Shown piece by piece: positions 1 through 64,000 of a DNA stretch of 64,000 nt. This DNA comes from Eledone cirrhosa (taxonomy: Eukaryota), in the NCBI GenBank assembly GCA_964016885.1, contig OZ024742.1:344348001-344412000 (forward strand), written 5' to 3'. A program made the translations under genes and the position numbers. Positions within the stretch are counted from its first letter, which is position 1, and each line of letters begins with the position of its first letter. Under the pieces are notes generated by a model that searched no databases, was not told the DNA's origin, and worked only from the letters and a program-made list of their open reading frames with translations.

Positions 1-365
1 GATGGAGAGAGAGGTGCTGCACCCCAGCCGTTTTTATGAAAGATGGGTGAAAGTGGCGAGAATGGCCCGTGTGAATGGGCCTTCACTCTACATCAGACTA
101 TAGGTGAGGAAGATGAAAGACCAAGGGAGCACCCCTTCTCTGTGCTCCTGAGGAGAAGGGTTGCACACTTTTTTTCGGGGGTGTGTGCGACCCCCCAAGG
201 CGCCTCCTCTCTATTGAGGACTTTGTTATACATTTTATTTTTTGTTATATTTTATTTTATTTTTATATATTGTTATTGCCTCCTCCTTATTGAGGACGCC
301 TTGTTTTGTAAACTCCCCCCATTGTACTTGTCCCACTTTTGTTGCCCTGGTGGCAAATAAAAGAA
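1..365 (+). mobile_element. 3' end of Tx1/L1-clade LINE (ORF2 C-terminus plus 3' UTR)
   Basis: Frame from nt 2 reads MEREVLHPSRFYERWVKVARMARVNGPSLYIRL*, matching the ORF2 ends at 57030-57128 and 62745-62848. The UTR ends ccctggtggcaaataaaagaaa, like 57368-57390 and 63076-63098. Confidence 0.85.
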
Positions 366-847
366 ATCTATCTATATATATGTGTGTGTTGGTGCGTGTA
401 TATATATATATATGTATATATGTACATGTGTGTGTGTCTGTATGGTTGCGTGTATATATGTATATATATACACACACGTGTGTGTGTGTTCGAGCACGCG
501 CCTTTGTGTGGATTTACAAAAACCGCAATGGCTGAGATGAGTCTTTATTAATTCAGTAATATATTTTTTAGTAACCTCCTCTATGGAGACAAAACATTTT
601 CCTTTAAATATATCAACATTTATAGCAGGTTTCGATCAGTTTGATCAGTGATTAAGACGACGTAATTTAAATATAGATATACTAATATATATATCATATG
701 TGAATATGAGGTTAATTGTCAGCAAAACTTAGAATTTTATAGAATACAAGTATGTTCCTATATTCCTAGATTCCTGTATTCCTATATTTGTTCACCTTTA
801 GTATTATTCTATATTCATATTCATATTATTCTATATTCATACATATA

Positions 848-1062
848 TGGCTTAGTGGTTATGGCTTAGTGGTTAGAGTAATATCTTCCAATCGGAAGGT
901 TGTGAATTCGATTCTCACAACTTTGTGTCCTTGAACAAGACACTTTATTTCACGTTCCTCCAATTTACTCAGCTGTAGAAATGAGTTGTAACGTCACAGG
1001 TGTCAAGCCTTTTCCATTGGACATCGTCGGAGAGGGGAGGCTGGCATGCATGGGCGACTGCT
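848..1062 (+). mobile_element. tRNA-derived SINE with CORE-like central domain
   Basis: A-box tggcttagtggttag, B-box-like gaattcgattc, then gtgtccttgaacaagacactttatttcacg...ctcagctgtagaaatg. Related copies at 33982-34120, 34240-34410 and 41055-41160. Confidence 0.75.
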
Positions 1063-1249
1063 CGTCTTCCACAAACAACCACCTAATAGAATATTAGTCT
1101 ACGACTTCATTTATACCGTAAACGTGGTTTTGTCTTTGCGTGTAATTGTTTTCACCGCTCCAAATTATGACGTATTATCATTGTCTTTATCCATTCTTTG
1201 CCAGGGAACGTTTCCACGAACCAAAGTATCGTCTTCCTGTCTTCCTTTG

Positions 1250-1363
1250 GTTGCAACGTTTTTTGAAATATTTACTTCTGGGTTCACAGATTGATTTTTT
1301 TAGTTTCAGAAGATCCCGTTAAGGGTGAAAGCAGCGATTATTTGCTTAAACTTTAATCTGTTA

Positions 1364-1370
<7 letters not shown>
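1250..1370. repeat. Dispersed repeat abutting (TA)n
   Basis: Reverse-complement copy at 36245-36362, which also ends at a (TA)n tract. Confidence 0.75.
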
Positions 1371-1847
<477 letters not shown>

Positions 1848-1848
<1 letters not shown>

Positions 1849-2060
1849 CTGTGTTTACAAACAAACAAACCGAGCATTATAATAAATGTTCGGTAAACCG
1901 ATACGTGCATATATATATATATGTGTGCATGTATGTATATATATATACATACTACTGTACGTCTGTATACATATATGTATGTACGTATACATACATACAT
2001 TCTTGCATCTAAGTAAGTGCCGTACTAAGAGTGAGAAATGAAATTTCGTTTCATTCTATT

Positions 2061-2063
<3 letters not shown>
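1848..2063 (+). repeat. Fragment of hammerhead repeat family C (ribozyme not included)
   Basis: Near-identical to 29390-29594; flanked by (TA)n on both sides. Confidence 0.85.
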
Positions 2064-2133
<70 letters not shown>

Positions 2134-2254
2134 CGTATGTGGATGACGGGTAAGACAAACAGGTTCCTGCTGGCCGTTTTGCGGTAGAACTCGGACTGAA
2201 ATCAAGTAGATCGAGGGTACCGGAGTCGGTGTGATGTTCGATGCTGAGATGTTA

Positions 2255-2530
2255 ATAACTTGCTTTTATTATCAGCACTGTTGAAAGATTCGAAAATATA
2301 GGGACAATTATATCACTTCCAAGGTAACTCTATCTCGTGTTTTTATTTTTACACTATTTCCTACATTCCTCTACACCCCATACGTCTCATTCTACATTTC
2401 CTGTTACATCTCTCCCTTCATCACCGGGTTCTGTTACCCGGAAATTTACCCATCTACATTGTTGAGGCTTCCAAAACCACCAATTATATTATTCCACAAT
2501 GCTTCAAGCAAACTTCAACACTCTCTCTTA
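2255..2530. repeat. Dispersed repeat ending at (TA)n
   Basis: Diverged reverse-complement copy at 49520-49810 (shared ccaaggtaactct...ttccacaatgcttcaagcaaacttcaa). Confidence 0.75.
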
Positions 2531-2559
2531 TATATATAATTGGTAACTTTGATAACTTT

Positions 2560-4390
2560 GATTGGTTTCAGCCAGTATTGGCCCAGGCCATGTCTAACTT
2601 AATAGCACCACCTGGCGAAGTCTTTCAAATCAGGATTTGGACCCCATGGCCCACTCAAGTAGAGAGTTATTGTTTACGGAGACAAATCCGGATGTAGGAG
2701 GTTTATCCGGGATCTCGTGAAGGAATTTGTCCAAAGACTTCTTGAACTTTATGGGATCTGTTTCCATTTTAATGTGTTTTGGTGTAATGCTAAGGAGAGC
2801 GGGGCCAATTGAGGTGAAATAATTGTGCCGTATTGTTGTTATGAGATGCGAGTGTGTTTTTTTTGTGGGCGGATAGCACGAGGCCCAAGCCTTGGGTGTA
2901 TTTTAAAGGTGATGCCAACATCATTTGGGCAATGCGGATGGAATATTTCCCGCAGATAATGTAGCTCACACGGTGACGTTGCAGAGAATAAAGCTTGAGC
3001 TTTTCTAGTCGACTCCAATAGTCAAGGCCTGTCATACCATCTATCATTTTTGTAATTGACGTTTGAGGTGCTCCAGTTTTCATGATACTCTTTTCGTGTG
3101 GGGAGACCACAGTGGACAACAGTATTCAAGGTGCAGTATTCAAATTTGGAGGAGAGAAGTATAACAGTGTGGATATCTCTCGACTGGAAGGTTATGAGAA
3201 TCCAAGAACAGATTCTGCGCGCCATGTCAACTTTGCTGTTTATATGAATGATCCAGCTTATGTTGTTGTCCACAATTATTCCCAAGTCTCTGATGTTGTT
3301 GGATGCCACGAGAGTTTCACCTGAAGGAAGAGAGTATGGGAGTTTCAGGGCATCCTCTTTCCCAAAGTGGATAAGCTCAAATTTATCCTCGTTCAACAGC
3401 ATATTGTTCTTTTCCGCCTATTGATAACAGCCAGTAGGTCTGACTGAGGCAAGTCCGGTCACCCACCTCATTGATGACCATTTGGAGCCTGGAATCATCT
3501 GCGAAGATTCTTATGTTGCTCTGCTTGATGATGTCAGTAAGGTCATTAATGTAGATGTTGAAAAGAAATGCGCCCAACACAGTGCCTGGTGGGACGCCAC
3601 TGCTGACTTTGGCGTGGCTTGATTTTACTCCTTCGACTACAACATGTTGGGCCCTGTCTGTGAGGAAACACTTGATCCACTGTCGTAACTTTCCAGATAC
3701 ACCAATGTTGGATAGTGTTTTCTATAGAATCATATGATCTACCTTGTCAAAGGCCTTGCTGAAATCAAGGTAGATGACATCAGTGTTGGAGCCCTCTCCC
3801 AAAGCTCTCAAAATATCATCAAATTGATGCAGGAGCTGCGTTAGGCAGTCCCTTCCATTACGGAACCCATGTTTGTTGATATAAGAGGTGAGTGAGAGCA
3901 GATGATAGTTCACTGCAAGGGACTTGTTTCCCTTTTTGAAAACTGGGACAACAGACTGGGACAGAAAGTTTTCAGGAATATAGCCAGTATCCAGTGAGTT
4001 CCTCCATAGATTATCAAGAGGAGTTGCAAGTTGGTGTCGACACACCTTCAGGACACAAGCAGGGAACCTATCGGTGCCTACTGCTGAATTGTGTTTAATT
4101 TCGTTTATTGCCGCTAAGAAACCAACGACGCCAAACGTTATGTCCGATATAGTGTGTTGGGGATTAACATCACTGATACAGCCCAGATCGGCCATATCAG
4201 GATTGCTGAAAACAGAACAGTATTGTTTCTACAATATCTCACCCATGGCTTTGGCATTATCTTGGAGTGTGCTATTTTCACCAATTAGAGGGCCAACAGT
4301 GGAGACAGTGACCTTGTGTTTTTTCACAAATGAAAAAAACACTTTGGAGATGAGGTTGATTTTATCAATAGAATGCCTTCAATGTTTTCA
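2560..4390 (-). mobile_element. Decayed CR1-like LINE, RT and C-terminal region
   Basis: Broken ORFs with VVPVFKKGNK, HGFRNGRDCLTQLL, DVIYLDFSKAFDKVDH, IFADDS, IRDLGIIVDNNISW and KLYSLQR. Confidence 0.85.
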
Positions 4391-4524
4391 GTGAAAGCGG
4401 GAAGCCTACTTGTTAGGTTGCTGAATTCATGTAAATAAATATTTTTATAGCCTTGCTATTAAATTTGGAAATCCACCACTTCTAAAATTCATATGATGGC
4501 TCCAAAAATGTTTATTTACACAGC

Positions 4525-4589
<65 letters not shown>

Positions 4590-4610
4590 TATATATATAT
4601 ATATATATAT

Positions 4611-6670
<2,060 letters not shown>

Positions 6671-6872
6671 ATATATATATATATATATAATTTTTATCTT
6701 TTTGTTAAATTAAAATGATACCGTAATGAACCATGCGTTCTTACATTCTATACAGATTATCTCCTGTTAAAGTTGATATGTTCTATTGTACGTTTATATC
6801 ATTATTTATATATATATATATATATAACATTTTTAAGTCAAATATGTAAAATTTGGCTTCGTTTATTATAAA

Positions 6873-7685
6873 CTAGCAGTAAAGCCCGGCGTTGCTCGGG
6901 GTAGCTCAGTAGCTGTGTTAAAGTTACAATGTTAAGTTTCTTTTTTGGCTTAAAGTCTGTCTGCACGACTGTCTGTCTGCACGCCTAACGAAATTTACAG
7001 ATACATATATTTTAAATAAACTTATATAATTTTTGCTTTTTTTTAAGAAATATTTGCTTGTTTTACGTAGTCTTTAAATAGACTTGTTTTCAAGTAAAAA
7101 TATTGTTTTAAAAGGCTTTTAAATGGAAATGAAGCAAAACGGAAGCTTAGTGTTCGAACTGATGAATTTTGCAGGTCAAAATTTTGCTGGCTCGACAACT
7201 GTTCGTGTATTGTGTTAATGTCATTTTAAACGCTGAGAAAGCCAGCGTAATTTTTTTAATTTTTGCACGCAGAAAATGTAAACAGAACGTAACACGCTCA
7301 ATGTAAACAGAACAAAGGGAAATAACTCGTCACTTACGCTCAAAAATCGATACATTAGATTCGATTTCGTCACATAGGGTGGGTCAATTTGAAATATTTT
7401 TTTTCCGATGTCTTCGCTAGGGCTCAATGTACAAGTATAGCAATTTCGTCAGAGGAGATGTGTGCCAAAAATCGATAGACAGACAGACAACCACAGCTTT
7501 ATATATATATAGATGACACAATCAAAAACATAAACTTATTTGAAAATGTATTTGACCGATGGTTCCGCCGGACCTTCATCTATAAGTGTAGCAATTTCAC
7601 TGAAATTTGAACGTACGGTTTAAGAGGAGATGTGTGCCGAAGGTTTTAGTAGACAGACAGACAACCTCAGTTTTATATATATAGA
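6873..7685 (-). mobile_element. Non-autonomous Helitron-like element with duplicated 5' end
   Basis: CTAG plus cccggcgttgctcggg hairpin at 6873-6900. (ACAG)n..tttatatatatagat termini (TC start on the minus strand) at 7513 and 7685. Confidence 0.7.
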
Positions 7686-7696
7686 TTATAGATATA

Positions 7697-7750
7697 TTGG
7701 TATATATATTTCGGTGACAGCCATCATTGGCTGTGACCTCTTCAGGCAGT
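7697..7750 (-). ncRNA. Type I hammerhead ribozyme motif (stem I imperfect)
   Basis: Minus strand: tgc CTGAAGA ggtcacagcc aatgat ggctgtcacc GAAA tatata TA cca. Confidence 0.65.
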
Positions 7751-7999
7751 CCGAATTGGTGAGGGAAAGACAGGTATACATGTTGTTGAAGTGTGTTTTA
7801 CTCCGTCAATACATCGATATGTCCAGCTCCTGGTTGTGTTGTAATTTCTCTGAGGAACCGGAATCATATGAGTTAGAACAAATGAATTTCGGCCGCACAC
7901 TAACCATGACTCAACATAATATTAACCACCTTTGCCTTGCCTCATGCTCTCTCATCTTAATGCATTTGTTTTATAAAATGTAACCCTTTGTAAGTCCAA

Positions 8000-8720
8000 A
8001 TTTTATAAATATCATGTCGCATCCTTCACCCCCACTAAAAGACACATCGCCATACACCTCTCATCTTAGTACCATTGTGTTCTATCTGTCCTCTCTGTCA
8101 GGTTTTACCTTGTAATCCATAGTAGCATCCAATCCTGTAAATATAATGTCGATCATATCACCCCATCGCCACCCCCACCCCCACCACACACATCGCTATA
8201 TGTCTACCATCCCACATCTACCAACCTTGTTCCCCCATGTTCCCTCTGTCTTTTATAACCTACAATCCTTCGTAAAATTCGATCCTATAAATATTCTGTC
8301 GCACACACCACCATCACCACCTCCAAATACATCTCCATACTTCAACAACCATTAACATCATTAACATCACCAACACATATCATCCCTCCCTCTCAGAACC
8401 ACTGTGTTATATCTGCCCTCTTTGTCAGGTTTTAACTTATAAACCACCGTAACATCCGATCATGTAAATATATTGTTGGACATACCACCCCATCGCCACC
8501 ACCACCACCACCACTACCACACACATCGCTATATGTTCACAGCCTTGTTTTCCCCGTGTTCCCTATGTCACTTTTTAACCTGTAACCCATCGTATAATTC
8601 GATCCTGTGTATTTTTTGTCGCACACAACACCTCCACCGCCACCACAAGGCACATCTCCATACTTCAACAATCATTAACATCATTAACATCACCAACACA
8701 TATCTTCCCTCTCTAAACAA
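8000..8720. repeat. Old diverged tandem repeat, ~160 bp monomers in ~325 bp dimers
   Basis: acc.ttgt..tc..ctgtc..ttt.acct.taa.cc..cgta..atcc.t.aaatat recurs at ~8070, 8225, 8398 and 8545. Confidence 0.6.
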
Positions 8721-9236
8721 CGCAAGTGTGTCTGTGTGTAAGTATGTTTATATGTACAACGCCATCTCCATTGGCTCTCCCCCTCCCTCTATCTATGTAC
8801 TACGCCATCTCCACTAACTCTCTCCCCCTCTCTCTCTCTATATATATATACACAAATGTGTATATATACAACGTTTTTGTCAGACTAAGTGTGTCTGTGT
8901 ATGTATCTCCTTATTGTATTTGACACCACCTACACATCCATTACACCACCATAAACACCATTACCACAAACAACAACACCACACTCACACCACACACAAA
9001 AACCAGCCACAAATATACGCCAATCTGTCTACCGACAATCCACCACCCCCATACCACCGACCTTCTCAGCCTGCGACCGTCACCACCATCTTATCATCAC
9101 ATCCACCCCCACATACACTACAGGCTAAAATATCCCTATGATCTATTCCACCAATCAAAACAATCTTTATTGACCAACATATGAATTTCTGACTTTATCA
9201 TATAGCATGTATTAATTTTCCACTAGCATTTTAAGG

Positions 9237-9476
9237 GGTCTGTCGAGCTGCAGATTACAGAGTCGGGTAAGATCGATATCGATCGAACCTTGAGCTTATC
9301 AGTGGCGAAACCCGCGTCACCAACCAATAAATGTAATGAAGGAGTAACCAATCGTCCTTGTTATCCTTTCAATATAATACACTCTGTATAGCTCTACACC
9401 TCGACACAGAAGTGAACCTAAACATCGAGTGCTAACCCGGGTGAACCTTCAGTAACTTCAAGTTACACTCCCTGGA
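9237..9476 (+). mobile_element. Short hammerhead-bearing unit, family E
   Basis: ggt CTGTCGA gctgc..gtggc GAAA cccgcg TC acc (9237-9321). Second copy at 25860-26168. Ends at (TA)n. Confidence 0.7.
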
Positions 9477-9539
9477 TATATATATATATATATTCATATA
9501 TTGACGAGGCTATAGGAAGTATATCCGCTACTATCTGGG

Positions 9540-9760
<221 letters not shown>

Positions 9761-9854
9761 ATATACAATATACAAATGGAAGTTTAATAAAATCGAAGTT
9801 TTGGCTGTGGCCAAGCTAACGATATACAAGTATATATATATATATATATATATA

Positions 9855-10600
9855 TGACCTTTTTAACTTATGTTTATAGCTCTGGTATCTTCTTCAGTTC
9901 CATGGAGCGCTTGTCAGCACAATATGGAAGTTGCGTTTCGCTAATTTCTACCCGCCAAAATGCGATTCTCGCTAAATTATATTTGTATTAATCTTCCAAG
10001 TCAAGCGATTAACCAGTTAATTTTATTTGGCTTTTTAGTTATTCTATTGACTGATTAATCGCTTAAGTTTATTTTAAAACGACTCGGTAGAGAGCTTAAT
10101 TCGTTTTGTGCGGTTTTTGCAAATTTTTGCAATAACTACACATGCTGAATTCACTGGCCAAAATAGGGGTTTTCTCCCCTTAGATTCTCGCATGTGCTTT
10201 CATAACCTGCAAGAGTCTGCCGACAGAAGAACAAAAGTCCGTTGAGAAAGCGATGCCTTATTCGGTCTCTATACCAAAAGCTTATTTTTATAAGCAGACA
10301 GTATTATTGATTTAGGCGTTGCAGAAACCCACTTTCGGAGCATTCCATCTTCCAAGAAGGGTCCGGGTAAATATCACAATATATCTCATTTTGTTTGACC
10401 CGTTTTAGCTTGTTCGCTTTTTTGGTTATGGTGGTTAATGGCTTCTTAACCATCGTATCAGCGTGTATGACCTTTTTAACTTATGTTTATAGCTCTGGTA
10501 TCTTCTTCAGTTCCATGGAGCGCTTGTCAGCACAATATGGAAGTTGCGTTTCGCTAATTTCTACCCGCCGAAATGCGATTCTCGCTAAATTATATTTATA
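9855..10600. repeat. ~1.2-unit tandem element, period ~613 bp, between (TA)n tracts
   Basis: ~130 bp direct repeats at 9855-9987 and 10468-10598. Confidence 0.8.
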
Positions 10601-10694
10601 TATATATATGTAAGGGAGATAAGCGATAAGCTGACAGATCTCTGTTTCATACTGTGTATTACCAAATACACTATATATACATTCATATATATAT

Positions 10695-10868
10695 AAAACG
10701 AAGGAAGTGTGGTAAGGAACCAGATGGACCATAACGCACCAGAGTACTCAATACTTAGGGTAGTAGAGTGGGTAATAGGGAAATATTTGACCCCGACGGC
10801 AGTGCTCAGTCCAGAAATAGCCGTCGAAACGGCTTGAGCTCTGCCGTCGGGGTAAAACATTTTCCTAT
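10695..10868. mobile_element. Fold-back fragment of Penelope pseudo-LTR family A
   Basis: accccgacggcag..ctgccgtcggggt inverted pair; the rest matches the reverse complement of 14050-14135. Confidence 0.75.
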
Positions 10869-11648
10869 ATATATATATTTGTATTAAAACAACTTAACGA
10901 CTTTTTAACCGCCTAATAACTATTAATGGAACTCGCACATAAAGCAAACTCTAATATTTCTTAATAGAAAATTTAAAGATAGGAATGCATAGTATAATAT
11001 ACTTCCTATAACAACATGGCCTGTAATTCGGTGGAATTAATCTTTACCAAACACATACCTATAAACTATACACATCTCAATAAAATTATATCTAAAACTA
11101 AGAAAATTCCATGCTTAATACATCTGTGTTAGGCCCAATTTATACATCTATATACGAACTCCAATATAAAAACACTTGAGTGAAAATTACCTATCTTACT
11201 CAATCACGTGCTTTGCATTACATCTCACATAACATATACCTATCATATAACCACATGTCTCCCTACCATATAGCACGCCATTTTCAAAAATTGAAACATT
11301 TCTAATACTTGTAACGTGGTTTTATATTCTACATGAACTATATTTGTTTCAGCTATAATATAACTCTTACCTCATACATGGCTAATTGATTGTATTGACT
11401 CTTGCATTATATACCCTTAACATTACCTGATTTCCAATGCTATGATATTTTCTATCTACGTTACACTTTTTTTGCTTGTTCCTTTTGCACATCTATTACC
11501 TTAAACAATACCTTTATACATAATATGCTTATTTTTCAATTTTCACCATTGCTCCTTGTAATTGTGTTTTCTGAAGCATAACATTCTTTTTTAACTCCTG
11601 ATTTTCTATATGTCTATGACACTGACAACAGTTATGTATCTACCTAAA

Positions 11649-11740
11649 TGTTCTGAAAACTAGGATTTTAATCACCTGTTTAAACATTCCCTATGCTCCG
11701 ATGGTTCTAGACATCCCTCTGGAAGAAACAATTGTCAGCA
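11649..11740 (+). ncRNA. Degenerate type I hammerhead with long stem II insert
   Basis: tgtt CTGAAAA ... GAAA caattg TC agca, followed by aataaa and (TA)n. G8 is replaced by A. Confidence 0.5.
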
Positions 11741-11780
11741 AATAAATATATTAAACTAAGATTTGATTGTTTTAATATTT

Positions 11781-11814
<34 letters not shown>

Positions 11815-11816
<2 letters not shown>

Positions 11817-12740
11817 CAAGGTCTATCTAGCAAATAGAGAAAAAGTTTTAAAATAAATTTTAAAAAATTGCTGTACTCACTATATGTGCCTTTACCGCGG
11901 TTTCAAGTTCCAGAATAAACGGATAATCCAAGCGGACTTCCATTGAGAAGGGAACCATCCTCAGAAGGCTCTTCTCACTCGGAGAATATAAAATTCCTGA
12001 GTTCAAATCACAAACTGACGCCATACAAAACCATTCCCAGATGAGAGTGGATGATAGAAGAAATAATTCTGTCTGGTGCCGTGTACAAGGATAAAAGGCA
12101 GGGTGGACAGGTCAATGTCCTGCCACTAGAAATGGCAGCAGTCCAAACGGCCAATTGTTAATTTATTAACCCGCCATAGAACCACATTGGCATACGGTTG
12201 GATAATACTTGTATCCCTATATGTATTTTTTACACGTAGGAATTCATACTTTATTATTATTAATCTCCCCTAAGGTAGAGATAAAACTTGGCCGTTTGGA
12301 CTGCTGCTATTTCTAGTGGCAGGACATTGACCTGTCCACCCTGTCTTTTGTCTTTGCACACGGTACCAGACAGAATTATTTCTTCTATCATCCACTCTCA
12401 TCTGTGAATGGTTTTGTATGGCGTCAGTTTGTGATTTGAACTCAGGAATTTTATATTCTTCGAGTGAGAAGAGCCTTCTGAGGATGGTTCCCTTCTCAAT
12501 GAAAGTCCGCTTGGATTATCCGTTTATTCTGGAACTTGAAACCGCGGTAAAGGCACATATAGTAAGTACAGCGAATTTTTCAAAATTTATTTTAAAACTT
12601 TTTCTCTATTTGCTAGAGCTTGATTTTATATGTTCTGGTTGTTAATTTATTAACCCGCCATAGAATCACATTGGCATACGGTTGGATAATACTTGTATCG
12701 CTATATGTATTTTTTACACGTAGGAATTCATACTTTATAT
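11815..12740. mobile_element. Inverted pair of hammerhead-bearing pseudo-LTR-like units
   Basis: 11815-12153 is the reverse complement of ~12290-12625. An extra direct repeat lies at 12155-12255/12640-12738. Hammerheads at 11888-11969 (-) and 12473-12554 (+). Confidence 0.85.
12473..12554 (+). ncRNA. Type I hammerhead ribozyme, intact core
   Basis: gcctt CTGAGGA tggttcc..ggaactt GAAA ccgcgg TA aaggc. Stem I is 5 bp and stem III is the palindrome ACCGCGGT. Confidence 0.8.
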
Positions 12741-12749
12741 ATATATATA

Positions 12750-14135
12750 TAGGAAAAGAGTCAAGACCCCGACGGAAGTGCTCAAGCCGTTTCGACGGTT
12801 ATTTCTGGACTAAATTAAATTTTTAGCGTCGTGCTGATATAGCCGAACTCTATTGGTAGATCACGTTACGTTCTCGCCGAGAACGCAACGTGATCTACCA
12901 ATGCAACGTGAGGACGGAAAACTCCAACACAGCCTATATAGGATTAACCGCCTGTCACTTTAAGACCAGGCTCTTACAACACCGACATACGTTCAGAAAC
13001 TCAGTCCAGCGACATGCCATTACACTTTCGGGCCACATCCCGGACCTCCAAGATATTAATATCACATACCATCTTAGTTGGAGCTTACTTTCCAGGGCTA
13101 ACTCCTACTCAGGAGGACGCCGTCCGTGTAACTTATGCTCGGAGGAAACGATACAAATGCTGTTTACGAAGGACGAACTCCTAAACAAAAAAGACTTGTA
13201 ACCGCATCTAGACACCGATTATGTAGGACTTACCTCGCCTTCAATACCCCCCCCCCCCCACGACCCGGGTGGGTAGACAATGGCTGTAACATCTTTCTTT
13301 TCCTCACTTGCCGAACAAAATAGGGGAAACTCCGGCATACATAGGTAGATGTAATACTTTTCTTTTTTTTCTCCCTTCAACTCTTCTTCTCACTTCATTC
13401 CACTCCCTCTCCTCTTCCTTTTCCCTTTTCCTCTTTCGTTTACCCTGAGGCAGCCCATCGGGTTTTTGTAGCCTCAGTACCCCCACCCCCGTGAAATCTA
13501 TATAGCATTGGCTGAAAACACAACACCAGCTAAAAATATAGCAGCTGTTTTCTTTTTTAGGAGGGTGCATCGTTAGTGATATTTTACCGTTGAGATGAAG
13601 CGCTGGGGTACTGAATTATTATTCCCGGTTTTCTTGTTTTAGACTCTAGTCTTTTAAATTTAATAATTTCCCATTTTCAGATTCCCGTATGATTCTATTT
13701 TCGCTTGCTTTCTAGCCAGACTACTTTATCCACACTCCTTAGAATTTGGTGTATAGAATTTACTTTTAACACTTGACCGGCTTCACCCACTCCCTCTTTG
13801 TTCTACAGGCATGTTCAGCAACTCCCCACCCACTACGCGCCGCCATGAAAGATTTAACTGTGTTTGCAAGGAATTTCGACCACTCCTTTTGACAACAACA
13901 ACCTTCAGAAATGCCTGATTATCGCATGCCCCTATACGGAATTACCCCTTGAAGAGTTCGGCTGTATCAGCACCACGCTAAAAGTTTAATTTAGTCCAGA
14001 AACAACCATCGAAACGGCTTGAGCTCTGCCGTCGGGGTCTTGACTCCTGTCCTATTACCCACTCTACTACCCAAAGTATCGAGTACTCTGGTGCGTCATG
14101 CTACACCTGGTTCCTTACAACACTTCCTTCATTAT
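12750..14135 (+). mobile_element. 5'-truncated Penelope-like element (GIY-YIG, 3' UTR, pseudo-LTR family A) with inverted 5' pLTR piece
   Basis: GIY-YIG ORF at 12890-13201 and hammerhead at 13944-14038. 12750-12850 is the reverse complement of 13953-14052. (TA)n on both sides. Confidence 0.85.
12890..13201 (+). pseudogene. Penelope-type GIY-YIG endonuclease fragment (probably Nematis-like)
   Basis: VIYQC..AYIGLT..FKTRLLQH..LSW..CNLCSEE..LLNK, homologous to 48700-49085. Confidence 0.85.
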
Positions 14136-14466
14136 ATATATATATATAAGTAAAAGTTGTATTTAATTTGTTGGAAGTCCGACAAACATAAATGTTTATA
14201 ACTGATTTAGAGCACTCAAAAAATAATATTCAGTGAATTCCCAACCGATAAGGTATGATTTTCATGGGTACGTCTCTATTTATAAAACAAACTTTGTATT
14301 TTATCTGATGAAAGCGTACCCATGTTGTCTTGGTTTCTTGGTTGCCTTTGAAATATATATAATAAAAATAAATATGGTTTTATAAATATAGTTTCCATTT
14401 ATTTAATATCATTGTATATATATATAAAGAAATAGGATTTCGCTTCAAGCGTAGCTTTATACAATA

Positions 14467-15703
14467 CTAGCATTAAAGCCCGGCGTTGCTCGGAGTCAGT
14501 AAGTTACCAAAGTTAGGTTGCACCACCCATTTTATAGCAGCACTTTTTTGTCTGCCAGGCACTGGGTGAATGAATTGCAGACCTGGACTGCCGAAGCAGG
14601 AGCTGCGCCAGCAGTGACAATTGTAGTTTCGCCTATGGATATTATCTCTGTGCAAAGAAGTGTTGAAATTTATTGTTTCACAGTACTTGCACAACACGCG
14701 CGTAGACGATGCCAATCGAACAACAGAGCTGCGATTGAGTTGTTCTGCATGGTTGTCTAATGTGTGTTTTCTAAATTTAAGACAGTAGGGAGGAGTGTGA
14801 TATGAGGGAGAGTTAGCTGCTGTTTCTAGCAGGTTTAGTGACCTCATAGATGATATGTGTTTTCTAAATTTAAGACAGTAGGGAGTGGTGTGACAGGGGG
14901 GAGAGTTAGCTGCTGTTTCTAGCAGGTTTAGTGACCTCATAGAGGATATGTGTTTTCTAAATTTAAGACAGTAGGGAGGGGTGTGATATGGGGGAGAGTT
15001 AGCTGCTGTTTCTAGCAGGTTTAGTGACCTCATAGAGGATATGTTTTCTAAATTTAAGACAGTAGGGAGTGGTGTGATATGCAGGAGAGTTAGCTGCTGA
15101 TTCTAGCAGGTTTAGTGACCTCATAGAGGATATTATTGTGTATAGTAAATAAACTGATACTTCTTTCTTCCACGTTCGTTGAGAGGTTTTAAAAAAGATT
15201 TATCGCTATTTTTTTTTGTTGTTGAATAAATGTATCTGTTGCTTTTGAATAATTGTTGTTTCGTATGAAATGTAATAAGTTCGCTTTGTCATTGAAGTAA
15301 ATAAATGTTTGACCGTTCCACACTAAAAAACAAACGTTCTCTCTCTCTCTCTCCCTCTCACTCTCTTCTCTCTCTCTTCGGCGTTCCTAAATGAAGTTTG
15401 TAAGCTTAAGCGTATATAAGAGAAAGTTGCAGCATGTATGTAGTTTTATCGAATTTTAAGGAGAGTAGAGCGATGGTATCAGATTGTATTAGAGGGGTAA
15501 AGCGTCATGTATTTAGTTTTATCGATTATTTTCGTAATTGTGGGTGAGGTTGAATGAAATAAATAGTCGTTGACCTGAGTTAGACCATTTACAACATTCC
15601 TACAGACTTTGAGTCGAATCGGTTTGAAATTATGCAAATGTATAAACAGGGAACATGCACAGACACACACACACAACAACAATCTGCCTTTTATAGATAA
15701 TGA
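14467..15703 (-). mobile_element. Non-autonomous Helitron with exact boundaries
   Basis: Minus strand runs TC...hairpin-CTAG, inserted between A and T with no TSD. The empty site tacaata^tgtagaaatatt is visible at 16019-16038. Confidence 0.9.
14761..15131. repeat. 93 bp tandem repeat x4 inside the Helitron
   Basis: ctaaatttaagacagtaggg at 14771, 14864, 14957 and 15048. Confidence 0.95.
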
Positions 15704-15813
15704 TGTATAAATATTTCGTATCTCCAAAGAAATACGGTTTTAGGAAGCCGTAGCTATCCAAACACCGGAGGGCTAACGCCCTCTGGTGATGTCCAGGAGA
15801 AGCAAGGGGGACA

Positions 15814-15857
15814 ACCGTCTATGCATTTCAGGCTTAACTGGCCTTCGTCAGGACGGT
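15814..15857 (-). ncRNA. Minimal type I hammerhead ribozyme, intact
   Basis: accgtc CTGACGA aggc cagttaa gcct GAAA tgca TA gacggt. Stem I is 6 bp, stem II 4 bp, stem III the palindrome ATGCAT. Confidence 0.9.
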
Positions 15858-15900
15858 CCCTCCCACCGCTTGCGACGCTGGACTAGTAGACAGGCGAGAA

Positions 15901-15951
15901 TATATACTTTTCTCGTCTGTGTAAATGAGGTGATTAATCTCATTTGCATAT
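15901..15951 (-). promoter_or_regulatory. Candidate octamer plus TATA promoter of family B
   Basis: Minus strand ATATGCAAAT-N31-AAAGTATATA, 49 nt upstream of CTGACGA. Function is inferred. Confidence 0.5.
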
Positions 15952-16586
15952 GAACCTGCATAAGTTGGCTTAACTTATAATAAAAAAGAAATAGGATTTC
16001 GCTTCAAGCATAGCTTTATACAATATGTAGAAATATTTCGTATCTCCAAAGAAATACGGTTTTAGGAAGCCGTAGCTATGCAAACACCGGGTGGCTACCG
16101 CCCTTTGGTGATGTCCAGCAGAAGCAAGGGGGACAACCCTCTATGCATTTCAGGCTTAACTGCTCAGTTTAAAAGAAAATAGCATAATACTTGGCTTCCT
16201 CCATGGGTAGAACAATTAAAATCGTTTAAAATATGATTAAAAACACAAAAGAAGAAGTAAAAGGACCCATAACACTATCACACTGTCACTCACTTATAAT
16301 AGCTGGGTCTGCTACACAGACAGGGTATATCAGACAAGGGAGTAGGTTGTGAATCTACTTAGTCTCTCAAAAATAATTATACAGATATGAACTTCAGATT
16401 ACATCAGGATTTCACTACATTTTATATATAGTGTATTTTTTAATACACATTATGAAACAGAGATCTGTCAGCCTATCTCCCTTTGTTTGTTGAAAAAGGA
16501 AGTAAGTGACATATATATATTCTATTTCGATGGCCGTTGACACTGTTGAGTTCTTCCGCCCTTGCCGGATTTTGTTATTATTCATT

Positions 16587-16631
<45 letters not shown>

Positions 16632-16772
16632 TCAATGGCAACATTGAGGACCGAAAAAATTAGATTACCGATATAAAAGACACAGAAGCGAAAAGCAAAA
16701 ACCAACCAAACAGTGAGTGTGTTCTGTTATTAATTCTGGCAATATTACACAAATATGATCCTCCCCAAGTAT

Positions 16773-16863
<91 letters not shown>

Positions 16864-16867
16864 TGTA

Positions 16868-16919
<52 letters not shown>

Positions 16920-17159
16920 GAGAGAGAGATGAATATATAACGGTATGCTCATGATGAAAAGAGAGTCAGAGATAGAGATATGCAGATAGAACTGAACATT
17001 ACTAAACTTGTTTCTCTTAAATCCTGTACAAACGAGATTTTACATTCTTCTAAATGTAATTATTATTGCTTAGAGTCAGGTGATCGCCTGAAAAGCCGAT
17101 CATGAGATGACCATCCATCATATTTTATTTAAGAAGTGATCAAATATTTATATATATAT

Positions 17160-17322
17160 AGGAACGAGTAGGACCCCGACGGCTGAGCTCAAGCCGTTTC
17201 GTCGAAACGGCTTGAGCTCAGCCGTCGGGGTCCTACTCGTTCCTATTACCCACTCTACTACCCTAAGTATTGAGTACTTTGTTGCGTTATGGTCCACCTG
17301 GTTCCTTACCACATGTCCTTCG

Positions 17323-17325
<3 letters not shown>
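17160..17325. mobile_element. Fold-back fragment of pseudo-LTR family A
   Basis: Near-perfect palindrome ggaacgagtaggaccccgacggctgagctcaagccgtttcg-t-cgaaacggcttgagctcagccgtcggggtcctactcgttcc, lying in (TA)n. Confidence 0.85.
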
Positions 17326-17404
<79 letters not shown>

Positions 17405-17730
17405 AATACGTTTTTGAATTTGTTTGAATGATTTCTGAAAACGTTTGTGCTGAAACAGATATTGTTATACATTGGAAGAGTCATGTTTCCATTAAAAACA
17501 CACGCACCCTCTATTTTTCACTTCAATTTATTGTAAATTTCCGGTTGGCTGGTTCGTTGGTTGGTTTGATAACCGGATGGATGTTTATAAATTGTCAAAG
17601 CTCTGTCGTCACACATTCTGTAAACTTCTCAGTGACTGGGTTTTTATTTTGTGTCTCTCCTTTGTTCTGTCCTACACAAGAGGGTGTAGGACAGAACAAA
17701 GGAGGGACACAATATAAAACCCAGTCACTG
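17405..17730 (-). mobile_element. Pseudo-LTR relic of the Naiad-like family with terminal hairpin
   Basis: Similar to 43385-43630 and to the reverse complement of 46335-46575. Degenerate hammerhead at 17593-17637. Inverted repeat at 17630-17730. Confidence 0.75.
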
Positions 17731-18340
17731 TCCTTCATCATCGCCGCCATGTCCTGCGTCTCCAAGAGATCAGTGTCTGTCCATAGGGCATCAACATATG
17801 TCAACCTCGGTCTCCCTCTTATAGTGTGTCAGTGTAGGGGCTCCCACGGGATCACTGAGTGCAGTGTCAACTCTGAATGTCGGTGAGTATGTCCAGCTAA
17901 CCTCAATTTTCTCTGTGTTACTTTCGAGCTGACTTTTGGGAGGGTCCCGTACAGCTCTGAGTTCTTGATCCTCAGAGTATACTGATTAATGTTCAGAACC
18001 ATCCTCAGCATTCTCGTGTAGCACCCATCCACCATCTGAGTGAGTTTCTTTGTCAGTGTCCAAGTCTCAGAAGATAGTGGACCTGATATCACAGCTCTAC
18101 ACCAATACCAAAGCCCAAGTCATTACACCTGATGGGATGACAGAGTTCTTTGAGATATTGCCTTGCGCTGGACAAACACCTGGACTCTAGCTTTACTGTA
18201 ACACCGGCTCAGAGCAGGAGAGTTAAGGCGAAAAAGATATCGGATGCTGAATTTACTGACGACATAGTTTTGGTGGGAAACAGTCAAGGAGGCAGAGGAT
18301 TTTATGCAGTGAAAATTGTGTCGATGAGTGTGGATTAATA
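17730..18340. mobile_element. RTE-clade LINE fragment with an inverted segment
   Basis: Minus 17730-18085: SETWTLTK..DGCYTRMLR..RLAGH..RGRP. Plus 18150-18338: TPAQSRR..ISDAEFTDDIVL (decayed FADD region). Confidence 0.7.
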
Positions 18341-18347
18341 TATATGC

Positions 18348-18410
<63 letters not shown>

Positions 18411-18411
<1 letters not shown>

Positions 18412-19000
18412 TAGCAGAAATACCCGGCGTTGCCCGGGTGTAAGTCGAACTTTGCTCTGTTGTTAAAATGTGTGAAAGTTACTTCCCGCGCATCACAGGT
18501 GCAAAAACCTTCGAACCTCAAGGAAAAAAACGGAGTTTTTTCTTGTCCGTCTGTATCCTAAAATTTTGTAATTGAGCATAAATAACGGATCAATTGTAGG
18601 TTCATAGTGTATCGTTGAAATTGTTCTTTGGACGGCTGACGGAAGTCAAATTCACTTAAAATTGAATTTTCAGTTGATTTTTAAAGCAGGGTGAAAAAGT
18701 CGATTATTTTTCACACACTTTTTTTCTTTTTACAATTTTCCGCGCTCACATGTGCAGAAGAAGAAATAAAAGGGACTTTATCTGAACCGCGGCATAATGG
18801 CGTTTTTTTGGGACAGTTTACAAGAAAATCGGACGTTCCTGTAAAAAGTTTTCCCATATGCAACTTTGCCTTGTTTTTTTGCGCAAAGTCGAACCCCCTG
18901 TTTCAGTTTTATTGATTTTTTACATGAATGCGTGACCTCTGAAGTAGATTTGAGTACCTAAAAACCTGTCCGGTAAATTTGTTATAGGTGAAAAAAAGTT
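18411..19000 (-). mobile_element. Helitron-like 3' terminus; distal boundary uncertain
   Basis: ctagcagaaatacccggcgttgcccggg directly after (TA)n. Confidence 0.55.
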
Positions 19001-19021
19001 GATCAAAATTGTTGCCTATAA

Positions 19022-19140
19022 GTTCTGAAGAGCCGCTCCATTTTTACCTAAGTTAATAATCTTCATCTGAACCAGATCAATAATGATCTATAATCATTTG
19101 ATCCAGAAACATTAGATGGAGTAGCGAAACAATTGTAAAC
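19022..19140 (+). ncRNA. Type I hammerhead with long stem II insert
   Basis: gtt CTGAAGA gccgctccat..atggagtagc GAAA caattg TA aac. Confidence 0.7.
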
Positions 19141-19157
19141 GGACATTATTATTATTA

Positions 19158-19290
19158 TTTCAAATTCCGCCGAGGTTAACTTTGCCTTTCATCCTTACGG
19201 GGTCGATAAAATAAAGTACCAGTAAGGCACTGGTTAATTGCTGGCCTTGTGTCCAAAGTAGAAACAATTATTATTATTATTATTATTATT
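19158..19290 (+). mobile_element. 5'-truncated SINE with Meta-like domain and (ATT)n tail
   Basis: ccgaggttaactttgcctttcatccttacggggtcgataaaataaagtaccag. Related copies at 26320-26505(-), 33725-33935(+), 38915-39100(+), 39405-39622(-) and 39636-39855(-). Confidence 0.75.
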
Positions 19291-22200
19291 GTTCTTTGAG
19301 TCTCAGTCATTGATGTTAGTTAACTTGAAAGTTTGTTGAAATGAATATCAAGCCACTACCTGCAGCTTCAGATATTCAGGACGTATCGGAGGGTTCTTGC
19401 TGTTCCCAGCAAGCATGCCTTTTGAAGTGTTCCAAAAAGCGGGGAGGGGCCAATTTTCTTTAACCATACCTGGAAACTCTTTGAGATAGTACCTAATGCG
19501 CCTATGACAATCGGGACCACTTTGACTTCATGGCAATTCCAAATCCTTTTTACCTCCCACTTGAAGTCCTGGTATCGGTTAATTTTCTCCCTCTCCTTCT
19601 CTTGCACTCTCGTGTCGAATGGGCAGGCCACATCCACAATCAGGCACGATCTTTTTTCCTTGTCCAAAACCACCAGGTCAGGTCTATTGTGTTCCAGTTT
19701 CTTGTCCGTCTGTATCCTAAAATCCCACAGCACCTTCACCTGATCGTTTTCTATCACCGCCTCTGGCTTATGCTCATACCACTTCTCAGAATGTGGTAAA
19801 TTGTTTACTTTGCATAGGTGCCAGTGTATCACCCTGCCCATCACATCATGTCTCCAGCCCTTATAGTGAGTCTGGGCTAGGTGTTTACACTCGGATACAA
19901 TGTGAGCCACAGTCTCCTCTCTCTCTCCACAGATCCTGCACAGTGGGCTAGCCTCCTCCTTATAAATGTGGTGTTTCAACCACTTCGTTTTGAGGACCTG
20001 CTCCTGCGCAGCAATTAAGATTCCTTCTGTAGCCTTTTTAAGGTCTCCTCTTTTCAACCAGTTCCATGTCTGTGGATCTCTAGATTCAGTTTTCTCAAAG
20101 AAGGTACTATGAAGGGATTTTTCCTGAAGGCTGCTCTTCCTCCTTGATGTTATTTCCTCCTTGGACATCCCCTGGCCTATTGTCCCCTCCTTCAGTACAG
20201 CTCTGATCATTGGCTCCTTACTATCAGTCACGTATTTGTGTAGGTTGTTTTTCTCCATCTGAACACAGTCCTCTATGCTGATAAGACCTCTTCCACCTTC
20301 AGATCTCCTTAAGTAGAGTCTATCGACATCACTCCTCTTGTGGAACATGTTGTAGATAGTCAATAGCTTCCTAGTCTTCCTATCCATTTCTTTTTGTTCA
20401 GCAACATTCCACCTCAGAATTCCCGCACTGTACCTAATAATAGACACAGCTCGGGAATTTACTGTCAACAAGCACATCCAACTCCTTCTCACTCTTCCCG
20501 AAGAGCTTAAATTCGTCCATGAAGAGGAGGTGATTGATGGCAAGCCCTCCCTTTCTCAACCTGTATCCTGCTCTCACTTTTCGCAGTACACTGGTCAGGG
20601 GCATCAGGGCAAGGACAAACAACAGAGGGGACAGACTATCTCCCTGGAAGATACCTCTCTTTATCTTCACGCTTCCCAAGGATTCTCCAGTTGATGTTAA
20701 CTCTGTTTCCCAGGAATTCATACTTTTGCCCAACAACTGCCTGATGTTATCTGCCACCTTGAATATCTCCAGGCTTTTGGTGATCCAAGAATGAGGCACC
20801 ATGTCAAATGCCTTTTTGTAGTCTATCCATCCCATGGCAAGACCAGTGTGTCTCCTCTTGCAATTCCTCATTACCATCTTATCAATAAGTAACTGGTCCT
20901 TTGTACCACGTGACTTCTTTCGGCATCCTTTCTGTTCGTCCGGTAACAAGTTGTTTGTGTGGAGGTGATGGTAGATTTCCTCAGACATAATGCTTGTCAA
21001 CAGTTTCCACATTACGGACAGACATGTGATAGGTCTATAGTTGGTAACATCATTACCCTTGATTCGGTCTTTCATTATCAGAACTGTGGTACCTTTTGTC
21101 AACCACTCTGGTACCTCACCTGACATCAAGCAGTCATTGAACATGGTTGTCAGTTTCGGGTGGAGGGATGTTATGTTTTTAATCCAATACCCCTGCACAC
21201 CATCTGGGCCAGGTGATTTCCAGTTGGTTAGTTTTTTGGCCTGCCCCTTAAGAGTTTCAACTGTGATACTCAAATCAGTTGGTTGGCGTGCCTGTTCACT
21301 GATCTCCTTCTGTACTGTCTCAATCCACACTGCCTGGTCATTATGTTTAACATCCTGCTCCCATATTCCTCTCCAGAATGTTTTAGTTTGTTCCGCCTCA
21401 GGGATCAAGTCGTTGCCTCTTTCTTTCCCTTCAAGCTGTCCAAACAGCATCTTCTGGTTGTTGTCGAACATGCGGTTCTGTCTATACTGGCTGACTCTGT
21501 TCTCGTATCGCCTGATTTTTGCACTTTTTGCTACAATGCGTTGCTTCAGTTCCTCTATGATGATATTTACCTTTTTCCTCCTAGTTTTGTACTTTATTTC
21601 CAGTCTATTTTTAGTGTCTATGTTTTTTAGTGTCCCATTCAGTAGTGACTCAAGCTTTCCAATGTCATTTCTCATTTCCCTGATTTGACCACTCAGTCGT
21701 TTCTTCCACCAAGGCTCTGCTCTTTCTTGTCTGTTGTTTCCTGTCGCTTTTATACCAAGTAGTTTCCTCACCGTATTTGCTGTTGCTTTGAGGATATTGT
21801 TACACTGGTGAAGGCTCCTCGCCTCAAGGTATGGGATGACTTTGTTTACCTTAGCTGTTGTTTTTTTTAACTTTTTCCTGTCTACAAACCTTAGGTTCAT
21901 AGGTCTCCCACTATCATTGTTCAATTCATCTACCACTAAGTTTAGGATATCTACCAAATCTTGTCCTAGCCCGTCAGCATTCATCTCCTCAGTGGCCGTA
22001 TTTCTGTTCCAGGTATTATTTATCTCAGCATTCAGATCATTGTCTGTTTCGGGTGGTTTCTCCGTTCTCTCGACCTCTTCACCTTCATTTCCCACTGGCT
22101 CGTTTGCCTGGCATACTCCACCCTCCATCTCCAAGCTAATCTCTCTGCCCAGTTCCTCCAGTTCCAGCTCGCTTATCCACCCATTAGTTCTTATTACCCG

Positions 22201-22635
22201 AGCCTGCCCGGCCAGTTTTTGTTCATCTAATTTAAATGGACCAATCTCGTTCCAGATGTTATGCATCCTTTTCCTATAGTCTTTCTCCTTGGGGTTACTC
22301 TTCAGGTAACATTGCATAACAGTTCTATTCAATTCTTTCGTCCAGTTGGTTCTGGTCCCTTTCCTTCTTCTTCTTCCTCCGACACCAGCAGTATTTGATT
22401 GACAGCCATGTCCCTGCTGCTGAGCCAGGGAGCACCTGTTGGGTGGGAGTCTGTCACATGACATTCTAGTCTCCATTTCACCGTTATTCGAACTGTTTAG
22501 GTTCGACATTTAAACACTCTTATCGAGGATTGGCGAATGTATGGTTACATAACCACCGGTGAATTACTTGTTTCCGGTGGTTTCGTCACTCCACGTGACT
22601 TTTGTGTGGCATTATCACGCTGTAGACGAACCCAA
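19291..22635 (-). mobile_element. Near full-length R4/Dong-like LINE (RT plus RLE), internally deleted
   Basis: ORFs 20434-22509 (NWKSPGPDG, NYRPITCL, WIDYKKAFD, GIFQGDSLSPLLF, HLLFMDE) and 19368-20543 (CRIC..ETVAHIVSEC, RHD, NRPD..D, VPIVIGALG). (TAA)n tail. Confidence 0.92.
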
Positions 22636-22835
22636 ACAAACAAACAAACAAACAGGCAGAAAACCCCCCAAAAATGAATAAGCATAAGTTTCATTGTAAT
22701 GTAGTGTTTGAATATCTGACTTAGTTTTCCCCTTCCTTTCTCTGTCCGTCCGTTTGTTTTTCTCTTCATTTTTATTTCCTTTACGTTTTTCGCTGTTGCT
22801 GTGCTGCTTTGATTTTGATTTTTTTTTTTTTTTTG

Positions 22836-23693
22836 ATTTTGACCGGGTCATCAATTCAGTCTATTTATATATTTTGATGTTTTCCTCTTTTAGTGGGAAT
22901 TCTACAATGTAGCAGCGGATAGCGGGAGTGAATAGCGGCGGTAGTGATACTGAGGCAGCGGCGGCGGGGGTGGTGGCGGTGCTGTGCTAGCAGCAACTAG
23001 TAGGAGGTAGTGGGAGGGAATAGCGGCGGTAGCGATAGTGAGGAAGCGGTGGTGGTGATGTGGTCGTATTACTGTAGTGATGGTGTTGAAGTTGGAGTAG
23101 AAACTTGAGTCGACTTGACCAGAGTTTTCATCGTGGTAGTGGTGGTGGTATTGGTGGTGAAATTATCTTTAGTGAAATTATCGTTAGTCGCGTATATGTG
23201 TTGACATTTACCCATAATATTGGAATTAAACATTTTGTTAAAACTAAAACTTGATTTTGATTATTGTTTTTTTTTATTTTTATTTTGATCGGGTCATCAA
23301 TTCAGTCTATTTATATATTTCGATGTTTTCCTCTTTTCGTGAGAATTCTACAATGTAGCAGGGGGTAGCGGGAGAGAATAGCGGCGGTAGTGATATTGAG
23401 GCAGCGGCGGCGGTGGCGGTGCTGTGCTAGCAGCAACTAGCAGGAGGTAGTGGGAGAGAATAGCGGCGGTAGCGATAGTGAGGCTGCGGTGGTGGTGATG
23501 TGGTCGTATTACTGTAGTGATGGTGTTGAAGTTGGAGTAGAAATTTGAGTCGACTTGACCAGAGTTTTCATCGTGGTAGTGGTGGTGGTATTGGTGGTGA
23601 AATTATCTTTAGTGAAATTATCATTAGTCGCGTATATGCGTTGACATTTACCAATGATATTAGAATTAAACATTTTGTTAAAACTAAAACTTG
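22836..23693. repeat. Tandem duplication, period ~446 bp
   Basis: ttttga(c/t)cgggtcatcaattcagtc at 22837 and 23283. Both units end aaaactaaaacttga. Confidence 0.9.
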
Positions 23694-24111
23694 AGGCAAT
23701 AGTAATAGTAATTATTATTATTATGCTGAGATTGGTGGTGGTGGTGGTGAAATTGCCGTTATCGGGCTGTTGTGTTTAGTGTACACAGAGAGGTGATGGG
23801 GTAGGTGGTGTATCTAGTTTCTGATGTTGGTGAAATTGCTGTTATTTGGCTGTTCTATATAGTGTAGACAGAGGGGGTTTCCTTCCATTTATAACCATTT
23901 TCTTTTTGAATATAAAATGTATAATACAAAATTGAATATTTGAGCGATATAACAATATATTGTGGATCCGAATTTTTTGGGACTCAAGCTGGATGTTTTA
24001 CGCAACATTTGTACTAAGAATTGTTATTTCACAATTGATTTAAATATGTTAAAAAATCAAAACTTACGGGAGCGATTTCTCGACCTTCTATCCAGCATGT
24101 GTGTCTTCTTC

Positions 24112-24176
<65 letters not shown>

Positions 24177-24809
24177 CTTACGTTAAACTATAATTACACT
24201 CTTTATTCCTTACATTAAACTGCAACTATGTTGAGACTCTTTAAATAATGTCTTCCTTGTGAAATTTGTGGTCTTGTTTTGCATAACTAATGAATATATA
24301 TATATATATATTGGTAAAAGGAAAAAAATATGCTGACAAATTGTTCCCAGTGAAATATAATTTAATTAGGAATAAGTAAAAATTAGTAATAGTATTGGTT
24401 AGTATTCAGTTTTGGTTTTAAGTTTTACCGGTTGTGCATTTCTAATGCTTTTCAAAAATAATTTTGAGATAGAGCGCCCGTGATGTTTGCTCTAATCTGA
24501 TTAGTTTTGGAAATTCTACCTGTTTTATGTAAAAAAAGTGGCTCGAGATGTATGATAAAATTCTTGTGGTCAAAACAATTTTGATTGGTCGGGAGAGGTT
24601 ATGTGAATGTTAAAAATTGATTTTGCGCCAAATGTAGGTTTTCTCGGCTGATTGAGAAGTCACTGAAAAATAAGTCTTTCAAGACAAATATGTGTGTGTG
24701 TGTGTGTGTGTAGTAGTAGTAAAGAGGCTCGTTGTTGTGATAATGGTCAGCAGGGATGTGTGTGCGAACCGCAGCCTGTTGACAGTTCAAATGCCTATTA
24801 AGACAAGTG

Positions 24810-24844
<35 letters not shown>

Positions 24845-25040
24845 GGCAGAGTAATTCGTGGTAGAGGGATGGTCAGTAGGAATGTGTCTGTACGTGTGTG
24901 GGGGATATTTTAACATGTTAAAAGATATTTTTCAGCTCTTGTCTTATACGGAGAAGTGTGGGTGTGTGTTGTGTGTATATGTCTCTTTGTATGTTAATGT
25001 ACGCGTGTGTATGTGTGTGTGTATATATGTGGGTGTTTGT

Positions 25041-25095
<55 letters not shown>

Positions 25096-25439
25096 AATGT
25101 GTGTGTGGGTGGACCAGTATTTTTGTGATACTGGTAAAAATGGTGTACATTATTCGATATTTTCAGTAAAAACGATTCTCTCAATAGAACATAAAAAACC
25201 TTAATAATAAAACGTGTGAAATGATATATAGTATTGGCATAATACCAAGGTGTGTGTGAGTGTCCAGATTGTACGTACTGCAAGGGGAATCCATTAGGCC
25301 TTGCCGTATTGGAATACTTTTGTACAAATATGTATGTGCCCATCAGTGTGCAATGCATGTGTGCGTATATGTATGTGTGTGTGTCGGCACGTTTATATCT
25401 ATAGACATCAAAAGGTACTTATATATATATATATATATA

Positions 25440-25805
25440 TAAGATCAAAATATGTTTAAAAGAGTTTCAAGTATTTTATTATGCGCATTTCAAAAACAAA
25501 TATCATCATGGGATGATATCTGCGTTCTCATCAGATAAAATATGGAGACATGATATGAAGCTTAAAAAACACTTGTGAATAGTGAAGTTTTAAATCAACA
25601 TATCATGTCTCCCTATGTTATCTGATGAGAACGCAGATATCATCCCATGATGATATTTGTTTTTGAAATGAGCATAATAAAATAATTGGAACTCTTTTAA
25701 CCATCTTTTGATCTTATATTATTTATACTCCAGTCCTACAAACTGTAGAGTGCTACTTATCCGATATTTGCATTGCTTTATTGTGCTACAATAAAACTCA
25801 CCTCC

Positions 25806-25810
<5 letters not shown>
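25440..25810. mobile_element. Fold-back hammerhead unit, family D
   Basis: 25440-25557 is inverted against 25598-25716. Hammerheads at 25476-25538 (-) and 25618-25680 (+): ttat CTGATGA gaac..tttt GAAA tg(c/a)gca TA ataa. Confidence 0.8.
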
Positions 25811-25859
<49 letters not shown>

Positions 25860-25865
<6 letters not shown>

Positions 25866-26165
25866 AATAAAATAACAAGGACGATTGGTTACTCCTTCAT
25901 TACGTTTATTGGTTGGTGACGTGCGTTTCGCCGCTGATCAACTCAAGGTTCGATCTGTATCGATCTATTACTATTACAAGGAGTCTGACGTGTCGCGGAT
26001 TACAGAGCCAACCAATAAACGTAATGAAGGAGTAACCAATCGTCCTTGTTATTTTATTTCACTATAATACACTCTGTCTAACTCTACACCTCGACACTGA
26101 AGTGAACCTAATCATCGAGTGCTCACCCAGGTGAACCTACAGTAACTCCAAGTTACTCTCCCTGG

Positions 26166-26168
<3 letters not shown>
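25860..26168. mobile_element. Rearranged fold-back copy of family E
   Basis: 25860-25965 is the inverted copy. 25983-26168 is the sense copy with the 3' half of the ribozyme deleted. Matches 9237-9476. Confidence 0.8.
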
Positions 26169-26211
<43 letters not shown>

Positions 26212-26237
26212 TTTCATATAGTGTGTGTATATAGTAT

Positions 26238-26293
<56 letters not shown>

Positions 26294-26319
26294 GTGTGTG
26301 TGTGTATACTTATATAGTT

Positions 26320-26505
26320 GTTTCTACTTTTGGCACAAAGCCAGCAATTACACAGTAGATTACTGGTACTTTATTTAATCGATCCCGTAAGGATGAAAGG
26401 CAAAGTTAACCTCGGCGGGATTTGAACTCAGATCATAAAGAGAGGTTACTCTTTGCGTCAAAGCATGGCGTTCGACCCTCTACCGATACTGCAAATCCAC
26501 CGCCC
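26320..26505 (-). mobile_element. tRNA-derived SINE (Meta-like)
   Basis: Minus strand has gggcggtggatttgcagtatcggtagag..gagttcaaatcccgccgaggttaactttgcctttcatcc. Confidence 0.75.
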
Positions 26506-26754
26506 TTATACTTATATAATATATATATATATATTGTCATTCAGAGTTTTAAGTACCTTGTAAACAGACATTTTGATACATTCTAATTAATACAGCTAAA
26601 AAATGACACATGTTAAATTTATATATTACTAATACCATGTTACATACTCTCTCATACAGATCCACGTACTTAAACATCTCTTCTTTCTCTTATTCTCTTC
26701 TTATTTCTCTCTCTCTCGAAAAAAAATATATGTATATGCGTGTGTACGTATATA

Positions 26755-26810
<56 letters not shown>

Positions 26811-26892
26811 AATATATAGAATAAGGAAAAGCGAAGTAGTTTCATATGTATAAATATATATATATATATATATACATATATATATGTAAATT

Positions 26893-26984
<92 letters not shown>

Positions 26985-26987
<3 letters not shown>

Positions 26988-28244
26988 CGAAAGAAATGTG
27001 GTAAGGAACCAGGTGGACCATAACGCACTCAATACTTGAGGTAGTAGAGTGGGTAATAGGAACCAGTAAGACCCCGACAGCTGAGCTCAAGCCGTTTCGA
27101 CGGCTAATTCTGGACTAAATGAAAATTTATCCTGGTATTTAAATAGCCGATCTTCTCAAGGGGTAATTCCATATATGGTCAAAGTGATTGTCAAAAATCA
27201 GTAGTAATTCTGTGGTTGCAAATTAGTAGGGGAGATGGTGGCTAAACCTGCCAGTAGGAGAAAGAGGGGAGGGGTGGAGTAGACCCAATCAAGCGTTGGT
27301 AGTGCCAGCTACAGCTGGGCATGAGGTCAAAGAAGATACAGGGGAGGGGGAGGGGGAGGAAGTCGGAACGGTAGGTAGAACAAAGAGGGGTAGAAATAGG
27401 AAAGAAAAAATACTGAGAGTGAAGTAAAGCAAATAAGTGTAAAGAAAAAAGTAAAGTAAATTAAATTCTACGACCTAGGTGTCAGGCTATTGTTAGGCTA
27501 GAATAAAATAAAGAAATAAAGAAAGAAGTAAATAAATAAATAAATAAATAAATAAGGAAATAAGTAAAAGAACTAGGTGGGACGGAAAAGGCAAGGACCC
27601 TTTTAAGAGGTATAAGCACGTAAATGATACGGTGACGGGTCAACAAAAGGGGCCAAAATACTAAAGAGACTACCACGAAATAAACAATAAAGGTTTCCAT
27701 CCCGGGCCAGCAACGACCCAGTGCAGCAAAGTGAACTTGTACGAGATAATAATTCTGAGTCCCGAGAAAAATATATACTAATGCTAACTCTAAAAGATCT
27801 AAAACAAGCTACATGAAAGTTCGTACGAAATAAAGGTAGAATACGGAGAAATAAATTCAGAATCCACCCCGCCCAGAAGAAAAGCGAAGCAAGAAATACT
27901 GAAACGAAAAAATAAGGCATAAGTGCCACTAAGAAATATAGAGGGCACAGAGAATAGTGGGAGCGGTCGGAAAAAGGGGGCAAGTATCCGGGGTCTAAGC
28001 CAACTGCTATAAAGGGCGGAGTCCGTATCTTCTTTGACCTCATGCCCAGCTGTAGCTGGCACTACCAACGCTTGATTGGGTCTACTCCACCCCTCCCCTC
28101 TTTCTCCTACTGGCAGGTTTAGCCACCATCTCCCCTACTAATTTGCAACCACAGAATTACTACTGATTTTTGACAATCACTTTGACCATATATGGAATTA
28201 GCCGTCGAAACGGCTTGAGCTCAGCTGTCGGGGTCTTACTGGTT

Positions 28245-28248
<4 letters not shown>
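26985..28248 (-). mobile_element. Penelope 3' UTR plus pseudo-LTR family A with inverted terminal copy
   Basis: 27165-27340 is the reverse complement of 28025-28200. Hammerhead at 27071-27164. (TA)n flanks. Confidence 0.85.
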
Positions 28249-28285
<37 letters not shown>

Positions 28286-28503
28286 GTAAGTATGTATGTA
28301 TGCGTACATACATATATGTATACAGACGTACAGTAGCAAGTATATATATACATACAGGCACACATATATATATGCACGTATCAGTTTACCGAACATTTAT
28401 TATAATGCTCGGTTTGTTCGTTTGTAAACAAACAAACAGCCTGAATTACGCCGTACAGTGTTTAGGCAACCACGTCACCTTTTTGTTCAACACTGACACA
28501 GGA

Positions 28504-28546
28504 ACGATGTACTAGTTTCAAGCTTATTAGCTATCGTCAGCACCGT
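28504..28546 (-). ncRNA. Minimal type I hammerhead ribozyme, intact
   Basis: acggtg CTGACGA tagc taataa gctt GAAA ctag TA catcgt; stem III is the palindrome ACTAGT. Confidence 0.88.
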
Positions 28547-29194
28547 ATACCTTTCTGCCAGATGGTTGAACGTCCGAAAGTATATACTTTCCTTATGAAA
28601 ATTAACCGCTGAGCAGCCTAATTTGCATATCGAGTGAGTTCAGTCGGCCAGGCGCACCGAAAACGATAAATGGAATAGAATGAAACGAAATTTCATTTCT
28701 CACTCTTAGTACGGCACTTACTTAAATGTAAGTATGCATGTATACGTACATACATATATGTATACAGACGTACAGTAGCATGTATATATATACATACAGG
28801 CACACATATATATGCAAGTATCAGTTTACCGAACATTTATTATAATGCTCGGTTTGTTCGTTTGTAAACAAACAAACAGCCTGAATTACGCCGTACAGTG
28901 TTTAGGCAACCACGTCACCTTTTTGTTCAACACTGACACAGGAACGATGTACTAGTTTCAAACGGAGAAACCGAGCATTATAATAAATGTTCGGTAAACT
29001 GATACGTGCATATATATATGTGTGCCTGTATGTATATATATACATGCTACTGTACGTCTGTATACATATATGTATGTACGTATACATACATACTTACATT
29101 TAAGTAAGTGCCGTACTAAGAGTGAGAAATGAAATTTCGTTTCATTCTATTCCATTTATCGTTTTCGGTGCGCCTGGCCGACTGAACTCACTCG

Positions 29195-29244
29195 ATATGC
29201 AAATTAGGCTGCTCAGCCGTTAATTTTCATAAGGAAAGTATATA
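29195..29244 (+). promoter_or_regulatory. Candidate octamer plus TATA promoter of family C
   Basis: ATATGCAAAT-N30-AAAGTATATA, 40 nt upstream of CTGACGA. Mirrored at 28581-28630. Confidence 0.5.
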
Positions 29245-29596
29245 CTTTCGGACGTTCAACCATCTGGCAGAATGGTATACGGTGCTGACGATAGCTAATA
29301 AGCTTGAAACTAGTTGATCGTTCCTGTGTCAGTGTTGAACAAAAAGGTGACGTGGTTGCCTAAACATTGTACGGGGTAATTCAGGCTTTGTTTGTTTACA
29401 AACGAACAAACCGAGCATTATAATAAATGTTCGGTAAACTGATACATGCATATATATATGTGTGCCTGTATGTATATATATACATGCTACTGTACGTCTG
29501 TATACAGATATGTATGTACGTATACATACATACTTACATTTAAGTAAGTGCCGTACTAAGAGTGAGAAATGAAATTTCGTTTCATTCTATTCCATT

Positions 29597-29633
<37 letters not shown>

Positions 29634-29889
29634 TTGTGTGTCTGTGTGTGTATATGTATATATATATATATATATATCGAATATATATATGTATATATAT
29701 GTATGTATATATATATATATATATACATATTAAATGAATGTATATTATATATATATTTTTATGAAAGGATTCAGGACCCCGACGGCTGAGCTCCGGCCGT
29801 TTCAACAGCTAGATCTACCCACACTACTACCCCAAGTATTGATTACTCTGGTGGGTTATGGTTCCCCTCGTATCTTACTACACCCTCTC

Positions 29890-29929
<40 letters not shown>

Positions 29930-30140
29930 AAACGAAAAATCAGTGATGCATCTGGACTCAATTTATTGTGTGTTACAATTGTTTCGCCGGCGGACAGCTC
30001 GAGACACGATTATTGTATGGATCTGTCTAACTCTGGAACTGCAGGTTCGACGGACACTGGCAATCATTCCGGTTAAAATTTTCTCACTGGTGTGTTAGCG
30101 TCAAAAATATACACATATACATACATACACACACACACAT

Positions 30141-30237
<97 letters not shown>

Positions 30238-30719
30238 TGTGTGGGTGTGTGTGTGGGTGTGTGTGTATGTATGTATCTGTGTGTGTGTGCGTTTGTGTCT
30301 GTGAACGTATGTGTATATGTGTTATATGCACATGAGAATATTCAGTGTTTGCGTGCGTATGTTTGTGTGTTTTCATGTGTCTATGTATGAGTATGTTTGT
30401 GTGTGTTCATGTGTGTTTATGTGTCTGTGTGTGTGTGTGTGAAAGTGTTTATGTGTGTGTACGCCTATTCCGACACTTGAAAATTTGACAAGTTATTTGT
30501 CTTTATGATTAATAGTTTTGACAATATTTTAAAGGCAACAAACTGCCAATCCACATGAAATAGTCATCAAATCTTTGAGATTCTTCACAATCACATCGTC
30601 CTTATACGTCTCATGTTTTAGATTTAATTTCCGTTAATATATCAAACAAGATGCCTTTTTCCTGTAATTATTTTTTACAATATCCCATCATTCATTAAAC
30701 ATTTCAATCATTTTTTTGG

Positions 30720-30880
30720 TTTTTATTTTATATCGTTGTTATTACTATTTTCTTAGTCTCTGTTATAAATTTTATTTTACACAAAACTAACACCCATACT
30801 GTATCGTCCTGAACCGTATTTAATGTTTCCTTAATGTGAGCCCTGTGTGGCTAATAAAGAAATTATTATTGTTATTATTC
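30720..30880 (+). mobile_element. Tx1-like LINE 3' UTR remnant
   Basis: ccctgtgtggctaataaagaaattattatt matches the tails at 57368 and 63076. Confidence 0.7.
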
Positions 30881-32373
30881 TTTGAGTCTCAGTCATTGAT
30901 GTTATTTAACTGGAAAGTTTGTTCAAATGAATATCAAGCCGCTACCTGCAGCCTCAGATATTCAGGACATATTGGAGCGTTCTTGCTGTTCCCAGCAAGC
31001 ATATCTTTTGAAGTGTTCCAAAAAAGGGGGATGGACTAATGTTCTTTAGCCATCCTTGAAAACTCTTTGATATAGTACCTAGTGCTCCTATGACAATCGA
31101 GACGACCTTGATCTCATGAGAGTCCCAAATCCTTTTTAACTCTCACTTTAAATCTTGTTATCGGTTAATTTTCTCCTCCTTTTCTTGCACCTCGTGTCAA
31201 AAGGGCGGGTTACATCTACAATAAAGCACGATCTTTTTTCCTTGTCAAAACCCACCAGGTCAGGCCTATTGTCTTCTAATTTGTTGTCTGTCTGTATCCT
31301 AAAATCCCATAGCACCTTCACTTGATCGTTTTCTATCACCGACTCTGGTATGAGCATAAGCTCATACCACTTCTGAGAATGTGGTAAATTATTTAGTTTG
31401 CATAAATGCTAGTGAATCACTTTTCCTATTATATCATACCTCCAGCCTTTATAGTGAGTCTAGGCTAGGTGTTTACACTCGGATACGATGTGAGCCACAG
31501 TCTCCTCTCTCTCGCCACAGATCCTACACAGTGAGCTAGCCTCCTCCTTGTCAATATGGTGTTTCATCCACTTCGTTCTGTGGGTTTGCTCTTGTGCAGC
31601 CATCAGCATTCCTTCTGTAGCTTTTTAAAGGTCTCTTCTTTTTAACCAGCTCCATATCTGTGGATCTATGAATTCCGTTTTCTTAAAGAAGGTGCTATGA
31701 AAGGATCTTTCATATAGGTTGCTCTTCCTCTTTGTTGTTATTTCCTCCTTGGACATCCCTTGGTCTATTGTCTTCTCCTTCAGTACAATTTTGAGCATTG
31801 GCTCCCTACTCTCAGATACATATTTGTGCAGACTGCTTTTCTTCATCTGAACACAGTCCTCTATGCTGATAAGGCATCTATCAACATCACTCCTCTTGTG
31901 GAACATGTTGTAGGTAGTCATTAGCTTCCTAGTCTTTCTATCCATTTCTTTTTGTTCAGTAACATTCTTTTTCAGAATTCCAGCACTGTACCTAATAATA
32001 GACACAGCTCGGGAATTTATTGCACTTATGACATTCCTACTAGTTAGGTGTGATTTTAGTATGCTCCTTACTCTTCTTATGTATTCAGATTTTATCAATT
32101 CCTTCATTTTATTGTTCTTGATGTCATCTGACCCCAGAACACCCAAATGTTCGTATCCCCCTTCAGTGTCGATTTTGTTTATCATCTCACCTGTTGGTAC
32201 CTAGATTCCGTTGTCTCAATTGTCTCAATTTACCCCTCTTCATCACCAAAACTCCATACTTTATAACAACAAATTCCATACATACAGTATATCATTGCTG
32301 AAAATACGGAAAGTGTTAACAAGTACATCCAACTTCTTCTCACTCTTCCCAAGGAGTTTTAGATCATCCACGA
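30880..32373 (-). mobile_element. 5'-truncated, decayed R4/Dong-like LINE (same family as 19291-22635)
   Basis: Same 3' UTR ctttgagtctcagtcattgatg. ORFs 31148-31357 and 31625-32185 align with 19368-20543. Confidence 0.9.
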
Positions 32374-33190
32374 AGGGCCTTTCTGCAGCTCGTCTCTTTG
32401 ATTGAGCTGCAGATCTGGGTCAAGAAGAGACCGACACTGGGTGACTGGCATTTGGAATGGTGCCAGGCATTCACTGCCCTCTATTAGGCGGGCAATGCGG
32501 TCAGTGGAACTTCCACTCTCGAGTTCTATAGAGGATTAGTGGTGGGAGAGTGCGAAGATGCACTCGGATATGCTCTGGGCGTCGACGGAGTCGAACTGAC
32601 CAGTCTGTTCCGAAGGACTTTCGAGCTGGGGAGGATGGATAACTTCCAGAAATCCCTCGCTTGGCAGTGCTACTGGGGGGGGGGGCACTGCCGGTTAGAG
32701 ATAAACTCTACAGGCACGGAAATGCTGTCAGACGGACCTGCCCGAGATGCGCGCAGAGCAACGAAACTGTTCTGCACGGACTCGTCCAGGGATCGTGCAT
32801 TACTGAGTTGTGGAGTTATCTCGAACAGCTGTTGTCGCGTGTAGAACGAATTCGGCTATTAGCCGAGTCCATAGTGAAGATCGATCCGCCGTCTTCCTTT
32901 GGTCAAGACGGGCAGGCAATATTCCTCTGTCTGGTGGCAGTAGCGAAAGAGGTTATATGGTGGACCAGGTTGAAAAGACTGAAGACAGACACTTTTCTTT
33001 TCGGCCAATCGCTCATCTCATTCTTCAAGTTTCACCTGGAAGATGAGGGTGGAAAGAGAAGTACTGCTTCCCAGTACATTTTCTAAAAGGTGGATGAATG
33101 TGGCGAGAATAGCCCGCGTGAGTGGGCCTACTCTGACCATGCGCCTGTAGGCTGGTTAATTTGAAGAGGAGAGGGGTGCCCTCCCCGGAT
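32374..33190 (+). mobile_element. Tx1-like LINE ORF2 3' fragment
   Basis: MDNFQKSLAWQCY, LPVRDKL..CPRC..ETVLH; close to 51417-52040. Confidence 0.9.
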
Positions 33191-33382
33191 CAGCTGAAAA
33201 TTTCATAGGCTGACTATAAATGAGAGATGCTTGAGCTCTAAAATCTTGTATGTATTAATGCATTAATTTCAATTCTTCTTATTCATAACTACATTGTTTC
33301 TTTCCAGGAACTATGTTGAAAAATAAACTTCATTTGGTCATTCTATGAGAGTCTCTTGTTAAGCCTATGAACTTTTCAGCTG
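33190..33382. mobile_element. Mariner-type MITE with clipped TIRs
   Basis: cagctgaaaatttcataggct...agcctatgaacttttcagctg; internal similarity to 33507-33708. Confidence 0.7.
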
Positions 33383-33493
33383 GATCATTTGGAGACAGTT
33401 GCTTCTGACAGGATCCACTGGAAGGAGTGTTTGAGGATTCTGCCCGCCCCCCGACCCTTACTGGAATAAGTGGGCGAAGAAGAAGAAAAAAAG
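33383..33493 (+). mobile_element. Probable RTE-like LINE 3' tip
   Basis: DHLETVASDRIHWKE-type C-terminal peptide followed by a (GAA)n tail. Confidence 0.45.
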
Positions 33494-33506
33494 ATATATA
33501 AATACA

Positions 33507-33708
33507 CACGAGGGTAGGCTGAGAAGTTCATAGCCTGATTATGATGGAGTGATGCTAGAGTAGTGAAATCTTGCATGCATTAATTTCAACTCATCTTATT
33601 TTTAATTATATTGCTTCTTTCCAGGGACTATGTTGAACAATAAATCTCATTTAGTCATTCCATGAGGTTCTCTTGGTCAGCCTATAAACTTTTCAACCGA
33701 CCATCGTA
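33507..33708. mobile_element. Mariner-type MITE, ~200 bp
   Basis: Imperfect ~30 bp TIRs acgagggtaggctgagaagttcatagcctga / tcagcctataaacttttcaaccgaccatcgt, followed by TA. Confidence 0.75.
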
Positions 33709-33724
33709 TGCATGCATCTAGAAA

Positions 33725-34120
33725 GACGGTGGATTGGCATAATCAGTACAGCGTCGGACAAATGCTTTCTGGTATTTGGTAGGGTTCTTTGTGCTCTAAG
33801 TTCAATTCCCGTTGAGGTCAACTTTGCCTATCATTTTCCTGGGGCTGCTAAAATGAACTAGTAATGTACTAGGGTCGATTTAATCGACTTTCCACACTCC
33901 CAAATGACCCATTTAATGCCTAAGTTAGAAATCTTTATATGTATTCGATTATAGTCTATTTCATGAAGGCATGTGTCTATGAAGGCGTATGACTTAGTGG
34001 TTAGAGCATTGGGCTTGCAATCAAAAGGTTGTGAGTTCAACTCTCGGACCGGGTGATGTGTTGTTTCCTTGAGCAAGACACTTTATTTCACGTTGCTCCA
34101 GTTTATTCACGTGTAGAAAT
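33725..34120 (+). mobile_element. Two adjacent SINEs (Meta-like 33725-33935, CORE-like 33982-34120)
   Basis: Each has tRNA-like A and B boxes followed by its family central domain. Confidence 0.7.
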
Positions 34121-34750
34121 GATATGATAGGACTCGGGTCCCTATCATTAAATTACCCAAGTCACCTCCAACGAGATATACCTCGGAGGAGGCCAGCTAA
34201 ACCTACATAGGTGTGAGCTGTCACACATACATGTGTCTTAGGGGTTAGTGAGTTCAGGTGACGATTTCATTGGTTTGATTCCCAGCGTTGTGTTATGTTT
34301 TCGAGTAAAATACTTTATTCTACGTAGCTCCAAACCCCTCAGTCGAAAAAAAAAATCACTCCCATACAATTGAGAGGACCAGCCTTGTCACACAGGGCCC
34401 ACGCTATATATATAACTTCCTGTCTCATGATCTTGTGATAAACAGGCGAAACCACGGAGTAACAAGACTCACTTTTTAGCTTTAATATAAGTGAATATTA
34501 AAACTCTACTTCGGTATTGAGTTCTCCTTTTTCCTAGCGGTCAACCACATACGGATATTTATATATGTCAATACTCATCTTCTATTTCCTAGAGGGTTCT
34601 AAACCCCATTATCAGGCTAAAATTTCTTTAGTAAAAAGAAACGGCGAAAGCTTTTATTTCTAATTTTATACTCACTCACTGTTTCAAAATAAACTTACTT
34701 GTGTGTATATATATATACACATACACACACACACACACACACACTCATAT

Positions 34751-34805
<55 letters not shown>

Positions 34806-35061
34806 TTATTTTATCATGAGTTAAGGCTCTATTGATTTTTCCCTAGATTTCACTAAATTCTGTGGATGAATCTATATCCTGATTCTCTTTGAGTTGAGTT
34901 TGAATTATTTTTCCCACATCTTACGTTAACTATTTTTCCCATTTTGACGCTATAGTCACTTATATATTATGGAATATTGTTGGCTTTTGGCTACAATATT
35001 TTCTATACCTTTCATTTATATATTTACTATACCTTTCATTTATATATTTACTATACCTTTC

Positions 35062-35128
<67 letters not shown>

Positions 35129-35297
35129 AGGAATTCCAACTTTGTCTGATTTACTCGTTTTATTTACAATCCTTTAAAATTTATAATGGTATTATAATGA
35201 AATAGTAAGATAGAATATTAAATGTTAAGTGTTAATTGAATTTGCAAAGTTGAATTTGCAAGTTGAAAATTGCAAACTTGACTGTCACCACACATTA

Positions 35298-35336
35298 TGA
35301 ACCTGAAGATTGCGAAAGCATGAAAGTACTTGTTCA
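35298..35336 (+). ncRNA. Minimal type I hammerhead ribozyme
   Basis: tgaac CTGAAGA ttgc gaaa gcat GAAA gtac TT gttca; palindrome AGTACT. An inverted copy of the downstream sequence lies at 35209-35240. Confidence 0.8.
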
Positions 35337-35731
35337 ATTAACACTTAACATTTAATATTCTATCATACTATTCTATCATACTATTTCTATCATAATATTC
35401 TATCATACTATTTCGGCGGGCAGGAAGAGCGAAGCGAAACGCAAAAATCAGAAATGATACTGGCAAAGTGCTCAATAGTTAAAAACAAGAGCTAAACAAT
35501 GTGTTAAGAAGCCATACAAAACTGAAAAGGTGGTCAAGAAGACATTAACTACCCAAGCCAAAAACCAAATCAATCTAAACAGGTCAAAACAAAATAAATG
35601 ATAAAATATATATATATATTTATTAAAATAACAGATTTTAATAAATATTTGCTCTACGGTTCTTATATATTTGATATATATTTATCCTTATCGAGCTGTC
35701 TTTGGATTTTAGTCTTCAAATTTATTATTAT

Positions 35732-35807
<76 letters not shown>

Positions 35808-36013
35808 GTGTGTGTCTGTGTGTGTATATATATATATGTGTGTGTGTCAATGAAAAGAGGAGGCCAGACTCCAATATTTTTCTTTAATGTTTCACAAAAA
35901 CACAATACTTATTCCTATGGCCATTGGCTTACACTTCATTATATCATGACGCAAGCCATCTGGCGTTTCTACCTATTAGTTATACAACAATAGTATATAT
36001 ATATATATATATA

Positions 36014-36161
36014 CTAGCAGAATGGCCCGGCTTTGCTCGGGATTTGCTCCAGGGTTCTTATATATTTGGTATATATTTATCCTTATCGAGCCTCGTGAAA
36101 TAAATACGTTTGTTTATATTTTGTTATTGTGTATGCAAAAATATCTGTACACGAATATATA

Positions 36162-36251
<90 letters not shown>

Positions 36252-36370
36252 TAATAGATTAAAGTTTAAGCAAAGAATCGCTGCTTTCACCCTTAACGGG
36301 ATCTTCTGAAACTAGAACAAAATCAATCTGTGAACGCAGAAGTAAATATTTTGAAAAGCGTTACACACCC

Positions 36371-36406
<36 letters not shown>

Positions 36407-36660
36407 GTGTCATAATGTCGTAATGCAGACAGATATTATAAGGGCGCAACGTTATATCTATGTATCTATCTAAAAGGAAAGACTAAGAATTATAGAGAGA
36501 GATCGCTAAATCGCCTAATGCGGTCTCTAGGGCATTGACAATTTGCTCAAAACCCTCACAGGACCATAACTATTACATTTGTAAAATTTGAAAAAAGTCG
36601 GTTGGGTGGTTCTTCGAGTTTTAGGGAGTTAGACAGACAGACATTCTCTATTTTATATAT
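36014..36660 (-). mobile_element. Non-autonomous Helitron-like element with nested repeats
   Basis: ctagcagaatggcccggctttgctcggg at 36014. (ACAG)n..ttttatatata terminus at 36630-36660. Confidence 0.6.
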
Positions 36661-36971
36661 ATATATATATAAGTAAGTATGTATATATATGTAAGAATAT
36701 TTTCGAAATAGCGAGCGGGTTTGAAATTATTATAAATGTAAGCTATCGCCGTATTTTGACTAAATAAATTAAAGAAATTATTTAACCTGATAGTGGGATT
36801 AAGAACCCTCGGAGAAATGGAAAAAGATAAGTATTGACGTACATGGGAGTCGACTCCCATGTACGTCAATACTCATCTTTTTTCCATTTTACGATGATCA
36901 TAAATAAATATATTACCAGTATACGATGATCATAAATAAATAAATAAATATATATATATATATATGTATAT

Positions 36972-37745
36972 ATGAAAAAGTTTGTCCTCATCAGTGGCCA
37001 TCCAACCGTCGTAGGCATTTCGTCGCATTAAAGGCCATATACCTCAGGTTGGTGCGAGCAACGGCTAAAAAAAAGTCGTTGGGACACGTAAATAAGGGGG
37101 ACGCTAGGGTAAACGAACAAAATGGTTTAAGCAGCAGAAAGAGAGGAAGAAGGAAACAAGTCCCAGATTTCTATGAATATAAATTCGGTGGAATCGTGAA
37201 CGAGAGAATAAAGACAATCAAACCTGGCTGAAATGTGAGCAAGGAAGGAATTTCGCACAGGTCTAACGGGAGGAAGAAGGGGTCTGGTCTGCGAATTCGG
37301 TAAACATAAGTTCTGTGAAGTCGCAGACGAGAGAGAGAGAGAAAAAAATTCATACCGGCTTGGCCAAGTGCCCGCGAGAAAAGGAATACGGACAGGTCAA
37401 ACGGGAAGAAAGGGGAGGAGGAGAGGTAGTGACAGGGAGTGAGTGAGTGAAAGGTGAGGAAGAGGCTAACAGAGAGAGAGACTGCTAGAAAGGGTAAAGA
37501 CACAAAGAACGAAACAGACTGGTGGCAGCGGAGGAAAAAATATATGTGTAAATATGATAATAATGGAGCTGCGGCGCTGCAAATGGGTTACATATGAAAA
37601 AGTTTGTCCTTATCAGTGTCCATCCAACCGTCGTAGGCATTTCGTCGCATTAAAGGCCATATACCTCAGGTTGGTGCGAGCAACGGCTAAAAAAAAGTAG
37701 TTGGGACACGTAAATAAGGGGGACGCTAGGGTAAACGAACAAAAT
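36972..37745. repeat. ~1.25-unit tandem element, period ~622 bp, in (TA)n
   Basis: ~150 bp direct repeats at 36972-37122 and 37594-37745. Confidence 0.85.
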
Positions 37746-38914
37746 ATATATATATATATATTTATTTATGATCATCGTATACTAAACCTTTAAGGAATTA
37801 CACCAGTCAAGCCTCCTGTTATTTATATATATATGTATGTATATATTGCTCTACGGTTATATGTATGTATATATTGCTCTACGGTTCTTATATATTTGAT
37901 ATATATTTATCCTTATCGAGCCCTCTTTGAATTTTAGTCTTCAATATTATTATTATTACTATGTATGTATATATATATATGTACATATTCTCTTTAGTCA
38001 ATTGTCATATAGACACCACCATGATTGAGTAATTAATAACTTAGCTTCTCAATCATGAGATGCTGGGTTCGATCCCAAGATGGCCTTACCATTGATATAG
38101 ATGAACCTAAACAATATTTGTGAAATTGATTAAACGGACGCTGTGTTGTAGCCCTTCATCTGGATTATATCTGTAGGTTTGTTATATATTAAACCACACC
38201 GATTGGGCTTGAGAATTACATGATGTCTCACATATCTTTTGAGTGCTGAAAATAATGAATGTAATAATATTGATATTAGTTTTACAATCCACCCAGGTGC
38301 CCTTAACATCTGATTGTGTTCTGCATTTTAATATATAAACATAGGCACAGCTGATATCTTCCAGAGAAAGAGAGAAAGAAATTGAGAAAGAAACATAGAA
38401 GGATACTTGATCCTAGTACTTGACTGGTACTTTATTATTCGACCTCGAAATGATAAAAGAAGTTGATCTCGGATGTATTTGGATTCAGAACACAGAGAAC
38501 TGAAATGGACCACATAAAAACATTTTATTTGATGTTCTTACGACTCGGCCAATTCACCTCCTATAGAGTTATAATACAATTATATAAAAATTGGTTCAAG
38601 TTAGTTGATATAACCTTCTTTGAAATATTAGTATTACTATGTTGCGCGATGTCATTCATGAAAAGCCAAGAAAGCAACATTGAAACTACACAAATGTTAT
38701 GTACTAAATGTTTTCAATATTACATATTCCAGTCAACTAGAGGTAATATCACTGTAAGCTATGGCATAAATGTTGCTTCATTTCTCATTCTTGATCGATG
38801 GAATATTCAGTTATTTTACATCAATCCTTAACGTACTGTATTAGTTAAATTGACAATAGCTAGACATTCGTGAACAGTTCAAAACAACATTATGATTACA
38901 GCATTATGATTACA

Positions 38915-39855
38915 AGGGCGGTGAATTGACAGTATCAGTAGAGGGTTGGACGCCATGCTTTCTAGCATAGTTACATCCCTTTACGGTCTGAGTTCAAATC
39001 CCGTCGAGGTTAACTTTGCCTTTCATCCTTACGGGGTCGATGAAATAAAGTACCAGTAATGTACTGAGTAATTGCTCGCCTTGTGCCAAAAGTAGAAACA
39101 AATATGATTACAGCACATTAAACAGTCAAGTGGTTTTTCTAATACAGCACATTTTCGCAATGACCAGTCTACTAGTAAAGATGCTGTAAATATTTGAATT
39201 AACAAACCACATGAAAACAGATTAGCAAGATATTCTTGGAAAGTAGAAAACAGCATTATGAATGCATCATATTAAATATTCACGTTTATTCCAAAACTCC
39301 AAATTTTCACAATGACCTCAGCAACAGTAAAATCATTATACACATTTAAATTACCAAACTTGTTTTTAGATATTTCTGTTAAATCATTACAGGATGTTAA
39401 TATTGGTTACTGATTTAGGCACAAGGCCAAAAATTTTGGGGAAGGCAAAAGTCGATAAAATCGTCCCCAGTGCATTATTGGTACTTTATTTTATCGACCC
39501 CGTAAGGATAAAAGGTAAAGCTAACCTCGGCAAGATTTGAAGGCAAATCATAAAGAGCCGTAATTGGATAGCACGTATCATGGTATCCGACGCTCTACCG
39601 ATACTGCCAATCCACCTCCCTAGAAGATATAAATATTGGTTTCTGATTTAGGCAGAGGGCCAATAATGTGGGGGAGGGGAAAATCGATTGAATCGACCTC
39701 AGAGCATTACTGGTACTTTATTTTGTCGACCCTATAAGGATAAAAGGCAAATCTCACCTCGACAGAATTTGAAGTCAGATCGTAAAGGGCCTTAACTCTG
39801 TACCACAAAGCATGGTGTCCGACACTATACCGATTACTGCTAATCCACCTACCTA
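38915..39855. mobile_element. Cluster of three Meta-like SINEs
   Basis: 38915-39100(+), 39405-39622(-) and 39636-39855(-) share the ggtactttattttatcgaccc/aacctcgg core. Confidence 0.75.
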
Positions 39856-40539
39856 TGGGATATTAATTTTAAGAGTTATTAACATGTTATTCAAGATGGA
39901 AACATCACACACACCTCTTTAAATTCATGACTTTTAAAAAGAAATCATTGTTATACAGTTTGATACATTATAAGATGTCTAAGAATATTTACCAAGCTGT
40001 ATCTATATATAAAATATCTTTAACATGTAACTCCCCATATTACATTTACAACATTATATTTATGTGAACTTATTCATTTGTCTGTTTCTATGCTTAAATA
40101 ATCTATGAACGTTAAAGAAACTATTCACTTGTTGAGATATGTATTCTAATGAAAATATATATAAAGAAGCCAAAATGAAATGCCAGCCCTTAGATTCCTA
40201 AATATTGACCGGAACATACAATTCCTGGCAGATGATATGAATAAAATAGAAGTAATTCTGTTTGGAGAATAAAGATCTGAATTGGCTTGGTTTTCAATAT
40301 ACCTCTATACATACATTTAGAAATGTAGTTCAGCGAATTAATCTAGCATTAAGAATATTTGAATGGTGTATTAGGGAAGGTTGCTGTGTGTTATTCAGCA
40401 ACAAAGCATGTGACTGCACAGCTAGAAAATTGATATTTATATATATATCATTTTATTATAAGATCAAATACGCAAACTGAAGATATAGGTATATAATATG
40501 ATCAACATATCAAAAGAATATGTCCGCTTCAGATACTAT

Positions 40540-40860
40540 TCGCAATTTTCTTACTAAAATATATACAGATATCTGGCCAACTAACTGGACTGGACTGATA
40601 TTGACTATTCAACTATCATAATGTCTTTCTCCCAATAGGCTCAATGGGCTGATAACTATTTAAAGTGATATCGGTATTTTAATATAAAACCAACACCTGC
40701 TTTCTTGGCACATCTTAGCAACAGGGATGTATTCACATTCTACAATAGCAGCTATATTTAAAAATACATTATCAATGTCTTTCTCAGTTGGTAATAAATA
40801 ATATTCGCACCCTGTAATAGCTGCTGTAATATCAACACAACTTTTATCAATGATCTTTTT
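40540..40860 (-). pseudogene. Very old LINE APE-endonuclease relic (tentative)
   Basis: Broken frames give DITAAI/NIAAIVE, AGVGFIL, IMIVE and ISVY in the order expected for APE motifs. Confidence 0.3.
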
Positions 40861-41829
40861 TTTTTGTATTTTGTGTTTTTCTTGCTTTAAAAAGACAACG
40901 AATAATTATGTAAATTGACTACGATATACCCAGCCTGTCAGGTACAACACTGCTCATTTAGCTTTTATATATCAAATAAATTCTCATTTCCTTACATTAT
41001 CGTTTACATGAGCGAGTATTCCACAAATAGGCAAGGAGACGCGAGACTTAACAGTTAGAGTTTTTGGCTGATTGAACTCGATTCCTGACAACGGGTTGTA
41101 TCCTTGAGTAAGACACTATATTTCACGTTGCTCAGTCCACTAGCTGGGAAAAAATAGGTTGTAAAAGTTGTTATTTGAGCAAATATGTAGTAAAAGGTAT
41201 TCCAGCCCATTTTAAAAAATGTGAAAAAGTACCAAGATTGGAGATACAATATATTGTAAAAGATCTAGCAACAGTTAATGTGGTGTGGTAAACAAATATA
41301 TACATACACACCAGGTCCAAACACAATGGAACTAAACTCTTACTCTCACTGCCTTCGTCTCTCCCGCTCTCCCTATCTCTCACAATTATGAGCAAATGGG
41401 GACCCATGCGCTGGCCGCCTCGCAGCCCCGGTTGATAGAATAGAGAAGGCGTTCCCGGGGAATTGTGAGAGAGACGTGCTGGAAGAGCCATTCCAGCTCG
41501 CGAGGCTCACACCTGCGAGTAGCCAACTCTGTGCCGATGGTGGTGAATAGGGAGGTGGTCCTAGGGACAAGGACACGTGTCTGTACAATACCAAGCCTAT
41601 TGCCCGTATATTTCACGAACACGCTGTTCCACTAATGGCCTTAATTAACTAGGACATTTGTCGTCCGAACGAATGGCGACCGAACGCTTATTCTATAAAC
41701 AAGTTTATACTTACTCTAAGTCTCAAACTGAAGCAATGGAACACATGATTTGATAAAGCTGGATCTTTGAAGTAGAAGTTCAATCCATCCTCATGGCTTT
41801 ATACCCAATTTCATCCTTTATCTATGAAC

Positions 41830-42960
41830 GCTAAGAATTTTTTTTCCTACGTTGGTTTTAAGATTAAGGGAGAAAAGTTGGCAAGCATATGGTTGCTCTA
41901 CTTCTGTTTTTTCTTCTAGTAGTTTTATATTCTGGAGTGTATGAGACTTTTCCTGTGAGACCGCTGTTGGCTAGCGTGAAGTTATAATAGAGAACTGCTC
42001 AATCGAAAATGTTTTCGATGGACGAAAAGTTAGAAATCCTCCTATTACATTTGTTAACTGAGTTTTTAAAAGTTGTAGGTGGGTGACAGGAATTTTGTAG
42101 ATATATCTAAGTTTTTAATTTCGTTTGAGGAAAGATTTGTGTATATATGTGCAGATCTAAATTATCACCGAGAAAGTTACCGCTGGGGAGGTTGGTGGAT
42201 ACTGTAATCTTTACTCCTAGTTCGTTGAATGTAGTAAATAAATTTTCTTGTAAAAGTGTCGAGGTCGTGATAACTACATGGTTCGATAGGGCCAGACCGT
42301 CTTCACGATGTAGGTCTGTTTGAAAGTCAAGAAATTTGGTTCTTAGCGTGTCCAAAATATATAGGAACAGCAAATCGCATACTACTGCACTATCGAATGA
42401 TGTCATGGATCCAGCGAATAGATCTATGAAAGTTGAGATTATAACCGATGCTATTCCGTTTTCCTACAGGGGGATATAATTTGGCGGTGTATGTCGTGTA
42501 AAATAATGTAAATGCTGGCAACATCTTTCTCTAGTAAGGTTTTATAAGGTCTCACGTTTGGCTAAACATTCTATTTTTCTATCTACATTAAGGGAGTTAG
42601 TTAAGGATTTGACCCCATCGTGTATGCCGTTGTAAGCCGTAGTGTCTGTTTTTTTTTGTATATTTCGAAGTTAAGGCTTTATGTGTGAAGCGACTGTATG
42701 TAGGTATGAGCTAGATCAATCTACATACAGTCACTTCACACATAAAGCCTTCGAAATATACAAAAAAAAACAGACACTACGGTTTTGTTTGATAATACGA
42801 AATGTTTCTTGGAGGATCTGACATTTTTCATGTCTCTGCTTAGGTTATCTTGGAAAGAGTTTGGGTGTTTGCAGAAGGAAATATTTGCGACTATGTCAAG
42901 AAGATCAAATACTAGAGTTTATTTCAAAATGGCCGAACAGATGAGCTGTTTGGGCCCCAG
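41830..42960 (-). mobile_element. Decayed Penelope-like RT (YRDDGL type)
   Basis: MTSFDSAVVCDL..LYIL..HREDGL..KITV..NFL..LDL (42107-42406), with upstream NSFQDNLSRDMKNVRSSK. Confidence 0.7.
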
Positions 42961-43318
42961 GTTCTCCTAGTGAAACACGTGTATTGTAGATGTAATAAAA
43001 TATATCATATTTCATATAACACATCTCGTTATCCCCCCACCCCCACCCCCATCCCCCCATAAACAACTCAATGAGTGGTCTGCCTACTTGGAATTTTATT
43101 ACGAAATACAACTTGATGATTTCAAACGAATCAAACACCAATGGTCCTGTAGAAATCATTACTAAATTATATATATGTAACTATGAATATATATATATAT
43201 ATAAACATATATATCTATATATAAACATATGTGTATATATATACATATATATATGCGTGTGTGTGTGTATGTATATGATATATGTATGTATATATATATG
43301 TATATATATATCCATATG

Positions 43319-43384
<66 letters not shown>

Positions 43385-43387
<3 letters not shown>

Positions 43388-46300
43388 TGTTATGCTTTGG
43401 GAGGGTCATGTTGCCAATAAGAAACACACGCATCAGTTGCTTTCACTCCAATTTATTATAAATTAAATTTATAAATTTAAGAATTTATAAATTTCCGGTT
43501 GGTTGGTTGGTTCCACAGCCGGACGGTTGTTCATATATTGTCAAAGTTCTTTCGTCACACATTCTGTGACCTCTTCAGTGACTGGGGATTCTTTTCTTTG
43601 TTTTTGTGCCTCCCCTTTGTTCTGTCCTACACCATCTTGTTTTTGTGCGTATTGTGTGCTTAGTTTGCGCATGTGTTACATCCGGGTGTCTTTGTGTGTT
43701 TATATTTGTTTATTTATTTATTTTTTTTTTTTTTTACATGTTACTGGTTGGTTGTTTGTTCTATGTGTGTGTGTGTGTGTTTTCATGTTGTCCTTAATTG
43801 TAAGTTGTGATGTTGCTATTCCATTCATGTTTTCTATTTAATTTTGGTTGGAGTTCATTTATGTTTATTGCCTCTGTGATTTGTCTAAACATTGCGTCTA
43901 TTTTTCTGTGTGTAGATTCTACTTTTATTTCTATGTTCTCTAATTTACCCTTATGTTCTAATTTAGCATGTTTGTGGAGTACAGATGATTCTTTTTTCCA
44001 TCTTGAAGCACTCGCCAGTGTTCATTTATCCGTTCTCCTATACTACGAGCTGTCTTACCTATGTACACTATATTCTTATCTCTACATTGTCCTTCAGTAC
44101 ATCTTATGCTATATACTACATTTCTAGTTTGACAGTTAATATGGGGGGCTTAGTTTACAGATTATACATTTCTTATCTATACAGGGAGGTCTTTGAAAAG
44201 GGTATGTATTGCTAATAAGTGTTTTTATGGAGGTACCTGGTCTTTCTACTATCTTAATATTGAGTTTATGTTTATCTAGGGCCCTACTAAATTTGTAAGC
44301 TAATTCACCTCTAGGGGTTGTATTGATGAACATTACACTCTGGTATTTATTGCTAACATACCATGAGTTTCTTCTATTAACCTTATTCCTAGTTCTTTCT
44401 ATTCTATTCCAAAATTTGCTCCTATACAAGGGGCAGGTCCCATTTGTATCATTATTTACCATTTTTTCCCATTTGGTTCTGGCTCCTCTATATACTCTGA
44501 TGTTATTTCTCTGATTGTAACCAGAGAACTACATACGGTGGATGAAGTGTTGTATGTGTCTCTCTAGTTCTTTGGTGTTGCACATGCAGGACACGTTTCT
44601 CATCACCCGTACCAATCCGCAATCATTATGTTGATTTTGGTGTGGTCCGAAACAGCTGTGTTTGCTTGGGTAGTCTATAGTAACTCTAATACTCTGGTTG
44701 ATGGAGTTAGCTATTTGTTGGATGCTTTCCGTGGTGTTTTTCTCTAATTCCTGACTGTTCTCTAGTGGGGGTGTTTTTACTACGATGTTTATATCATCAA
44801 CGTAGCGGGAGTACATTATCAGGGTTAAGAGGTTGCTGTCTTCTAATTGCTCTTTAAGTTTAAGTTTAAGTCTACAGTGCCACCATACCATAAATAGGTT
44901 AGCTATGTCACCTGCAATGCTAACACCAATGGCTTCTCCCTCCTCTTGGGCATATGTTTTTCCATTAAATTTGAACATATGTTCCTTAAGGGTTAATTTT
45001 ATACTGGCCCCCACCGCATGTGCAATCATTTTCTTTAGTTGATCCTGGTTTTTGGGGGCCCGTATGGCTCTGGTCCACCCGATCCATCTATCTGTGTTTG
45101 GTTTTCTTGGCCATTGAGGTAATGGTAGGTGGTCTGCCTCTGTCTGGTCTTGTAGGGCACATGTTGCTAAGGTCATATGTATCTAGATATTCATTACTAT
45201 AGGTAAATTTAAGTAGGAGTCCCAGCTCATTGGTATCAATCCCACGGAATTCAACATTGCACTCACTGATCATTTATACGCATTTCTCCACAGCGAAATC
45301 CACGTCAATGGATGGATATAGTGACACAACATCCATACTACCTATTATGCAGTTTGTTAGGTCCCGAGATCGGTTACCCTCGCCGATTCTGCTGAGGAGG
45401 TCCTCCGTGCTGTCACATATATCTGGGGACATTTCAATGATGTGGCGTATGATCAGAGAGAGGAAGTAGGAAAGTCTGTAATTACTAGCAATGTTAGCTC
45501 CACAGACTGGCTGTGGTACTGTGACAGGGTCAATACTCGTGTTATGGTCTTTTCGAAGCCCATACAACGCTGGCACGTCATTGTTCCAGGCCTGGAAGTT
45601 GTTGGCAGTCCTTTTATTGGGCTGCATTATATTTGTCCACATCATCATATGGGCATTGAGGGTTTTCTCCCCCATCCTCATGCTCTTGTGGTGTTACTTC
45701 TCTTGTGTTAGTGATGTGGGGTTGCATTGCCTGGATGTAGTTTGACAGACTGTCAACCGACATTCTGCCAGACTTGTCTGTTGGAAAGCATGCAATTTCT
45801 CCACTACGCGAGCGCTGCATGAGCTTACGCAAGCCATTTACATATTTTTCTTCCAGTTGCTGGGCCTCCATTCTATTTTGCTTCTTGCTATGCTGTTCTA
45901 TAATATTTCTAAGTTTAGATCTAGCTACACTAAATTGTGCTTCTGTTTGTTCATCGACCTGCGACGGCAATTGCGTGCGTTTGTTAAAAGCTAAAGTCGT
46001 GGCGTGGACTCGTCGTAGGTCGAAGGACATATCGGAAGGATTATAAAAAGTAGAGTTCCAGGCTGCTGCTTTATGTGTACTATTGCTATTGTTATTGTTA
46101 GTTGTGTTGTTTCTACTTCTATTTCCACCAACAGCCTCATGGTTGTTTCTATGTCTCTCATTATTACTCCTTTCTCTTTCCTCTGGCTCATTGTTATTAT
46201 CTACTCTATTTTGTGTGTCTGTGTGTTCGTCCTGGTTATTTTCTCTGTCAGTATCGATAGTCTCCCTTCTCCTTTCAATCCCATTACCTTTCCTTACTTC

Positions 46301-46520
46301 TGTGTTACTGTCATTACCTGCTTTCTGTGAGGAGATCACAGAATGTGTGACGAAAGAACTTTGACAATATATGAACAACCGTCCGGTTGTGGAACCAACC
46401 CACCAACCGGAAATTTATAAATTCTTAAATTTATAAATTTAATTTATAATAAATTGGAGTGAAAGCAACTGGTGCGTGTGTTTCTTATTGGAAAATGACC
46501 CTCCCAAAGCATAACAATAT
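43385..46520 (-). mobile_element. Naiad-like Penelope element, frameshifted, with 3' pseudo-LTR and inverted 5' partial pLTR
   Basis: PTDKSG, LYGLRKDH, SMDVVSLYPS, GEAIG..FMVWW, RYVDD, PLYR, CxxxxCxxC, VVY..YIGKT..ERINEH..LNRKHEW. 46336-46520 is the reverse complement of 43385-43569. Confidence 0.9.
43540..43582 (-). ncRNA. Type I hammerhead in the pseudo-LTR
   Basis: gtca CTGAAGA ggtcac agaatgt gtgac GAAA gaac TT tgac. Confidence 0.85.
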
Positions 46521-46830
46521 CGGTTTCAACATACGTTTTCAGATAAAGAATCTTGCTAAACAAATTCAGAAACGAAATATATATATATATACAATATATT
46601 AACAAATGGAAACTATATTTATAAAACCATATTTATATTATTATACGTATTTCAAGGGCCACCAAGGCAAATTATGGTGCGCTTTTGAATCCCAACAAAT
46701 TAAAGATAACCTCTGCATATATATATATGTGTGTGTGTGTACATATATATGTATATATATATATGTATTCTTATGTACATATATATATATATATATTTAT
46801 ATGTGTATGTGTGTGGGTGTATAGATAGAT

Positions 46831-46886
<56 letters not shown>

Positions 46887-47476
46887 AGAGAGAGAGAGAG
46901 AGATGATGATGATGATGGTGATGATGATAGTTCTCTGGCCACTTAAGAGAGATGCGGAGATAATAAGTGATATGCATATATGAGTATGTTCTAGTACAGC
47001 ACGGTTCGATTCGAGAACATTCCAAATGATTGAAGGATCTTATGTATTAGCAATGACATGTAAATCTACATCCACTTGAATCTTGTTTCATTTCTCTTGT
47101 CATGTGTGTACAAGTCTATATTTATGCTTATGTAATTCATATATAAAAACAGAAAGCAATATACATATTTTCTGATATATAAATACATGGTTATATATAT
47201 GTGTTTGTATATATGTATGTACGTGAGTATATCAATCAATCTGTCTGTGTGTGTATATATATATATATATATGAGATGTGTGTGTGTGTGTGTGTGTGTT
47301 AAAATACACACACACATATATATAAATATATATTAAAATACACACACACATATATATAAATATATATTAAAATACACACACACATATATATATAAATATA
47401 TATTAAAACACACACACAGACACACTTATATATATATATACATACATATATATCTATACATATATATAATATATAT

Positions 47477-47508
<32 letters not shown>

Positions 47509-47527
47509 CATACATATATATCTATAC

Positions 47528-47614
<87 letters not shown>

Positions 47615-47887
47615 ACTAGAGATTGATTAACATATAAAAATACATGAATAATCACAGGAGATAATTTAAGCTTGCATGTAACCGCGCATAGCTAGTTTAG
47701 GCAATATTTACCTTTAAGAGTGATTAACTTTCATTGTATATATCCCATTAAAGAAATATATTTCACCAATTAATCAGATGGTAAGCCACGGAAAGTGGAT
47801 ATTATTGGATTGTCAACAAGGAAATAGATAATTATCCAGCCATTCGTGCTTATGCACGAATGGCTGGATAATTGAAGATATACAAAC

Positions 47888-47924
<37 letters not shown>

Positions 47925-47955
47925 ACAAGTATAGACATACATATGTCTATACTGA

Positions 47956-48012
<57 letters not shown>

Positions 48013-48014
48013 AT

Positions 48015-49088
48015 TAGTAAATTTGTATTCCAATGTTACTAAGTAGTTGCATTGGATGGAGTTAACCGACGTCAGAGATTGCTCAACGTATAATAAAGTG
48101 TGTTTTAAAATCCGGAGAAAATATGGAGAAGAAGTTTATGAAATGGAAATGCGGGTATACAGAATTTATTAGGTAACAATTGTTTCTATAGTGTATGGGT
48201 TACCTATACCTCGCTATTTGAATAATATAAAAATATTATCATAAACCGAAGGTACACTGTAAGCAAACACACCATGTCGTCAGACCTTTGTATTGGAATG
48301 ATATGAAAATATTTTATACACTAGATAAAAGATAAAGAAGGAGGTAGGAAGAGAAGGGGAAGAGGGAAGTGAGTAAGGTGGAGGGAGTCTTAGGATTTAA
48401 GACTGTCAGACTAGTAGAGATGGTAAGGGGAGAATGTTTTGGCAGCAGTTAGCTTAATGAGGCGTGTTAGTGTTGGCGGGGGAAGTAAATTCTTCTAGTG
48501 GTGTTGTTCGGACAACATTTAGTTAAAGGGGTCAATGTGGTACAGTGTCACAGACAAGTTATTGGGGCTATTATAGTAGCAGGTTATTTCTAAAGGGGTC
48601 CAGAAAACAGTGTTTAGTACTATTATTATAGAAAGCCATATCTTGTGTATAAACATATAAAACAGAAATTTACAAACGGTGGTGTAAAAAGGTAACATTA
48701 TATGCATTTAAAAAAAGAAAAAGTCGTTTCAAACGATGGTTACAGTATAGAGAACGTTCAATTTTGCTGTTCAAAAGTTTGTTTACCGACGTTAAAATGC
48801 AGTATATCTCCAAATTGCATAACTTGCAGAATCGATAATTTTGCTTATATGCAGGCGCAGCTGCAATAATTTGCCAATCAAGGGAGAATGCTTGATTGTT
48901 CCTCCGGAGCTGCCAGGCTTTATCGGCGAGGGTTGTTACGGAGCGCATTTTCTCGTGCCTGATCGTAGATCGATGTTGGTATAGGCGAGCCTTGAAAGAA
49001 GTTGCGGTACATCCGACGTAATACCATTTGTTGGTTCCGGAATTTATTGTACATCGGTAGACAATATTGCGTGCTAGGCACTGGTTAT
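48015..49088 (-). mobile_element. 5'-truncated Penelope-like element: GIY-YIG, 3' UTR and hammerhead
   Basis: CLARNIVYRC..YYVGCT..FKARLYQH..CKLCNLE..LLN..CNH. Hammerhead at 48171-48287: aggt CTGACGA catggtgtg..tacactata GAAA caattg TT acct. Confidence 0.85.
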
Positions 49089-49094
49089 ATATAT

Positions 49095-49185
49095 ATATAT
49101 CTTCAGTAAAGACATATGTATGTCTATACTTGTGTATATATGTATATATCTTCAGTAAAGACATATGTATGTCTATACTTGTGTA

Positions 49186-49235
<50 letters not shown>

Positions 49236-49360
49236 AGTATAGACATACATATGTCTTTACTGAAGATATATACATATATACACAAGTATAGACATACATA
49301 TGTCTTTACTGAAGATATATATATATATATATACACAAGTATAGACATACATATGTCTGA
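49095..49360. repeat. Palindromic array of a ~34 bp unit centred on (TA)n
   Basis: cttcagtaaagacatatgtatgtctatacttgtg x2, then (TA)n, then its reverse complement x2.7. Another copy at 47923-47957. Confidence 0.85.
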
Positions 49361-50149
49361 GTTTAACAAATACCAATTTTGCCCAATGAAGGAATTAATA
49401 AGAGTCAATTATTCAGACATAATACAAATTATATTTCATATTTTGGAAACGCAACTACGATAAAGAAATATTTACCTATATACTCAGAACATCCGTATAT
49501 GTGTATATATATATATAAGAAAGTATTGAAGTTTGCTTGAAGCATTGTGGAATAATAAGTAAATATCTTTAAGTCGTTTGGAAGCCTCGACAATGCAAAT
49601 GGGTAAATCTCCGGGTAACAAGATCCGGTGGTGGAGAGAGAGATGTAAGTGGGTGTACGTTGAGATGCGTGGTGTGTATAAGATGTGTAAGATGTGTAGA
49701 AGAATGAAGGGAAGAGTATAAAGGATAAAATAAAAATAACAACACAAGAGAGAGTTACCTTGGGAGAGATTTAATAGTCCCTATATATTTTGGATTCACA
49801 TCCATCAACTGGGGTATTTTTCCGGGGTGGGGGAAAGGTTGTCTGTCGGACAGATGCGAAACGCGTCCTCCGCTGTTTGTTGTTTTGAATATCTGAGGTA
49901 TTCGGCAGAGCGCGCGTGCGCGTGAAATGGGGTCGGTCGGGCAGAGGTCAGCAGCCGAATGAGGGAGTGGGGTGGCGCTAGCTGTCAGTCCATTCTCTGC
50001 CTGTTTGTTAAATGTTACTGTGTGTGTGTGTGTGTTGTTGTCTCGCTTGAGTGTGTGTGTGTGTGCGTGTGTTGTTGCCTGGTTCCTCTGTATTGGCAGT
50101 GTAGTATGTTCGTATGGTGGAATGCTACTGTGTGTGTGTGCGTGTGTGA

Positions 50150-52040
50150 GAATGTGTGAGGCCTTTCGCCAACATTTTGCTCGGTTGTTCGGGGGAAGTG
50201 GCGGGTCAGAGATGGTGGCGGACTTCAGTCCCTACCTCGATGGCTTGTCACAACTCTCGACGGCTGACGCTGGGCGCTGCGAAAGGCCAATTACTTCAGC
50301 CGAGATTCAGGATGCCCTTGTCGGCTGCATGAGGCGCAAGTCACCCGGTTTGGATGGTCTGCCCTACGAGCATTACGTAAATATGGCAGACTTGTTCGCC
50401 AATTTCCTCGAAGCCCTCGAAGCCCTCGAAGCCAACAGGGTCCATACACGACAACCTCCACCTAATGCGATACATTATAGAGAGGGTAGGGTGTAAATCT
50501 GGCTTTGGTGGGGCTCTGATCAATTTAGATCAATCGAAAGCATTCGATAGGGTCGACCATCGGTATCTGGAGGCTGTCCTCAAGGCGGCTGGCTTCGGCC
50601 CCGTCTTCAAAAGCTGGATCGCTGCAATGCACAGCGGCACCTGCTCGATGGTCAAAATTAATGGCCACCTCTCGGAACCGTTTCAGGTCTCCCGATCGGT
50701 CCGTCAAGGGTGCCCTCTCTCCTCCATTCTGCACGTATTGACTCTCGAGCCTTTACTGCGGAGGATGGAGCTGTTGCAGGGCATCCCGCTCGAACAGGAA
50801 CGCGGAAAGGCTGTGTCGGCTTGTGCGGACGACATCACCGTGATGGTGTCGGACACTTCAGAAATCGAGGTCGTCGGCAACTTATTGGAGGAATATGAAA
50901 GGTTGACGGGAGCAAAACTTAACCCGGAAAAGGCAGTGGGCTTGCAACTTGGCACCTGGAGAGGCAAGTCCATGCCGTTCAACAGCGACGTTAGGCGCTG
51001 GACAGACGGACCGTTAAAGTTGCTAGAGGTTTCGTTCAGGCCAGACCTCCAGGTGGATAAGAATTGGGACGAGGTGACGGGCAGTGTAGTCAGTCTCACC
51101 CAGAAATGGGCTAGGATGAAGCTATCACTGAAAGGTCGGGCGGAGATGGCGAACGATTACATCGCGTCCGTCATCTACTACCGTCTGACTGTCGTCCCTT
51201 GCCCCCGTGCGCGCCTCGCCATCTTGGAGCGGCTCCTCTTCAAATTCTTGTGGAGGGGTCAGGTTCCGCTGGTGAGGCGGTCCGTCTGCTGCCAGCACCC
51301 TCTACGTGGAGGGCTGGGCATGCCGTGGCTAATGATGCGCAGGCACGCGCTGAGGCTGCGGCATCTCCAGATATTCTGCCTAAACGGTGAACAGGTGTGG
51401 TCGCCGTTTGTCAGACGGGCCTTTCCGCAGCTCGTTTCTTTGACTGAGTTGCAGTCCTGGGTCAAGAAGAGACCGAAACTGGGTGACTGGCATCTGGAAT
51501 GTTGCCAGGCACTCACTGCGCTCTACCAGGCGGGCAATGCGGTCAGTGGAACTTCCACTCTCGAGTTCTATAGAGGATTAGTGGTGGGCAAGTGCGACGA
51601 CGCACTCGGAGAGGCTCCGGGAGTCAACGAAGTCGAATTAACCAGTCTGTACCGGAGGACTTTCGAGCCGGGGACGATGGATAATTTCCAAAAATCCCTT
51701 GCTTGGCAGTGCTACCGGGGGGCACTGCCGGTTCGAGATAAACTCTACAGGCACGGAAGTGCTGTCAGACGGACCTGCCCGAGATGCGCGCAGAGCGACG
51801 AAACCGTTCTGCACGCACTCGTCCAGTGTCCGTGCATTACTGACTTGTGGAGTTATGTTGAACAGCTGTTGTCGCGTGTAGAACGGATCCGGCTATCGGC
51901 CGAGTCCATAGTGAAGATCGACCCGCCGCCTTCTTTTGGCCAGGAAGGGCAGGCTATTTTCCTCTGTCTGGTGGCAGTAGCTTAATAGGTTGTATGGTGG
52001 ATGAGGTTGAAAGGACTGAAGACAGACACTTTTCTCTTCT
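50150..52040 (+). mobile_element. Tx1-like LINE copy 1, truncated at both ends
   Basis: KSPGLDGLP, LDQSKAFDRVDH, RQGCPLS, CADD, CPRC..ETVLH (ORF 50465-51985). Confidence 0.92.
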
Positions 52041-55000
52041 TCGTGAACAACACTGAGAACACTAATTTTGGAAAAATTACCACGCCAACTACAACAATAA
52101 CAGCGTCAACCAAAATACAGACAACAAACAAAAATATGACAACAAATGCAACAACGATATTAACACCACTAACAAGAAAATAAACAATGACAACACCAAC
52201 AGCAACAATACAAATTGCACAGAAAACAACAACAGTGGCACCAAAAACACAACCAACTACAACAGTGATAACAGCAACAACACCAGCAACACTGTTTGTA
52301 GCAGTAGCAACAGCAACAGCACCAACAACAAGACCAGTAGCAGCAGTAGCGGCAGCAATAATGGTGTCGCTGTAAAAGGGGCCACTTCTTTCGTAGGTGT
52401 GGCCCGAAATATAGAGACAGTGCTAGTCACGGAGGAGGAGATGGCAGTCGCGAGATCCATGGTGTCGAGAAACGACAATAGAGTTTCCCTGAAACCTCCA
52501 CCCGATTTCTTCAAAGACCAGCAACTGCGCAGGCTGACTTAAGCAAGATGTCACATCGGGTGGAGAAAGCCATGGAGGTTCAAATCCAAAAGGCCTTAGG
52601 GTGCGTAGGGCGCGCAAAACCCACATCACCCGAGGCAAAAAATACGCCACAGTAGACATACTTTTTGGCACCCCTCAAGATGCGCAGTCTTACTCTTTGA
52701 AAGCCCTAAAGAGTGAGGAGATAGTCTTGGTGCCCTCCTACTGCGGGCCGAAAATTGGGAGGGTCAAAGTGACCCAGGTTCCGCCCGACGTGCCCATATC
52801 TTGGCTGGTGGCGTTCTACTGGCTGGAATCGAGGAGAAGACCACCATACTGCAAATACAGAGAATGGGAAGAGAGAACTGGTCAGGAATAGGCATGCAAA
52901 TGCTAATACAGACTGACCACAAGTACATCGAGGCCATCCCAGATATCATAAACCTCGAAGAAGGACTCCAACTCCCTATAAGCGGGGAAGGAATGTGCCC
53001 AAAGTGCTATATCTGTGTGCAGAAGGCCTTCTGCCCGCAGAAGACAGCCAAGAAGAGGGCCTTCCTCCTCTTGACGCCTTATCCGCTGCTACCAAGAGCA
53101 GGGCAGGCAACAGAGGTAGAAGATCCTTCCATGGTGAATAGGAGGGCAACATCCGTGGCACCCATACCAAGGCCACGGTCAACTAAAGCAGCGGCAGCAG
53201 TGGCGGCAACACCAACGGCCGCAGTAGCTACAGCGGCGGCAAAATCGCCGGAGCGGGCTCCACTACCACCACCAACAGCAGTGGAGCTCATACCCCTCCC
53301 AGAGGCCACGGAATCCGACATGGAGTATGAGGCGGAAGGGAAGAGGCAAACGGTCTGACACAAAAAACAAAAAAGGAAAAACCCCTTAGCTTCACCCTCC
53401 AAAAGCGAGGCAGACAAAGAGGGGTAAAGGCTGCAAGGAGACTTGCTGCAATACCACCACCACAAGCATCACCACCAACAACAAACACACCACCACCAGC
53501 ATCACCAAAAACACCAACATCGCAAACACAACAAAACACACGCACCCAACAGCAACAACAAGAAAACAGCGACAAAACCACCCCTCCTCCAAAAAAGTAC
53601 ACAGCCATAAACATGGCAAATAAAGAATTACAATATATAAAGCAGCACACAGACATCACAGGAAAAAAACTACTACACCCACCCCACACCAAGAACTCTC
53701 CCCAAAAACATAAACATAATTGAAATCAAAATAGAACATTACAAACTGCTAAAAGAAAAATTCCCCAACGTAAGGTAAGTAATCCTTTCTCACTTACCCC
53801 GTTTCTCGTCCAACATGGTCGTACTTAGAATAGCCAGTATAAATGTACGTGGCCTGGGGTCATCTTGGAAGCAGGGTCACCTGCTCAACGACCTCGGGTC
53901 ACTAAACATAGATGTGGTGGCCACCAGCGAGACCAGAATCTCCGAAGCAAGAGCCTTCGCACCGTTCTTCGGCGGCTACGATATATACGCATCTCCCAGT
54001 CGTCGAGTATCGGGGGGGGGGGTTGCCCTGTTTTTTCGGAGAGAGTTGGATCTCGCCATACGGGCCATCTTCCTGGACCCAGAAGGTGAGTCGGTGGTGC
54101 TGGATGTGACCGACAGCAAAGGCAATGCTTTCAGGCTAGTAGCCGTCTACAGGGCAGGACGACTAGATTTCTACAGACGTCTAGAGATCTTTCTTGGAAC
54201 GTCCCGTTCTTTAGTGTTAGTGGGCGACTGGAACGGTATCTTAGATGCACGCTGGGCTTATGTGGGGATAGTAGACGGCAGGAGGGTGTAAAAGCCTCAG
54301 CAACCTGCTCAGACGTTTTAAACTGTCTGACAGGTATAGACTGGATTATCCGAACGTGCCAATGTGGACATGGGCAAACCGCATTGGGTCATCCAGATCG
54401 TATTTAGATAGGATATTCTGTAGGGAAACAGATAAGGCTAGTATAGGCTGCCCACAATTTAAAGTAGTCGACTACACGGACCACGAATTTGTGAAATTGA
54501 CTTAGATAGACTCCATATGCAAGGGCCCGACTACTGGAAGCTGAACGCGTCTTTCCCGGCGCGCAAAGTTTACAGAGACCGAATTAGCGAATTAGTTAAG
54601 CGTGCGTTGACGGGTGCGATCGTCAACACAAGGTGGTGGTTTGCCCTGAAAAGGGCTAGTAGAGTAGAATCGATAAGGTTTAGCAAAGGAGTAGTGATAG
54701 AGGAAAACAGAGTAGAGGGAGAGTTAGTTAGAAAGCTAGAAGAAGCGTTTAGGACAGGCATCACAACCGACGTGCTTGCGGCGAGATTGGCACTCGACCA
54801 ATTCTTCAACACAAAGCATGAAGGCTGCGTTGTCAGAGCTAGAGCGCGTGCTCTAAGACACGAGGGGACGAAAGCCGTTCAATGGGGCCGGGTGGTGAAC
54901 GCGCGACGTGGCAACAAGTCCACAATTCGGTCTTTGCCTGATCAAAACGGGCGCATGTTGCTCGAACCCGAGCAGATGTATGCGGCTTTTCAACAGCACT

Positions 55001-57408
55001 TTGCTCGATTGTTCGGGAACGGTGGGCCGGATCGGAGTATGGACTTCGGTGCATACCTCGACGGACTGCCGCGGCTCTCGACGACCAAAGCGCAGTGCTG
55101 CGAAAGGCCGATAACAGATCGCCAGGTTTGGATGGTCTACCCTACCAGCTTTATGCGTATATGCCAGACTTGTTCGGCGACCTCTTGGCAGATGTCTACT
55201 GCAACTGGCAGCAAAACGGGTGCATTCCCAGTTTTGTGAGCCGAGGACCGGTGGCGCTGCTGAGAAAAGACCCGAACAAGGGGGACGTTATAGAAAACTT
55301 CAGGCCCATAACTCTGCTGAACGCAGAGTTTAAGATTTTGGCCAAGGTGTTAGCAAAGAGATTGGCGCATTCCGGACACATCAATCCACGACAACCTCCA
55401 TTTCATACGATACATCATAGAGAGTTAAGGAACCTGGCACGGGTAGGGCCCTGATCAACTTGGATCAATCTAAAGCATTTGATAGGGTCGACCATCGGTA
55501 CCTGGTTGCGGTCCTCAAGGCGGCCGGCTTCGGCCCGTTTTTAGGGGCTGGATCGCTGCGATGCACAGCGACATCTGCTCGATTGTGAGGGTGAATGGTC
55601 ACCTGTCGCAGCCTTTCAGCATCATGCGCTCGGTCCACCATGGTTGCCGGCTCTCGTCCCTCCTGTCTTGTACGTACTGGTCCACGAGCCGTTACTTCAC
55701 AAATGACGATGAGGGGGATCCCACGCGAACTGGGATGCGGGAAATCCGTGTCAGCTTACGGCGACGACGTCACCGTGGTGGTGTCGAGCACAAAACACGT
55801 CCAGATGTTCGGCACCGCTCTCAAGGAATACGAAGCGGTGACAGGAGAAAAGATAAACCAGGAAAAGTTGGTGGGCTTGCAACTCGGCACCTGGAGAGGC
55901 AAGTCCATGCCGTCCGACAGCGTCGTGGGGGGCTGGACGGAAGGACCAGTTAAATTGCTCGGGGTCTGGTTCGGTCCGGACCTCCAAATGGAGAAAAACT
56001 GGAGCGAGGTGACGAGCAGGGTGGCCTCTCTCACCCAGAAATGGGCCGAGAGGAGACTGTCTCTGAAAAGTCGGGCGGAGGTGGCAAATGCGTACATAGC
56101 GTCCGTTATCTGCTACCGCCTGACCGTCGTACCTTGCTCCCGCCCAACTCTGATCAACATGGAACACCTTCTCTTCCGCTTTTTGTGGAAATGGACGTGC
56201 TCCCATGGTCAGACGATCCATTTGCTGTCAACACCCGTTGCGTGGAGGACTAGGAATGCCGTGGCTGATGATGCGCAAACATGCGCTGAGGCTGCGACAT
56301 CTCTGGTGCTTCCTTGACGGTGAACAGGTGTGGTCGCCGTTTGCCAGGCGCGCTTTTCCCCAGCTCGTCTCCTTGAAGGAGCTGCAGTCCTGGATCAGGA
56401 AAAGACCAAGGGATAGCGCTTGGAAGCTGGAATGTCTCCAAGCTCTCACCACCCTCTACCAGCTCGCCACTAGTATCGGTGGAACATCCACCTCGGCGTC
56501 CTATAGAGGGCTAGTGGAGGGAAAGAGCGACGACGTTCTAGGGGAGACCCTGGGCGTCGAAGAGGATCAGCTGTTCGCTCTCTTCAAGAGAACTTTCAGA
56601 CCGGGGCCTATGGACAACTGCTAGAAATCCCTGGCCTGGCAGTGCTACCGAGGAGCGTTCCCAGTTCGGGATAAGCTCTACAGGCACGGAGGTGCTTTCA
56701 GCTGAGCCTGTCTGAGATGCGCGCAGGGCGACGAAACCGTGCTGCACGCACTCGTTCAGTGCCCGAGGATTGCTGACTTGTGGAACTATGTCAAACAGTT
56801 GCTGTCACGTGTAGGACGGATCCGGTTATCGACTGAATCCATTGTGCAGATAGCCCCGCCATCCTCCTTTAAAGAGGAGGAAGGGCAGGCAGTTTTCATC
56901 TTCCTGGTGGCCATGGCGAAAGAGATTGTGTTGTGGACTAGGCTGAAAGGGTTGAACACGGACACTTTCCTCTTCGGCCAATCCCTGATTAACTTTTTCA
57001 AGTTTCACTTGAGGAGGAAAATCAGGGTGGAGAGGCAAGTGCTGTCTTCTAGTAAGTTTGTTGAAAGGTGGGTGAAAGTGGCGAGTCTGGTCCGAGTGAA
57101 CGCGCCCGCTCTGAGTATGCGCCTGTAGACAGAGGAGTGGGAAAACTGATATTGGGCGCTTGCCCTGGTGGTCAGGGTGGCCGTGGTCTTTTGTGTGCTT
57201 TTCGCCACGAGTGACTCTCGGAAGTCCCCCGCCCATTGGGGAATTTTTTGTTGTTTGGATTTTTTTTATATTTCTATCTTGTTATAACCTTTTTTTACAC
57301 GGCCAAAACCCACTTTGTATCTTCCTCTACCGTTCTGTGCGGTCTGTAATGTTTTTCTTCATGTTAGCCCTTGTGGCCAATAAAGAAACCAATATTATTA
57401 TTATTATT
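52040..57408 (+). mobile_element. Tx1-like LINE copy 2 (ORF1 remnant, ORF2 53815-57128 frameshifted, (ATT)n tail)
   Basis: APE motifs SINVRGL, SET, VGDWN; YWKLN; RT FRPITLLN, YGDD; zinc-finger C-terminus. Confidence 0.92.
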
Positions 57409-60400
57409 GAATGCTATGGTTGACGGAGGCTCGGCTCTATAAGGTATTGTAAATTTTGACCGTTATAACAATTGTAAATTGTTTAAAACTTTAACCAAAT
57501 TGTAGACAAAAACACCCTCCTCCTCGTGAGAGGGGTCTTTCTGCCCGTTATTTGGCCCTTCGGGGTTAAATAACCGCTTATTGGGGTTTTGTGCCCAATA
57601 TTTATTTTAAACAAAAAAAAACATGGCTACGAAAAAGAATTTTCATAGGTCACTCCCACTCATTCCGTCTTCTTCTTCCTCAATCGTCACTACAGCAGAG
57701 AGAAGATTGTCTCTCTCCCTCCCTTCTCTAAATGTGTCACTCTCCCTCCCTTTTCTTTCGGAAGCGACGCCAGTAAAGAAAAATCACGTGCAAAGCGTGC
57801 AAAATTTCTCCACGACGACGACAACGACGAAAAAGGTGTGCGGGAAATACGAAAACCCATTTCATTCATCTGACGTCATGAATAATAGCAGTAGCAGCCG
57901 TAATAACAGCAGCAGCAGCAACAGTGACAAGGAAAACAACAGTAGCAACCGCAACAGCATCAGCAGCAGCATAAACAACAACAGCATTAGCAGCAGCAGC
58001 AACAACAACCACAACAACAGCGGCAGTAGTCGTAGTACCTGCAGCAACAACAAAAGTAACAGCAGCTCTGACAACAACAACAACAACAACAACAGCAGCA
58101 AAGAAAAACCAATCTCGTTTGCAGGTATCGCAAAGAACCTGGAAACCATCCTCATAACAAATGAGGAATTAGAGGAAGCGAGGAAATGGTGTTGGTGCCC
58201 TCCTACTGCGGGAAAAAAATTGTGAGGGTCAAACTGACCCACGTCTCCCCCGGACTGGCCCCTTTTTGGATGGCTGCGTCTCTCCTCGTCGGAATCAAGG
58301 ACAAAAAAACTGTACTGCAAGTACAGAAAAAAGTAAGAGAAGATTGGGTCGGCACCTCCATTGAGATGTTAATCCAAACCAACCAGGAGTGCATCGAAGC
58401 TATCCCGGATGTGATAAACTTCGATAACGGCACTCAACTGCCCATAAGTGTTGAGGGCAAACGCCCGAAATGCTTTCGCTGTGGATCGAAGACTCACCTC
58501 AGGACCTCCTGCAACGAGAAGACCCTGAGAAAGGAGAAGACCCCCACCTTCCGAAACCAGCTCCACGGCTACCAGCAACAGGACAAGCGGCAACCAGGAA
58601 CGATAGGTCCGTGGCACCCATACCCACGCCACGGAAATCAAGAACAGCAGCAGCAGTGGAAGTATTAACAACAACAACAGTAATACCAAATGCAGCTGCA
58701 ACAGTGACTCCACTACAAACATCACCAACAACAACAAGTGAAAGAGTGGAGCTGGTACCCCTCCCCGACCTCACAGAATCAGACATGGAGTGTGAGGTGG
58801 GAGAGGGATGACAAAAGGTCGTAAGAAGGCACAAACGCAGAAGCAGCGCATCGTCGCCTTCGAAAAGGGAGGAAAGAAATGAAAAAAGGGTAAAGGCTAC
58901 TGTAAAGAGACTCACAGCAGCAACACCACCAACACCATCACCACCCACACTATCACCACCATCACCACCGGCGACAACCCCACCGCCAACAACAACAACA
59001 CCTTCAACACCACCAAAACAAGCACCAACATCGCAAACACAACAACAAAACACACACACCCAGCAACAACAACAAGAAAATAGCAGAACCACACCCCAAT
59101 AAATACACACAACAAGAAACTAATGACTTACATAATTGAACACACAGACATTTCACAGCACGACTACATAATACCAGCACCAATCAAGACGCCAACTAAC
59201 ATAAGACTGCTAAAAATAGCACAGAAACAATACACACATATCAAAACGAAATTCCCCAACGCAGTTGGTGATTTCAGAGACCTAGGAGGGACTCTCAACC
59301 GGAGAGTATATTCGGACATACTCATAGAAGAGCCGACGACCAGCCGAAGGGACGATTCACGGTCCCTTCACCAGACGATCAAGTGAAAAGGGATGGAGAA
59401 ACCACCCTTCCTCTACGAAAAGTACGGTAAGTGGTCTTTCCCATCTTTTCCAATCTATTTTAAACATGACCTCACTCAGAATAGGCAGCATAAATGCGCG
59501 TGGCTTGGGGTCGTCATGGAAGCAGGGTCACCTGCTCAACTACCTCAGGTCACTAAACATAGATGTAGTGGCCATCAGCAAGACCAGAATCTCCGAAGCA
59601 CGGGCCTTCGCACCGATCTTCGGCGGCTACGATGTGTACGCATCTCCCAGCCGTCCTGGATCGGGGGGGAGGAGTTGCTGTGCTTTTTCGGAGAGGTTTG
59701 GATCTCGCCATACGGGCCATCTTCCGGGACCCAGAGGGTAAGTTGGTGGTTCTGGACGTCACCAGCGGAGACGGGAAATCTTTAAGGCTAGTGGCCGTCT
59801 ATGCCCCAACAGGAGCAGGGCGGCCTGATTTCTTCCGGCGTCTGGAGACCTTTCTTGGAACGTCTCGCTCTTTAGTGTTAGTGGGCGACTGGAACGGGAT
59901 CTTAGATGCACGCTGGGACTGTGTGGAATTAGCGGATAGGGGTGGAGGGTGCAAGAGCCTCACCAACCTGCTCAGGCGTTTTGAACTGTCTGACAGGTAC
60001 CGATTGGATTTCCCGAATGTGCCAATGTGGACTTGGACAAATCGCATAGGGTCATCCAGATCATATCTAGATAGAGTATTTTGTAGGGAAATAGATAGGT
60101 CTAGAATAGGCTGTCCACAATTCAAGATAGTCAGCTACACGGACCACAAATTCGTGATCTGTGTGCTTGACTTAGATAGGCTTCATAGACGAGGACCCGG
60201 CTACTGGAAGCTAAACGCGTCCTTACCAGCGCGCAAGGCCTACAGAGACCGGATTAGCGAATTAGTTAAGCGGGCGTTGACGGGGGCCATCGTCAACAAC
60301 AAGTGGTGGTTTGCTCTACAAAGAGCGATTAGAATAGAATCCATTAGGTTTAGTAAGGCTTTAGCAATAGAGAAAAATATAGCAGAGGGAGAATTAGTTA

Positions 60401-63096
60401 GAAAATTAGACGAGGCGAAAATGCCCTTGACCAATTCTTCAATGCAAAGCACGAAGTCTGCGTTGTCAGAGCTAGGGTGCGTGCTCTCAGAGACGAGGGG
60501 ACGAAAGCCGTTCAATGGGCCCGAGTGGCGGAGGCGCGTCGTGGCAACAAAGCCACGATCCGGTCTTTGGTGGACCACGACGGGCGCATGCTACTCGATC
60601 CCGGGAAAATGTGTGAAGCTTTTCAGCGACACTTCGCTCAGCTGTTTGGGGGCAGCGGTGGGCCGGGTCGAGGGATGGACTTTAGTGTTTACCTCGACGG
60701 ACTGCCGCGGCTCTCAGCCACTGAGGCGGAGTGTTGCGAAAAGCCGATAACAGCCGCTGAAGTACGGGAGGAAATGACTGGCTGCACAAGGGGTAAATCG
60801 CCTATTTGGATGGTCTGCCCTATGAACTTTACGTACAGATGCCAGACTTGTTCGGAGGCCTCTTGGTGGACGTCTACTGCAACTGGCAACAGAACGGGAG
60901 AATTCCCAGCTCTGTGAGCCGAGGATCGGTGGCACTGCTGAGAAAGGATCCGAACAAGGGGGATAACATAGATAATTTCAGTCCCATAACTCTGCTAAAC
61001 ACAGAGTTCAAGATTTTGGCCAAGGTGCTAGCAAAGAGGTTGACGCTTGTCGTTGGTGGTCTGGTGGGAGAGGCGCAGACATGCGCCATTCCCGACAGAT
61101 CCATCCACGACAACCTCCACCTCATGCGATACATCGTAGAGAGGGTAGCTAGGGAACCCGGCACGGGTGGGTCCTTGATCAATTTAGATCAGTCGAAAGC
61201 TTTCGATAGGGTCGACCATCGTTACCTAGCGGCAGTCCTGAGGGCGGCTGGCTTTGGGCCCGTCTTCAGAGGCTGGATCGCTGCCATGCACAGCGACATC
61301 TGCTCTGTGGTGAGAGTGAACGGTCACCTTTCAGAACCGTTCAACATCATGCGCTCGGTCCGCCAAGGATGTTCCCTCTCGTCCCTCTTGTACGTATTGA
61401 CTCTCGAGCCATTACTGCACAAAGTGGAGACATTGAGGGGCGTCCCGCGCGAACTAGGATGCGGGAAATCCGTGTCAGCATATGCGGACGATGTCACCTT
61501 AGTGGTGTCGAACGCCAAACACATCGAGGCGATCGGCACTACACTAAGAGAATACGAAGAGGTGACAGGAGCAATGATCAACCAGGAAAAGTCAGTGGGC
61601 TTGCAGCTCGGCACCTGGAGAGGCAGGTCCATGCCGTCCAACAGCGTCGTCGGACGCTGGACGGACGGACCTGTTAAATTGCTAGGGTTCTGGTTCGATC
61701 CGGACCTCCAGACGGACAAAAACTGGGACGAGGTGACGAGCAGGGTGGCTTCTCTCACCCAGAAATGGGCTGAGAGGAAGCTATCCCTGAAAGGTCGAGC
61801 GGAGGTGGCTAACGCGTACATCGCGTCTGTCATCTGCTACCGCCTGACCGTCGTACCTTGTCCTAAGCCCCGCCTGACTGCGCTGGAGCGTTTGCTCTTT
61901 CGCTTTTTGTGGAAGGGACGCGCTCCGATGGTCAGGCGGTCCATCTGCTGTCAACACCCGCTACGTGGAGGGCTGGGAATGCCGTGGCTGATGATGCGCA
62001 GACACGCGCTCAGGCTACTACATCTCCACCTCTTCCTCGACGGTGATCAGGTTTGGTCGCCGTTTGCTAGACACGTATTTCCCCAGCTCGCTTCCTTGAC
62101 GGAGCTGCAGTCCTGGGTCAAGCGAAGACCGAGAGGGAGCGCCTGGAGACTGGAATGTCTTCAGGCGCTCACAGCCCTCGACCAATCGGGCAATGTGATC
62201 GGTGGAATCTCCACCTCGGCGTTCTATAGAGGATTAGTGGAGGGGAAGAGCAACGACGTACTTAGGGAAACTCTAGGCGTCGACGAAAATCAACTAGCCA
62301 ATCTCTTCGGAAGAACTTTCGGGCCGGGACCTATGGACAACTTCCAGAAATCTCTGGCCTGGCAAGGCTACCGAGGAGCCTTGCCAGTTAGGGATAAACT
62401 CTACAGGCATGGAGGTGCCGTCAGTCGGGCATGTCCGAGATGCGCGCAGGGCGACGAAACCGTCCTGCACGCACTCGTCCAGTGTCCGAAAATTGCTGAC
62501 TTGTGGGTTTGTGTCGAACACCTCCTGTCGCGTGTAGGACGGATCCGGCTATCATCTGAGTCCATCGTGAGGATTGCTCCGCCCTCTTCCTTTAGCCGGG
62601 AAGGGCAGGCAGTTTTTATCTGTCTGGTGGCCATGGCGAAATAGATAGTATGGTGGACACGTTTGAAAGGGCTGAAGAGGATCACTTACCTCTTCGGTGA
62701 TGCCCTGATTGACTTTTTCAACTTTCATTTGAAAAGGAAAATCAGAGTAGAGAGGGAAGTGCTCTCTTCCCAGCATTTTGTTGAAAGATGGGTGACAGAA
62801 GCAAGAATGGCCCGAGTGAATGGGCCTACTCTGGGTACGTATCTGTAAATTAAAGGTGGAAAACTGGGAGAGGGCACTTGCCTTGGTGGTCAAGGTCACA
62901 GCGGCCTTTTACTGGGCTTTCTCCACAAATGTCCCTCGGAAGTCTCCCCCCTATTGGGGAATGTTTTCACTGTTATTTTTTGTTACATCCTCTGTTTTTG
63001 TTTTTTACACGCAGAAATGCCCATTTGTACCGTCCTGTATTGTCCTGCACTGTCCTTAATGTCTACTTTATGTAAACCCTTGTGGTTAATAAAGAA

Positions 63097-63120
<24 letters not shown>
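57409..63120 (+). mobile_element. Tx1-like LINE copy 3, essentially full length but disrupted
   Basis: 5' UTR; ORF1 from 57623 with CFRCGSKTHLRTSC knuckle; ORF2 59466-62848 (APE NARGL/GDWN/YLDR/TDH, RT YADD); (ATT)n tail. Confidence 0.95.
57425..57592 (+). ncRNA. Candidate degenerate HDV-like ribozyme in the Tx1 5' UTR
   Basis: L3-like tcctcgt in ctc/gag, long P4 hairpin with TTCG loop, P2-like acaaaaacacc/ggggttttgt and P1-like gaggctc/gggtctt. Confidence 0.4.
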
Positions 63121-63137
<17 letters not shown>

Positions 63138-63223
63138 GATATATAGGGCGGTGCCCCAGCATGGCCTCAGCCGGACGGCTAGAACAGGTAAAATATATAT
63201 ACATATATATACTCAAGGTTTAG

Positions 63224-63279
<56 letters not shown>

Positions 63280-63458
63280 CTAAACCTTGAGTATATATAT
63301 GTATTTTTGAAAAGCATTTAGAAATGCGCAACCGGTAAAAACTTAAAAACTTAAAACCACGACTGAATACTAACCCATACAATCACTAATACTCTTTTAT
63401 TCCTAATTAAACCATTTTTCAACTGTGAACAATTTGTCAGCATTTTCTATTCCGTTTA

Positions 63459-63710
<252 letters not shown>

Positions 63711-63722
63711 CACACACACACA

Positions 63723-63827
<105 letters not shown>

Positions 63828-64000
63828 ATCGAAGGACTATTTTTATATGTAACCCATGTGCAAACCACGCAGTATTCTTCTTTCTTATGTTTTTTATATA
63901 TATTTACCTCGGCTGCGTTTCTCTGTTTCTCTCTTACTGCTTCCCCGCTCTCTTTGTTTCTCTCACCTTCTTTCGCCCCCTCTGTCAGTTACACTTTCTC

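What the first reader, a model, noticed from the sequence alone, without database searches (positions are those of the whole stretch)
15814..29321. Two unrelated tandem hammerhead families share an octamer-N30/31-TATA-ribozyme cassette
Seen: family B (~320 bp unit, minus, 15814-15951) and family C (~440 bp unit, 29195-29321 and mirror 28504-28630) look unalignable by eye. Both nonetheless read ATATGCAAAT, then 31 or 30 nt, then AAAGTATATA, then 49 or 40 nt, then a minimal type I hammerhead (CTGACGA, short stem II, GAAA, 6-nt palindrome, cleavage A). Neither has an ORF and both are tandem. Known: ATGCAAAT is the POU/Oct octamer used with TATA boxes in snRNA, H1 and H2B promoters; animal non-LTR retrozymes are tandem hammerhead repeats that give circular RNAs. 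Inference: these units carry their own POU-factor promoter, starting transcription just before the ribozyme so that cleavage in tandem copies yields unit-length RNAs. This would be a self-promoted retrozyme system.
Basis: partly seen in the sequence, partly recalled or inferred. Interest (0 to 1): 0.85.

Follow-up and report, generated by a model that had tools for sequence, protein, structure and literature searches.

The report
Retrozymes carrying a host snRNA-type promoter
Many thousands of short, protein-free jumping repeats in this animal genome carry a self-cutting RNA motif just behind a DNA cassette that resembles the promoters of the host's own spliceosomal RNA genes, so they likely borrow that housekeeping machinery to get transcribed; a newt repeat is reported to do something similar.

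Summary
The motifs and spacings are as reported. The cassette occurs 21,123 times genome-wide (reversed control 12), in at least eight hammerhead-repeat groups. B and C are non-autonomous Penelope-type retrozymes: two fixed 3' ends, 5' truncation and inversion, (TA)n targets, covarying ribozyme stems, no attached ORF. The main new result is that the cassette resembles this genome's own snRNA promoters. TATGCAAAT-K-AG sits at -76 to -78 in U6 genes, and an ATCAGT core sits at -55 to -59 in 19 U1/U2/U4/U5 promoters. The repeats keep both, at positions my search did not require, with spacing nearer the Pol II genes, and B and C lack the host 3' box. Best reading: an internal snRNA-type promoter, probably Pol II, reads through to the next unit. 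Caveats: no RNA data; the PSE match in B and C is imperfect; the within-family conservation test was inconclusive; the window copies are about 1.5 units with one ribozyme each (one mutated); B had no dimers. Precedent: newt satellite 2 (snRNA-type promoter; seen only as a citing sentence). New variant of a known kind.

The parts
15703..16162 (-). Family B insertion, about 1.43 units of a 322-bp retrozyme; 5' end truncated inside the previous ribozyme, short 3' end
15939..15950 (-). B: T-octamer-N-AG module, like host U6 at -76 to -78
15928..15934 (-). B: PSE-like core (imperfect; rank 50 of 886 local positions)
15901..15906 (-). B: TATATA box; predicted start about 15876-15877 (inferred)
15813..15858 (-). 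B: minimal type I hammerhead, 2-bp palindromic stem III, predicted cleavage after 15820
28281..28961 (-). Family C inverted (mirror) segment, about 1.5 units
   Evidence: L031
28581..28629 (-). C mirror: octamer-AG, PSE-like core, TATATA
28504..28546 (-). C mirror: intact minimal type I hammerhead, predicted cleavage after 28510
28957..29599 (+). Family C direct segment, about 1.45 units, long 3' end running into (TA)n
29196..29207 (+). C: T-octamer-N-AG module
29212..29218 (+). C: PSE-like core (rank 14 of 886 local positions)
29239..29244 (+). C: TATATA box at the centre of a 16-bp palindrome; predicted start about 29269 (inferred)
29279..29321 (+). C: hammerhead with mutated cleavage site, predicted inactive

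Best explanation
B and C are non-autonomous Penelope-type hammerhead retrozymes whose unit carries a cassette resembling the host's snRNA promoters, which likely recruits the snRNA machinery (POU factor plus SNAPc, probably with RNA polymerase II) to start RNA just before the ribozyme. SHOWN: octamer-AG and TATA as in host U6; a PSE-like core and spacing nearer host U1/U2/U4/U5; no host 3' box in B or C; covarying ribozyme stems; Penelope-type insertion ends; no ORF. INFERRED: a start 57-58 nt after the core, 8-25 nt before CUGA; read-through into the next unit, so that the RNA contains the next promoter; reverse transcription in trans by a Penelope RT from two internal sites (+118/+165 in B, +228/+287 in C), which copies that promoter into each long enough new insertion. 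Where two intact ribozymes lie in tandem (C arrays), double cleavage would release unit-length RNA that could circularise.
For: Cassette 21,123 vs 12; C ribozyme 24,786 vs 0. U6: ATGC(A/T)AAT at -76 to -78 with TATA at -30 in 4 of 7 distinct upstream regions; the best U6atac gene has a one-mismatch version at -77 (1 of 8 loci). Pol II snRNA: core at -55 to -59 in 19 distinct promoters, 18 keeping CA. Across 8 repeat groups, 4 of 56 unrequired columns are invariant (T-1, A+9, C+17, A+18) and G+10 is 7 of 8; all fall on these host motifs. Host core matrix at offset 15: combined p 1e-6; the other 27 offsets p >= 0.014. Octamer-to-TATA offset 40-44 in 14 of 15 representatives versus 46-48 in U6/U6atac. 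3'-box score: host 7.1-18.2, B 4.7, C 2.3. B has a T6 run inside copied units. A family E copy (L095) holds the octamer module in three 33-bp copies. Stems: 93.8% paired, 14 two-sided changes, 0 of 500 shuffles; compensatory C variants. Two 3' ends: B 27 + 13 of 55, C 15 + 10 of 28, as in the PLE tail (PMC11167929).
Against: No expression or start-site data. B and C match the host core imperfectly (scores -2.3 and 1.9; E 9.7). The offset was chosen after looking, and the 8 groups are not independent. The octamer is absent from 19 of 19 Pol II snRNA promoters near the gene (one reverse copy at -399), which carry AATTAA at about -90 instead (17 of 19); it is a U6 feature here. Host core-to-TATA distances (21-32) overlap the U6 range (31-33). 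Within C, motif columns are not significantly more constant (p = 0.18), AG is GG in 43% of rows, and a common subfamily has a 7-nt deletion between TATA and the predicted start. B showed no dimer in 40 locus-strands. Other hammerhead repeats here amplified with no octamer found. No Penelope partner with matching ends was found.
Confidence: 0.6

Rival explanations
1. The cassette is a U6-like type 3 promoter read by RNA polymerase III.
For: TATGCAAAT-K-AG plus TATA is found in U6/U6atac and in none of 19 Pol II snRNA promoters. Group L169 reads much like U6 L130 just after the octamer.
Against: Octamer-to-TATA offset is 2-8 nt shorter than in U6; the core is YCAG, not the U6-type CCT. B carries an internal T6 that is copied within insertions. 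C has only T4 runs, so this argument is weak for C.
Confidence: 0.17
2. An ordinary mRNA-type promoter (POU site plus TATA plus initiator, as in H2B or immunoglobulin promoters, recalled), with no SNAPc; the PSE likeness is chance or a relic.
For: Perfect octamer and TATA; CAG lies about 30 nt after the TATA in most groups; weak core match in B and C.
Against: The invariant CA at the host PSE position across 8 groups and the near-identity of family E with a U2 promoter.
Confidence: 0.12
3. The cassette is not a working promoter now: a passenger captured once, or an RNA/DNA structure (the TATA is the centre of a palindrome) used by the RT or endonuclease; copies are transcribed from outside.
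For: 16-bp palindrome around the TATA in C; inconclusive within-family test; a subfamily with a 7-nt deletion amplified; hammerhead repeats without an octamer exist.
Against: Motifs survive between groups whose other sequence is unalignable; the deleted subfamily has lost the palindrome but keeps octamer, core and TATA; several groups have no palindrome.
Confidence: 0.11
4. On origin only, compatible with the above: the units are detached pLTRs of an RT-coding Penelope element that itself uses this promoter and that I did not sample.
For: 24 of 57 Xenopus retrozyme families match annotated TEs, nearly all PLE ends (bioRxiv 10.64898/2026.07.22.740005); Penelope-type ends here.
Against: No cassette copy had an ORF continuing into it (60 loci mapped; 119 loci screened, 9 followed up). 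Two PLE families checked lack the cassette. Only two of many families were checked.
Confidence: 0.3

Closest known systems
Newt satellite 2 (Coats, Zhang and Epstein 1994; paper not held; seen as title and one citing sentence in PMC2220036)
   Same: Tandem hammerhead repeat reported to be transcribed by Pol II from an internal snRNA-type promoter.
   Different: Here at least eight groups with more than 20,000 dispersed copies; octamer, core and TATA are packed within 50 bp and can be compared with the host's own snRNA genes. That the newt promoter has an octamer and a PSE is my recall, not read. Whether the two share an origin is unknown.
Animal non-LTR retrozymes (Cervera and de la Pena 2020, PMC7229834, passages; Li et al. 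2026 bioRxiv 10.64898/2026.07.22.740005, parts 1-3 of 5)
   Same: ORF-free 300-450 bp units, under 45% GC, type I hammerhead, monomers to multimers, PLE-linked.
   Different: No endogenous promoter is described in what I read ('promoter' occurs only for T7 in the first paper and 0 times in the second). B lacks dimers, so it fails Li's definition of an active retrozyme in my sample. Circular RNA is untested here.
Penelope-like element pLTRs (Frangieh 2024, PMC11167929, parts 1-2 of 4; Craig 2021, PMC8557442, passages)
   Same: Partial tandems, inverted 5' segments, two internal RT start sites, AT-rich and microsatellite targets, promoter inside the repeat.
   Different: No ORF; tails of about 47 and 58 nt rather than 30-40; the promoter resembles an snRNA promoter rather than the intron-overlapping internal promoter of Penelope and Chlamys.
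SNAPc-dependent snRNA promoters (insects: Hernandez 2006, PMC1761439, abstract and passages)
   Same: Bipartite proximal layout in which small differences separate Pol II from Pol III genes.
   Different: The repeats join a module seen here only in Pol III genes with a core and spacing seen in Pol II genes, inside a mobile unit.

Membership tests
Non-LTR retrozyme | Type I hammerhead with core and three stems | tested here: met
   Core and covarying stems I and II; stem III only 2 bp; not in the shown Rfam rows; single-strand folding not better than shuffles for B and C
Non-LTR retrozyme | ORF-free unit of 150-450 bp, low GC | tested here: met
   322 bp, 43% GC and 444 bp, 38% GC; no ORF of 120 aa or more over the window copies
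Non-LTR retrozyme | Two or more tandem units with complete ribozymes (family C) | tested here: met
   49 of 168 locus-strands, up to 7 in a row; overlapping loci inflate the count
Non-LTR retrozyme | Two or more tandem units with complete ribozymes (family B) | tested here: not met
   0 of 40 locus-strands; longest 5' extension stops inside the previous ribozyme. B works like a retrozyme but is not filed as an active one.
Non-LTR retrozyme | Self-cleavage and circular RNA | not testable with these tools
   No RNA holder listed
Autonomous PLE pLTR | Flanks an RT/GIY-YIG ORF as its terminal repeat | tested here: not met
   sample limited to about 120 loci and two PLE families
PLE-mobilised element | Two 3' ends (tail), 5' inversion, AT or microsatellite target | tested here: met
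Pol II snRNA-type promoter (host) | ATCAGT-type core | tested here: inconclusive
   Clear in E, partial in C and B; significant only across groups
Pol II snRNA-type promoter (host) | Core-to-TATA distance as in U1/U2/U4/U5 | tested here: met
   25-28 versus host 21-32, median 26
Pol II snRNA-type promoter (host) | AATTAA at about -90 | tested here: not met
   17 of 19 host genes have it; not seen upstream in alignment A1
Pol III type 3 promoter (host U6) | TATG(C/G)(A/T)AAT-K-AG module | tested here: met
Pol III type 3 promoter (host U6) | Octamer-to-TATA offset 46-48 and CCT core | tested here: not met
   40-44 and YCA
snRNA-type promoter | SNAPc binding and a mapped start site | not testable with these tools
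   Needs ChIP or CUT&Tag and PRO-cap

The most novel reading that the evidence does not exclude
Animal retrozymes are snRNA-gene mimics: a class of mobile elements that internalised the normally external SNAPc promoter, using tandem or circular geometry to carry it inside their own RNA. Here the promoter is a hybrid of the host's Pol III activator module and Pol II core with the 3' box dropped. The same strategy in newt satellite 2 would then mark an ancient or repeatedly evolved rule, and would explain why retrozymes are strongly expressed in all tissues.
Probability: 0.35. Interest if true: 0.8.

Novelty: new variant of a known kind. Interest (0 to 1): 0.62.

Why it matters
Animal retrozymes are reported as highly expressed in somatic and germ tissues, which the authors call atypical for retroelements (PMC7229834), and the retrozyme papers I read name no promoter. 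A host snRNA-type promoter inside the unit gives a base-level, testable answer and links the old newt result to an invertebrate-looking genome. More than 20,000 copies could also compete for POU and SNAPc factors. As a by-product, this genome's U6 and U1/U2/U4/U5 promoter layouts are defined, useful for guide-RNA expression and for asking what sets polymerase choice.

Tried and rejected
Rfam scan: only microsatellite-driven miRNA hits among 150 rows shown. Sequencing runs: no RNA holder listed; the four contig sets laid on L008 are of unrecorded kind and gave nothing on starts or circles. Other organisms: 13 metagenome matches to a tight cassette pattern, none followed by a hammerhead fold on reading, judged chance; 0 in viral contigs; no related animal genome is held. 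Idea that B and C are linked through intermediates: not supported; the groups B/F/L117 and C/L102/E align internally, and between them the best z is 2.7. Idea that GCAG is a fixed initiator: fails in the C subfamily with the 7-nt deletion, where the same offset falls on a TA step. One-round-of-a-circle test (5' extension by 3'-end class in B): no difference, p = 0.99. 'TATATA intact 35 of 60' is an alignment artefact of that deletion. Search for the mobilising PLE: an intact 794-aa RT/GIY-YIG family and the window's own PLE show no cassette and no similarity beyond low-complexity DNA. Twelve weaker U6 hits were fetched; the 7 located lacked the cassette and look like pseudogenes. Literature: ten searches listed no paper on an snRNA-type promoter in invertebrate retrozymes; only listings were seen for most, subscription papers are not covered, and supplements were not opened. 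The scan's index gave nothing relevant.
Full report
Observation. The window lies in G000, a 3.0-Gb genome; its repeats look cephalopod-like to me, which is recall and untested. The pattern octamer-N27-36-TATAWA-N35-60-CTGANGA has 21,123 matches against 12 reversed. The first 100 listed are mostly C, then B. A variant aimed at other groups gave 531 against 16 and exposed further groups. The C ribozyme alone has 24,786 exact copies. B and C do not align outside the motifs (126 of 200 shuffles score as high), so common ancestry is neither shown nor excluded.

What the elements are. The ribozymes hold up by covariation: in 8 B-group sequences 93.8% of cells pair, with 14 two-sided changes (0 of 500 shuffles; slid controls 21-52% paired), and C has compensatory stem I variants in 29 and 8 of 103 copies. 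Stem III has 2 bp around a palindrome, so cleavage likely needs a dimer, as described for the newt ribozyme (PMC6155905, passages). Single-strand folding was unremarkable for B and C. In 60 mapped loci the copies are 5'-truncated within the unit and often carry an inverted 5' segment. The 3' ends fall in two classes (B 27 and 13 of 55; C 15 and 10 of 28), mostly running into (TA)n. This is the tail signature that PMC11167929 (parts 1-2 read) traces to two internal RT start sites. No copy had an ORF leading into it. Of 119 loci, 14 had PLE protein hits; of 9 regions followed up, 7 had the repeat 5' of a truncated PLE piece on the same strand and 2 on the opposite strand. An intact 794-aa PLE family (30 loci) and the window's PLE at 43400-46560 lack the cassette. 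So these are non-autonomous PLE passengers with an unidentified driver, in line with the 2026 preprint (parts 1-3 read). C forms arrays (49 of 168 locus-strands, overlaps included); B did not in 40. The window copies are about 1.5 units with one ribozyme each, and the + copy of C is mutated at the cleavage site, so they cannot release unit-length RNA by double cleavage.

The promoter. I compared the cassette with the host's snRNA genes. Of 7 distinct U6 upstream regions, 4 have ATGC(A/T)AAT at -76 to -78 followed by K-AG, a CCT core and TATA at -30; the other 3 lack it. The best U6atac gene has a one-mismatch version at -77; the other 7 loci lack it and look like retrocopies. Nineteen distinct U1/U2/U4/U5 promoters have an ATCAGT-type core at -55 to -59 (18 keep CA), a TATA-like word at -25 to -35 (18), AATTAA near -90 (17) and no forward octamer within 400 nt. 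Seventeen repeat representatives align collinearly from octamer to ribozyme. They were found with a pattern that required octamer, TATA and CTGANGA, so only the other columns count: among 8 group representatives, 4 of 56 such columns are invariant (T-1, A+9, C+17, A+18), G+10 is 7 of 8 and no other exceeds 6 of 8. The first two and G+10 extend the U6 module; CA is the Pol II core. A matrix from the 19 host cores scores offset 15 with combined p 1e-6, the 27 other offsets at p >= 0.014. The offset was chosen after looking, the groups are related, and B (rank 50 of 886) and C (rank 14) match much less well than E (rank 3). Family E is nearly identical to one U2 promoter between core and TATA, and copy L095 holds the octamer module three times. 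Octamer-to-TATA offset is 40-44 in 14 of 15 representatives versus 46-48 in U6/U6atac; core-to-TATA is 25-28 versus a Pol II median of 26, range 21-32. The host 3' box is absent from B and C and weakly present in E.

Against. In 84 C copies picked by the ribozyme alone, 65 reach the octamer; in 60 distinct rows the octamer is intact in 53, but motif columns are not significantly more constant than others (p = 0.18), AG is GG in 43%, and one common subfamily has a 7-nt deletion between TATA and start. Other hammerhead repeats show no octamer. Expression could not be assessed.

Mechanism. Shown: anatomy, host likeness, ends, copy number. Inferred: POU plus SNAPc recruit a polymerase that starts 57-58 nt after the core, 8-25 nt before CUGA, leaving the ribozyme whole. 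With no 3' box the RNA runs into the next unit and so contains the next promoter. A Penelope RT starts at one of two sites ahead of that promoter's unit end and copies backwards; most copies extend past the octamer (65 of 84), so the template must be a read-through multimer or a circle. C copies reach back across earlier ribozymes; B copies stop at most 213-223 nt before the octamer, inside the previous ribozyme and short of the predicted start (4 cases), which fits an uncleaved linear template but is a small sample. Pol II is favoured over Pol III by core, spacing and B's internal T6; insect work shows that small promoter differences set this choice (PMC1761439, abstract and passages).

Comparison and verdict. 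It works like newt satellite 2, reported to use an snRNA-type Pol II promoter (citing sentence only; original not held). C qualifies as a non-LTR retrozyme; B behaves like one but failed the dimer criterion. Ten literature searches listed no description of such a promoter in invertebrate retrozymes; unopened supplements and subscription papers could hold one. New variant of a known kind; interest 0.62.

Noticed in passing
window 25420-25800; L099, L185: A further hammerhead family (D) in direct plus inverted copies. It has an octamer with TATAAATA at offset 46, the U6 spacing, but pointing antisense to the ribozyme of its own segment; seen in three loci.
   Followed up: partly
window 43400-46560 (-): Degraded Penelope-like element (RT and GIY-YIG pieces) with an inverted 5' pLTR and a hammerhead at 43578; no octamer cassette.
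   Followed up: partly
window 47900-49360 (-): 5'-truncated GIY-YIG end of another PLE family behind a 49-bp tandem/inverted repeat.
   Followed up: no
window 1440 (+), 7745 (-), 14305 (+), 22305 (-): More hammerhead-core matches; 1440 is a truncated family E copy; 7745 lies near a 327-bp two-copy repeat (8064-8711).
   Followed up: no
L377:1400-1530: A U6atac copy joined directly to an inverted family E promoter piece, a possible chimeric retrocopy; several U6 and U6atac copies sit in (TA)n like the retrozymes (L143, L374, L375).
   Followed up: no
L120, L122-L125, L127, L128: Retrozymes lie 5' of truncated PLE fragments on the same strand in 7 of 9 selected regions: template switching or a shared target preference.
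   Followed up: partly
L081, L116, L169-L172, family E: A splice-donor-like GTRAGT or CAG-GT lies between the predicted start and the ribozyme core in several groups; unexplained.
   Followed up: no
L120:7800-9000: A 310-bp tandem hammerhead family with no octamer found, a natural control group.
   Followed up: no
G000 C19:31.78-31.84 Mb, C3:307.35-307.45 Mb, C2:180.97-181.0 Mb, C9:32.80-32.82 Mb: U6, U2, U1 and U5 genes lie in long tandem arrays; read-through RNA from such an array would contain the next promoter, a possible route of capture (speculation).
   Followed up: no
L304-L332, L333-L337: A young PLE family with many intact 794-808 aa RT/GIY-YIG frames and no canonical hammerhead found in its flanks by my pattern.
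   Followed up: partly
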